Part shown: positions 1 to 64,000 of the stretch, in pieces
How the letters are laid out: each line of letters opens with the position of its first letter
Numbering within the stretch: position 1 is the first letter of the stretch
NCBI GenBank assembly: GCA_963770895.1
Contig: CAVYRF010000001.1
Span: 1,792,001 to 1,856,000, forward strand
Length of the DNA: 64,000 nucleotides
Reading direction: 5' to 3'
From: an uncultured Acidobacteriota bacterium
Lineage (GTDB): Bacteria > Acidobacteriota > Thermoanaerobaculia > Multivoradales > UBA5704
Position numbers and translations under genes: made by a program
Notes under the pieces: model-generated
What the model saw: the letters and a program-made list of their open reading frames with translations, nothing else
What the model was told of the DNA's origin: nothing
Databases searched by the model: none

Positions 1-132
1 CGCGACCTGTTCGAAGAGCTGGGCGCGACGCGCTACCGCGAACGGGTGGAGCAGCTGGCGGCGGCGCGCGGCGAGTCGTGGCTGGAGCGCGCGGCCGGCG
101 GCAGCCAGCCGCCGCCTCAGGCCGGCGGCTGA
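1..132 (+). CDS. 3' end of a gene entering the window (possibly a TPR/ATPase-regulator C-terminus)
   Basis: Frame 1 reads RDLFEELGATRYRERVEQLAAARGESW...GG, stop TGA at 130-132, with typical high-GC3 codons; converges on the gene ending at 117. Confidence 0.55.
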   Translation, partial: RDLFEELGATRYRERVEQLAAARGESWLERAAGGSQPPPQAGG

Positions 133-1223
133 GCCAGGGCGGCGGCCAGCAGGTAGAGCTTGGCGGCGAGCGGCCGGCGGCGGTCGCAGACCAGCTTGAC
201 GTGGCTGAGGACGCGCGCGCAGCGCAGCGCGGCGGCGTCGCGGCCCAGCGGCCAGCGCCCGGGCGCCGTCCACAGGCTGTCCTGTCCCGGCCAGGCGAGC
301 GCCGCGTCGCGCGCCGCGGGCGAGCACAGACCGGCCGCGACCAGGCGGCCCAGCAGGCGCTCCCAGCGCGGATCGCGCCGCGGCTGGCGGGAAAACGAAA
401 CCTCGACGCCGACCCGCGGCCCGATGCTCTCCAGGTGGTGGTCCAGGTCGCAGGACAGGTGCAGGCGGCCGCCCTCGGCGAGCAGCGGCGCCAGCCCGGC
501 GACCCGCGCCGCCGCCGCCGGCGCCCGGAGCCGTTCCAGGAAGGCCACCAGGGGGGGCAGCTCGCTCCAGCCCGCCACCTCCAGGCGCACGGCGCGCGTC
601 CGGCGCGGCTGCAGGGCGAAGACGTAGAGCGGCCGGCCCGGCGGCGGCACCTCGCGCCAGCAGCGCTCCAGCAGCCGGCGCTGCGCGGCCGGCAGCGGCG
701 CGCCGCACATGGCCGGCAGCAACGTGGCGGCAACCCATTCGACCGCGGCCCCGGAGGCGAGCCGGGCGCAGAGGATCGGCTGCGGCAGCGCCGAGGGCGG
801 CGCGAGCGGGAGCGCCGACGCCGGCGCCGGCGGTGGGGGCGGCGCCGGGCGCAGGTCGAACTCCAGCCAGATCGAGGTGGCGTGGGCGCGCCAGTCGGGG
901 CGCGCCGCCCAGGTTCGCAGGAAGCGCTGCCAGCCGGGAGTGGCGGCCGTCGCCGTCGGGTCGCCCCCGTCGGCGGCGCCGCCGCCCAGCGCCAGCGTCA
1001 TCGCCTGGGCGGGACTGGTCACCCGCAACGACAGGTCGACGCGGTGCGGTGTCCTGCCGGCAGGTGTCAGGCTGGTTTCGAACACCAGCGCCCCATCGCC
1101 CGGCAGCCGGCCGGCGAGCGCACGCAGGCTCGCCACCGATCGGCGGCCGGCCAGGCAGGCGGGAAGGCGCGGCAGCACCACCTCCAGCCAGTCCGCCGCG
1201 CTGGCAGAAGCGGCAGGAGGCAC
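117..1223 (-). CDS. Nif11-precursor-associated modifying enzyme, probable ABBA-barrel peptide prenyltransferase-like protein
   Basis: C-terminal part of ORF 117..1529; likely GTG start at 1223 just after the precursor stop. Motifs VFETSL, RVDLSL, IWLEFDL, AVRLEV, IGPRVGVEV, GLCS, SHVKLV..AKLYL. Confidence 0.6.
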   Translation of the reverse strand: MPPAASASAADWLEVVLPRLPACLAGRRSVASLRALAGRLPGDGALVFETSLTPAGRTPHRVDLSLRVTSPAQAMTLALGGGAADGGDPTATAATPGWQRFLRTWAARPDWRAHATSIWLEFDLRPAPPPPPAPASALPLAPPSALPQPILCARLASGAAVEWVAATLLPAMCGAPLPAAQRRLLERCWREVPPPGRPLYVFALQPRRTRAVRLEVAGWSELPPLVAFLERLRAPAAAARVAGLAPLLAEGGRLHLSCDLDHHLESIGPRVGVEVSFSRQPRRDPRWERLLGRLVAAGLCSPAARDAALAWPGQDSLWTAPGRWPLGRDAAALRCARVLSHVKLVCDRRRPLAAKLYLLAAALAQPPA

Positions 1224-1273
1224 GATGTCAGAAGTGTCCGGCGCGGCAGCCGCCGCCGGCCGCGATGGCTGGT

Positions 1274-1516
1274 CTAGCTGCCGCTGGGAGGTGGATCGGT
1301 CGAGCTCCAGCCGCCGGCGGCCAGGTCCAGGTCGTCGTCCGACAGCTCGCCGGCGCGGTTGAGGGCTTCGGCCTCCGCGCGGGTGAAGTCGTAACCGCGC
1401 GCGCGAGCCCATTGCACCGCCGCCTCCAGATCCTGGGAGCGGCGCCGGAACTCCGCCGCCAGTTGGGCATTGCCATCGACATCGGAAAGGAAGCGCTCCA
1501 GCTCTTTCTGGCTCAT
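1274..1516 (-). CDS. Nif11-like leader RiPP precursor; core WSSTDPPPSGS
   Basis: MSQKELERFL...ARARGYDFT...GELSDDDLDLAAGG double-glycine leader followed by an 11-aa core. Confidence 0.9.
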   Translation of the reverse strand: MSQKELERFLSDVDGNAQLAAEFRRRSQDLEAAVQWARARGYDFTRAEAEALNRAGELSDDDLDLAAGGWSSTDPPPSGS

Positions 1517-1881
1517 CGTCCCACCCCACAGAGATACGGCAGCACGAGCTTGCAGCGGCCGCTCATCCTTGTGCCACTTCGAAAGTTAGTGTAGGAGGCG
1601 GGACCGCTCGCGTCAACGACGGGGGAAGCGGCAGAATCGTGTCTTATCCAACCAGATGAATCCATTGCGCTGGATCGCGAGGCATCCGGCAGATGAAGTC
1701 TGTGCCTGATAGCAAGTAGACTGGCATATCTAACTGATTGTTGCCGATTTGGCATGCCGTTCGCATCTCCGGTCGACTGAGCTCCTGCGACGCCGCCCAG
1801 ACCTGAGTCGAACCGGCCTGCCCGCAACCGCGCGTGGCGCCGGCCGGGGGGCGGTGTGGTCGCACGAAACGGGGGTGAACG

Positions 1882-3828
1882 ATGAAGAGCAGGGCGTCTC
1901 GGCTTGGCAGGTCGGTCGGGTTCGCCCGCGGCGCGGGTGGCGTCGCGGTTCTCTGGATCGCCACCGAGGTGGTGCTTGCGGGTGGCGGCGCAGGCCCGGT
2001 CTGGGCGGGACCCGCTACGGCGGGGCCGGCGGCCGGCGGTGGGGCCGGCGCGCCGAGCGCAGGTGGGGCGGTGACGCTGCCGCTTGCACAGTTCGAGGAG
2101 CTGCGGGCGCGCGCGCAGGTCGCGGCCGAGCCGCCGGCTATGCCGCCGGCACCGTTTGCGATCTTGAGCGACCAGGTGGAGATCGCGGTCGGGCCGAGCA
2201 GCGCGGCGGTGTTGCAGCGGCTCACGGTGCGGGTGCTGAGCCGCGATTGGGTGGAGGTGCCGCTGGGCGACGCGGGCTCGCTGGTGGAGGCCGACCTGGG
2301 GGGGCTGGAAGGGCAGGTGCAGGCCGGCCGCGGCGAAACCGTGCTGCGCGTGCGCGGCGCCGGAGACCACCAGCTGCGCCTGAGCTCGGCGGTGGCGGTG
2401 GCCGCCGATTCGGCGGCGACGCGGCCGGCGTGGCGGTTTGCGCTGCGCCTGCCGGTGGCGGCGGTGGTGCACGGCCGGCTGGTGGCGTCACCGGCGCTCG
2501 CCGGCAAGGTCGAGGATGCGGCCCTGGAGGCGGGCGGCTTTGCGGAGCCGGGAAGCGCGGCCGCGGGGTGGAGCTTCGCCGGCGAGCCGGGCCGCGAGCT
2601 GCGCGCCGGGCTTCTGGGGCGCGCGGTGGTGCCGGAGAGGGCGCGGCTGCCGCTGCGTTTCGAGGCCACCTCGGCCAGCTCCCTGACGGTGTCGCGGACC
2701 CGCCTCAAGGTGCGTGCCTGGGTGCAGGCGCGCGTGGCGCAGGGGAGCCTGCCGGAGCTGGTGTTGCGGCTGCCCCAGGGGCTGGTGGTCGAAGGCGTGA
2801 CGGGGACGCAGGTGGCGGGCTGGAAGGTGGCCGACGGCGCCCTGGCGGTGACTCCCTTTACCGCCGCCGAAGATCAGTTGACGGTGGAGGTGGAGCTCAG
2901 CGGCGCGCCGGTGGACGCCCTTGCGGCGCCGCTGCTGGTGCCGGCGGGCGCCGGGCGCACCACCTACCTGGCGCGCGCGGCGGTGCAGGGTGACGGCCTG
3001 CTCGAAGTGGCCGACCGCGGCTCGACGCGGCCGCCCGACGCCGCCGAGATCGCACCCCTGGGCGACCAGGCCGCCGCCTGGACGGCGGGCACCGGCGGCA
3101 AGGCCTGGCTGGTCGGCGACGCCGCGCAGCCGCCGCGCTGGCACGCCCTGTGGGCCGAGCGCACCGAGGTGCTGGCGGCGCAGATCGATCAGCTCTGGCT
3201 GGAGGTGGCCGCCGGTGAGGCGGGGCGCGCGACCTACCAGGTGTGGGCGCTGGTGCGCAACCGCGGCAGCACCGACCTGGAACTGCTGCCACCGGCCGGA
3301 TTCGAGCTGCGACAGGCGAGCCGCGATGGCGTGCCGATGCCCGTGGGGATGGCTGCCGGCGGCGGCCTGACGATGCCGCTGCTGGCGCGCGAGGCGCCGC
3401 AGGTGATCCACCTGTCCGGCCTGGTACCGCTGCAGCTGCCCACAGGAAAAGGGGAGCTGGCGGTGCCGCTGCCGGCGCTTTCGGCCCCCGCCGCGCGCAT
3501 CGACGTGCGGCTGCTGCTGCCGGCCGCCGGCCGCGCCTACGCGCTGGCGGACCGCACGCGCGCGGCGCCGGCCGCGGTGCCGCCGCCGTCGCCGTCGCCG
3601 TCGCCAGCGGCGACGGGCGCGACGCCACCGGGGGCGCTGGGTGGCGGCGACCTCGCGGCGCAGGTCCGGCAGCTGCCTGCCGCGGCGGCGGTCCTCGACC
3701 GCGCCCTGCCCGGCGAGCTTCCGCAGGGCTTTGTCGAGCTGAATGCGAGCTGGAGCGCGCTGTCCGCAACACCGGGACCGCTTGCCATCTCCGTGATGGC
3801 GCGAAAGGACGGTGAGCCATGGTTCTGA
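1882..3828 (+). CDS. Secreted/exported hypothetical protein (first of a related pair)
   Basis: 648-aa ORF with coherent GC3 bias and an N-terminal hydrophobic segment; overlaps the start of the next gene; GAVTLPLAQFEEL resembles GEVSLSLKDYLTL of the next ORF. Confidence 0.8.
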   Translation: MKSRASRLGRSVGFARGAGGVAVLWIATEVVLAGGGAGPVWAGPATAGPAAGGGAGAPSAGGAVTLPLAQFEELRARAQVAAEPPAMPPAPFAILSDQVEIAVGPSSAAVLQRLTVRVLSRDWVEVPLGDAGSLVEADLGGLEGQVQAGRGETVLRVRGAGDHQLRLSSAVAVAADSAATRPAWRFALRLPVAAVVHGRLVASPALAGKVEDAALEAGGFAEPGSAAAGWSFAGEPGRELRAGLLGRAVVPERARLPLRFEATSASSLTVSRTRLKVRAWVQARVAQGSLPELVLRLPQGLVVEGVTGTQVAGWKVADGALAVTPFTAAEDQLTVEVELSGAPVDALAAPLLVPAGAGRTTYLARAAVQGDGLLEVADRGSTRPPDAAEIAPLGDQAAAWTAGTGGKAWLVGDAAQPPRWHALWAERTEVLAAQIDQLWLEVAAGEAGRATYQVWALVRNRGSTDLELLPPAGFELRQASRDGVPMPVGMAAGGGLTMPLLAREAPQVIHLSGLVPLQLPTGKGELAVPLPALSAPAARIDVRLLLPAAGRAYALADRTRAAPAAVPPPSPSPSPAATGATPPGALGGGDLAAQVRQLPAAAAVLDRALPGELPQGFVELNASWSALSATPGPLAISVMARKDGEPWF

Positions 3829-6218
3829 GCAGAAGATTCGTCGTCGTCGTTGTCGCCGCCTCGACGGTGATCGCCGCCTCCTCCGCCTGCTTCCCGGCCG
3901 CGGCGGCGGAGGTGCAGCCGGCGCGCGCGGGCGAGGTCAGCCTGTCGCTCAAGGACTACCTGACTCTCAAGGACAGCGCGGAGCGCGCCGACACGCAGCG
4001 GCAGGCGGCGGCGCACCGCGAGGCGCCGGTCGCCGCGGTGGCGGCGCAGCACACGGCCGTCGACGTCGGCCGCGCCGGCGGCACCACCGCCGCCCCAGGC
4101 GGGGCGCGCGCGGCGCTCGCGGCGCGTTTCTCGTCGCAGCTCGAAGTCCTGGTGCAGGGTCGGCCGCAACAGCCGATCGCGCTGCCGTCGGCCGGCCTGG
4201 TGTCGGCGGTCGAGGTGCTCCCGGCCGGCTCCGGCGCGACGGCGGCCGGCGCCGGACCGCACGGACCAGGGCTTTTCCTGGTCGCCCCGGAGGCGGGGCG
4301 CTACGGCGTGCGGGTGCGCAGCGAAGAGCGCGTCGTCGACGACTTCGGGGTGAGCCGCGTGGCGTTGCCGCCGATCTTGGCGCCGGTCGCCGCGATGGAT
4401 GTGACGCTCCCCGCCGACCTGGCCTGGGAGTGCGCCGGCATGGTGGTCATCGAGGATCGCGTCGACGGCGGCAGCCGGCGGCTGCGGCTGTCAGGTCCGC
4501 GCGGCCTCGAGCCGGTGCTGGTGCTGCGCCAGGCGGTGGCGGGCGATCAGGCGGCGGAGCTGCTGGTGCAGGACGTCGCCGCCACCCTGCTGCAGCTGCG
4601 TCCGGAAGGGCTGCGGCGCCAGGACGTCATCCTGTACGAGGTGAAGCGCGGCGGTCTGGCCGACCTGGTGGTCGATCTGCCGCCCGGCCTGGAGGTGGAA
4701 CGCGCGGCGACCGACGAAGGGCTGGTGACCGCGGTCGCGGAAGGGCGCCGCCTCACCGTGCACCGCCGCCAACGCCTCACAGGGAGCGGCTACCTGGTGC
4801 TCACCTCGCGCCCGCCGGGAGGCCCCGGCCTGCTGCCGCTGGCGGCGGTCGCGCCGCAGCCGGCGCCGCGGGCCCGCTATCTCGCGGTGGCCGCCACGGT
4901 GCCGGGCCGCCTGGCGCCGCAACCGGCCGCGGCCTGGACGCGCGTCGACCTGGACGACCTGCCGGCTCCGCTCCAGGGAGCGCTCACGGCGCTCGACTCC
5001 ACCAGCGCCTGGCGCCAGGCGGCGGACGGCCGCGACGCCGCGGCGGTCGAATGGAGCACGACACCACAGGCCAGCAGCCTGGAGACCGTGGTGCAGCGGC
5101 GCCAGACCACGACGCTGCTCAGCGCCGACGGCACCCTTTTGCATCGCGACAGCTTCGAGCTGGCGCAGGCGGGAGCGGTGCTGTCGCTGGACCTCCCCGC
5201 CGGCGCCACGCTGTGGTCGGCGGCGATCGACGGCACCGCGGTGCGGCCGTTGCAGCGCGGCAGCCGGCTCGACGTGCCGCTCGGCGGCGGCGCCCGCGTG
5301 GTCGAGGTGGTGGAGGTCCTGCCGCGCGCCATCGCAGCGGGCGGCAGGTCGCGGCTCAGCTTCGAGCTGGCGCAGGTCGCGGCTCCGGTCGTCGAACACC
5401 GCTGGCGGCTGCTGCTGCCGGCCAGCGCGCGCTATCGCTTTGCCGGCGGCTCGCTGCAACCCATCCCGGCGCCGCAGCCGGCGGCGGCGGACATGGCGGT
5501 ACGAGCGAAGGTCCGCTGGCTGGGGCCGGTGCCGACGGCCAGGGATCCGTGGGTGATCCTGCAGTCGACTCCGGGCGTGATGACCGATCGCGTCAACCGC
5601 GGTGGCAACGAGAGCGGCCAGAATTCGGCCTACGTCCGTCCGGCCTCGGGAGCGTCCGCGGCACTGCAAGGGCAGGTCACCGATCCCGGTGGTACGCCGC
5701 TCCCCGGCGTCGACATCAGCCTGGCGCCGGTGGAGCAGCAGGGGCAGAAGCTGACGCAGGTGTCGGGGCCGGATGGGCGGTTTGCCTTTACCGGCGTGTC
5801 CGCCGGCCAGTATCACCTGAAGGCCCAGCTCGACGGCTTCGCGGTGACCGAGGTCCCCAACGTGCGCCTCGATGCGGGGGCCGCGCAAGCCGTCGAGCTG
5901 GTGCTGAGCAACACGACCGAAGAGGTGATCACCGTGACCTCTGAGGCGCCGCTGCTCGACGAGCGCAGGCTGAGCACCGGCGCCACGGTGTCCACGGCGG
6001 ACATGCGCCAGGTGCCCACTGCCAGGGCGCCGGCCGCGCCGGCGCCGGCATCGCCCCAGCTGCTCGACGAGCTCCACAACGGCCTGGCCGGCGGCGTCCG
6101 GCCGCTGCCGATCAGCGTGCCGGAGAGCGGCAAGGCGCTGCTCCTTGCGGGCGTCCTGCCGCCGGCGCGCGTCACCCTCGAGCTCGAGGTGAAGGCCGAC
6201 CGCCGGCACGGCGACTGA
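3819..6218 (+). CDS. Secreted protein with carboxypeptidase-regulatory-like domain and TonB-receptor N-terminal/plug segments
   Basis: Signal peptide; LQGQVTDPGGTPLPGV...DGRFAFTGVSAGQYHLKAQLDGF domain; PTARDPWVILQSTPGV and EEVITVTSEAPLLDERR motifs. Confidence 0.8.
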   Translation: MVLSRRFVVVVVAASTVIAASSACFPAAAAEVQPARAGEVSLSLKDYLTLKDSAERADTQRQAAAHREAPVAAVAAQHTAVDVGRAGGTTAAPGGARAALAARFSSQLEVLVQGRPQQPIALPSAGLVSAVEVLPAGSGATAAGAGPHGPGLFLVAPEAGRYGVRVRSEERVVDDFGVSRVALPPILAPVAAMDVTLPADLAWECAGMVVIEDRVDGGSRRLRLSGPRGLEPVLVLRQAVAGDQAAELLVQDVAATLLQLRPEGLRRQDVILYEVKRGGLADLVVDLPPGLEVERAATDEGLVTAVAEGRRLTVHRRQRLTGSGYLVLTSRPPGGPGLLPLAAVAPQPAPRARYLAVAATVPGRLAPQPAAAWTRVDLDDLPAPLQGALTALDSTSAWRQAADGRDAAAVEWSTTPQASSLETVVQRRQTTTLLSADGTLLHRDSFELAQAGAVLSLDLPAGATLWSAAIDGTAVRPLQRGSRLDVPLGGGARVVEVVEVLPRAIAAGGRSRLSFELAQVAAPVVEHRWRLLLPASARYRFAGGSLQPIPAPQPAAADMAVRAKVRWLGPVPTARDPWVILQSTPGVMTDRVNRGGNESGQNSAYVRPASGASAALQGQVTDPGGTPLPGVDISLAPVEQQGQKLTQVSGPDGRFAFTGVSAGQYHLKAQLDGFAVTEVPNVRLDAGAAQAVELVLSNTTEEVITVTSEAPLLDERRLSTGATVSTADMRQVPTARAPAAPAPASPQLLDELHNGLAGGVRPLPISVPESGKALLLAGVLPPARVTLELEVKADRRHGD

Positions 6219-6233
6219 CCCTGGCCCGCCCGA

Positions 6234-6271
6234 GCCCCGCCGGCGCGCGGCCGGCATCGCCGCCGGCGGGG
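6234..6271 (+). terminator. GC-rich hairpin after the gene pair
   Basis: ccccgccggcg...cgccggcgggg inverted repeat just downstream of the stop at 6218; no U-tract. Confidence 0.35.
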
Positions 6272-6424
6272 AGCCGTACCGGCCGCGGGCGCTGTCCCAG
6301 ATGTCCCACAACCCGGAAACCATCACACCACTCGGATGAGGGCTCCCCGTGTCCTGCCGAGTCCGGCGACGGAGCGATCGGCGGTCGGCGGCCGTGGGAG
6401 ATCCGTGCAAGGGAAGGAGAGCCT

Positions 6425-6649
6425 ATGAACCGTACGCGATGTCTCCTGTTGGGCCTGGCGGTCGGGTTGATGATGCTGGCGGGCAGAGCGCAGGTCGAGG
6501 CCGTGCCGTGCGAAGAGTGCATCTGCCTCCAGAACTGCGAGGCCATCGAGACGCAATGCCTGGATCGCTGCGACGGCAACGGTACCTGCGAGACCAACTG
6601 CGAGCACGAATACGCCACCTGCTACGACGGCTGCCTGGGCATCCGCTGA
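6425..6649 (+). CDS. Small secreted Cys-rich protein, (CX3C)4 pattern
   Basis: SD aaggag upstream; signal peptide ending VEA; CLQNC-6-CLDRC-DGNGT-CETNC-6-CYDGC. Confidence 0.85.
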   Translation: MNRTRCLLLGLAVGLMMLAGRAQVEAVPCEECICLQNCEAIETQCLDRCDGNGTCETNCEHEYATCYDGCLGIR

Positions 6650-6747
6650 TCCAGCTCCCCTCCCTCGACCGCCGGCCCTGTCCGCGTTGCGGTAGGGCCG
6701 GCAGCACCGGCAAGCACCCCCTGTTTCCCGATTGATCTCCCGGTTCG

Positions 6748-8610
6748 CTAGGGCTGGGCGGTGAGCGCCGCGAGATCGTCGCTGAGCGGCGGCTCGGCGG
6801 CGAAGGCGGCGGCCAGGGGGGCGTCCTGGTGGTAGACGTCGGGGCGGGTCTCGATCGTGCCGTCGGGGTCGGCCCAGGCGGTCTGGTAGAGGATGTAGAT
6901 GGGGATGGGTTGGGGCAGGGCGACGGTGGTGGTGCGGCCGCTGCCGACGGCGGTTTCGATCGCGTCGGGAGACCACTGCGGATCGGTCCGCAGCAGGTAT
7001 GCGGCCAGGTCGGCGGGGTGTTCGAGGCGGACGCAGCCGTGGCTGAATGCGCGCTCGGAGCGGGCGAAGAGGGCGCGGCTGCCGGGAGTGTCGTGGAGGT
7101 AGATGTCGAAGGGGTTGGCGATGACGAACTTGTAGCGGCCCAGGGCGTTGGCGGTGCCGGGTGGCTGGCGCAGGCGGTAGGGTGAGCCGTTCCTGCCCAG
7201 CTGGCGAATGTCCTGGTCGCTCAGCGCATCGGCGTCGATCGGGTCGTCGTCGCCACGGCGGTGGATCTCGTAGCCTTTGCGCGCCAGGTAGTCGGGATCT
7301 CGCAGCAGCTGCGGCGCCACCTCGGCGGAGGCGATGGAGTCCGGGATCCTCCAGGGCGGGTTCAGCACGACGTGGGTGAGGGTTGCGGCCAGGACCGGTG
7401 TCTCATGGTGCGGCTTGCCGACGATGATTCTCATGGTGAGGGTGGGCACGCCGTTTTCCACCACCACCAGCTGGTAGGCGGGAATGTTGACCAGGATGTA
7501 GCGGCTGCCGGGATCGCGCGTCCAGCGCCAGCGCTCCAGATTGATCTCGATCTGGCGGATGCGGGCGGCGATGGGGGTGTTGAGCTCGGCGAGCGTGGCA
7601 TCGTCCACGCCCGCGGACTTCGGCTTCAGCCCGTGGGCGGCCTGGAAGCGGGCGACGGCTGCGGCCAGGGACGTGTCGAAGCGAGCGCCCGCGCCCGCCG
7701 CGCCCGCCGCGTCCGGCTCCCCGGAGGGCGGAGCGAGCTCGCCCGACGCGGCCAGGCGCGCGGCCAGCGCCGCGACGCGGGGCCCCTGGTCGCCGGGGCG
7801 CAGGGGCGGCCCGTCCGGGATCTCCGGCCAGCCGCCGCGCGCGGCGAGCGCGCGGTAGCGGGTCAGCGCCTGCCGCAAGCGCTCATAGTCCGGTGAGTGC
7901 GGCTCCGCGCCGGCCAGCGCCCCGGCGACGTCCTCGCCCGGTCCCAGCGCGCGCTCGAGCGCCGCGGCCAGATCGACGTTCGGGCGCTCCGCATACCAGC
8001 CCTCGCGCGTCCTTTCGGCGGTCGGCACGCAGCCGCTCGACAGGTGCGCCGCAACGGTCAGGAAGGTGAAACTGAGCGCCGCGTCCAGCGACGCCATGCC
8101 CGCCGCGCCGCGCATGCCGCCGGCGGGCGCACCGGCCGCCTGGACTTGGCGCCGCAGCGCCTGGGTGGGGTAGAGCTGCGGATCGAAGCCATCCTCCGGG
8201 AGGGTGTCCAGGACGGCGAGCAGACGGCCGGCGCCGGGCCGCAGGTTGCCGTCGGCGTCCCACCAGGCCAGCCGGTGATCGCGCCGGGCATAGAACGTCC
8301 GCAGCGCACTCCACGCCCGGCGCCGTTCCGCACCGTGGCCTGACGTCGCCGGCAGCGAAGCCGCCTGCAGCTCGGACCGCAGCAGCAGCGCCGCCGCTTG
8401 CAGCGGCGGTGCCGGTGAGCTCGCGGCCGCGGCCGCCGGCGCTCCCGAAACCGCCGGCAAGGGGGCCTGGTGCCCCGCCGCCGTCTCGCTGGCCGACAGC
8501 AGAACGAACACCAGGCAGAAGGCTTCGAGCAGCAACCACGCACCCGCACCTTGCGAGGCGCGACGCCCGACCTGCCATCGACTCCCAGTCCGACCCCGTT
8601 GACCCGCCAT
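6748..8610 (-). CDS. ldtD: L,D-transpeptidase, YcbB/LdtD type, with peptidoglycan-binding domain
   Basis: INLERWRW, ILVNIPAY, IIVGK, NPPWRIP, NALGRYKF, IYLHDTP, RAFSHGCVRL catalytic motif; start taken at ATG 8610 with a purine-rich SD. Confidence 0.92.
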   Translation of the reverse strand: MAGQRGRTGSRWQVGRRASQGAGAWLLLEAFCLVFVLLSASETAAGHQAPLPAVSGAPAAAAASSPAPPLQAAALLLRSELQAASLPATSGHGAERRRAWSALRTFYARRDHRLAWWDADGNLRPGAGRLLAVLDTLPEDGFDPQLYPTQALRRQVQAAGAPAGGMRGAAGMASLDAALSFTFLTVAAHLSSGCVPTAERTREGWYAERPNVDLAAALERALGPGEDVAGALAGAEPHSPDYERLRQALTRYRALAARGGWPEIPDGPPLRPGDQGPRVAALAARLAASGELAPPSGEPDAAGAAGAGARFDTSLAAAVARFQAAHGLKPKSAGVDDATLAELNTPIAARIRQIEINLERWRWTRDPGSRYILVNIPAYQLVVVENGVPTLTMRIIVGKPHHETPVLAATLTHVVLNPPWRIPDSIASAEVAPQLLRDPDYLARKGYEIHRRGDDDPIDADALSDQDIRQLGRNGSPYRLRQPPGTANALGRYKFVIANPFDIYLHDTPGSRALFARSERAFSHGCVRLEHPADLAAYLLRTDPQWSPDAIETAVGSGRTTTVALPQPIPIYILYQTAWADPDGTIETRPDVYHQDAPLAAAFAAEPPLSDDLAALTAQP

Positions 8611-8831
8611 GACGTCCCCCCCTTCGCCGCGGCCGGCTGCATGCCCGCCGTGGGCACGATCCACCTATGCAACGATCGCGCACACCCCGCGGGCGGCCGG
8701 CGCTTCCCGAGGCGCCGGGCTCCGTCTCTCAACGAGCACTTGACTTCTGCGCCGATCGATGCCAAAATCGCAACATCGCGTGATTAATTTGCATTCGACG
8801 ATAGGTATAACTATCGTGGGGGGCGCATTCC

Positions 8832-9728
8832 ATGACGCACCGGTCGCTCGTTTCCTGCATTTCGGCCTTCCTGCTGTGGTGCGTACTTGCAGCCACGGCG
8901 AGTCTGGCTGCTACCAATGCGCCCGCTCCAGCGCCGGCGCCAGCGCCGCACGCGGCGGCGGCACCCGCGACGGCGCATCCGGCGGCACCCGCGACGGCGG
9001 GAGGGCGCGGCGGCGCGGCGGCGGCGCCTCTGGGCAGGGGCGGAGTCCCCTCGGGCGGTGCGGCGCGCGGCCTGGTGAGCCCGAAGATGGGCAGTGCGCT
9101 GAGCGGCCGGTCGGCCGGGGTCTCCACGTCGGCGGCGGCGCGGGCCGGGTCCCGGCAGGGGTTCAGCACCAACCCCAATCTGTTCAACTGCATCGACAAC
9201 GCGGGCAACCAATACCAGTCCCCCAGCCCCTGCCCCTTCGGCGACGGCGCGGCGGGCGCACCGGGCAGCATCGGCGGCGATACCTACAACTTCAACCTGT
9301 TCGTCTTCATGGTGCCGGGGGCTCAGCGCCAGCAGGTGGCCGCGGAGCCGGGAGGCCTCGGCGGTTTTGCCGAAGCCACCGCCGCGGGCCGCGGCGCCGG
9401 CGTCAAGGCAAGCAACGCCGGCGGCATCGCACCGGGCACCGGCGTCCGTCTGGTGGACCCCTTCCTGGAGCGCGCCGGACTGCCGATCGCCACTCAGGCC
9501 CAGGGCTACCCGGTGGTTACCAACATCTCCCAGAGCCCCTCGCAATATGCCATCGTGCTGCGCTCCGGCCTGGCCCTGGCGACTCAGGAGCCGCCCACCC
9601 GGTCGGGCAACCTGATCGTCGGCCACGACCGCACCGGCCACCTCTTCTCGGTCCGCTCCACCGAAGTCGACCTGGCCGCCTCGCAGATCCCGGCACCACC
9701 CGCGGCGGCGCCCAAGCAGAAGCCGTAA
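8832..9728 (+). CDS. Secreted hypothetical protein
   Basis: Signal peptide MTHRSLVSCISAFLLWCVLAATASLA, Pro/Ala linker, then a globular region with a Cys pair. Confidence 0.75.
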   Translation: MTHRSLVSCISAFLLWCVLAATASLAATNAPAPAPAPAPHAAAAPATAHPAAPATAGGRGGAAAAPLGRGGVPSGGAARGLVSPKMGSALSGRSAGVSTSAAARAGSRQGFSTNPNLFNCIDNAGNQYQSPSPCPFGDGAAGAPGSIGGDTYNFNLFVFMVPGAQRQQVAAEPGGLGGFAEATAAGRGAGVKASNAGGIAPGTGVRLVDPFLERAGLPIATQAQGYPVVTNISQSPSQYAIVLRSGLALATQEPPTRSGNLIVGHDRTGHLFSVRSTEVDLAASQIPAPPAAAPKQKP

Positions 9729-9835
9729 ACCGGCGCCGGCCCAGGCGCCAGCTTTCCTCGCCCTCACCTGGGCGGGCGGCCGCATTTCCTGGTACCGTTC
9801 GGGCTTCACTGCGGCCCTCGCCAGGAGGTAACACC

Positions 9836-10000
9836 ATGTCGGAGGACGCGGACCAGATCGCCAGCCCGACGTCCTGGAAGACCGCACCCATCCCTGCCCA
9901 GGTCGCGACCCAGCCCTTCGCGGGGGGCCCGACCAGAGCGCCTGCACCCCCAACCACACCGTACCTGGGCAGTGAGGCGGCGTCCAGCCGACCGCTTTGA
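9836..10000 (+). CDS. Small Pro-rich ORF or 5' remnant of a decayed gene
   Basis: Strong SD aggaggt before ATG 9836; MSEDADQIASPTSWKTAP...SSRPL. Confidence 0.4.
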   Translation: MSEDADQIASPTSWKTAPIPAQVATQPFAGGPTRAPAPPTTPYLGSEAASSRPL

Positions 10001-10350
10001 TTGGTGCCTGAGGCGGGGCTCCCATTGCGGAATGTTGTACCTGTTGAGCCGGCGCCAGGGGGGCCATGGACAGTGCCTCAATGGCAACTACATCCTGACC
10101 AGCATGGCGCTGCGACGCACCACTGTGACGGCCCGCGACGACGACACCCCCGGGGAGTGGACCACGAAGGCACAGGGTCTCACCTGGCCGTGCAGCAATA
10201 GTTGCACCAGCCTGGCCAAATCCTCCAAGAGCGACGGCCGCGCCCCATCCACCAGCTCTGAATGCTGGAATGCATCCGAAGGCGGTGGGCCATCACTGAG
10301 AGTGGTGTCGAGCCAGCCACGGATCGGGGCCCACCGCCGAGCGCAACCCC

Positions 10351-12760
10351 CTATTGGAAGTAGCCGCTGACGTCCAGGATGAGCTCTACAGACGAGCTGC
10401 CGCTGTTGAGTACCGTGATCCCTCCAGCTCCGTCACCGGACAGGCTGATCACGGCGTTGTTCGCCCTCACCACCCCGGTCCGGTAGTTGATTGTAGAAGT
10501 AGCCGGCAGTCCGCGGTCGCTGGCTCCGATGGTCAGGTAGCCGTCGGCCGTGGCGCCGACGACCGTCACGTTGACGGAGACCGCCTGTGCAGTGGCCGGT
10601 ATGCCGCAGATTCCGGTCGTGGCAAAGACTCGGTCAGCGCTCGCTTGCAGCGCCGGACCGGCGAGGACCCCTGGGGCATTGCGCGTATCGACGACCCGGC
10701 ATGGCGCCAAGGTGTAGAACTTCAAGCCGGGCGGCGCGGGCAGATAGTCCCAGATGCCCTTGCCGTAGGTCCCGAACCGCACTGCGCCGAGCGCCGGTAC
10801 GCCTTCGACCGACCAGTAGTCCTGGAGTGGAGCATTGCCGGAGACGATACTTTTCCAGGTCGCTGTCGCCGCATCGAAGACGAACGCACCGGCATCGGCG
10901 GCGGCGTAGAGATTCAATCGGACGGGATCGTCGAATGCGAGCCCCAGCACGAGTGTGCTGGGGAGGCCGTCGCCCATCGCCTGCCAGGTAACGCCGCCAT
11001 CCGTGGTCGTGTAGACGGCCGGTCCGCTGTATCCGCTCCCGCCGACGTAGCAGGTGGTGGCGACGATTGGCGAGCAGACGATCGTCGTGCCATAGAGATA
11101 TTGGAATGCGGGGCCTGTGGATGCCGACAGCGTCCACGTCGCGCCCTGGTTGTGGGAGTACCAGAGGTAGCCTTGGGCTGACGCCGCGTACCAGAAGCTG
11201 GGATTGACATGGGAGATGGCGAGCGCGGTCACATAGTCGTGGTTGGAGCCGCGGGAGAAGTCCTGCGGCATGGCGGTCCAGTGCCAACCGCCAGCGTCGA
11301 GATTGGCGCGAAGCAGGGGGTTGCCGGTCAGATAAACGACGTCCGCATTGGTGGGATCGGCGAGGATGAAGGGCAGCCACGGGCGGTTCGTGGCGGCGGG
11401 ATAGGCTGGGAGCTCCGTGACGCTGTGCGGCGGGGACTCACGGTCGAGAACCACCACGTACGAATCGCCGCCAGCCGCGGCGTAGAGCATGTTGTGGTCG
11501 CCGGCAGACGAGGTCAGATGGCCATAGTCGCCGCCGTCCAGGATGTTGAAGGTCATCGCGGCGCGCGGCGCCGATTGCGACTGCTGGAAGCCTTGATCCT
11601 GTGAGCCCCCAGCGATCAAGTCCGGATCGTTCTTGCTGGTCAACGTGCTGTAGTACTCGCCGTTGATGATGCCCGACAGGGTTATATTGTCGAAAGTCGC
11701 TCCCAGATCGGTGGACATGTAGGTCCCGCCGTCGGTGTCGGTGAAGAAGGTCTCGGTGCCCCGGTAGCCGATACAGTCGATCCCGCGCACGTCCGCGTGC
11801 AGCAGGTGCGCCGGGTCATTGCCATAGTCCTGCCAGTCGGTCACCGCTTGGAAGGTCGCACCGCTGTCGGTCGAGCGGTAGGCGTCGATGCCGCCCAGCA
11901 TCACCAGGTTCGGAGTGGAGATCGAGGCGGTGACGACCCCCAGCGCCATGTACGGGTCATTGACGGTGCCGCGGTTGATCCAGGTCCGCCCGCCGTCAGC
12001 GGACGCGAACAGCACGGCTGTGTTCTGGCTGGAGTTGCCGGCGAGGACGTAGAAAGACGGCGCTCCGGCTTCGGAGCCCGCGATACGAAGGCTGTCGCCG
12101 GTCGCGCCCGGCAGGGTGCCGACGAGGGAGAAGGACGCACCGTGATCCGCGGAGGAGTGGAGGCCTGCATCGGTCAACAGATAGAGGGGGCCGGCGGCGA
12201 CCCGGCTCAGCCAGATGTCGGGAGCCGCTGCGGAGCTGCCGCTTACCAGTGCGGTGAAGTCGAGCCCGCCATCTTCGGAACGCAGCAGCGTATAGGTGAG
12301 AGAGGACCCGCTGTTCGGAACGGTGCTGAGGAGGTAGACCGTGCGCGAGGTCCCAGGTTCGCGCAGGAGGCGGGTGATGTGAAAACCGCTTGGCGGGATC
12401 TGCGGCGGACCGGTCGGCCTCGTCCAGGACACTCCTTGGTTCGTCGAAACGAACACCTCCGAGTTGGAGCTCAGGTTCTCGACCGAGTTTCCGCCCACGA
12501 CGACAATCCAGGACTCGGGTGTGCCTGGCACGACGACCAGCTGCTGCACTCCCGCGCCGACTTGGGCCGCACGCTGAGCCCAACCTGCGGACTCGGGCGT
12601 TCCCGAAAACAGGCCGCCGCCCTGATCGCCGCTGCCCAAAAGCAAGGTGTCGCCGTCTCCGGTCACCGCGGTCACGAACGTCCGTCCTGTCTGGTTGGTC
12701 GGTCCCCGCTGCTGCCAAACGCCCCCCGGCGGGGACCCGGCAGCGAGAGCGATAGGATGG
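10351..12760 (-). pseudogene. BNR/Asp-box beta-propeller (glycosyl hydrolase/VPS10-like) protein with C-terminal PCRVVDTR domain, apparently 5'-truncated
   Basis: Repeated SxDGGxT/SW Asp-boxes, HADVRGI, FGTYGKGIW, FYTLAPCRVVDTR...DVSGYFQ; no start codon or signal peptide before WQQRGP; the called ORF runs through the opposite-strand DinB gene. Confidence 0.7.
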
Positions 12761-12900
12761 CCTGTGTCGCCATGATGGCGCCGCCACGCCTTGAGCCGCG
12801 GCCGCCTGCTGAAATCGAACGGGTAGCATCTTCCTTCCTTGCGGCCCGAGCGCAGGCCACCATGCGAGGATTCCCTTTGCTCTTTCGACAGGAGGTTCCG

Positions 12901-13446
12901 ATGTCCGAATTTAGCAATCCCGTGGGCGAGAGCGGTTCTGCCGCGGACGCCTATGTGGCGGCCCTTCTTGCGCTGGTCGGAGACCGAGATCCCCTGGAGG
13001 TACAGGAGGAGCTGCCGCAGGTCCTGCACCAGCTCACGGCCGGCCTTGACGACGCCGCGCTCCGCCAGCCCGAGAAACCCGGCAAATGGTCGGTGATGGC
13101 GGTGGTGCAGCACCTGGCGGACAGCGAGCTGGTCAGCGGCTACCGCATCCGCATGATCCTCTCCGAGCCGGCACCCAGGATCCAAGCCTACGATCAGGAT
13201 CTGTGGGCGCGCGAGCTTCGCTATGACCGTGCCGGCCTGCCAGAGGCCCTTGAGGTCATCCGCGTCCTGAGGGGCGCCAACCTCCGCCTGCTACGGGCGC
13301 AAGACGATGCCCGCCTCGACCGCTTCGGACTGCACGCCGAGCGCGGCCAGGAGACCCTGCGCCGCCTGGTGCGCATGATCGCCGGCCACGACCTTGCCCA
13401 CCGCCGCCAGATCCAGCGCATCCGCGACGCCATCGGTGCTGCCTGA
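12901..13446 (+). CDS. DinB/YfiT-family putative metalloenzyme
   Basis: SD aggagg; PGKWSVMAVVQHLADSE, YDQDLWA, GLHAERG, MIAGHDLAHRRQI. Confidence 0.9.
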   Translation: MSEFSNPVGESGSAADAYVAALLALVGDRDPLEVQEELPQVLHQLTAGLDDAALRQPEKPGKWSVMAVVQHLADSELVSGYRIRMILSEPAPRIQAYDQDLWARELRYDRAGLPEALEVIRVLRGANLRLLRAQDDARLDRFGLHAERGQETLRRLVRMIAGHDLAHRRQIQRIRDAIGAA

Positions 13447-13538
13447 GGTCACGGTGACCGCGCGCCCCGCGCGCCGCCCGCGGCTGCCGTGAGGCGTGGG
13501 GGCAGGCTACACTGTGGCCGGCTTGGCACGGAGGAGCG

Positions 13539-14522
13539 ATGATCGACCTGGGAGCGGATATTGCGCGGTATGGGGTGGGGTTCGTGTTCCTGAACGTCTT
13601 CGCCACGCAGGCGGGCCTGCCGCTGCCGGCCGTACCGGCGATGATGGTGGCCGGCGGGCTGGCCGCCGAGGGCAAGCTGTCACCCTGGAGCGTGCTGGGG
13701 GCGGCGATCGGCGCGGCCGTCCTTGCCGATTCGCTGTGGTTCAACCTTGGGCGCTGGCGCGGGCGGCGGGTGCTGAAGGTGGTCTGCAAGGTCGCCGTGT
13801 CGCCCGACTCCTGCGTGCAGCGGATGGAGTCGCTGTACCAGCGCTTCGGCTTGCGCTCGCTGCTGTTCTGCAAGTTCGTGCCCGGCTTTGCGACCGTGGC
13901 GCCGAGCCTGGGCGGGGCGCTCAAGGCGCCGCGCTGGCGCTTCCAGCTCTACGATGCGGCGGGCTGCGCCCTGTGGGCGGTGAGCATCATCGGCACCGGC
14001 GCACTCTTCCACTCGGCGCTCGACAAGGCGCTGGCGGTGCTCGAGCGGATGGGTGCGCTCGCCCTGCTGCTGACGGCTGCCGCCGCGGCCGCGTACGTGG
14101 TGTGGCGGTTCGTCCTGCGGCGGCGTTTCATCCGCGACCTGCGGATGGCGCGCATCTCGGTGGAGGATCTGACCGCCGCGCTCGCCGGCTCCACGCCGCC
14201 GCTGATCGTCGACGTGCGCACCCGCGGCGCCGTGTGGCTCGACTCGCGCCGCATACCGGGAGCCTTGCGGATGTCCTTCGATGAGGTCGAGGAGCGTCTG
14301 GCCGAGCTGCCGCGCGGCCGCGACCTGATCCTCTACTGTACCTGACCGAGCGAAGCCTCGTCGGCCCGTGTGGCCTTCAAGCTAAAGCAGTTGGGTTTCA
14401 CCCGCATCCGCCCGCTGTTCGGCGGTCTGGAAGCCTGGATCGACGCCGGCATGCCGGTCGACGCCGACGAAGCCGCGGGCACCGCCGCCTGGAATGGCGA
14501 GCCTGCCGCCGACGGCCGTTGA
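13539..14522 (+). CDS. DedA/rhodanese fusion protein, probable selenoprotein (UGA 14343-14345 = Sec)
   Basis: DedA part (GLPLPA, LLFCKFVPGF); rhodanese part IVDVR...IPGA...ILYCT-UGA-PSEASSARVA..LKQLGF..IRPLFGGLEAW continues in frame to TGA 14520-14522. Confidence 0.85.
14352..14378 (+). promoter_or_regulatory. Putative bacterial SECIS element
   Basis: GGCC-CGUGU-GGCC hairpin with a GU-containing apical loop starting about 21 nt after the UGA; outer GAA/UUC pairing. Confidence 0.6.
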
Positions 14523-14548
14523 CGGCATCGGAGACGCCGCGCGGTTGC

Positions 14549-15358
14549 TCAGGGCCGCGTCGCCACGAAGAGCGTCCCCCAGTCCCGAATTGCGATGCCC
14601 TCGGGGCCCTTCCGCGCCTCGAACGCGGCGGCCAGGTCGAGGCGCAGGGCCTCGCGCAGCTCCTCGGGGACGGCTTTGGAGTGGTTGCCGAAGGCGCTCG
14701 ACTCGATGAACGCGACCACGTCCGCTCCCGTAGCGTGATGCCGGGAGCGCGCCGCGACGTGCAGCTCGGCGAGCACGAGGCCGCTTTCGACCACCATCGA
14801 GATCACGCGCGTGGTGGTGTAGTCCCGGCTCAGGGCGCCGAGGCCCGACCGGTCCACCCGCTCCGCGTAGGGCGGCCGTGCGAGCACGGAGCCGAGGACC
14901 GCGGGCACGGTCCCCGCGCCGCTCAGCTCGCCCGGAATCGTGGTCACCCCCAGGCGACCGCCGGGGCGCAGGACGCGGCGGATCTCGGCGAGCGCCCGCG
15001 GTTTGTCGGAGACCCAGTGAAAGACCGCCGACATGCTCACGGCGTCGAAGCTCTCGGCGGCGAAGGCGCCCAGGTCCTCGGCCTGACCCACCGCAAAGCT
15101 GATGCCGCCGGCACGGGCGTTCGCAATGGCGATGCGCTCGGCGACCGGGTCGATGCCGACGACGCTGCCCGTGGGACTCACGCGCTCGGCGATCCAGTGA
15201 GCGAGCCGGCCCGTGCCGCAGCCCACGTCGAGGACGCGATCGCCCGCCTTGAGGTTCAGGTGCTCGACGAGGCGCTTGCCGTTTTCGAACTGAAAGTCGC
15301 TGATGCGGTCGTAGGTTTCGGCGAGGTGCGAGGTGTCGTCTGTGAAAGAGGTTGTCAT
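14549..15358 (-). CDS. Class I SAM-dependent methyltransferase
   Basis: VLDVGCGTG, VVGID, SFDAV, VFHWV, RVLRPGGRL; start at ATG 15358; divergent from the NRPS. Confidence 0.9.
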   Translation of the reverse strand: MTTSFTDDTSHLAETYDRISDFQFENGKRLVEHLNLKAGDRVLDVGCGTGRLAHWIAERVSPTGSVVGIDPVAERIAIANARAGGISFAVGQAEDLGAFAAESFDAVSMSAVFHWVSDKPRALAEIRRVLRPGGRLGVTTIPGELSGAGTVPAVLGSVLARPPYAERVDRSGLGALSRDYTTTRVISMVVESGLVLAELHVAARSRHHATGADVVAFIESSAFGNHSKAVPEELREALRLDLAAAFEARKGPEGIAIRDWGTLFVATRP

Positions 15359-15573
15359 CGGTAGCTCCAGGCCGAAGTGTACCCTCCCGGCACCCTGCGT
15401 CGCAATCCTGAGGCTTTTCCTGCCACCTGACAATCACCGCATGGTCGGTGCATTGCAAGCAAGGTCGCATCGATTGCCAAAAATGACGGTTGTCGCCAAA
15501 GAAGCGCCGCGTTTCGATCTATTCGTATTGGTACATTTACACTTGCATCCGGTAGCGCGAAGGTTCCAACTCC

Positions 15574-38367
<22,794 letters not shown>

Positions 38368-38452
38368 ACCTGGAGGCACTGCCACCCGTGCAGGGGCAGG
38401 GGCGACTTGCAGGCCTCCTCAGAGCCGGCCCTGCGCCGGCAAGGAAGCGAAG

Positions 38453-38617
38453 ATGAAGAAGATTGCCGGCAAGCTCCACCTCAGCCGTGAGACCGTCCAC
38501 CACCTGGTGGGAAACCCGCCGAGCCTGCGCGATGCCGCCGCGGGCATCCCCCCGATCACCGTCGGGGTCAGCTGCCTCGCGTGCGGCGTGCACACGAGCG
38601 TGGCGATCGCCTGTTAA
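38453..38617 (+). CDS. Class I lanthipeptide-like precursor (KLxLxRET leader), 54 aa, absent from the ORF track
   Basis: SD aagga; MKKIAGKLHLSRETVHHLVGNPPSLRDAAAG-IPPITVGVSCLACGVHTSVAIAC. Confidence 0.85.
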   Translation: MKKIAGKLHLSRETVHHLVGNPPSLRDAAAGIPPITVGVSCLACGVHTSVAIAC

Positions 38618-38742
38618 CCGCATATCCTAAACGGTGGCGCCCTGCGGGTTGGCTCCCTGCCCGGTGATGGCGCCACTTTCTTCCCCGCCAAAAGCTCGCA
38701 CCGCCGGCCCGGCCCTTCAGAGGCGTCCGGGCCGGCACGCCG
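38504..38742 (+). repeat. Direct repeat copy 1 (about 240 bp: precursor 3' part plus two hairpins)
   Basis: Near-identical to 41303-41541; includes gtggcgcc...ggcgccac-tttctt and gccggcccgg...ccgggccggc hairpins. Confidence 0.9.
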
Positions 38743-38788
38743 ATGCTCGGACCAAGATCGAGGCCTGGCGCGGCAACGTATGCGGAGG

Positions 38789-39952
38789 TCAGCTCTCGCC
38801 GCCGGCAGGGACGGCTCGTGGCATCAGCACCATCCCTGCCGGGTCGCAGCCCTTTCTCGGGAACAGCCGCGGGCCGCCGCCGCCGATGCCCTCGAGCTTT
38901 TCGAGGCCGATCTGGTTACACCCGAGATCGAAGGCGGCCTTGAGATTCTCGCCAAATCCGATGGCCCGGTAAAAGGCGCTGCCGAAGGCCACTGCCGTCG
39001 CGTCCCACAGCTGCTGCGTCATGCCGATCGCACAATCGACGTGCTCGGCGAGCGCCTCCGCCTGGTTTGCGGTATTGCAGGCGTTGAGCACCACGCACGA
39101 AACATCCAGCATCGCAAAGAGCTGACCCAACGCCTCGCTACCGAGGAATTGCGCGCCGCCCGAGAGGTTCTCGAGGATGATGCCTCTCTGCGGATCACCG
39201 TGTCCCGCGAAATGCACGACACGCGGCCGATGGTGCAGCAGGGCGCGTTGAAGGTCTGTCACGCGCACCGACAGGCCCTGCTTGATCTCGTACCGCCCGC
39301 TTGGGGCCACCTCGCGCAGAGCCGACTCGATGTCTCTGAACTCACGATCGAACCTGATCCACGAGAGGACTCCGGGACTGGCAGCGAGAAAAAGCATGCG
39401 CAGAGGATCCGGCTTGATCTCCGGCCATGGGTGTCGCCGCACTCGTTCGGCGGACGGAGCCGGACCTGTCCCCGGACCTATCCCGTGCCTGGCGTCCCCA
39501 CCCTCTGTACCGTCGCCCGACGCCCGACGATGCCAGGACCTCAATATGGAATGGACGTCTGCGCCGCGGGGCCGGTCGAGAAACTGCTGGAGAAGATCGT
39601 CAGGGATCTTCAGCTCACGGCCTGAGCGCAGGTACTCTTGCCGCTGCTGCGGCCCCGGAGGCAGGGGTTGGTCGCGTGCCGTCGGCGGCGGCAGGCGTGC
39701 CCCGAACTCCACACCCAGGGCCAGGCGGTCGCGGCCCTGCTCCCGGAGCAGTCCGCAGATGCCAGCTTCGAGGTCCCAGGCATCCTCGCGCGTGGCCTTC
39801 GCGAGAGGAGCGAGCCCCAAGGCCGCCATCCTGTCGCGGACCACATCGAGCAGCTCCGCCTCGGCGCCCACGGGCCGGCTGGCAATCAGGGCATAGAAGA
39901 GGCGGGTCACTGCCCGTCCTAGCTCGACGGCGATGAGCAGCTCTCCAGTCAC
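38789..39952 (-). CDS. CHAT (caspase-like) domain protein
   Basis: RMLFLAASP, RFDREFRDI, VVHFAGHG and CVVLNAC (His/Cys dyad), AFYRAIGFG. Confidence 0.85.
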   Translation of the reverse strand: MTGELLIAVELGRAVTRLFYALIASRPVGAEAELLDVVRDRMAALGLAPLAKATREDAWDLEAGICGLLREQGRDRLALGVEFGARLPPPTARDQPLPPGPQQRQEYLRSGRELKIPDDLLQQFLDRPRGADVHSILRSWHRRASGDGTEGGDARHGIGPGTGPAPSAERVRRHPWPEIKPDPLRMLFLAASPGVLSWIRFDREFRDIESALREVAPSGRYEIKQGLSVRVTDLQRALLHHRPRVVHFAGHGDPQRGIILENLSGGAQFLGSEALGQLFAMLDVSCVVLNACNTANQAEALAEHVDCAIGMTQQLWDATAVAFGSAFYRAIGFGENLKAAFDLGCNQIGLEKLEGIGGGGPRLFPRKGCDPAGMVLMPRAVPAGGES

Positions 39953-39959
39953 CGTTGGT

Positions 39960-41045
39960 CTAGGGCAGCCGATCGTAGATTTCCAGATATAGAAAGATCA
40001 GGGCCAGCAGTTCGGCGCCGAACGACAGGATCGATCGGGTCTCATCGGTGAACAGATCCTCATGCTTGCCCTGGTTCATGCTGTCGACCGTCAGGAATCC
40101 GTATACGTTGGGTTCGCTTTCTGATTGCTCGTCGTGGTACGAGATCGGAACAACAAGCGTTGCATTGTACCGCCTTGGCCACTCCCGGTTGGCATTCTCA
40201 TAGTCGGGCATGGAGGTGAGGTCATTGGATATGAAGAAGTCCTTCTTTTGAAAATAAATTTTGACAAAATCGCTGTTGTGATTCAACGTATAGGCCGACC
40301 TCCTGACCTCCCGCTCGAGATGAACGGTCTTCGTATAGTGATCGCGGTCCAGCGTAATCACCTTGAGCTCGCCAGAGCCGCCGGCTGCGGCGTCCTTCCT
40401 GCCACCAATGATGGCCATCGCCATTTCATCCGTAACCACCGCCTTGACCGAGATCGACAGGTCTTCATTCTTGATTTCCCGGAAGCGAAGGTTTTTTTCC
40501 AGAATTCTCAATATCTCGCTGATCACCGCGTTAAGCGAGCGGTAGAGAAGATCGTTCAGGTTGCTCTTCCGGTAGTTGAAGCGATGCGGATAAATGACGG
40601 AACCGGCCTCTTTATAAAACGCATTCTTCGTTTTGCGCATGAGGACGTGATAGATGTGGATCTGCTGGACGATCAGGTTCCGAATGCTGTCCAACTGCGC
40701 TGCCGCCGCTGACTGAGAGCTCTTCAGCTGTTCATCTGCCGCTGCCTGAAAGACCTTCAGCCGTTCATCCGCCGCCAGCTGCGCGGCCTTTTTGGCATTG
40801 AGCACCTGGCGATATCGGAGGAAAAAGAAGCCGGTCAGGATGAGAAGCGTCACGAAAACGAACTCGTGGTGCACCAGGACCGTCTGCGGCAGGAGCGTCC
40901 GCGCGGACCACATCCACCAGCTGATGCCGATGCTCACCAGCGAGCAGGCCAGCGCGACGCCGACGAAGAACCGCTCTGGCTGGTGGCTGGCGTCGATCTC
41001 ATCGATGTCGAACTTCTTCTTCTTCTCCTCCTGCATTTCTGCCAT
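39960..41045 (-). CDS. Two-TM membrane protein with coiled coil and C-terminal GAF-like domain
   Basis: Start at ATG 41045 (SD ggggag); two hydrophobic helices; FISNDL...YENAN..W..RYNATLVVPI...VYGFLTVDS; visibly AT-richer than the flanks. Confidence 0.8.
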   Translation of the reverse strand: MAEMQEEKKKKFDIDEIDASHQPERFFVGVALACSLVSIGISWWMWSARTLLPQTVLVHHEFVFVTLLILTGFFFLRYRQVLNAKKAAQLAADERLKVFQAAADEQLKSSQSAAAAQLDSIRNLIVQQIHIYHVLMRKTKNAFYKEAGSVIYPHRFNYRKSNLNDLLYRSLNAVISEILRILEKNLRFREIKNEDLSISVKAVVTDEMAMAIIGGRKDAAAGGSGELKVITLDRDHYTKTVHLEREVRRSAYTLNHNSDFVKIYFQKKDFFISNDLTSMPDYENANREWPRRYNATLVVPISYHDEQSESEPNVYGFLTVDSMNQGKHEDLFTDETRSILSFGAELLALIFLYLEIYDRLP

Positions 41046-41302
41046 TCCGCATCTCCCCCAGGTCGGAGCGTGAGCGCCTTGGCGGCCTCTCACCGATGTG
41101 ACTTGCCAAGCTGATAAAGTGAATCTCTTCTAGAGGTTGACATATCTTGTCCGAAGAGGCAACTTGAAACCTGATGCTTGCGCGGCGTGCGGATGGGGCA
41201 CCCCGCTGCCCGCGGGGCGCTCAGGCCCGGATCGGTGTGGATGAGGCCGGGCGAGCGCGGCAGGCGCGCACCAAAAAAGGGGTGCTCGCCGCGCCGCCGC
41301 GG

Positions 41303-41541
41303 CTGGTGGGCAACCCGCCAAGCCTGCGCGATGCCGCCGCGGGCAGCCCCCCGATCACCGTCGGGGTCAGCTGCCTCGCGTGTGGCGTGAACTCGAATCC
41401 GTTCACCGCCTGTAACTGCACATCCTAAGCACGGTGGCGCCCTGCGGGTGGCTCCCTGCCCGGTGATGGCGCCACTTTCTTCCCCGCCAAAAGCTCGCAC
41501 CGCCGGCCCGGCCCTTCAGAGGCGTCCGGGCCGGCACGCCG
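41303..41541 (+). repeat. Direct repeat copy 2: leaderless variant precursor (LVGNPPSLRDAAAG-SPPITVGVSCLACGVNSNPFTACNCTS) plus hairpins
   Basis: Matches 38504-38742; differences cluster in the core codons; the MKKIAGKLHLSRET part is absent. Confidence 0.88.
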
Positions 41542-41671
41542 CGCCGGTCTAGTTTTCATCAAGCCATGCTCAGATGTGAAAAGTTGCAATCAACTTTGGC
41601 CGAAAGAATATGCGTCTGTTGACATGCGCAACGATATTGGTATTATGGCCATGTAAATCGGAGGAATTGAC

Positions 41672-44600
41672 ATGTGCAAGAATGAAATGGCCGCCATTGT
41701 CGGCCTTGTTGTGTCGCTTCTCAGCGCTGTCTCGGCAAATGGCCAAGCAATCTGTAAGAATCCTGCAACAACGATGTTGAGCGTCGATCCGACGGGACCG
41801 TCAGCGGCAATGATGACAGCGAGGCTCGCCCCGCCCTCAGCGCCAACGGCCAATACGTTGCGTTTGCATCTTGGGCGACGAACCTGGTGCCCAATGCGAT
41901 CCCCAACATCATCAATATCTTCTGGTGGGACACGGTCAACGACGTCACCCGCGCCGTCGACACCGGCGTGACCTGGGGTCAGGGGATCAACGAGCTGCCG
42001 CTGACGATCTCCCCCGACGGCAGGTACGTCGCCTTCACCTCGTTGGCGGGCAACGTCGTCGCCGGCGACTCCAACGGGACTAAAGCCACCTGGGCGATTG
42101 CGGCTCGGCCAACCAGCTGGTGGTGTACGACACCCTGAACCCCGGTCTGGGCGTCCAGCCGATCGGCAACTTCAACCAGGTCATCAAGACGACGGGATCG
42201 CTGGCGCCCAACGCCAATCAACAGCTGGCGGACAAGGCATTGATCTGGTTGGACGAGATGGACTTCACCGGCGAAGGGACCGGCGGCACCTACTACCTCG
42301 ACCTGTCATCTGGCGTCTTGCAGCGCGTCGGCCGTGAGATGAGCGGCTCCCCGCTCCCCGGCAACGCATTCGGCAAATGGGCCAATCCGTACTGGTTCGG
42401 GATCAGTGAGGACGGCCGCTGGGTGGCCTATCAGAGCGCCGACTGGCTGATCGCCAATCCGAATAGCGGCGGCGCCTACCAGATCTTCGACCAGGACATG
42501 CATTCGGTGCGCACCACCAACTGCCCGATCGCTGCGTTCGACGCCCTGGCTGCGGTGCCCTTCGAAGATGCCAGCCAGCAGAAGCTGCTGGCGGACCCCA
42601 ATGCCATCGTTGCGCTGATGACCGCCTCCGGCTACCAGGACCAGGTGATGCGCGGCCTCACCGCCGACGGCGTGTCGCGCCTGTTGCTGCGCGCGGTCGT
42701 GCCGCAGGCCGGACAGGTGCAGTTTACGAGCGGCGACGCGGCGACGCCGCTGAGCTCGCTCGACGGCTCGCAGGTGCAGCCCTCGATCACCGCCACGGCG
42801 GTGCCCTACGGCAGCCAATACGTGGCGTTCGCAGTGCTGCGACCAACATCCCCAAGGTGGCGAAGTCCATCCTGGGCGCAATCCAGGCGCAGAATGCGAG
42901 CGGCATCGCGACGGCGCAGGCCGACGTCGTCGCCCATTCGATGGGCGGTGTGCTCACCCGCCAGTGGATCGGCGGCCGCGGCAGCGCCCAGTCCTACAGC
43001 AGCGCCGCCAACTTCATGCAGGGCAGCGTGCATAAGTTGGTGCTGGTGACCTCGCCGCAGTGGGGGGCGGACCTGGCCACCGCGCTGCTGACCGCATACC
43101 AGCTTCACCCCGTCACCACCAGCAAACTGAAGCCGTGCATCCTGTGCGGCGCGGTGAGCGACCTGCAGGCGTCCCCCTTCGGCACCCAGAACGTCTGGAA
43201 CGACCCCACCCAGGTGGCGACCTCCGCCCTGGTCGGCACCGGCCCCTACACCGACGACCTGCTGCTTTCGGCCATGGCGAACCTGTTGACCTTGCTGCTG
43301 CCGCCCGGCGAAGGCTACAGCGCGGTGTATGAAGACTGCCTGCACGACGGGATCGTGGCCGCGGTGAGCCAGCAGGCCGGTCTGCCGGACAGCGCCGCGA
43401 CGCTGATCCCCGGTCTGGCGGGCCTGCACATCGACGTGCTGAGCACACTTGCCAACAGCAACACGGTGGTCGGCCTGCTGAACGCGCCCACCAGCAGCTT
43501 TGCCGCCTCGCTGCCGGCCAGCCCGAGCGGCAGCCCGCTGGCGTCCTGCTACGGCAACTCGCTGGTGGTCTACGCCGCGCCGAAGCTGCCGCACGCGGCG
43601 CGCGGCTTCACGCCGGCCGAATCCAAGGGCGGCGGCTCGGGAGACACCGTGTTCGCGCCGGGGCTCGCCATCACCGCGCCGGCCGCCGCCAGCATCGTCA
43701 AGTCGGGCACGCCGGTGACCGTGACGCTGCAGGGCTTCGGCACCTACGCCCCACCGGCGGTGCAGAACCCGGCGGTCGTCGGCGGCTACGTGATCACCAG
43801 CCTGGGCGATATCGAGCTGCTGTACGTTACGTCTGGAGCGCTCACCGGCACGATCACCGTGCCGGCGGACGCCACCGGTCCGATCGACCTGGCTGCCGTC
43901 GGCACGGATAGCGCCGGCGTCCTCTGGCAGGCCAACAGCGTCCGTATCTACGCCGACCCGCCGGGATCGCTGGTCGGCGTCCACATCGACCGCAGCGGCG
44001 GCACGCCTACACAACCCCTGGTGCTTACACCGTCACCCTGTCGGTGACCGACGTCGAAGGGCAGGTCAGCACCACCACCGCGACCGCCTATGCCGACCCC
44101 GGCGTGCCGGTCGCCAGCTTCACCTTCAGCTGCCAGGGTCTGACCTGTACGTTCGACGGCTCGCCGTCGACGGATGCGTACGCGATCGCCGCCTATTCGT
44201 GGGACTTCGGCGACGGCACGTCTCCCGGGTCCGGTGCGACCAGCAGCCACACCTTTGCCAGCTCGAACGCCTGGAGCGTCACCCTGACGGTGTGGAACTA
44301 TGAGAACAGCTCCGCTTCGACGACCCGCCAGGTGACGGTCAATGGGGCGCCCGCGGCGGCGGGTGAATCGTTCTTCCCCCTCGCCCCCTGCCGGGTGCTC
44401 GACACGCGCCAGACGACCGTGCTCACCAACGGCACGGCGCGCATCGTGCCGGTCGCCGGCCACTGCGGCGTGCCGGCGGGGGCCGACGCCGTGGCCGTCA
44501 ACCTGACCGCGGTGTCGCCCACCAACATCGGCAGCCTTTCCCTGTATCCCGGCACCTCGCCGGCCAGCGGCGGCACTGTGTCGGTCAGCTTTGCCAGCGG

Positions 44601-45501
44601 CCAGACCGCCGTCGCCAACAACGCGCTGCTGGCGCTGGGCACCGACGGCAGCCTGGGCGTCCTGCCCACCGTCGCCGGCTCGCCCGGCCATGTGCAGCTG
44701 CTCATCGATGTGGCCGACTACTTCAGCGCCGGCAACCCGCTCAACGCCACGCCGCTCGGCTTCCAGACGGTGACGCCCTGCCGGCTGGCCGACACCCGCA
44801 ACCCCAGCAACCCGCTGGCCGCGAACACGGTGCGCAAGTTCCAGGTGCAGCAGGAGTGCGGCATCCCCAGCGGCGCGGCGGCGGCGGCGCTCAACCTGAC
44901 CGTGGTGCCGGGCAGCAACGACACCGGCTACCTGAGCGTGTTCCCCAGCAACGCCACCAACACGCCGCCCGGCGTCTCCACCCTCAACTTCTATACCGCC
45001 GCGCCCCTCGCCAACGGTGCCATCACCGGCCTGGCGGCGCCGGTGCCCGACGTCTCGGTCTTGAACGGAGCGTCCGGGACGTCGAACGTCCTCCTGGACG
45101 TCAACGGCTACTTCCAGTCCGGCGCGCCGCTGCTGTTCCACCCCGTCGTCGCCTGCCGCGCCGTCGACACCCGCTCGGTCAGCCAGGGTGCGCCGTCGCT
45201 GGCTGCCGCGACCTCCCGCACCTTCCAGATCCAGGGCAACTGCGGCGTGCCGCAGGCCGCCGGCGTCAAGGCGGTGGCGCTCGATATCACCGTGGTCAAT
45301 GCCCCGGCTGCCGGCTTCCTGACCGCGTACCCGTCGAACAGCGGCATGCCCGGCGTTTCGACCCTGAACTTCGCCGCCGGTTCGACCCTGGGCAACGGCG
45401 CGATCGTGCCGGTGCAGCCCAACAGCACCAGCGACCTGACACTGATTGCAAACACCGGCCCGCTGGACGTGATCGTCGACGTGTTCGGCTACTTCGAGTA
45501 A
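41672..45501 (+). pseudogene. Frameshifted large secreted protein: TolB-like propeller, alpha/beta hydrolase (AHSMGG), PKD domain, three PCRxxDTR domains
   Basis: Consecutive fragments 41672, 41887, 42120, 42857 and 44044 in changing frames; ISPDGRYVAF, ISEDGRWVAY, VVAHSMGG, YSWDFGDG, PCRVLDTR/PCRLADTR/ACRAVDTR. The last fragment (44044-45501) may still be translatable. Confidence 0.8.
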
Positions 45502-45797
45502 CCTGTTCCCCTGCAATTGCGTCGACGGCAAGTATCAATGCAAGCCGGTCTAGCCCCTCTCCAGCCCAACCGCCGGCGGCAGGCCCGCTGCTGGCGGGGG
45601 CTCGGTCCCAGGCGCGGCCGTCGGCGCCGACGCGGTTGACGACCAGGTGGACGTGCTCTTTGGCGGTATCGCGGTGGGCGACGACGAGGGCCTCACGCGC
45701 TCGGCGGCATCATGGTGTCGCGGAGAGCCGCTGGGAAGCACTTTCCCTATAGAGGCTCGCGTCGTGCGAGACGCCAGCTCCCGGCCCTGGCCTGGTC

Positions 45798-46820
45798 ATG
45801 CAACCGACGATCCTGATCCTCAGCCCTTCCTATGCCGACGTAACCACCGACGACGTGGTGGACTGGCTGGCTTGCCTCGGTGCCGGTTCGGTGCGTCTGT
45901 GCGGTGAGAGTATCGACGGCGGCGCCGCGATCCGCATCGAGGTTCACGGCGCGGGCGAGCGCTGCCAGCTGCGCTACGATGGCGTCGAGATCGAGCCGGA
46001 GCATGTGTCAGCGGTCTGGTTCCGCGGCTGGCTCCGCGAATGGCGGCATGAGGGCCGGTCGCTGGTCACGGATCCATCGCCCGTCGGCGCACGCCTACAG
46101 TATGACATCCGCATGCACCTCACGCGCGAAGGCCGGAAGCTCTCCGACTTCCTGATGTCGTGCTTCGGCGACCGGCCATGGCTCGGCTCGCCGAACAAGG
46201 CGTCGCCCAATAAGCCGGCGGTCCTGCGCGCCGCCGCGCGTGCCGGGTTGGCCGTTCCCTCGACGCTGATCACCACCGAGAAGGCCGCCCTGGTCGCCTT
46301 TGTCGCGCGCCACGGCGCGATCATCTCGAAGCCGCTGGCGGAGACAATCCTGCTCACCGGCGGCGGCGCGACGCATCTCCTCTATACCTCCGTCGTCCCG
46401 TCCGCGCTGATCGAGAACCTCCCCGCGAGCTTTCCGGCCACCCTGTTTCAGGAACGGCTGGCTAAGCACTACGAGATCCGCGTTTTCTATCTCGACGGTG
46501 AGTGCCACGCCATGGCGATCTTCTCGCAGCTCGACCCTCAGACCGCGGTCGATTTCCGGCGCTACAACCACGCACGGCCGAATCGCTCGGTGCCTTACGA
46601 TCTTCGCGCAGAGACCACCGACCGGATTCGCACCCTGATGGACGGGCTCGGCCTCGACACCGGCTCAATCGACCTGGTGCGCACCACGGACGGCCGTGAC
46701 GTGTTCCTCGAAGTCAATCCGGTTGGGCAGTTCGGCATGGTCTCCCGACCCTGCAACTATCATCTCGAACGCCGCGTTGCCGAGCATCTGCTGAGGAGGG
46801 CCGATGGATCGAGCTGCTGA
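45798..46820 (+). CDS. gwsG: Grasp-with-SPASM system ATP-grasp peptide maturase
   Basis: TTDDVVDWL, NKPAVL..A...GL.VP.TLIT, ISKPL, LFQERL.K.YEIRVFYL, MAIFSQ...T.VDFRRYN, TGSIDL, FLEVNPVGQFGMVS. Confidence 0.9.
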   Translation: MQPTILILSPSYADVTTDDVVDWLACLGAGSVRLCGESIDGGAAIRIEVHGAGERCQLRYDGVEIEPEHVSAVWFRGWLREWRHEGRSLVTDPSPVGARLQYDIRMHLTREGRKLSDFLMSCFGDRPWLGSPNKASPNKPAVLRAAARAGLAVPSTLITTEKAALVAFVARHGAIISKPLAETILLTGGGATHLLYTSVVPSALIENLPASFPATLFQERLAKHYEIRVFYLDGECHAMAIFSQLDPQTAVDFRRYNHARPNRSVPYDLRAETTDRIRTLMDGLGLDTGSIDLVRTTDGRDVFLEVNPVGQFGMVSRPCNYHLERRVAEHLLRRADGSSC

Positions 46821-47106
46821 AGATGGTGAGCGCCGGGCAACGGACGGGGCAGCGGATGGCGAGCTGCCACAGGATGGGACACCGGCGCCCGCGGCTCTGG
46901 AACAGGGCGGCGAGCGGCTGTTCGATCTGCTGACGGCCGAGGGTAGCGAGCTGGCGCCGCTCCACTATCAACTGTTCGAGCGCCGGCCACCGCGCAGCGG
47001 CGTGCCGCTGCGCATCGCCGCGAGCGCCTGGTACCACACACCGACCTTCTTCTGCTTTCCGTTTCATAAACCGATCTCTCGCTGCCGCCGTTATGACGAA
47101 GCGTGA
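46804..47106 (+). CDS. Small hypothetical protein coupled between the grasp and SPASM genes
   Basis: SD gaggagg; overlaps both neighbours; LAPLHYQLF...WYHTPTFFCFPF. Confidence 0.6.
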   Translation: MDRAAEDGERRATDGAADGELPQDGTPAPAALEQGGERLFDLLTAEGSELAPLHYQLFERRPPRSGVPLRIAASAWYHTPTFFCFPFHKPISRCRRYDEA

Positions 47107-48256
47107 TCCAGGCGCGGACCGGCCGGAGGCCACCGAGACCGCACCGGAGACGGATGGCGAGCGGCTGCCCTTTCTCCTGTTCGCCTGCTGTGTGCCGGTG
47201 CGCGGCGCCCGCCGCAGCGTGGTCTGTGACCTGCAACGTGGCACCTACCAACTGATTCCCAACGGCCTGTTCGAGATCCTCACCGAGCACCGCGGCCAAT
47301 CGCCGGCCGCAATCAAGGCAGCCTACGATCACGAGCACGATTTCGAGATCGACGGCTACTTCGACTTTCTCCGGCGACACGAGCTCGGCTTCACGACCGC
47401 CGAGCCGGAGCGTTTTCCGCCGCTTGCCCTCGACTACCAGGTCCCATCGCGCATCACCAACGCCATCGTGGATGTGGACGATGGCTCCGAGCACGATTAC
47501 GGCACGATCTTTCGCCAGCTCGACGACCTGGGCTGCGTGGCGGTCGAGCTGCGTTTCTTTACGCCGCGCCGCCTCGACGAAGTGTGCGCGGCGCTGGCGC
47601 CCACGCGCGGCGGGCGGTTGCGGTCGATCGATCTGTTGCTCGCGTACACCCCAGAGCTCGACGAGGCGGCCGGCCTCGATCGGATCGCCGCCGACAAGCG
47701 CGTCAGCTCCGTCACCGTACACTCGGCGCCCGCGGTGCGCGATTTCGTGTTGGAGGGGGGCGTCGCCGTCACCTACCTCCGCCAGGCGATCGATTCGCCC
47801 GCCTGCTGTGGCCAGGTCCACCCGCGCCATTTCATCGTCAACATCGCTGCCTACAGCGAGGCGCAGCACCACAACTCCTGCCTCAGCCGCAAGGTCGCGA
47901 TCGACGCGCGGGGAGATATCCGCAACTGCCCGTCGCTGCCGCGCTCCTACGGCAACGTCCGCGGCACGTCGCTTCATGCCGCCCTTGCGCAGCGCGATTT
48001 CACCGCCCTGTGGTCGATCAACAAGGATCAGATCGAAGTCTGCAAGGACTGCGAGTTCCGCTATATCTGCACCGATTGCCGAGCCTACCTGACCGGCGCC
48101 GGCGATCGGTACGCCAAGCCCGCGAAGTGCGGCTACGACCCGTACACCGCGGTTTGGAACCCGCCGCCAGGAGAGGCCGACGGCACCTCGCGGATCGCTC
48201 CGCCTGCGCCCGCCGCCAACCCTTCCAGCGGCATCTCACGGAAGGAGAACCCATGA
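47093..48256 (+). CDS. gwsS: Grasp-with-SPASM system SPASM-domain peptide maturase
   Basis: FACCVPVRGARRSVVCDLQR N-terminus; HNSCLSRKVAID..G.IRNCPS; CKDCEFRYICTDC; KPAKCGYDPY; no CxxxCxxC radical-SAM motif. Confidence 0.9.
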   Translation: MTKRDPGADRPEATETAPETDGERLPFLLFACCVPVRGARRSVVCDLQRGTYQLIPNGLFEILTEHRGQSPAAIKAAYDHEHDFEIDGYFDFLRRHELGFTTAEPERFPPLALDYQVPSRITNAIVDVDDGSEHDYGTIFRQLDDLGCVAVELRFFTPRRLDEVCAALAPTRGGRLRSIDLLLAYTPELDEAAGLDRIAADKRVSSVTVHSAPAVRDFVLEGGVAVTYLRQAIDSPACCGQVHPRHFIVNIAAYSEAQHHNSCLSRKVAIDARGDIRNCPSLPRSYGNVRGTSLHAALAQRDFTALWSINKDQIEVCKDCEFRYICTDCRAYLTGAGDRYAKPAKCGYDPYTAVWNPPPGEADGTSRIAPPAPAANPSSGISRKENP

Positions 48257-48402
48257 AGAAGTTCGAAAGCATCGATGACGATCTGTTCGCGCCGCTCGTT
48301 GAAGACGAGGCGCGCCGGGCCACCGGACAAGACCAGACCGGCGTCATCTCGGTGATCCAAACCAACGACCCCAACCCCGACGAAACCTTCGATCACGTCT
48401 AG
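48253..48402 (+). CDS. Probable graspetide precursor, 49 aa
   Basis: SD aaggag; ATGA overlap with the SPASM stop; MKKFESIDDDLFAPLVEDEARRATG-QDQTGVISVIQTNDPNPDETFDHV (Thr/Ser and Asp/Glu-rich core). Confidence 0.8.
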   Translation: MKKFESIDDDLFAPLVEDEARRATGQDQTGVISVIQTNDPNPDETFDHV

Positions 48403-48595
48403 CCCCATCGGGGGGCAGCCGCTCGGCGGCTGCCTCCCTCCTGGGCCGACCGATTCTGTCGAGCTGTGCGCCAGTCCGAGCGCAGCTTCGCACGGCCTCG
48501 TCGATCTCCAGCCGCTTCCGGTAGTGGTTGCCGATCTCCATCAGGTCGTAGCGGGCGTCGGCGGCGAGCCCCGCAGGGACCAGGCGTCGAGGGGT

Positions 48596-49411
48596 TCAAC
48601 GCTGGACCTGATGCTGACTAAGGAAAGAGCTCTTCACGAACGTGAAATTCACATCGTACTCGACTGCAACCAGGGCGTATCCTGTTTCACAGAGACGGGC
48701 AACCGACTTCTTGAGTTTGTGGTCTGGGTCATTATGAACGGCGTGATACTCGACACAGATGATGCCGATGTCCAGCCCATCTTCAACCAGCGAGTCGATG
48801 ACCCTATACTCCGCTCCTTCGATATCCAACTTCAGCAGCTGAAGTCGAGAGTGGCCTAGCTCGCGCATGAGGGTAGAAAGGCGTTTGCACGGCGCTTCAA
48901 AATATTTGTCAGTACGTTTCAGGTTCAAGATCGAATGTGAAACATCCTGCGGGTTGGAGGGCGCGTAGAATTTGAGAACCCCCTCCGTGTCCCACAGGCC
49001 GACAGGGAAGAAACGGAATTGACAGAGGTGTGCCGCATGTTGAATGACATGCTCCCGCGCCCGCGGTGTCGGATCGAAAGCAAAGACACTGCAGTTGAAG
49101 CGCGCAATCAAAGCCAGATCAAATGTGATGTCTTCGCCCACACCGGCGAGATAACAAACCGCACCCTCAGGGACGTCAAGAGCCGGCACCAGCCAGCCGC
49201 CGTGCTCTGAACCCAGTGTCTCCAACCCTCTGATGCTATGTATTTCAGTGCCGGTCAACTTGTCCACCATCAACCGGCCCGCGCGGCGCTGATCTGGGAG
49301 AGCCATGAGAGGCCACATCGATCTTGTTACAAGCCTCGCAGCGTAGGCAGCCCCTCTTCCCACACAGCCGCCGCGAGCTGTGCGATCGGCGCTGCTGCAA
49401 TTCGCTGACAT
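48596..49411 (-). CDS. FkbM-family methyltransferase (start uncertain)
   Basis: LGSEHGGW, AGVGEDITFD, VFAFDPTP, LLKLDIEGAEY; AT-richer than the flanks. Confidence 0.85.
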   Translation of the reverse strand: MSANCSSADRTARGGCVGRGAAYAARLVTRSMWPLMALPDQRRAGRLMVDKLTGTEIHSIRGLETLGSEHGGWLVPALDVPEGAVCYLAGVGEDITFDLALIARFNCSVFAFDPTPRAREHVIQHAAHLCQFRFFPVGLWDTEGVLKFYAPSNPQDVSHSILNLKRTDKYFEAPCKRLSTLMRELGHSRLQLLKLDIEGAEYRVIDSLVEDGLDIGIICVEYHAVHNDPDHKLKKSVARLCETGYALVAVEYDVNFTFVKSSFLSQHQVQR

Positions 49412-49536
49412 CTGACCGCAAACTGTGGAGAGCCTGACGCAACCATGCGATTATCGTGGCCTCTCGCATGAATTCTGTCAAGCAACGAACTTACAGGGTG
49501 GCTGCCCGACACCGCCAGTAAGGCGAGATCCTTGCC

Positions 49537-50130
49537 GTGGCGGCGAGGCCGGCCGCGGCGCAGTTTCTTCTCAAGACGGCCGTGGCGGGTTTCACCGATG
49601 TCAACGGCAACGGTGCACTCGACTGCGGCGAGCCGGTGAAGATGACCGTCGCGCTCTCGAGTCCCAACGCGATCCTGACCGGCGCCCAGGCCTATTCGGG
49701 AACGCTGACGTTTCCGACCGCCTCGGCGGGCCTGGTCTTCGTGCCCGGCTCGGTCGAGGAGGAGTTCGGCCTGACGGCCGGCTGCGCGGTCACAGCGATT
49801 ACGGCCGGCAACAGCTCGGAAGACCTCCCCGCGACGGTCTCCTGCGAGTGCCTGCCGAGCGGCCCGAACGTCATTCCGGTCGTGACGGTGAGCTTCGAAG
49901 CCGGGTACTTCAACAGCACCTCTCCCTCCTACAGCGCGGCGGCCCACGCCCATATCGTGCCGGCGACCGGCCCGGCGTTCGATCTCGACTCCCAGCTGGT
50001 TGACCGCGAGGGTGAAGGAGGCGTAGGGGTCGGCCGATGCTCCTTCGACTGCTCGGAGTGCGTGATCGTCGTGAGACCCGACGAATGCTCGCTGTGCCAC
50101 CAGGGGTCCTGCTTGACTGCCTGCCCGTAA
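49537..50130 (+). CDS. Hypothetical extracellular-type protein fragment with Cys-rich tail
   Basis: DVNGNGALDCGE motif and beta-rich body; no clear signal peptide; ends GRCSFDCSECVIVVRPDECSLCHQGSCLTACP. Confidence 0.5.
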   Translation: MAARPAAAQFLLKTAVAGFTDVNGNGALDCGEPVKMTVALSSPNAILTGAQAYSGTLTFPTASAGLVFVPGSVEEEFGLTAGCAVTAITAGNSSEDLPATVSCECLPSGPNVIPVVTVSFEAGYFNSTSPSYSAAAHAHIVPATGPAFDLDSQLVDREGEGGVGVGRCSFDCSECVIVVRPDECSLCHQGSCLTACP

Positions 50131-50353
50131 TCCGCCGCGCCACGGCCGGGTGCAGGCGCATACGACCCTTTGCAATGGGGCGGTCATCCGGTTTGGTCGG
50201 CGCCACGATGGGGGCCCCCTACGTGGCGGAAGGCCGGCCGGCGTGGGCAGCCCGGGGGGGTTGGTTGGGTGGTAAACCGGGAGGGGGCACAGCAAAGCAT
50301 GATTCGCATGTGCTAAATTTCGTGCGCCAGCGCCAGCCTCCAGTCTTGCGCGG

Positions 50354-50359
50354 TATAAT
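50354..50359 (+). promoter_or_regulatory. Sigma70-type -10 box for the precursor gene
   Basis: Perfect TATAAT ending 18 nt before ATG 50378, in an AT-rich patch, followed by SD aaaggtgag. Confidence 0.5.
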
Positions 50360-50377
50360 CTAATAAAAGGTGAGTAC

Positions 50378-50539
50378 ATGAGAAAAACTAAAAACAAGCT
50401 TCAGCTAAGCAGGGAGACGTTGAAAGCCCTTGGCAACCAGCTCAGGGACGTAGCCGGTGGCGGACTCACCCTTTCTGAAGCAACCTGCGACACGTGTGAG
50501 ACGACCTGCGCCACCTGTTACCGGAGCTGCTATTGCTGA
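50378..50539 (+). CDS. Class I lanthipeptide-like precursor, 53 aa, absent from the ORF track
   Basis: MRKTKNKLQLSRETLKALGNQLRDVAGG-GLTLSEATCDTCETTCATCYRSCYC. Confidence 0.9.
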   Translation: MRKTKNKLQLSRETLKALGNQLRDVAGGGLTLSEATCDTCETTCATCYRSCYC

Positions 50540-51120
50540 CAGCAGGTAGCGTGCTCCTGGGCCTCGGGAGCGGAGATCTTTGGTCGGACTCCGCAGGCGC
50601 GCGACCGCTCCGCGATGACCGGACCGAGGCGGCATCTTTGCCGGCCGGAGGTGCAATCCGATTGACCGTGGTGGCTGCGTGAGCCGTCGGGCTCACGCAG
50701 CGCTTGCTCGTCAGGAGCGAGCCCGAGCGAGCCCGATGACGCTGCCTCTCAGGTGACCTTGATCGCCTCTAGTCGTCGAAATCTGAGCGGTCTTGTCCGC
50801 AAAAACGACTTTGTCACCTAAGCCTCGGCCGGCCTGCATGGTGGGAGCACGACGCCAAGCTGGTGCTGGCTCCGGCCGCCAGCGCCTGGCCTTCGTGGTG
50901 CGCGACGGCCTGGCCCGCATCTCCTCCTGCATCATCCAGGAGGTGGATGTGGACAAGGGCGGCGCGGTCAGCATGGCGGCTCCGGCAACGGCCACCCACC
51001 CCAGCCTGCGCTGACGATCACCGATCGCGATCGCGCGGCCACCGCTGAAGGTGCCAGTTGGTTGGTGCTCGATACATCCGCGTACTCTCGCTTCAGCCTG
51101 CTCTTTTGGCAAGCTGGCGT

Positions 51121-52155
51121 TCAGGCCAGGATCTGGTCCCGCATACCGCCGTAGGCGAAGATGCGAGCCATCTCCTTGGCATACAGGTCGCCTGGAAACC
51201 CGAGATCGATGTGGCTGGCGTCGTCGAGGGTCTTGACCTGTTCCGGGGAGAGCGTGAGGTCGAGGCTCGCCAGATTGTCCTCCAGCTGAGAGAGCTTGCG
51301 CGCGCCGAGGATGGGGATGACCGGCACCGGGCGGTGGCGCAGCCATGCCAGCGCCACCTGCGCCATGCTGCGACCGCACTCGTCGGCCACGGTCTTGACG
51401 GCCGCGACGATGCGGTCGGCCCGCTGTGGTTCCGGCTTGAAATCCTTCATCATGGCGCTGGCGAGGCGGCCCGCATCGGCCGACCCGTGGCCGTGGTACT
51501 TGCCGGTCAGCACGCCGCTCGACAGCGGCGACCAGGCGGTCACGCCGATGTTCAGCGCCTTGGCCATCGGGACCAGCTCCCGCTCGACGGTTCGCTCGAT
51601 CAGGTTGTATTCGATCTGCAATCCGATGAAAGGCGACCAGCCCCGCAGCTGTGCCAGGGTATTCGCCTGCGCGATCCACCAGGCGGGGGCATCGGAGATG
51701 CCGACGTAGAGTACCTTGCCGGCGCGTACCAGGTCGTCCAGTCCGCGCATCACCTCCTCGACCGGCGTGATCTGGTCCCAGATGTGGACCCAGTAGAGAT
51801 CGATATAGTCGGTGTGCAGTCGCTGGAGGCTCGCCTCCACGGCCTGCACCATATTCTTGCGGTGGTTGCCGGCCGCGTTCGGGTCGGTGCCCGGAGCGGC
51901 GTTGCTGTATTTGGTGGCCAGTACCACGCTCTGGCGGTGGCCCTGCATGAACTCGCCGACGAACGTTTCGCTGGTCCCGTTGGTATACAGGTTGGCGGTG
52001 TCGACGAAATTGCCCCCCGCGGCGCGGAAGGCGTCGTACACTTTTCGCGCCTCGTCCTTGGGCGCGCCCCAGCCCCAATCATCGCCAAAGGTCATGGCGC
52101 CGAGCGCCGTCTCCGAGACGCGGAGCCCGCTCTGGCCCAAAAGTCGGTATTGCAT
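51121..52155 (-). CDS. Aldo/keto reductase
   Basis: YRLLGQSGLRVS, GAMTFG, DTANLY, VLATKY, DYIDLYWVH, GKVLYVGIS, AWSPL, PILGAR. Confidence 0.95.
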   Translation of the reverse strand: MQYRLLGQSGLRVSETALGAMTFGDDWGWGAPKDEARKVYDAFRAAGGNFVDTANLYTNGTSETFVGEFMQGHRQSVVLATKYSNAAPGTDPNAAGNHRKNMVQAVEASLQRLHTDYIDLYWVHIWDQITPVEEVMRGLDDLVRAGKVLYVGISDAPAWWIAQANTLAQLRGWSPFIGLQIEYNLIERTVERELVPMAKALNIGVTAWSPLSSGVLTGKYHGHGSADAGRLASAMMKDFKPEPQRADRIVAAVKTVADECGRSMAQVALAWLRHRPVPVIPILGARKLSQLEDNLASLDLTLSPEQVKTLDDASHIDLGFPGDLYAKEMARIFAYGGMRDQILA

Positions 52156-52280
52156 GGAAAACGTCTCCTTCTACAGCTTGGCTGGTCGAGAATCTGTCCT
52201 CGCAAGCGCTCGTACGCTCACCTCTTATCATATGAGGGGTTCCAACCAACCCAACCCCTCGCCCAGGAGGAGGATGCCCG

Positions 52281-52484
52281 ATGAAGAGTACCCGCCTGCT
52301 GCTGCTCGCAGCGATGCTCACGCTGATCTCGACGGCGAGCTGGACCCGCGCCGAGGCACTGACCTGCACTCAGATGTGCTTCCAGAGCTATGACGAATGT
52401 CTGGCCGGCTGCCGCGGCAACGGCACCTGCCGCCTCATCTGCTTGGATGAGTTGGGTGCCTGCAACCAGAATTGCACCAAGTAG
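52281..52484 (+). CDS. Small secreted Cys-rich protein, (CX3C)4 pattern; paralog of 6425-6649
   Basis: SD ggagga; signal peptide ending AEA; CTQMC-6-CLAGC-RGNGT-CRLIC-6-CNQNC. Confidence 0.85.
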   Translation: MKSTRLLLLAAMLTLISTASWTRAEALTCTQMCFQSYDECLAGCRGNGTCRLICLDELGACNQNCTK

Positions 52485-52496
52485 CGGGACCGGTGC

Positions 52497-52645
52497 CTAC
52501 GGCTTGGCGGTCCGCGGCAAGACGCGGTTGACGAGCTCCTGCAAAAAGGCATTGGAATGCATGAAGACGGCGAAGTGGCCGCCTCCCTGGATGGCATGAA
52601 GGCTTTGCGCGGGGCGTTGATGGCGTCCAGGTAGTGGTCGGCGCC
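52497..52645 (-). pseudogene. C-terminal remnant of an alpha/beta hydrolase
   Basis: YLDAINAPRKAF / frameshift / IQGGGHFAVFMHSNAFLQELVNRVLP resembles the catalytic-His end of alpha/beta hydrolases. Confidence 0.5.
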
Positions 52646-52860
52646 CCGCTTGCTTCTCCCCACTCCAGCAGCCAGGGACGTCTTGGCTTCGGCGATACGA
52701 GCAGGGGTGATGTCCCCAAGGAAGCGCGCGCCAAGCCGATCCGACCACCAGCGAAGTTTCGCCCCTCGCTTGGCCTGCTCCAGGCGTCCGTACTGCGGAA
52801 GGACGTGCACGCGGTACTGCTCGATCAGCTCGTCGAGGGTATGCCGGCGGGCCTCGTTGA
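52646..52860 (-). pseudogene. Tyrosine integrase N-terminal (core-binding) remnant
   Basis: ARRHTLDELIEQYRVHVLP...LRWWSDRLGARFLGDITPARIAEAK, directly next to the duplicated tRNA end. Confidence 0.65.
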
Positions 52861-52863
52861 TTT

Positions 52864-52924
52864 TATTGATGCCCGAGGCGGGGATTCGAACCCGCATGTC
52901 CTTTCGGACGGAAGACTTTAAGAC
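52864..52924 (-). repeat. Duplicated 3' part of tRNA-Leu (att-like site)
   Basis: tattgatgcccgaggcggggattcgaacccgcatgtcctttcggacggaagactttaagac matches 54171-54230 with one extra G and two substitutions; the 5' half of the tRNA is absent. Confidence 0.92.
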
Positions 52925-53243
52925 CCTCCCTGCCCCAAAGACGACAACGACCCGCCACACGTAACCGTATGACACCACAGAACTTCTCCAACGTTGCATT
53001 GTTGAGACGTGTCGGCTCCAATGGCGGAATGTTGTCCCTGTTGCCACTACAGTGCCACTGGTGCAGAGCTCCGTTCGGGGCTGCCGGGCCTGACAGCACC
53101 ATGGTCGCCGGGGCTCGCTGAGTGCCAGACCCTCCATCTCCCTTCCGGCCGGGCAGGACCCGACAGAAAGTCGCCGCCCCTTGAGCTGGCCGAGGGTAAG
53201 CCGGACGCCGCAAACCCTCGCTTCGTCAGGGATGACGAGCACC

Positions 53244-53273
53244 TTGACAAGAGGTACGCCATTGGCGCATGAT
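53244..53273 (+). promoter_or_regulatory. TA operon promoter with palindromic operator
   Basis: TTGACA (53244) -18 nt- CATGAT (53268); inverted repeat tacgcca-t-tggcgca in the spacer. Confidence 0.65.
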
Positions 53274-53280
53274 TCGTTCT

Positions 53281-53598
53281 GTGGTCATCGTTGAAACGAG
53301 GGTCTTTACATCTAGGGTGATCGCCTTGCTCTCTGACGACGACTACAGTTCGCTCCAGTTGGAGCTTCTGAGACGCCCTGCCGCCGGAGCCGTCATTCCC
53401 GGTTCGGGAGGTCTACGGAAGCTCCGGTGGGGCATGACAGGTCGAGGTAAGCGAGGCGGCGCTCGCATCATTTACTACTGGCACGCTCCCTCCTCGCGCC
53501 TGCTGATGCTCTTTGCGTATCCCAAAAACGAGCGAACCGATCTTACGGCGGCTCAGCGTGAAGCTCTCCGTAAGATCGTTGAATCGGAGTACCCATGA
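53281..53598 (+). CDS. higB: Type II toxin, RelE/HigB-2 family
   Basis: VIVETRVF, LSDDDY..LQ, G.VIPGSGGLRKLRW...GRGKRGGARIIYY, LFAYPKNE..DLT; GTG 53281 preferred over ATG 53269, which lies in the -10 box. Confidence 0.9.
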   Translation: MVIVETRVFTSRVIALLSDDDYSSLQLELLRRPAAGAVIPGSGGLRKLRWGMTGRGKRGGARIIYYWHAPSSRLLMLFAYPKNERTDLTAAQREALRKIVESEYP

Positions 53599-53900
53599 GA
53601 AAAGACTTGTTCGATGAGCTCCTGGAGAGCGTGCGCGAAGGCGGAGCAATTCTGCGCGGTGAGAAGGCTGCTTCCCGAGAGTTTATCCTCGAAGATCCAG
53701 ACGTGCGAGGTCTTCGAGAGAGCTATGGCTTGAGCCAGCCGAAATTCGCCGCTCTTCTCGGAATCAGCGTTGGGACTCTACGCAATTGGGAACAGGGGCG
53801 CAGGAGGCCGGAGGGAAGCGCACGAGTTCTCCTGCGGATCGTGGCGAGGCATCCAGACGCCTTGCTCGATATGCCGACCACAAGCCAGAAAGTGCGTTAA
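53595..53900 (+). CDS. higA: Xre-HTH antitoxin, HigA-2/NadS-like
   Basis: ATGA overlap with the toxin stop; LFDELLESVRE, LRESYGLSQPKFAALLGISVGTLRNWEQGRRRPEG. Confidence 0.9.
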   Translation: MRKDLFDELLESVREGGAILRGEKAASREFILEDPDVRGLRESYGLSQPKFAALLGISVGTLRNWEQGRRRPEGSARVLLRIVARHPDALLDMPTTSQKVR

Positions 53901-53946
53901 ATCAGATCGCCCGTGGCATCGCCATCGCCGAACGGGAAGCCGCCTG

Positions 53947-54010
53947 ATCGTCAACGTCGAGGGCGAGGGCTACCGGCTCAAGGAGAAGCGCAAAGCGGGC
54001 CTGCTGACGC
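53947..54010 (+). pseudogene. C-terminal remnant of an IS21-family helper ATPase IstB
   Basis: IVNVEGEGYRLKEKRKAGLL resembles the IstB C-terminus (..I.GESYRLKEKRKAG). Confidence 0.6.
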
Positions 54011-54176
54011 GAAGTGAGCCCTATACGGAGCCCGTGTCCAGTGCAGACGCTGCAACCGATGCGCTGCTCCAAGTAGGCCACGGGGCATGTTTGTCACTGC
54101 CCCAATTCCCCCCCAATTCCTTCAGCAGCGCAAGCCAAGTTCCACCATCGCTGGCACAAGTCTTTGATTCTATTGA

Positions 54177-54259
54177 TGCCCGAGGCGGGATTCGAACCCG
54201 CATGTCCTTTCGGACGGAAGATTTTAAGTCTCCTGCGTCTACCGTTCCGCCACTCGGGC
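54177..54259 (-). tRNA. tRNA-Leu(TAA)
   Basis: GCCCGAG acceptor stem, TGGCGGAACGGTAGACGC D-arm, GGAGA-CTTAAAA-TCTTC anticodon arm, long variable arm GTCC-GAAA-GGAC, GGTTCGAATCC T-loop; followed by TCA, not CCA. Confidence 0.95.
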
Positions 54260-54520
54260 GCTGGTGGATTGTAGGGCCGCCAGGGGTTGAGGGGTGACGT
54301 GCCCTGCTCCTGCCGATTCTAGCCTTGCAGCGTTGCCGCGACGGCCGCACCGCTTGACGCTGGCGCCGGGTGGGGGATGTCGCCTCAGGAGCCCCCTGTT
54401 GCGGGGCGGGGCCGATTGTGATCCGCTGGCGCGTGCGGCACGCTTCGGCGCGCGTTGCCGGCGGCTGGTGCGCGGGTGCAGCGGCGCAAAGTGGCAGGCG
54501 CCATCAGGGAGGGTCGGCTT

Positions 54521-54892
54521 TTGATCCAGCATATCCGTCAGCCGGCGGTGGTGCAGTCGGCCGGCAACAAGCCCAAACGGATCGAAGAGTTCATCGGCGG
54601 CGTCAACACTGGCACCGCTGGCGTCAGCATCGCCCGCATGCGCAGTCCGGGCGGCTGGGTCGAACCGGGCCAGCGCCCCGACTTCGACGAATACACCGTC
54701 GTGCTCTCCGGCCTGCTGCGGGTGCAGAGCGCGGAAGGCTCGGTCGACGTGCGCGCCGGCGAGGCTGTGATCGTGCCCAGGCACACGTGGATCCAGTATT
54801 CGACCCCCGAGGCGGAAGGCGCCGAATACATCGCGGTCTGTCTGCCGGCGTTTTCGCCCAACACGGTGCATCGCGACGACGGCCCGGCGTGA
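54521..54892 (+). CDS. Cupin-domain protein
   Basis: SD gggagg with TTG start; AGNKPKRIEEFIG, GWVEPGQRPDFDEYTVVLSG, YSTP...GAEYIAVCLPAFSP. Confidence 0.88.
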   Translation: MIQHIRQPAVVQSAGNKPKRIEEFIGGVNTGTAGVSIARMRSPGGWVEPGQRPDFDEYTVVLSGLLRVQSAEGSVDVRAGEAVIVPRHTWIQYSTPEAEGAEYIAVCLPAFSPNTVHRDDGPA

Positions 54893-54964
54893 GGCCGGCC
54901 AGCCGTCAAAAAACGGGCCGTACGCGTCAGCGGCCGGCGCTGAGGTAGCGGCGGCCCTGAGGCG

Positions 54965-54987
54965 GGGGGACGGGCCGCCCGTCCCCC
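54965..54987 (+). terminator. Hairpin downstream of the cupin gene
   Basis: gggggacggg-ccg-cccgtccccc perfect inverted repeat. Confidence 0.45.
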
Positions 54988-55149
54988 CTGCGAGCTGTCG
55001 CGCGAGGCCGGTTTCCCATCCCCCAGGGCCACCCAGGTAATGCCGCCGGCGGGCTTCGCCTGGAAACTGGACTGACAGGGCCGCTTTGTGCACTCCTACT
55101 AGCGTGAGGGGCGACGATATTCTCCTATTGGCATAGGCCCATCGGCTGG

Positions 55150-58100
55150 GTGACCATGCGAGGTTCGATGGAAGAGTTTGCGGACATGGTGGATGTGGAG
55201 CCCGCGACCGCGCTGGGGGTCTGCGAGCCTGGGGCGGCCGGGGCGCGGCAGGCCCTGACCGGCAGCGATGGGTGGACGGAGGCGATCGAAGAGATCGTCG
55301 GCGGCGTGTGGTGTGAGCTGCTGGCACGGGACGTGATCGGTCCGGATCAGGATCTGGGTGAGCCGGGCGGCGGCTCCGCCGTGGCGGTGCGGGCGGCAGC
55401 GCTGCTGGGCGAGGTGTTTGGGGTCGACCTGGCGCGGTGTGCCCTGGGCGCCGGGGCGACGGTCGGCAGTGTGGCGGCGCGGATCGTCGCGGCGCTGCGC
55501 GATGCGGCGGGGGAGCCGCTGCCGCGGTTGCAGCCGGCTCTGCGCGATCGGCCGCTGCCGGCGTCGGCAGCGCAGCAACGGCTGTGGATGCTCGCCCAGC
55601 TGGATCGCGGCGGCCCGGCTTGCAACGCGGCCGTGGCCCTGGCACTGCGGGGACCGCTGGCGCTGCCGGCGCTTGCGGGGGCGCTTGCCGAGCTGGTGCG
55701 GCGGCATGATGGGTTGCGCGCGACGTTTTCGATGGAGCAGGAGGGCCTGGTGCAGACGGTGGCACCGGCCGCGCCGGCGGCCTTGTCGGTGCCAGCGGTC
55801 CTGCCGGTGCCGGCGGCGCTGCCGGTCGTAGATCTGAGCGCCCTGCCGCACGCAGCCGGCGCCGCCGAGGCCGGCCGCGTGTGCCGCGGTGAGAGCCGCC
55901 GGCGGTTCGACCTGACCCGCGGGCCGCTGCTGCGTTCGGTGCTGCTGCGCAGCGGGATCGCGGACCACCTGCTGTTGGTCGTGCTGGATCGCACGATCTG
56001 CGATGCCGGGTCAAAGGCGGTCCTGCTGGGCGAGCTTGGCGACCTGTACAACGGTCTGCGGCGAGGGTGCCGGGAGCTGCTGCCGCCGCCGCTGCGCGTG
56101 CAGGCTGCCGACGTCGCCTGGCGCGAGCGCCTGTGGCTGGCGGGCGACGCGGCGGCAGGCCACCGGGCCTTTTGGCGGCGGCAGCTGGCGGGACTGCCGA
56201 CAGTGCTCGATCTGCCCTTCGACCGGCCACGGCCGGCGGCCCGGCGGTGGCATCGCGGCGCCGCGCGCCCAGTGGTGCTGGCGGCGCCGGCGGTGGCGGG
56301 GATCCGGCGGCTCGCCCGGCGGCAGCAGGCCGCTTCGTGCATGGTGTGGCTGGCGGCTTTCCAGGTGCTGCTGGCGCGCTATGCCGGCCAGGACGACGTC
56401 GCCGTCGGAGTGCCGACCGCCGGGCGTGGCGACGCCGACGTGGCGCGGCTGATCGGGGTGTTCGACAACACCCTGGCCGTGCGCACCCGCCTGGGTGCGA
56501 CGTCGACGTTCGAGCAGGTCGTCGCCGGCGCGCGGCAGGCGGTGGTGGCGGCCTTCGCGCACCGGGACCTCCCGTTCGCGCAGGTGATCCAGGCGGTGCA
56601 GCCGCGGCGCAGTCTGCGGCACGCGCCGCTGTGCCAGGTGCGCTTCGCCCTGCAGAGCGTCGCGCCGGTGGCGCCGGCGCTCTCCGGCCTGGCGGTGCGC
56701 GCTGTCGGGATGGACGACCCCACGGGCGCGCGGCAGCGGGAACACCATCACGACAGCGACAGCGAGGCCGTGTGCCACGACGGGTACGACCTGGGGTGGA
56801 CCTTGGGCGCCCAGGCTGACGGCTGCGGCTGGTTGTCGTTTGATGCCGACCTGTTCGATGCTGCCACCATCGGGCGGCTGGCGCATCACCTGGCGGTCCT
56901 GGTGGAGGGCGCGGTCGCCGCGCCCGCGACCGGCTGGCGGGACCTGCCGCTGCTGGCGCCGGCGGAGCTGCACCAGCTGCGCCATGCCTGGAACGACACC
57001 GAGCGGCGCCCGCTGCCGGCGCCGGCCGGGGTGTTCGAACGTTTCCGCGTCCAGGCCGCCGCCGATCCCGGCCGGGTGGCGCTGGAGTGGGCGGGGGAGC
57101 GCCTGACCTACCAGGAGCTGAATCGGCGTGCCGCGGCCGCCGCCGCCGCCCTGTGCGCCAGGGGAGCCGGCCCCGGCGGCCTGGCGGCAATCTTCCTGGA
57201 GCGCTCGGCGTGGCTGGCCGCGGCCTTCCTGGGCGCCCTCGCGGCGGGGTGCGCGTGGGTGGTGCTGGACCCCGATCACCCGCCGGAGCGGCAGCGCCTG
57301 CTGGTGGCGGAAGCGCGGCCGCGGTGGCTCCTCACCACGCGGGACCTGATTGCACGCGGGCCTACGGCGGCGGGCGAGCCGATCGTGCTCGACGACCTGG
57401 AGCTGGCGGGTGAGGCCGCCAAAATCGCTAGGGCAGCCGCAGCCGCTGCGACCACGGCCGCTGCGACCACGACCGCTTCGACCACGACCGCTTCGACCAC
57501 AACCGCCGCGATCACGACCCCTGCGACGACGACCGCTGCGACGACGCCAGCTGCGACCACTCTATCTGCGACCACGACCGCCGCGGGGCCGACCGACCTG
57601 GCATACCTGGTGTACACGTCCGGCTCGACCGGCAGCCCCAAGGGGGTGCTGACGCCGCGCGGCGGCGTCGAAAGCTACCTGGCCTACCTGCGAGACGCCT
57701 GGGGGCTGGGCGCTGCGGACGTGGTGTTGCAGCTGGCGGCGCCGACGTTCGATGCGTCGGTGCGCGATCTGCTGGGGCCGCTGACCGCCGGTGGGCGCGT
57801 CGTCCTGCCCACGGCCGAGCAGGCCAGGGACCCGCGCGCGCTGATCGCGCTGCTCGCGGCCAGCCGGGCGACCTGCCTGCTCAGCGTCGTGCCGACGCTG
57901 CTGGCATCGCTCCTGGATGCCGCCGAAAGCACCGGCGTCATCTGCCGCTCGGTGCGCCTCATCCTGGTCAGCGGCGAGCGCTTTCCGGCGCCGCTTGCCG
58001 CCCGCGCCCGCGCGGTATTCGGCGCCGGGGTGCGGCTGGTCAACCAGTTCGGACCGACCGAGTGCACCATGACGTCGACGTTCCACCGGCTGGCGGCGGC

Positions 58101-60075
58101 GATGCCGGGCGACGGTGGCGGCCAGGTGGCCATCGGCTTCCCAATCCCCAACGCCCGCGTCCACGTGCTGGATGCGGCGCTGCGATTGCAGCCGATCGGC
58201 GTGACGGGCGGGATCCACATCGGCGGCGCCGGACTGGCCTGGGGCTATCTGGCCAAGCCGGACGCCACGGCGGAGCGATTCCTGCCCGATCCGTTCGCCG
58301 TCGAGCCCGGCTCGCGCCTGTATGCCACCGGCGACCTGGGCCGGCGCCGCGCCGACGGCACGCTCGACTTCCTGGGACGCACCGACCAGCAGCTCAAGCT
58401 GCGCGGCGTGCGCGTCGAACCGGGCGAGATCGAGGCCGTGCTGGCAAGCCATCCGCTGGTCAGCCGGGCGGCGGTGGTGGCGCGCGACGGCGGCCAGCGG
58501 CTGGTCGCCTTTGCCGTTCTGGCCAGCGGTCCGGCGAACGCGGTAACCGCCGGCGGTGCCGTCGCGACCGCGATCGCTTCTTCGGCGGCCGCCGCCGTCA
58601 GGGACCCTGCTGCCGCCGGCGCCGCCGGCACCGCTGGCACCGCAGCTGTCGTGGCCGGCGCGCTGCGGGAGCACCTGCGCGCGCGCCTGCCGGAATCCAT
58701 GGTGCCGGCGCCGATCGTGATCCTGGACACGTTGCCGCTGACCGCCACCGGCAAGGTGGACCGCCGGGCGCTTCCCGATCCCGACGATTTCGGTCTGGAT
58801 CCGGACGATGCGGAGCGCGATCCCGCGTCCGGCGGCGCCCAGGCGCCGCGGTCGCCGCTCGAGCTGCGGCTGGTGCGGATCTGGGAGGACCTGCTGGCGG
58901 TGCGGCCGATCGGCATCGCCGACGACTTCTTCGACCTGGGCGGCGACTCGCAGCTGGCCGTCCGGCTGGTGGCCGAACTACGCCGCCAGCTTGGGCGCGA
59001 CCTGCCCCTGGCGGCGCTCTTTGCGGGGCCTACCGTGGAGCGGCTGGCGTGGCACCTCGATGAGAGCGCGGCGCCGCTGTCGTCGTCGTCAGCGGCGCCG
59101 CTGGTGCTGTTGCAGCCGCACGGCGCCGGGCCGCCGCTGTTCTGCGTGCATCCCGCGGGCGGCAACGTCCGCTGCTACGTCGACCTGGCATATCACCTGG
59201 GCGAGGATCGCCGCGTGTTCGCCTTGGAGATGCCCGGTCCCGGCCCTGGCTCCGCCGGTCTCGGCTCTGCCGGCATCAGTCCGACCGGGGCGGTCGGCGC
59301 GATGGGGGCGGCGGCCGCAGCCGGCACGGCCGGCGCGGCCGGCAATGGGGCGCCGCCGGAGTCGGTGGAGGAGATGGCGGCGCGCTACGTGGCCGCCGTC
59401 CGCGCAGCGCAACCGGCGGGACCTCACCGGTTGGCCGGCTGGTCCTTCGGCGGCCTGGTCGCCCTGGAGATGGCCCGGCAGCTGCGCGCCGCCGGCGGCG
59501 AGGTAGCGTGGCTGTGGCTGTTCGATACCGTTCGCCAGCGCGACGGCTGGGCCCCCGACGACGAAGAAGAGCTGCTGGCGTGCGCCCTGGGCGAGGACCT
59601 GGGCAGCGAGCCCGACGCCATGCGCGCCCACGCCGCCACCGGCACGGCCGAGCTGGAGGCCTGGCTGGCGGAGCGCTACCGGCAGGCGGCGCTGGTGCCG
59701 CCAGGCTTCGGCGCGGCGCAGGCGCACGCCTATCTGGCGCGGCGCCGGGCGCATGCCCATGCCGCGAACCGCTACCGGCCGCGCCCCTACGGCGGCAGGA
59801 TCACCCTTTTCTGGGCACGCGACAGGCCCGGCCGCGAGCCTCACGATGCGTGGCGGGAGTGGGAGGAGCTGGCGGCAGGAGACCTGGAGGTGATCGAGGT
59901 GCCGGGCCGGCACGAGACCATCCTGCGCCGCCCGGCGGTCGCGACCGTGGCCGGCCTGCTGCGACAGCGGCTGAAAAGGTCGGACGGCCTGGACCAGGCG
60001 GACCGCCAGGACTGCCCGGACCGGCAGAACCGGCAGCACGGGCTGGAGCGGCTGGGCCGCCAGAACCCATCCTGA
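55150..60075 (+). CDS. Single-module NRPS: degenerate T - degenerate C - A - T - TE
   Basis: GGGSAVA T-like start; C domain with LDRTICDAGS in place of HHxxxDG; YTSGSTGSPKG; NQFGPTE; LGGDSQL; GWSFG TE. Confidence 0.92.
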   Translation: MTMRGSMEEFADMVDVEPATALGVCEPGAAGARQALTGSDGWTEAIEEIVGGVWCELLARDVIGPDQDLGEPGGGSAVAVRAAALLGEVFGVDLARCALGAGATVGSVAARIVAALRDAAGEPLPRLQPALRDRPLPASAAQQRLWMLAQLDRGGPACNAAVALALRGPLALPALAGALAELVRRHDGLRATFSMEQEGLVQTVAPAAPAALSVPAVLPVPAALPVVDLSALPHAAGAAEAGRVCRGESRRRFDLTRGPLLRSVLLRSGIADHLLLVVLDRTICDAGSKAVLLGELGDLYNGLRRGCRELLPPPLRVQAADVAWRERLWLAGDAAAGHRAFWRRQLAGLPTVLDLPFDRPRPAARRWHRGAARPVVLAAPAVAGIRRLARRQQAASCMVWLAAFQVLLARYAGQDDVAVGVPTAGRGDADVARLIGVFDNTLAVRTRLGATSTFEQVVAGARQAVVAAFAHRDLPFAQVIQAVQPRRSLRHAPLCQVRFALQSVAPVAPALSGLAVRAVGMDDPTGARQREHHHDSDSEAVCHDGYDLGWTLGAQADGCGWLSFDADLFDAATIGRLAHHLAVLVEGAVAAPATGWRDLPLLAPAELHQLRHAWNDTERRPLPAPAGVFERFRVQAAADPGRVALEWAGERLTYQELNRRAAAAAAALCARGAGPGGLAAIFLERSAWLAAAFLGALAAGCAWVVLDPDHPPERQRLLVAEARPRWLLTTRDLIARGPTAAGEPIVLDDLELAGEAAKIARAAAAAATTAAATTTASTTTASTTTAAITTPATTTAATTPAATTLSATTTAAGPTDLAYLVYTSGSTGSPKGVLTPRGGVESYLAYLRDAWGLGAADVVLQLAAPTFDASVRDLLGPLTAGGRVVLPTAEQARDPRALIALLAASRATCLLSVVPTLLASLLDAAESTGVICRSVRLILVSGERFPAPLAARARAVFGAGVRLVNQFGPTECTMTSTFHRLAAAMPGDGGGQVAIGFPIPNARVHVLDAALRLQPIGVTGGIHIGGAGLAWGYLAKPDATAERFLPDPFAVEPGSRLYATGDLGRRRADGTLDFLGRTDQQLKLRGVRVEPGEIEAVLASHPLVSRAAVVARDGGQRLVAFAVLASGPANAVTAGGAVATAIASSAAAAVRDPAAAGAAGTAGTAAVVAGALREHLRARLPESMVPAPIVILDTLPLTATGKVDRRALPDPDDFGLDPDDAERDPASGGAQAPRSPLELRLVRIWEDLLAVRPIGIADDFFDLGGDSQLAVRLVAELRRQLGRDLPLAALFAGPTVERLAWHLDESAAPLSSSSAAPLVLLQPHGAGPPLFCVHPAGGNVRCYVDLAYHLGEDRRVFALEMPGPGPGSAGLGSAGISPTGAVGAMGAAAAAGTAGAAGNGAPPESVEEMAARYVAAVRAAQPAGPHRLAGWSFGGLVALEMARQLRAAGGEVAWLWLFDTVRQRDGWAPDDEEELLACALGEDLGSEPDAMRAHAATGTAELEAWLAERYRQAALVPPGFGAAQAHAYLARRRAHAHAANRYRPRPYGGRITLFWARDRPGREPHDAWREWEELAAGDLEVIEVPGRHETILRRPAVATVAGLLRQRLKRSDGLDQADRQDCPDRQNRQHGLERLGRQNPS
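57445..57579 (+). repeat. Nine degenerate 15-bp tandem units (gctgcgaccacgacc) encoding AATTT repeats
   Basis: Read directly; in frame, just before the A3 motif LAYLVYTSGS. Confidence 0.85.
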
Positions 60076-60131
60076 CCATCTGGCATATGGGTTCATGGGT
60101 TACAGCAAGTCTTCGCCCTGGTGGTGTTGCA

Positions 60132-60707
60132 ATGCCCGCTGGTTCACAACCTGACTCACCGTTCCGCCGGACCCCGGCGGCGGCAGTGGCCAGGAGTGGC
60201 GCCGCGGGCGGCGCCTGGTATTCGGCTAGCGGCCGGCATCGCTACCTTTTGTGGCGCACGCTCAGGGTCGGCGTGGCCAGGCCGCGGTTGCTGCTGATCG
60301 TTGGGATGAATCCTTCGACAGCGACCGAAGACGTCGACGACCCGACCGTCTGCCGCTGCCGTGCGCGCGCCGCTTCCATGGGCTTCGACGGCCTGTTGAT
60401 CGCCAACCTTTTTGCCTATCGCGCCACGGATCCCGCCAGGCTCAGGTCTGTCAAGGATCCGGTGGGGGAGGCGAACGACCACACTCTTCGGCTGGCCGCC
60501 GGCGTCGCCGCCATGATCCTGTGCGCCTGGGGCGTGCATCGCGCCGGCAGGGTCCGCGCGGAGCAGGTCCTGCACATCCTGCGCGGGCGGCCGCTGCACG
60601 TGTTCGGCTTGACGGCGGGCGGCCATCCGAGGCATCCCCTGTACCTGCCCGCGTCGGCGCGGCCGGTGCGATGGCAGCCGCAGCCCCATCCGCCCGCGGG
60701 AGACTAG
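60132..60707 (+). CDS. DUF1643-family protein
   Basis: S.SGRHRYLLWR, IVGMNPSTA...DDPT, NLFAYRATDP, CAWG, T..GHPRHPLY. Confidence 0.85.
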   Translation: MPAGSQPDSPFRRTPAAAVARSGAAGGAWYSASGRHRYLLWRTLRVGVARPRLLLIVGMNPSTATEDVDDPTVCRCRARAASMGFDGLLIANLFAYRATDPARLRSVKDPVGEANDHTLRLAAGVAAMILCAWGVHRAGRVRAEQVLHILRGRPLHVFGLTAGGHPRHPLYLPASARPVRWQPQPHPPAGD

Positions 60708-60740
60708 ATCCCCCGCAGGTCCCTTGCGGCGCGTTTGCCG

Positions 60741-61631
60741 TCAAAGGGCAGGGCGGCAGCGCAGGCAGTCGCGGATCACGGCCAGGGCGGTGTCCAGCTC
60801 GGGAGGCGCCAGCTGCAGCCGCGGTGGGCGCACGGTGGGGGTGCCGGCGCCGACCTCGGTCTGGACCAGCTTGATCAGCTGCACGAACTTGGGCACGACG
60901 TCCAGGCGCAGCAGCGGCAGAAACCACTGGTACAGGGCCTGTGCCTCGGCGTGGCGGCCGGCGATGGCGAGATCGAACAGGCGCACCGACTCGGCGGGCA
61001 GCGCGTCGACCAGGCCGGCGATCCAGCCGACGGCGCCGGCGGCAATTCCTTCCACGATCAGGTCGTCGACGCCCATGAAGATGGCTAGGCGATCGCCGAG
61101 CAGGGCGCGCAGGGCGGTCACGCGCCGCACGTCGCCGGTCGATTCCTTGACCGCTTGCAGGTTCGTCAGGTCGCACAGGTCCGCCATGCCCTCGGGGTGC
61201 ACGTCGGTGCGATACGCGATGGGATTGTTGTACAGCATGCAGGGCAGCGGCGTGGCGCCGATCACGGCGCGAAAGTGCGCCGCCGTTTCGCGGTCGTCGC
61301 CGACGTAGAGGTAGGGCGGCAGCACCATCAGGCCGTCGCAGCCGGCCGCGGCGGCATCGCGCGCCAGGGTCACGGCGCCGGCGGTCGACAGCGCCGCCAC
61401 GCCCGCGACCAGCGGCGTCGCGGCGCCGGCGGCCTCGCGGCAGGCTGCCAGCACCGCCAGCTTTTCGTCGTGGCTCAGCGTCGCGCCCTCGCCGAGCGAG
61501 CCCAGGGGGACGATGCCCCGGCATCCCTGCTCGACCAGCCAGCGAACCTGGCGGCGCAGCATGTCCAGGTCCAACGACAGGTCGGGATGGAAAGGTGTGG
61601 TGATGGCGGCAAACACGCCTCGCCATTGCAT
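60741..61631 (-). CDS. DHDPS-family protein, probable 1-pyrroline-4-hydroxy-2-carboxylate deaminase
   Basis: WRGVFAAITTPF, GSLGEGATL, LMVLPPY, MLYNNP, AVKESTGDVRR, PKFVQLIKL. Confidence 0.88.
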   Translation of the reverse strand: MQWRGVFAAITTPFHPDLSLDLDMLRRQVRWLVEQGCRGIVPLGSLGEGATLSHDEKLAVLAACREAAGAATPLVAGVAALSTAGAVTLARDAAAAGCDGLMVLPPYLYVGDDRETAAHFRAVIGATPLPCMLYNNPIAYRTDVHPEGMADLCDLTNLQAVKESTGDVRRVTALRALLGDRLAIFMGVDDLIVEGIAAGAVGWIAGLVDALPAESVRLFDLAIAGRHAEAQALYQWFLPLLRLDVVPKFVQLIKLVQTEVGAGTPTVRPPRLQLAPPELDTALAVIRDCLRCRPAL

Positions 61632-61633
61632 GG

Positions 61634-63595
61634 TCAATCTCCTTGCAGGAAAACGGTCGTATCGTCGCATGGGCGCGCGGGCCTGGCGCCGGCGGGCGGT
61701 GACCTGTGGTCGGGGGCGCCGGTCGCGCCGATCGCGTTCATCGCGACGGTGGCGTCGATGGGGCCGGTCGCATCGTGCGCATCGGTCGCGTTGTGCATGG
61801 CGGCGAGGGGAAGGACGGCGCTGTGCCAGGTTGCCGGGCCGGCCTTGTCGATCGCATCGATCGCGTCGATCGCGTCGAGTTCACCGAGGGCGGCCAGGGC
61901 ACCAAGGGACGCCGGTTGTAGCGGCGGCCGCGCCGGATCGAGCTCGCTCCAGCCGAACCGATGTGCGAGCGCGGCGCCGCAAACGCGCCCCTGGCAGGCG
62001 CCCATGCCGGCACGCGTGTACAGCTTGGCCTGGCGCGGTGTCCAGGCGGCATCCAGGCGCCCCAGCGGCACGTCCTCGCAGCGGCACGCGAGCGTATCGG
62101 ACGTGGCGAGGTGGCGCAGGGCTTGCCGCGGCGCAAACGCCCGGTCGAGCGCGCCGGCCAGCTGCCGCTGCCGGTCGCGGCGACGGGCCAGGGCACGCAG
62201 GCGACGCGGTGCGGGCGGCTGCCCCGCTGCGCAAAGCCCGGCGATCTGGCCGCTGGCCAGAGCCAGGTCCAGGCCGCCGACGCCGGTAGCTTCGCCGGCG
62301 CAGTAGACGCCCGCGACGCTGGTCTGCTGCCGCCCGTCCACCTGCACGGATGGGGGAGTGCCGCCGGTCAGCTCACACCCGAGCAGGCGTGCCAGGCCAA
62401 GGTTGGGCAGCAGGCCGTAGGCGCAGGCCAGCACGTCGCACGCTTCCCGCCAGGTCTTGCGGCCGTCGGTCAGCACCACCTCGCGCACCGCCCCGGCGGC
62501 GCCCGCCGGAGCATCGCCGAAGCCGTCCGCCGGGAAGTCGCCGGCGCCGAGCCCCGGCTGCCTCCCGCCGCGATGCAGGTCCCCGCCCCTACCGGTCGCC
62601 GCCGCGACCCAGACGCCGGTCCGGTAAGGGGTGTGCCAAAACGCGGCGCGATACCGAGCGGCCTGCGCCAGCCGCCGCGGATGCCGCCACAGGCCGGCGG
62701 CAAATCGCGTCACGGCGCCGGCGGGCGCCTGCTCGGCGACCAAGACCAGCCGGGCGCCGGCGCGCGCCAGGCTGGCGGCGACCGGCAGCAGCAGCGGACC
62801 GGAGCCGGCGACGACGACCCGCAGGCCGCCAAAGCGGGCGCCGGACTTGAGCAGCGCCTGGGCGCCGCCGACGCCCACCACGTTGGGCAGCGTCCACCCC
62901 GGAAACGGCAGAAAAAGCTCGCGCGCTCCCGTGGCAAGGACGACCCTCGCGGCATGGATGCGCAGCGGCCGCCCGGCCCGCTCCGCCAGCAGGACCAGAC
63001 CCGGCGCCACGTCCAGCACCGCGGTGTCGCAGAGCGTGACCGCGCCGCTGGCCGCCAGCCGCCGGCACCACCGGCGCGCCAAGTCGGGCGCTGGCACCAG
63101 TGCGCGGCGCCAGATCTGTCCCCCTGGCGCCATCCCCTCGTCGAGCAGCAGGACGCTGGCGCCTGCCTCCGCCGCGCTACAGGCGGCCGCGATCCCGGCC
63201 GGCCCGGCGCCGATCACCACGACGTCCGCCCGCAGAGTGTCCACGGTGTTGGGAAATCGCTGCGCGCTGCATTCGCCGCGTGGCGCGGATGCCGCCGAAC
63301 CGGCCGCGCCGCTTGGTGGCACGGTACCGGCTTCACCGGTGTCGATGGTCATGCCGGGGGCGCAGCGGATCAGGCACGCGCGGCGGTGCGGCTGGCCGTC
63401 GATCGTGACGCGGCACTCGAAGCAGATCCCCATGCCACAGACGGGGCCTCTCGCTTCACCTGTGGCGGAGACACGGAACCGGTGGATGTCAGCGTTCCAC
63501 AACGCGGCGGCAACCGAGGCGCCGGGCTCGACGTCGACTTGGCGGCCATCGATGCGCACGGTGATCAAGCGATGAGAAACCGTCCCGGAGTCCAT
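61634..63595 (-). CDS. Fused 2Fe-2S + FAD/NAD(P) oxidoreductase (HcnA+HcnB-like; D-hydroxyproline dehydrogenase subunits)
   Basis: RGPVCGMGICFECRV..RAC; VVIGAGPAG; LATGARE..PFPGWTLP; ACRCEDV; RAGMGACQGRVCG. Confidence 0.88.
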   Translation of the reverse strand: MDSGTVSHRLITVRIDGRQVDVEPGASVAAALWNADIHRFRVSATGEARGPVCGMGICFECRVTIDGQPHRRACLIRCAPGMTIDTGEAGTVPPSGAAGSAASAPRGECSAQRFPNTVDTLRADVVVIGAGPAGIAAACSAAEAGASVLLLDEGMAPGGQIWRRALVPAPDLARRWCRRLAASGAVTLCDTAVLDVAPGLVLLAERAGRPLRIHAARVVLATGARELFLPFPGWTLPNVVGVGGAQALLKSGARFGGLRVVVAGSGPLLLPVAASLARAGARLVLVAEQAPAGAVTRFAAGLWRHPRRLAQAARYRAAFWHTPYRTGVWVAAATGRGGDLHRGGRQPGLGAGDFPADGFGDAPAGAAGAVREVVLTDGRKTWREACDVLACAYGLLPNLGLARLLGCELTGGTPPSVQVDGRQQTSVAGVYCAGEATGVGGLDLALASGQIAGLCAAGQPPAPRRLRALARRRDRQRQLAGALDRAFAPRQALRHLATSDTLACRCEDVPLGRLDAAWTPRQAKLYTRAGMGACQGRVCGAALAHRFGWSELDPARPPLQPASLGALAALGELDAIDAIDAIDKAGPATWHSAVLPLAAMHNATDAHDATGPIDATVAMNAIGATGAPDHRSPPAGARPARPCDDTTVFLQGD

Positions 63596-63637
63596 GTGTG
63601 TGCGCGGCCGACCGTGCCCCATCCCATCCTGCCGCGG

Positions 63638-64000
63638 TCAGGCCGGCGTGACGCTCGCCGGCGCCGACACTGGCGGCGGCTGCCGGGCGGCCGGCCGGTG
63701 CGGCGCGAAGGGCGCGCAGTCCAGGTGCGGCGGCCGGCCGGCGATCAGGCTGGTGAGCAGGTGGGCGGTGGCGAGGCTGGTGGTGATGCCCAGCCCCTCG
63801 TGCCCTCCGGCAATCCACACACCGGGCATTCCAGGCCAGGCGCCGATCAGCGGCAGGTTGCCCGGCGGCGCCGGACGAAAACCGGTCCAGGTGCGCAGCG
63901 CATGGACCTCGGCCAGAGCGGGCAGGAACGCGACGGCGCCCTGGATCATCCGCGCCAGCAGCGGGCGGTTCAGGCTGGCGTCCCAGCCGACCAGTTCGCG
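63638..64000 (-). CDS. FAD-dependent D-amino-acid oxidoreductase (HcnC/DadA-like), 3' part; gene starts beyond the window
   Basis: RTWTGFRPA, LPLIG, GGHEGLGITTSLATA, FAPHR. Confidence 0.88.
   Translation of the reverse strand, partial: RELVGWDASLNRPLLARMIQGAVAFLPALAEVHALRTWTGFRPAPPGNLPLIGAWPGMPGVWIAGGHEGLGITTSLATAHLLTSLIAGRPPHLDCAPFAPHRPAARQPPPVSAPASVTPA

Follow-up and report, generated by a model that had tools for sequence, protein, structure and literature searches.

Gene organisation and the precursor peptide

The window analysed here, a stretch of 64,000 nucleotides from an uncultured member of the Thermoanaerobaculia (Acidobacteriota), carries at its left edge two genes on the reverse strand. 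These encode a Nif11-leader RiPP precursor (positions 1274..1516) and, downstream of it on the same strand, a putative ABBA-barrel peptide prenyltransferase (positions 117..1223). The enzyme ORF ends at position 117, and its 3′ end is overlapped by 16 nt by a convergent gene for a class III cyclase-AAA-TPR protein, of which only the 3′ end lies in the window (positions 1..132, forward strand; contig positions 1788707-1792132, 1141 aa). The likely start of the enzyme is a GTG codon at position 1223, from which its homologs align, giving a protein of 368 aa; the database gene call begins at position 1181 and gives 354 aa. The enzyme has a single match in the genome.

The 80-aa precursor, consisting of a 69-aa leader and an 11-aa core, matches PF07862 (E = 1.4e-10, 41.7 bits against a curated cut-off of 23.8) and TIGR03798 (45.7 against 32.3 bits), and is the sole Nif11 match genome-wide at E ≤ 0.01. 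The ORF and both profiles agree with the preliminary description of this DNA, which had proposed a Nif11-type precursor of this length, from which a Cys-free peptide, WSSTDPPPSGS, would be released at a double glycine. The structured Nif11 portion of the leader spans residues 1-48 (positions 1373..1516, reverse strand). The C-terminal part reads L58-SDDD-L63-DLAAGG/WSSTDPPPSGS, in which an L(X)4L motif (Leu58, Leu63) and the double-glycine cleavage site (Gly68-Gly69) occupy positions 1310..1345 and the core positions 1277..1309, both on the reverse strand. The core contains five Ser/Thr residues and has its Trp at position 1 (Trp70; codon at 1307-1309, reverse strand), which is the candidate prenylation site. 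Across 46 aligned precursors L63, A67, G68 and G69 are invariant and L58 nearly so. An L(X)4L motif and a double-glycine site ahead of a variable core, together with linkage to a C39 peptidase exporter, place the protein among Nif11-like RiPP precursors.

A sigma70-like promoter (TTGACG-17-TACACT; positions 1588..1616, reverse strand) precedes the precursor gene, with one such element found against 0.0 expected in shuffled sequences. Similar −35/−10 spacing, judged by eye, is seen upstream of many relatives’ precursors, and 6-mer counts upstream of 71 precursors gave no conserved regulator site besides promoter and ribosome-binding elements.

Predicted structure of the enzyme

Sequence searches at E ≤ 1 placed the enzyme in none of the Pfam or NCBIfam families, and at E ≤ 0.5 gave no family for 30 of its homologs; a sequence search of the PDB returned no match. 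The profiles for DMATS/indole prenyltransferases (PF11991) and for cyanobactin F enzymes (PatF/LynF/TruF) were not matched, and the only link to the former was a language-model neighbour at 0.90, 22% of whose members carry that family.

The AlphaFold2 model (pLDDT 92.9) contains ten long strands in pairs, forming the ten-stranded antiparallel barrel of five alpha-beta-beta-alpha units that characterises the ABBA superfamily; all seven short motifs that had earlier been read as beta-like lie on its β-strands. When the model was compared with 48,161 chains, the 19 best matches were all ABBA prenyltransferases (Z 11-17) and the next match stood at Z 6.5. The closest was MpnD (Z 17.3, rmsd 4.3, 295 aligned residues), with CymD (16.8), 6-DMATS (16.7), PatF (12.6), PagF (12.2) and DciF (11.2) also matched, such that the cyanobactin F family (Z 11-13) ranks below the indole prenyltransferases (Z 15-17). 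Identity to the solved prenyltransferases is just 7-17%, with an rmsd of about 4-5 Å. Seven residues (E49, D63, D123, R213, K343, K355 and Y357), all on strands or strand ends, are invariant in 112/112 sequences; by analogy, these acidic, basic and Tyr residues may bind metal and diphosphate. Position 51 is Ser in this enzyme and Arg in 85 of the 112 relatives. The enzyme models as an ABBA prenyltransferase barrel, as the preliminary description had supposed, with prenyl transfer as its predicted activity.

Predicted docking of the leader

The modelled enzyme-precursor complex scored 0.67 against 0.22 for the best control, where the mark for such scores is reached, roughly and by our own alignments, by 116 of 157 solved pairs and 2 of 215 mismatched pairs. 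Separate runs agreed on 66% or more of the contacts, and partner pLDDT values were 77 or higher. In the model, leader residues 30, 33, 49, 52 and 53 contact Trp318 of the enzyme, whilst L58 and L63 provide the lowest-error contacts. Trp318 closes a D315-S-L-W318 loop (positions 270..281, reverse strand), a probable docking element for the Nif11 fold on the evidence of the model and of the motif’s distribution: where the partner has a Nif11 leader, 66 of 69 enzymes carry it and three do not, and where the partner has a short leader, none of 8 does. Joint loss of Trp318 and the Nif11 fold is seen in only three independent pairs on strongly supported branches, for which the sign test is underpowered (p 0.25). 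Precursors without the Nif11 fold still keep the GG site and the L(X)4L motif. The model predicts that the leader docks at two places, through its Nif11 fold and through L(X)4L, as described for MppC.

Homologous loci and the probable target residue

A precursor lies directly upstream of the enzyme homolog in 87 of 92 loci, the remaining five having no such partner, and the proportion is 78/83 after clustering at 95% and 45/50 after clustering at 70%; these counts come from relatives that are not independent of one another and from a search pattern that was loosened after inspection of misses. The 78 non-redundant loci and the complex model uphold the pairing of enzyme and Nif11 precursor that was proposed at the outset. 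The cores are short (5-28 residues), acidic, Gly/Pro-rich and devoid of Arg, and their sequences differ even within the genus. All 70 distinct cores beside homologs contain exactly one Trp. Phe, Tyr, His and Arg are absent from their 837 residues, and 19 of the 70 have no Ser or Thr. Of 24 unrelated GG cores from these loci, 2 have an early Trp.

Because every distinct core has one Trp, and 19 offer neither Ser nor Thr, the prenylated residue is, judging from these sequences, almost certainly Trp (Trp70 in this precursor). Of the targets put forward initially, Trp1 or Ser/Thr, the former is favoured and the latter is not; nor is an N-terminal Trp required, as the term ‘Trp-initiated core’ had implied, since the residue falls anywhere from position 1 to 6 and at 2-6 in 49 of the 70 cores.

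Amongst relatives, LanM matches above 300 bits accompany 10/10 Cys-containing cores and 0/39 Cys-free cores (duplicates kept), with weaker matches of 189 and 219 bits at two Cys-free loci. The nearest LanC-like gene to the present locus is about 212 kb away. The suggestion of a linear product made outside the cyanobacteria is supported.

An export cassette beyond the window edge

The cyclase-AAA-TPR gene is the last gene of an export operon that lies to the left of the window and comprises, in contig coordinates, TolC (1779915-1781537), HlyD (1781534-1782775), C39-ABC (1782768-1784981), ABC2 (1784995-1787967) and a cNMP-binding protein (1788023-1788592). The exporter genes (C39 peptidase/ABC, second ABC, HlyD and TolC) stand 4-12 kb from the enzyme. 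TIGR03796, 03797 and 03794 all exceed their curated cut-offs in this set; the C39 exporter, 7-9 kb away, scores 1073 against 853 bits for TIGR03796, matches PF03412 and is the only NHLP C39-peptidase exporter over the cut-off in the genome. Weak matches to TIGR03903 and TIGR03896, families named for bacteriocin transport systems, fall below cut-off in the cassette genes. The apparent lack of an adjacent peptidase or exporter, from which action in trans had been deduced, was thus an artefact of the window edge, and the pair is not a minimal two-gene system, given that the NHLP exporter and the cyclase belong to the same conserved cassette.

The gene order is kept in five further whole genomes, and 66 of the 91 genomes sampled from the host’s family contain the cassette. 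Of 300 genomes of the order, 86 have both enzyme and cyclase, 7 the enzyme alone, 4 the cyclase alone and 203 neither, so that both are present in 86 of the 97 genomes having either. Both are missing from 34 of 114 exporter-bearing genomes. Conversely, no exporter was found at E ≤ 1e-250 in 12 of the 86, most of which are less than 95% complete or fragmented. In one genome, G209, the cyclase, cargo precursor, cNMP protein and exporter are all retained, but no enzyme was detected in the 8 kb that lie downstream or elsewhere at E ≤ 1e-60. The enzyme-precursor pair remains constant while nearby cargo RiPP genes vary, and exporter loci without the cyclase carry classic Trp-free NHLP precursors (3/3 examined). 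The best explanation of the pair is that, in Thermoanaerobaculia, it forms the constant end of an NHLP-type export cassette. In 11 of 26 loci, genes for a histidine kinase and a START-domain protein lie upstream; they are absent here, and we take them as local synteny.

The catalytic motifs of the cyclase are intact in 27/27 sequences, and its TPR region has many invariant aromatic residues. The TPR model is similar to ligand-binding TPR superhelices, namely APPBP2 (Z 31.0), MalT domain III (28.4), Rap-peptide (24.9), AimR (22.4) and NprR (21.3), a shared repeat fold that does not in itself show function; a language-model search with this part retrieved generic TPR clusters only. Judged by its Pfam matches, the cyclase has neither an evident membrane domain nor an extracellular one. 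An ADOP permease lies close by in 4 of 26 loci, and no importer emerged as a fixed part of the cassette. No terpene cyclase lies near the enzyme, the genome’s matches being at contig positions of 13 kb and 620 kb.

Relation to known systems

Homologs of the enzyme, Nostoc proteins included, are often fused to a squalene-hopene-cyclase-type domain (one fused homolog, P0155, is 30% identical, E = 2e-22), and cyanobacterial homologs adjoin Nif11 precursors, in one case also with LanM. Because of these two observations, the leader-dependent enzymes MppC and NctPC would be the nearest known kin, a placement drawn from architecture and context and not from alignment. They replace the DMATS and cyanobactin F enzymes of the initial comparison, whose profiles this protein does not match.

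MppC, from the mpp cluster of Moorea producens, geranylates Trp at C5 and binds its leader in two parts (PMC12715784). Like MppC/MppE, the present pair combines an ABBA prenyltransferase with a Nif11-like leader ending in GG, an L(X)4L motif, a probable Trp target and, by prediction, an aromatic residue of the enzyme inserted into the folded part of the leader. MppC favours the LanM-cyclised over the linear core (PMC12715784), whereas the core described here has no Cys and cannot be cyclised by LanM. The cyanobacterial homologs have a longer WGD[RL]F-type loop, possibly corresponding to MppC W336/F340, in place of the [DE][ST]xW of this clade, though none of the fetched homologs has both W336 and F340 at those positions. 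The mpp transporters are described as lacking a peptidase domain (PMC11791876); the present pair has a linked C39 exporter and cyclase.

NctPC (Hubrich et al. 2024, cited in PMC12715784) is presented in a section of PMC13290415 as an ABBA-domain enzyme that acts on Trp, has low similarity to cyanobactin enzymes and is a prenyltransferase-terpene cyclase fusion. Homologs of the present enzyme share this fusion, but the enzyme itself stands alone; since no terpene cyclase is nearby either, no cyclised isoprenoid is expected. The cyanobactin F enzymes (PagF, PatF, DciF) share the ABBA barrel, as do MpnD, CymD, 6-DMATS and PriB. DMATS enzymes take free Trp or small indoles, whereas this enzyme is paired with a leader peptide, and no PatA/PatG proteases were found among the annotated neighbours. 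Cyanobactin F enzymes are leader-independent (PMC12715784). The exporter genes follow the NHLP/Nif11 bacteriocin export system outlined by Haft et al. 2010 (PMC2887384), with all three of its families over cut-off, but the operon here ends in a specific cyclase facing the prenyltransferase pair.

ComX pherotypes vary among relatives, and the ComX receptor is a membrane kinase. Like ComX (PMC13290415), the candidate product would be a short linear peptide with one prenylated Trp. Its sequence, too, varies among relatives, and it may have a signalling role. The modifying enzyme differs: ComQ has a trans-isoprenyl-diphosphate-synthase fold according to the same account, and here an ABBA barrel is predicted. 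The Nif11 leader, C39 export and soluble cyclase-AAA-TPR likewise set the system apart from ComX/ComQ.

Proposed mechanism and alternative readings

Taken together, we consider it highly probable that the locus encodes a leader-dependent RiPP Trp prenyltransferase and its dedicated substrate, with leader binding, prenylation of Trp70, and GG cleavage and secretion all holding jointly. The two genes would be transcribed from their own promoter. The enzyme would then bind the intact precursor, with Trp318 packed against the Nif11 fold of the leader and surface grooves holding Leu58 and Leu63. Within the barrel, a prenyl diphosphate would ionise and the cation alkylate the Trp70 indole of the linear, unstapled core, a step proposed on account of the fold, the invariant residues and the core statistics. 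The chemistry would be a variant of the published Nif11-leader Trp prenylation by MppC and NctPC, here without a lanthionine ring. By analogy with these enzymes, a C10-C20 donor is more likely than C5; its length cannot be read from context, because the three polyprenyl synthases of the genome all lie outside the cassette. Finally, the C39-ABC/ABC2/HlyD/TolC system would cut after Gly-Gly and secrete prenyl-WSSTDPPPSGS, as suggested by family assignment and linkage.

The weakest step concerns the role of the product, for which the leading candidate, though tentative, is signalling that involves the convergent cyclase-AAA-TPR and the export of the variable cargo RiPPs nearby. We tentatively propose a lineage-wide circuit in Thermoanaerobaculia in which the linear prenyl-Trp peptide, exported through the NHLP system, is the TPR ligand of the STAND-type cyclase, whose cyclic nucleotide would then act via the cNMP-binding protein to gate the production or export of exchangeable cargo RiPPs. 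This proposal, which we put forward as a possibility, is based on the 86/97 co-occurrence, the intact cyclase motifs, the TPR aromatics, the likeness of the TPR model and the variable cores.

A product of the same chemistry may instead be a secreted antimicrobial or surface-active lipopeptide, with the cyclase linked through joint inheritance in the export cassette, a reading that is quite plausible if short of probable. It accords with the bacteriocin-transport names of the below-cut-off cyclase and cNMP families, with the kinship of all genomes in which enzyme and cyclase co-occur, which fall in one order, and with G209, where the cyclase persists without the enzyme. Against this, the acidic, Gly/Pro-rich, Arg-free cores are unlike cationic antimicrobial peptides; enzyme and cyclase track one another, not the exporter, and the pair stays fixed while cargo genes change. 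Retention of the prenylated precursor or core within the cell, as a ligand or membrane tether for cyclase or exporter, seems unlikely: an exported peptide would need re-import to reach a cyclase without an evident membrane or extracellular domain, and no fixed importer accompanies the cassette, yet GG and L(X)4L are conserved even after loss of the Nif11 fold and the C39 exporter is linked. Very unlikely, in our view, is a repurposed barrel that binds the precursor but either catalyses a different reaction at Trp or is inactive; the distance from solved prenyltransferases and the deviating Ser51 would suit it, but not the Arg/Lys/Lys/Tyr and Asp/Asp/Glu sets, which are invariant on the barrel strands, nor the frequent fusion to terpene-cyclase domains, whose substrate is a prenyl chain already transferred. 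Leader-independent, cyanobactin-F-like prenylation of Ser/Thr or of the N-terminal amine after cleavage, for which five Ser/Thr, Trp at position 1 and F structures among the fold matches might speak, is rejected on the core statistics and, with F enzymes ranking below indole prenyltransferases and a leader predicted to dock, is extremely improbable.

Significance

The proposed leader-dependent Trp prenyltransferase and its precursor would represent a readily testable, lanthionine-free branch of a recently described enzyme group, with some 70 natural substrates, the shortest of five residues. Such enzymes may be of use for enzymatic peptide lipidation, and for probing the leader-recognition model, as enzymes whose precursors have naturally lost the Nif11 fold also lack Trp318. 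If the cyclase does read the peptide, the cassette would provide a bacterial group that is mostly uncultured with a means of peptide communication, which would also account for the cyclases and cNMP-binding proteins that accompany NHLP exporters. It would amount to a ComX-like pheromone assembled from wholly different parts, with the cyclase as receptor.

A tryptophan-core precursor and its adjacent enzyme

Two ORFs lie on the reverse strand of the window, in the arrangement that the preliminary description had proposed: a Nif11-leader precursor of 80 aa (1274–1516, −), which carries a GG site and exceeded the cut-offs of the Nif11 profiles, followed on the same strand by the gene of a 368-aa prenyltransferase-fold enzyme (117–1223, −). 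The enzyme most likely starts at the GTG at 1223, since homolog alignments begin there, and a sequence pattern resembling a sigma70 promoter lies at 1616–1588 (−). Cleavage after Gly68-Gly69 would release the core WSSTDPPPSGS, with Trp70 as its first residue. The precursor is the only Nif11 match of the genome at E ≤ 0.01 and the enzyme gene is present in one copy; the enzyme has no sequence match in Pfam, NCBIfam or the PDB. Among relative loci that bear the enzyme, 23/25 come from Thermoanaerobaculia/Acidobacteriota, and the precursor of one from a same-family genome (L028) is identical to that of locus L011.

At 1882–6218 (+), two large, divergent genes encode products of 648 and 799 aa and are not kept beside relatives; a carboxypeptidase-regulatory-like domain in the 799-aa product is their sole family match. 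A 74-aa ORF at 6425–6649 (+) begins like a signal peptide and contains eight Cys; it possibly encodes a small secreted disulfide-rich peptide.

Predicted fold of the enzyme

The AlphaFold2 model of the enzyme, built on a 112-row alignment (pLDDT 92.9, pTM 0.91), comprises ten long strands arranged in pairs with helices between them. When compared with 48,161 solved chains, its best 19 matches are all ABBA prenyltransferases, led by MpnD (Z 17.3, rmsd 4.3, 295 aligned residues) and including CymD (Z 16.8), 6-DMATS (16.7), PatF (12.6), PagF (12.2) and DciF (11.2), and the next match reaches a Z of only 6.5. Foldseek and a repeat fold search concur. The prenyltransferase barrel suspected earlier from seven beta-like motifs is thus recovered in the model, where all seven motifs fall on strands. 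The residues invariant in 112/112 sequences (E49, D63, D123, R213, K343, K355 and Y357) all lie within these motifs and presumably, by analogy, act as base and in metal and diphosphate binding. The window enzyme has Ser51 where 85/112 sequences have Arg.

Conservation of a single tryptophan

We surveyed 120 loci including the window's own, with two window duplicates and three plasmid loci excluded, and searched for precursors in the 92 where the enzyme match reached 250 bits or more and no less than 300 nt of upstream sequence was available, using a pattern that was loosened once, after the misses had been looked at. A GG-leader precursor lies immediately upstream of the enzyme in 87/92 loci, and in 78/83 or 45/50 after clustering of the enzymes at 95% or 70%; L006, one of the five others, has its partner 1.3 kb downstream. 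All 83 distinct precursors, representing 70 distinct cores (two of them from more distant enzymes, at L036 and L041), contain exactly one core Trp, so that the association of enzyme and conserved Trp anticipated in the preliminary description is upheld by the neighbourhoods. This Trp occupies core positions 1 to 6 in 21, 13, 11, 23, 1 and 1 cases, respectively.

The cores otherwise vary widely, though related loci are not independent. Phe, Tyr, His and Arg are absent throughout (837 residues), and Ser/Thr are absent from 19 cores, for example AWPPP and DGWPPA. Other GG cores of the same loci, used as a control, have Trp within the first six residues in 5/27 cases, or 2/24 once three extra or displaced partners are removed; the chance expected from composition is ~0.095.

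Recognition of the leader

The modelled complex of enzyme and precursor scores 0.67 (best control, 0.22), above a mark attained by 116/157 solved and 2/215 mismatched pairs, counts that apply only roughly to the alignments used here. Runs shared at least 66% of contacts, with partner pLDDT of at least 77, and the model supports, rather than demonstrates, binding of the leader by the enzyme. In it, enzyme Trp318 contacts leader residues 30, 33, 49, 52 and 53, and leader Leu58 and Leu63 sit against enzyme residues 280, 312–314, 334–338 and 363.

The [DE][ST]xW motif that holds Trp318 occurs in 66/69 enzymes whose precursor has a Nif11 leader and in 0/8 whose precursor has a short non-Nif11 leader, a pattern recorded ahead of the complex model. 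The eight short-leader pairs are dispersed over the enzyme tree (8 changes). The co-loss is only suggestive, because just three independent pairs stand on strongly supported branches (p 0.25). Precursors without the Nif11 fold (leaders of ~31–44 aa) accompany enzymes without the motif at L016, L035, L038, L050, L094, L096 and L097, and L035 has two Trp precursors in tandem.

Linear and lanthipeptide branches, and published relatives

Among the 49 loci whose upstream sequence spans 2.5 kb or more (duplicates kept), LanM matches above 300 bits accompany 10/10 Cys-containing cores (WCG[ND]E-type) versus 0/39 Cys-free cores, two of which have weaker LanM matches. The clade therefore divides into a lanthipeptide branch, in the minority, and a linear one that forms the majority and includes the window pair; the LanC-like gene nearest to this pair is ~212 kb away. 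LanM lies upstream of near-constant WCG[ND]E[TLIS]T[IT]G cores at L011, L015, L019, L020, L023, L057, L061, L066, L069, L090 and L091, a sub-branch of candidate prenylated lanthipeptides of Thermoanaerobaculia found at two places on the enzyme tree. The window's genome is itself RiPP-rich: it has 14 LanC-like matches, and additional GG-leader peptides are encoded at C1:845114 and C2:3337781.

ABBA enzymes that prenylate Trp in a manner dependent on a Nif11 leader have already been published. MppC adds a geranyl group to one Trp of a lanthipeptide that has a Nif11 leader, and requires both a folded leader part and an L(X)4L motif (PMC12715784); the Cys-core branch resembles it. NctPC is described as an ABBA Trp geranylgeranyltransferase joined to a terpene cyclase (PMC13290415), an architecture also seen in homologs of the window enzyme. 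Comparing descriptions rather than alignments, we infer that the window enzyme is of the MppC/NctPC kind.

The enzyme profile matched 3,390 representatives at E ≤ 0.001. Fusions among 24 more distant matches scanned involve a squalene-hopene-cyclase C-terminal domain (4) or a SAM methyltransferase (3); the former make up a large group with Nostoc proteins among its members, one fusion sharing 30% identity with the window enzyme (E 2e-22). Some homologs carry two prenyltransferase domains in tandem (P0113, P0121, P0139), and others are joined to a class I SAM methyltransferase (P0150, P0170, P0172). Cyanobacterial homologs are many, and of three plasmid loci opened, two have annotated Nif11 precursors, one of these also LanM, and the third carries no annotation. 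The acidobacterial enzymes form a single clade, separate from cyanobacterial and fused homologs (FastTree, 76 rows, support 99). Searches of open-access literature turned up no report of the LanM-free acidobacterial branch or its cyclase link, and published genome-mining lists may already include such clusters.

Export cassette and genomic linkage

The apparent lack of an adjacent peptidase or exporter, remarked on previously, was an effect of the window edge. Just to the left, all on the forward strand, lie genes for TolC, HlyD (TIGR03794), a C39 peptidase ABC (TIGR03796, PF03412), a second ABC (TIGR03797), a cNMP-binding protein and a zinc-ribbon/class III cyclase/AAA/TPR protein (L001:14707–18132, numbered in the window's own locus), whose 3′ end extends 16 nt into the enzyme gene. 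The exporter is the genome's only one above the TIGR03796 cut-off, and the cyclase its only such cyclase.

All five of the other enzyme-bearing genomes that were opened keep this order, with the cNMP gene located in two of them, and exporter-only genomes (3/3) have Trp-free precursors with neither cyclase nor enzyme. A convergent cyclase is present in 48/69 loci that extend 1 kb or more downstream (47/64 clustered). Across 300 genomes of the order, enzyme, cyclase ortholog and exporter number 93, 90 and 114; enzyme and cyclase co-occur in 86, stand alone in 7 and 4, and are both absent from 203. The 114 exporter genomes divide into 74 with both, 34 with neither and 6 with just one. A class-wide sample of 201 genomes gave 10 enzymes, 7 cyclases and 35 exporters, and all 7 cyclase genomes have the enzyme. 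Two observations count against strict coupling: genome G209 lacks the enzyme although its exporter, cNMP protein, cargo precursor and cyclase are all present, and the exporter was undetected in 12 genomes having enzyme and cyclase.

Variable cargo RiPP genes sit within or next to the cassette. Those of the window's genome occupy C1 ~1762100–1776200 (L126), 16–30 kb left of the window. Two short precursors there have GG leaders and Asn-rich cores that lack Trp, one of them ending NNNGGC. Together with the genes for a radical SAM enzyme, a flavoprotein, two B12-radical SAM proteins and a carbamoyltransferase they lie 18–30 kb from the window, and a GDSL-like protein is also encoded in the region; the cargo products are probably exported through the same exporter. 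A DUF7005 gene (L001:4716–5903; C1:1778716–1779903), divergent from TolC, has the same place in 4/5 other cassettes opened and follows the second ABC gene in 2/3 exporter-only loci.

Proposed function

The cyclase has intact catalytic motifs in 27/27 copies and many invariant aromatic residues in its TPR region, whose predicted fold resembles those of MalT domain III and of TPR sensors that bind peptides. In all 27 copies, Gln and Thr stand at the two sites where the purine is usually selected (NQFLGDG and YTA[IV]G), which by analogy may point to a relaxed or unusual choice of nucleotide; only 7/27 copies fit a strict Walker A pattern.

Shared inheritance of one cassette, with no ligand relation between peptide and cyclase, explains the same linkage. 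The likeness of the TPR fold is generic and an import route for the exported peptide is not evident, and for these reasons a signalling role is put forward only tentatively. It is weakly favoured all the same, because the peptide is short, acidic and sequence-variable, has a presumably lipidated Trp as its sole fixed feature and is kept with one cyclase that has the features given above.

What the analysis shows are the genes, their linkage and conservation and, by prediction, the folds. The biosynthetic route can be proposed with considerably greater assurance than a signalling role: very probably, the enzyme would bind the precursor's leader and prenylate the indole of Trp70 on a linear core, and the peptide would then be cut at the GG site and exported, possibly to act as a signal.
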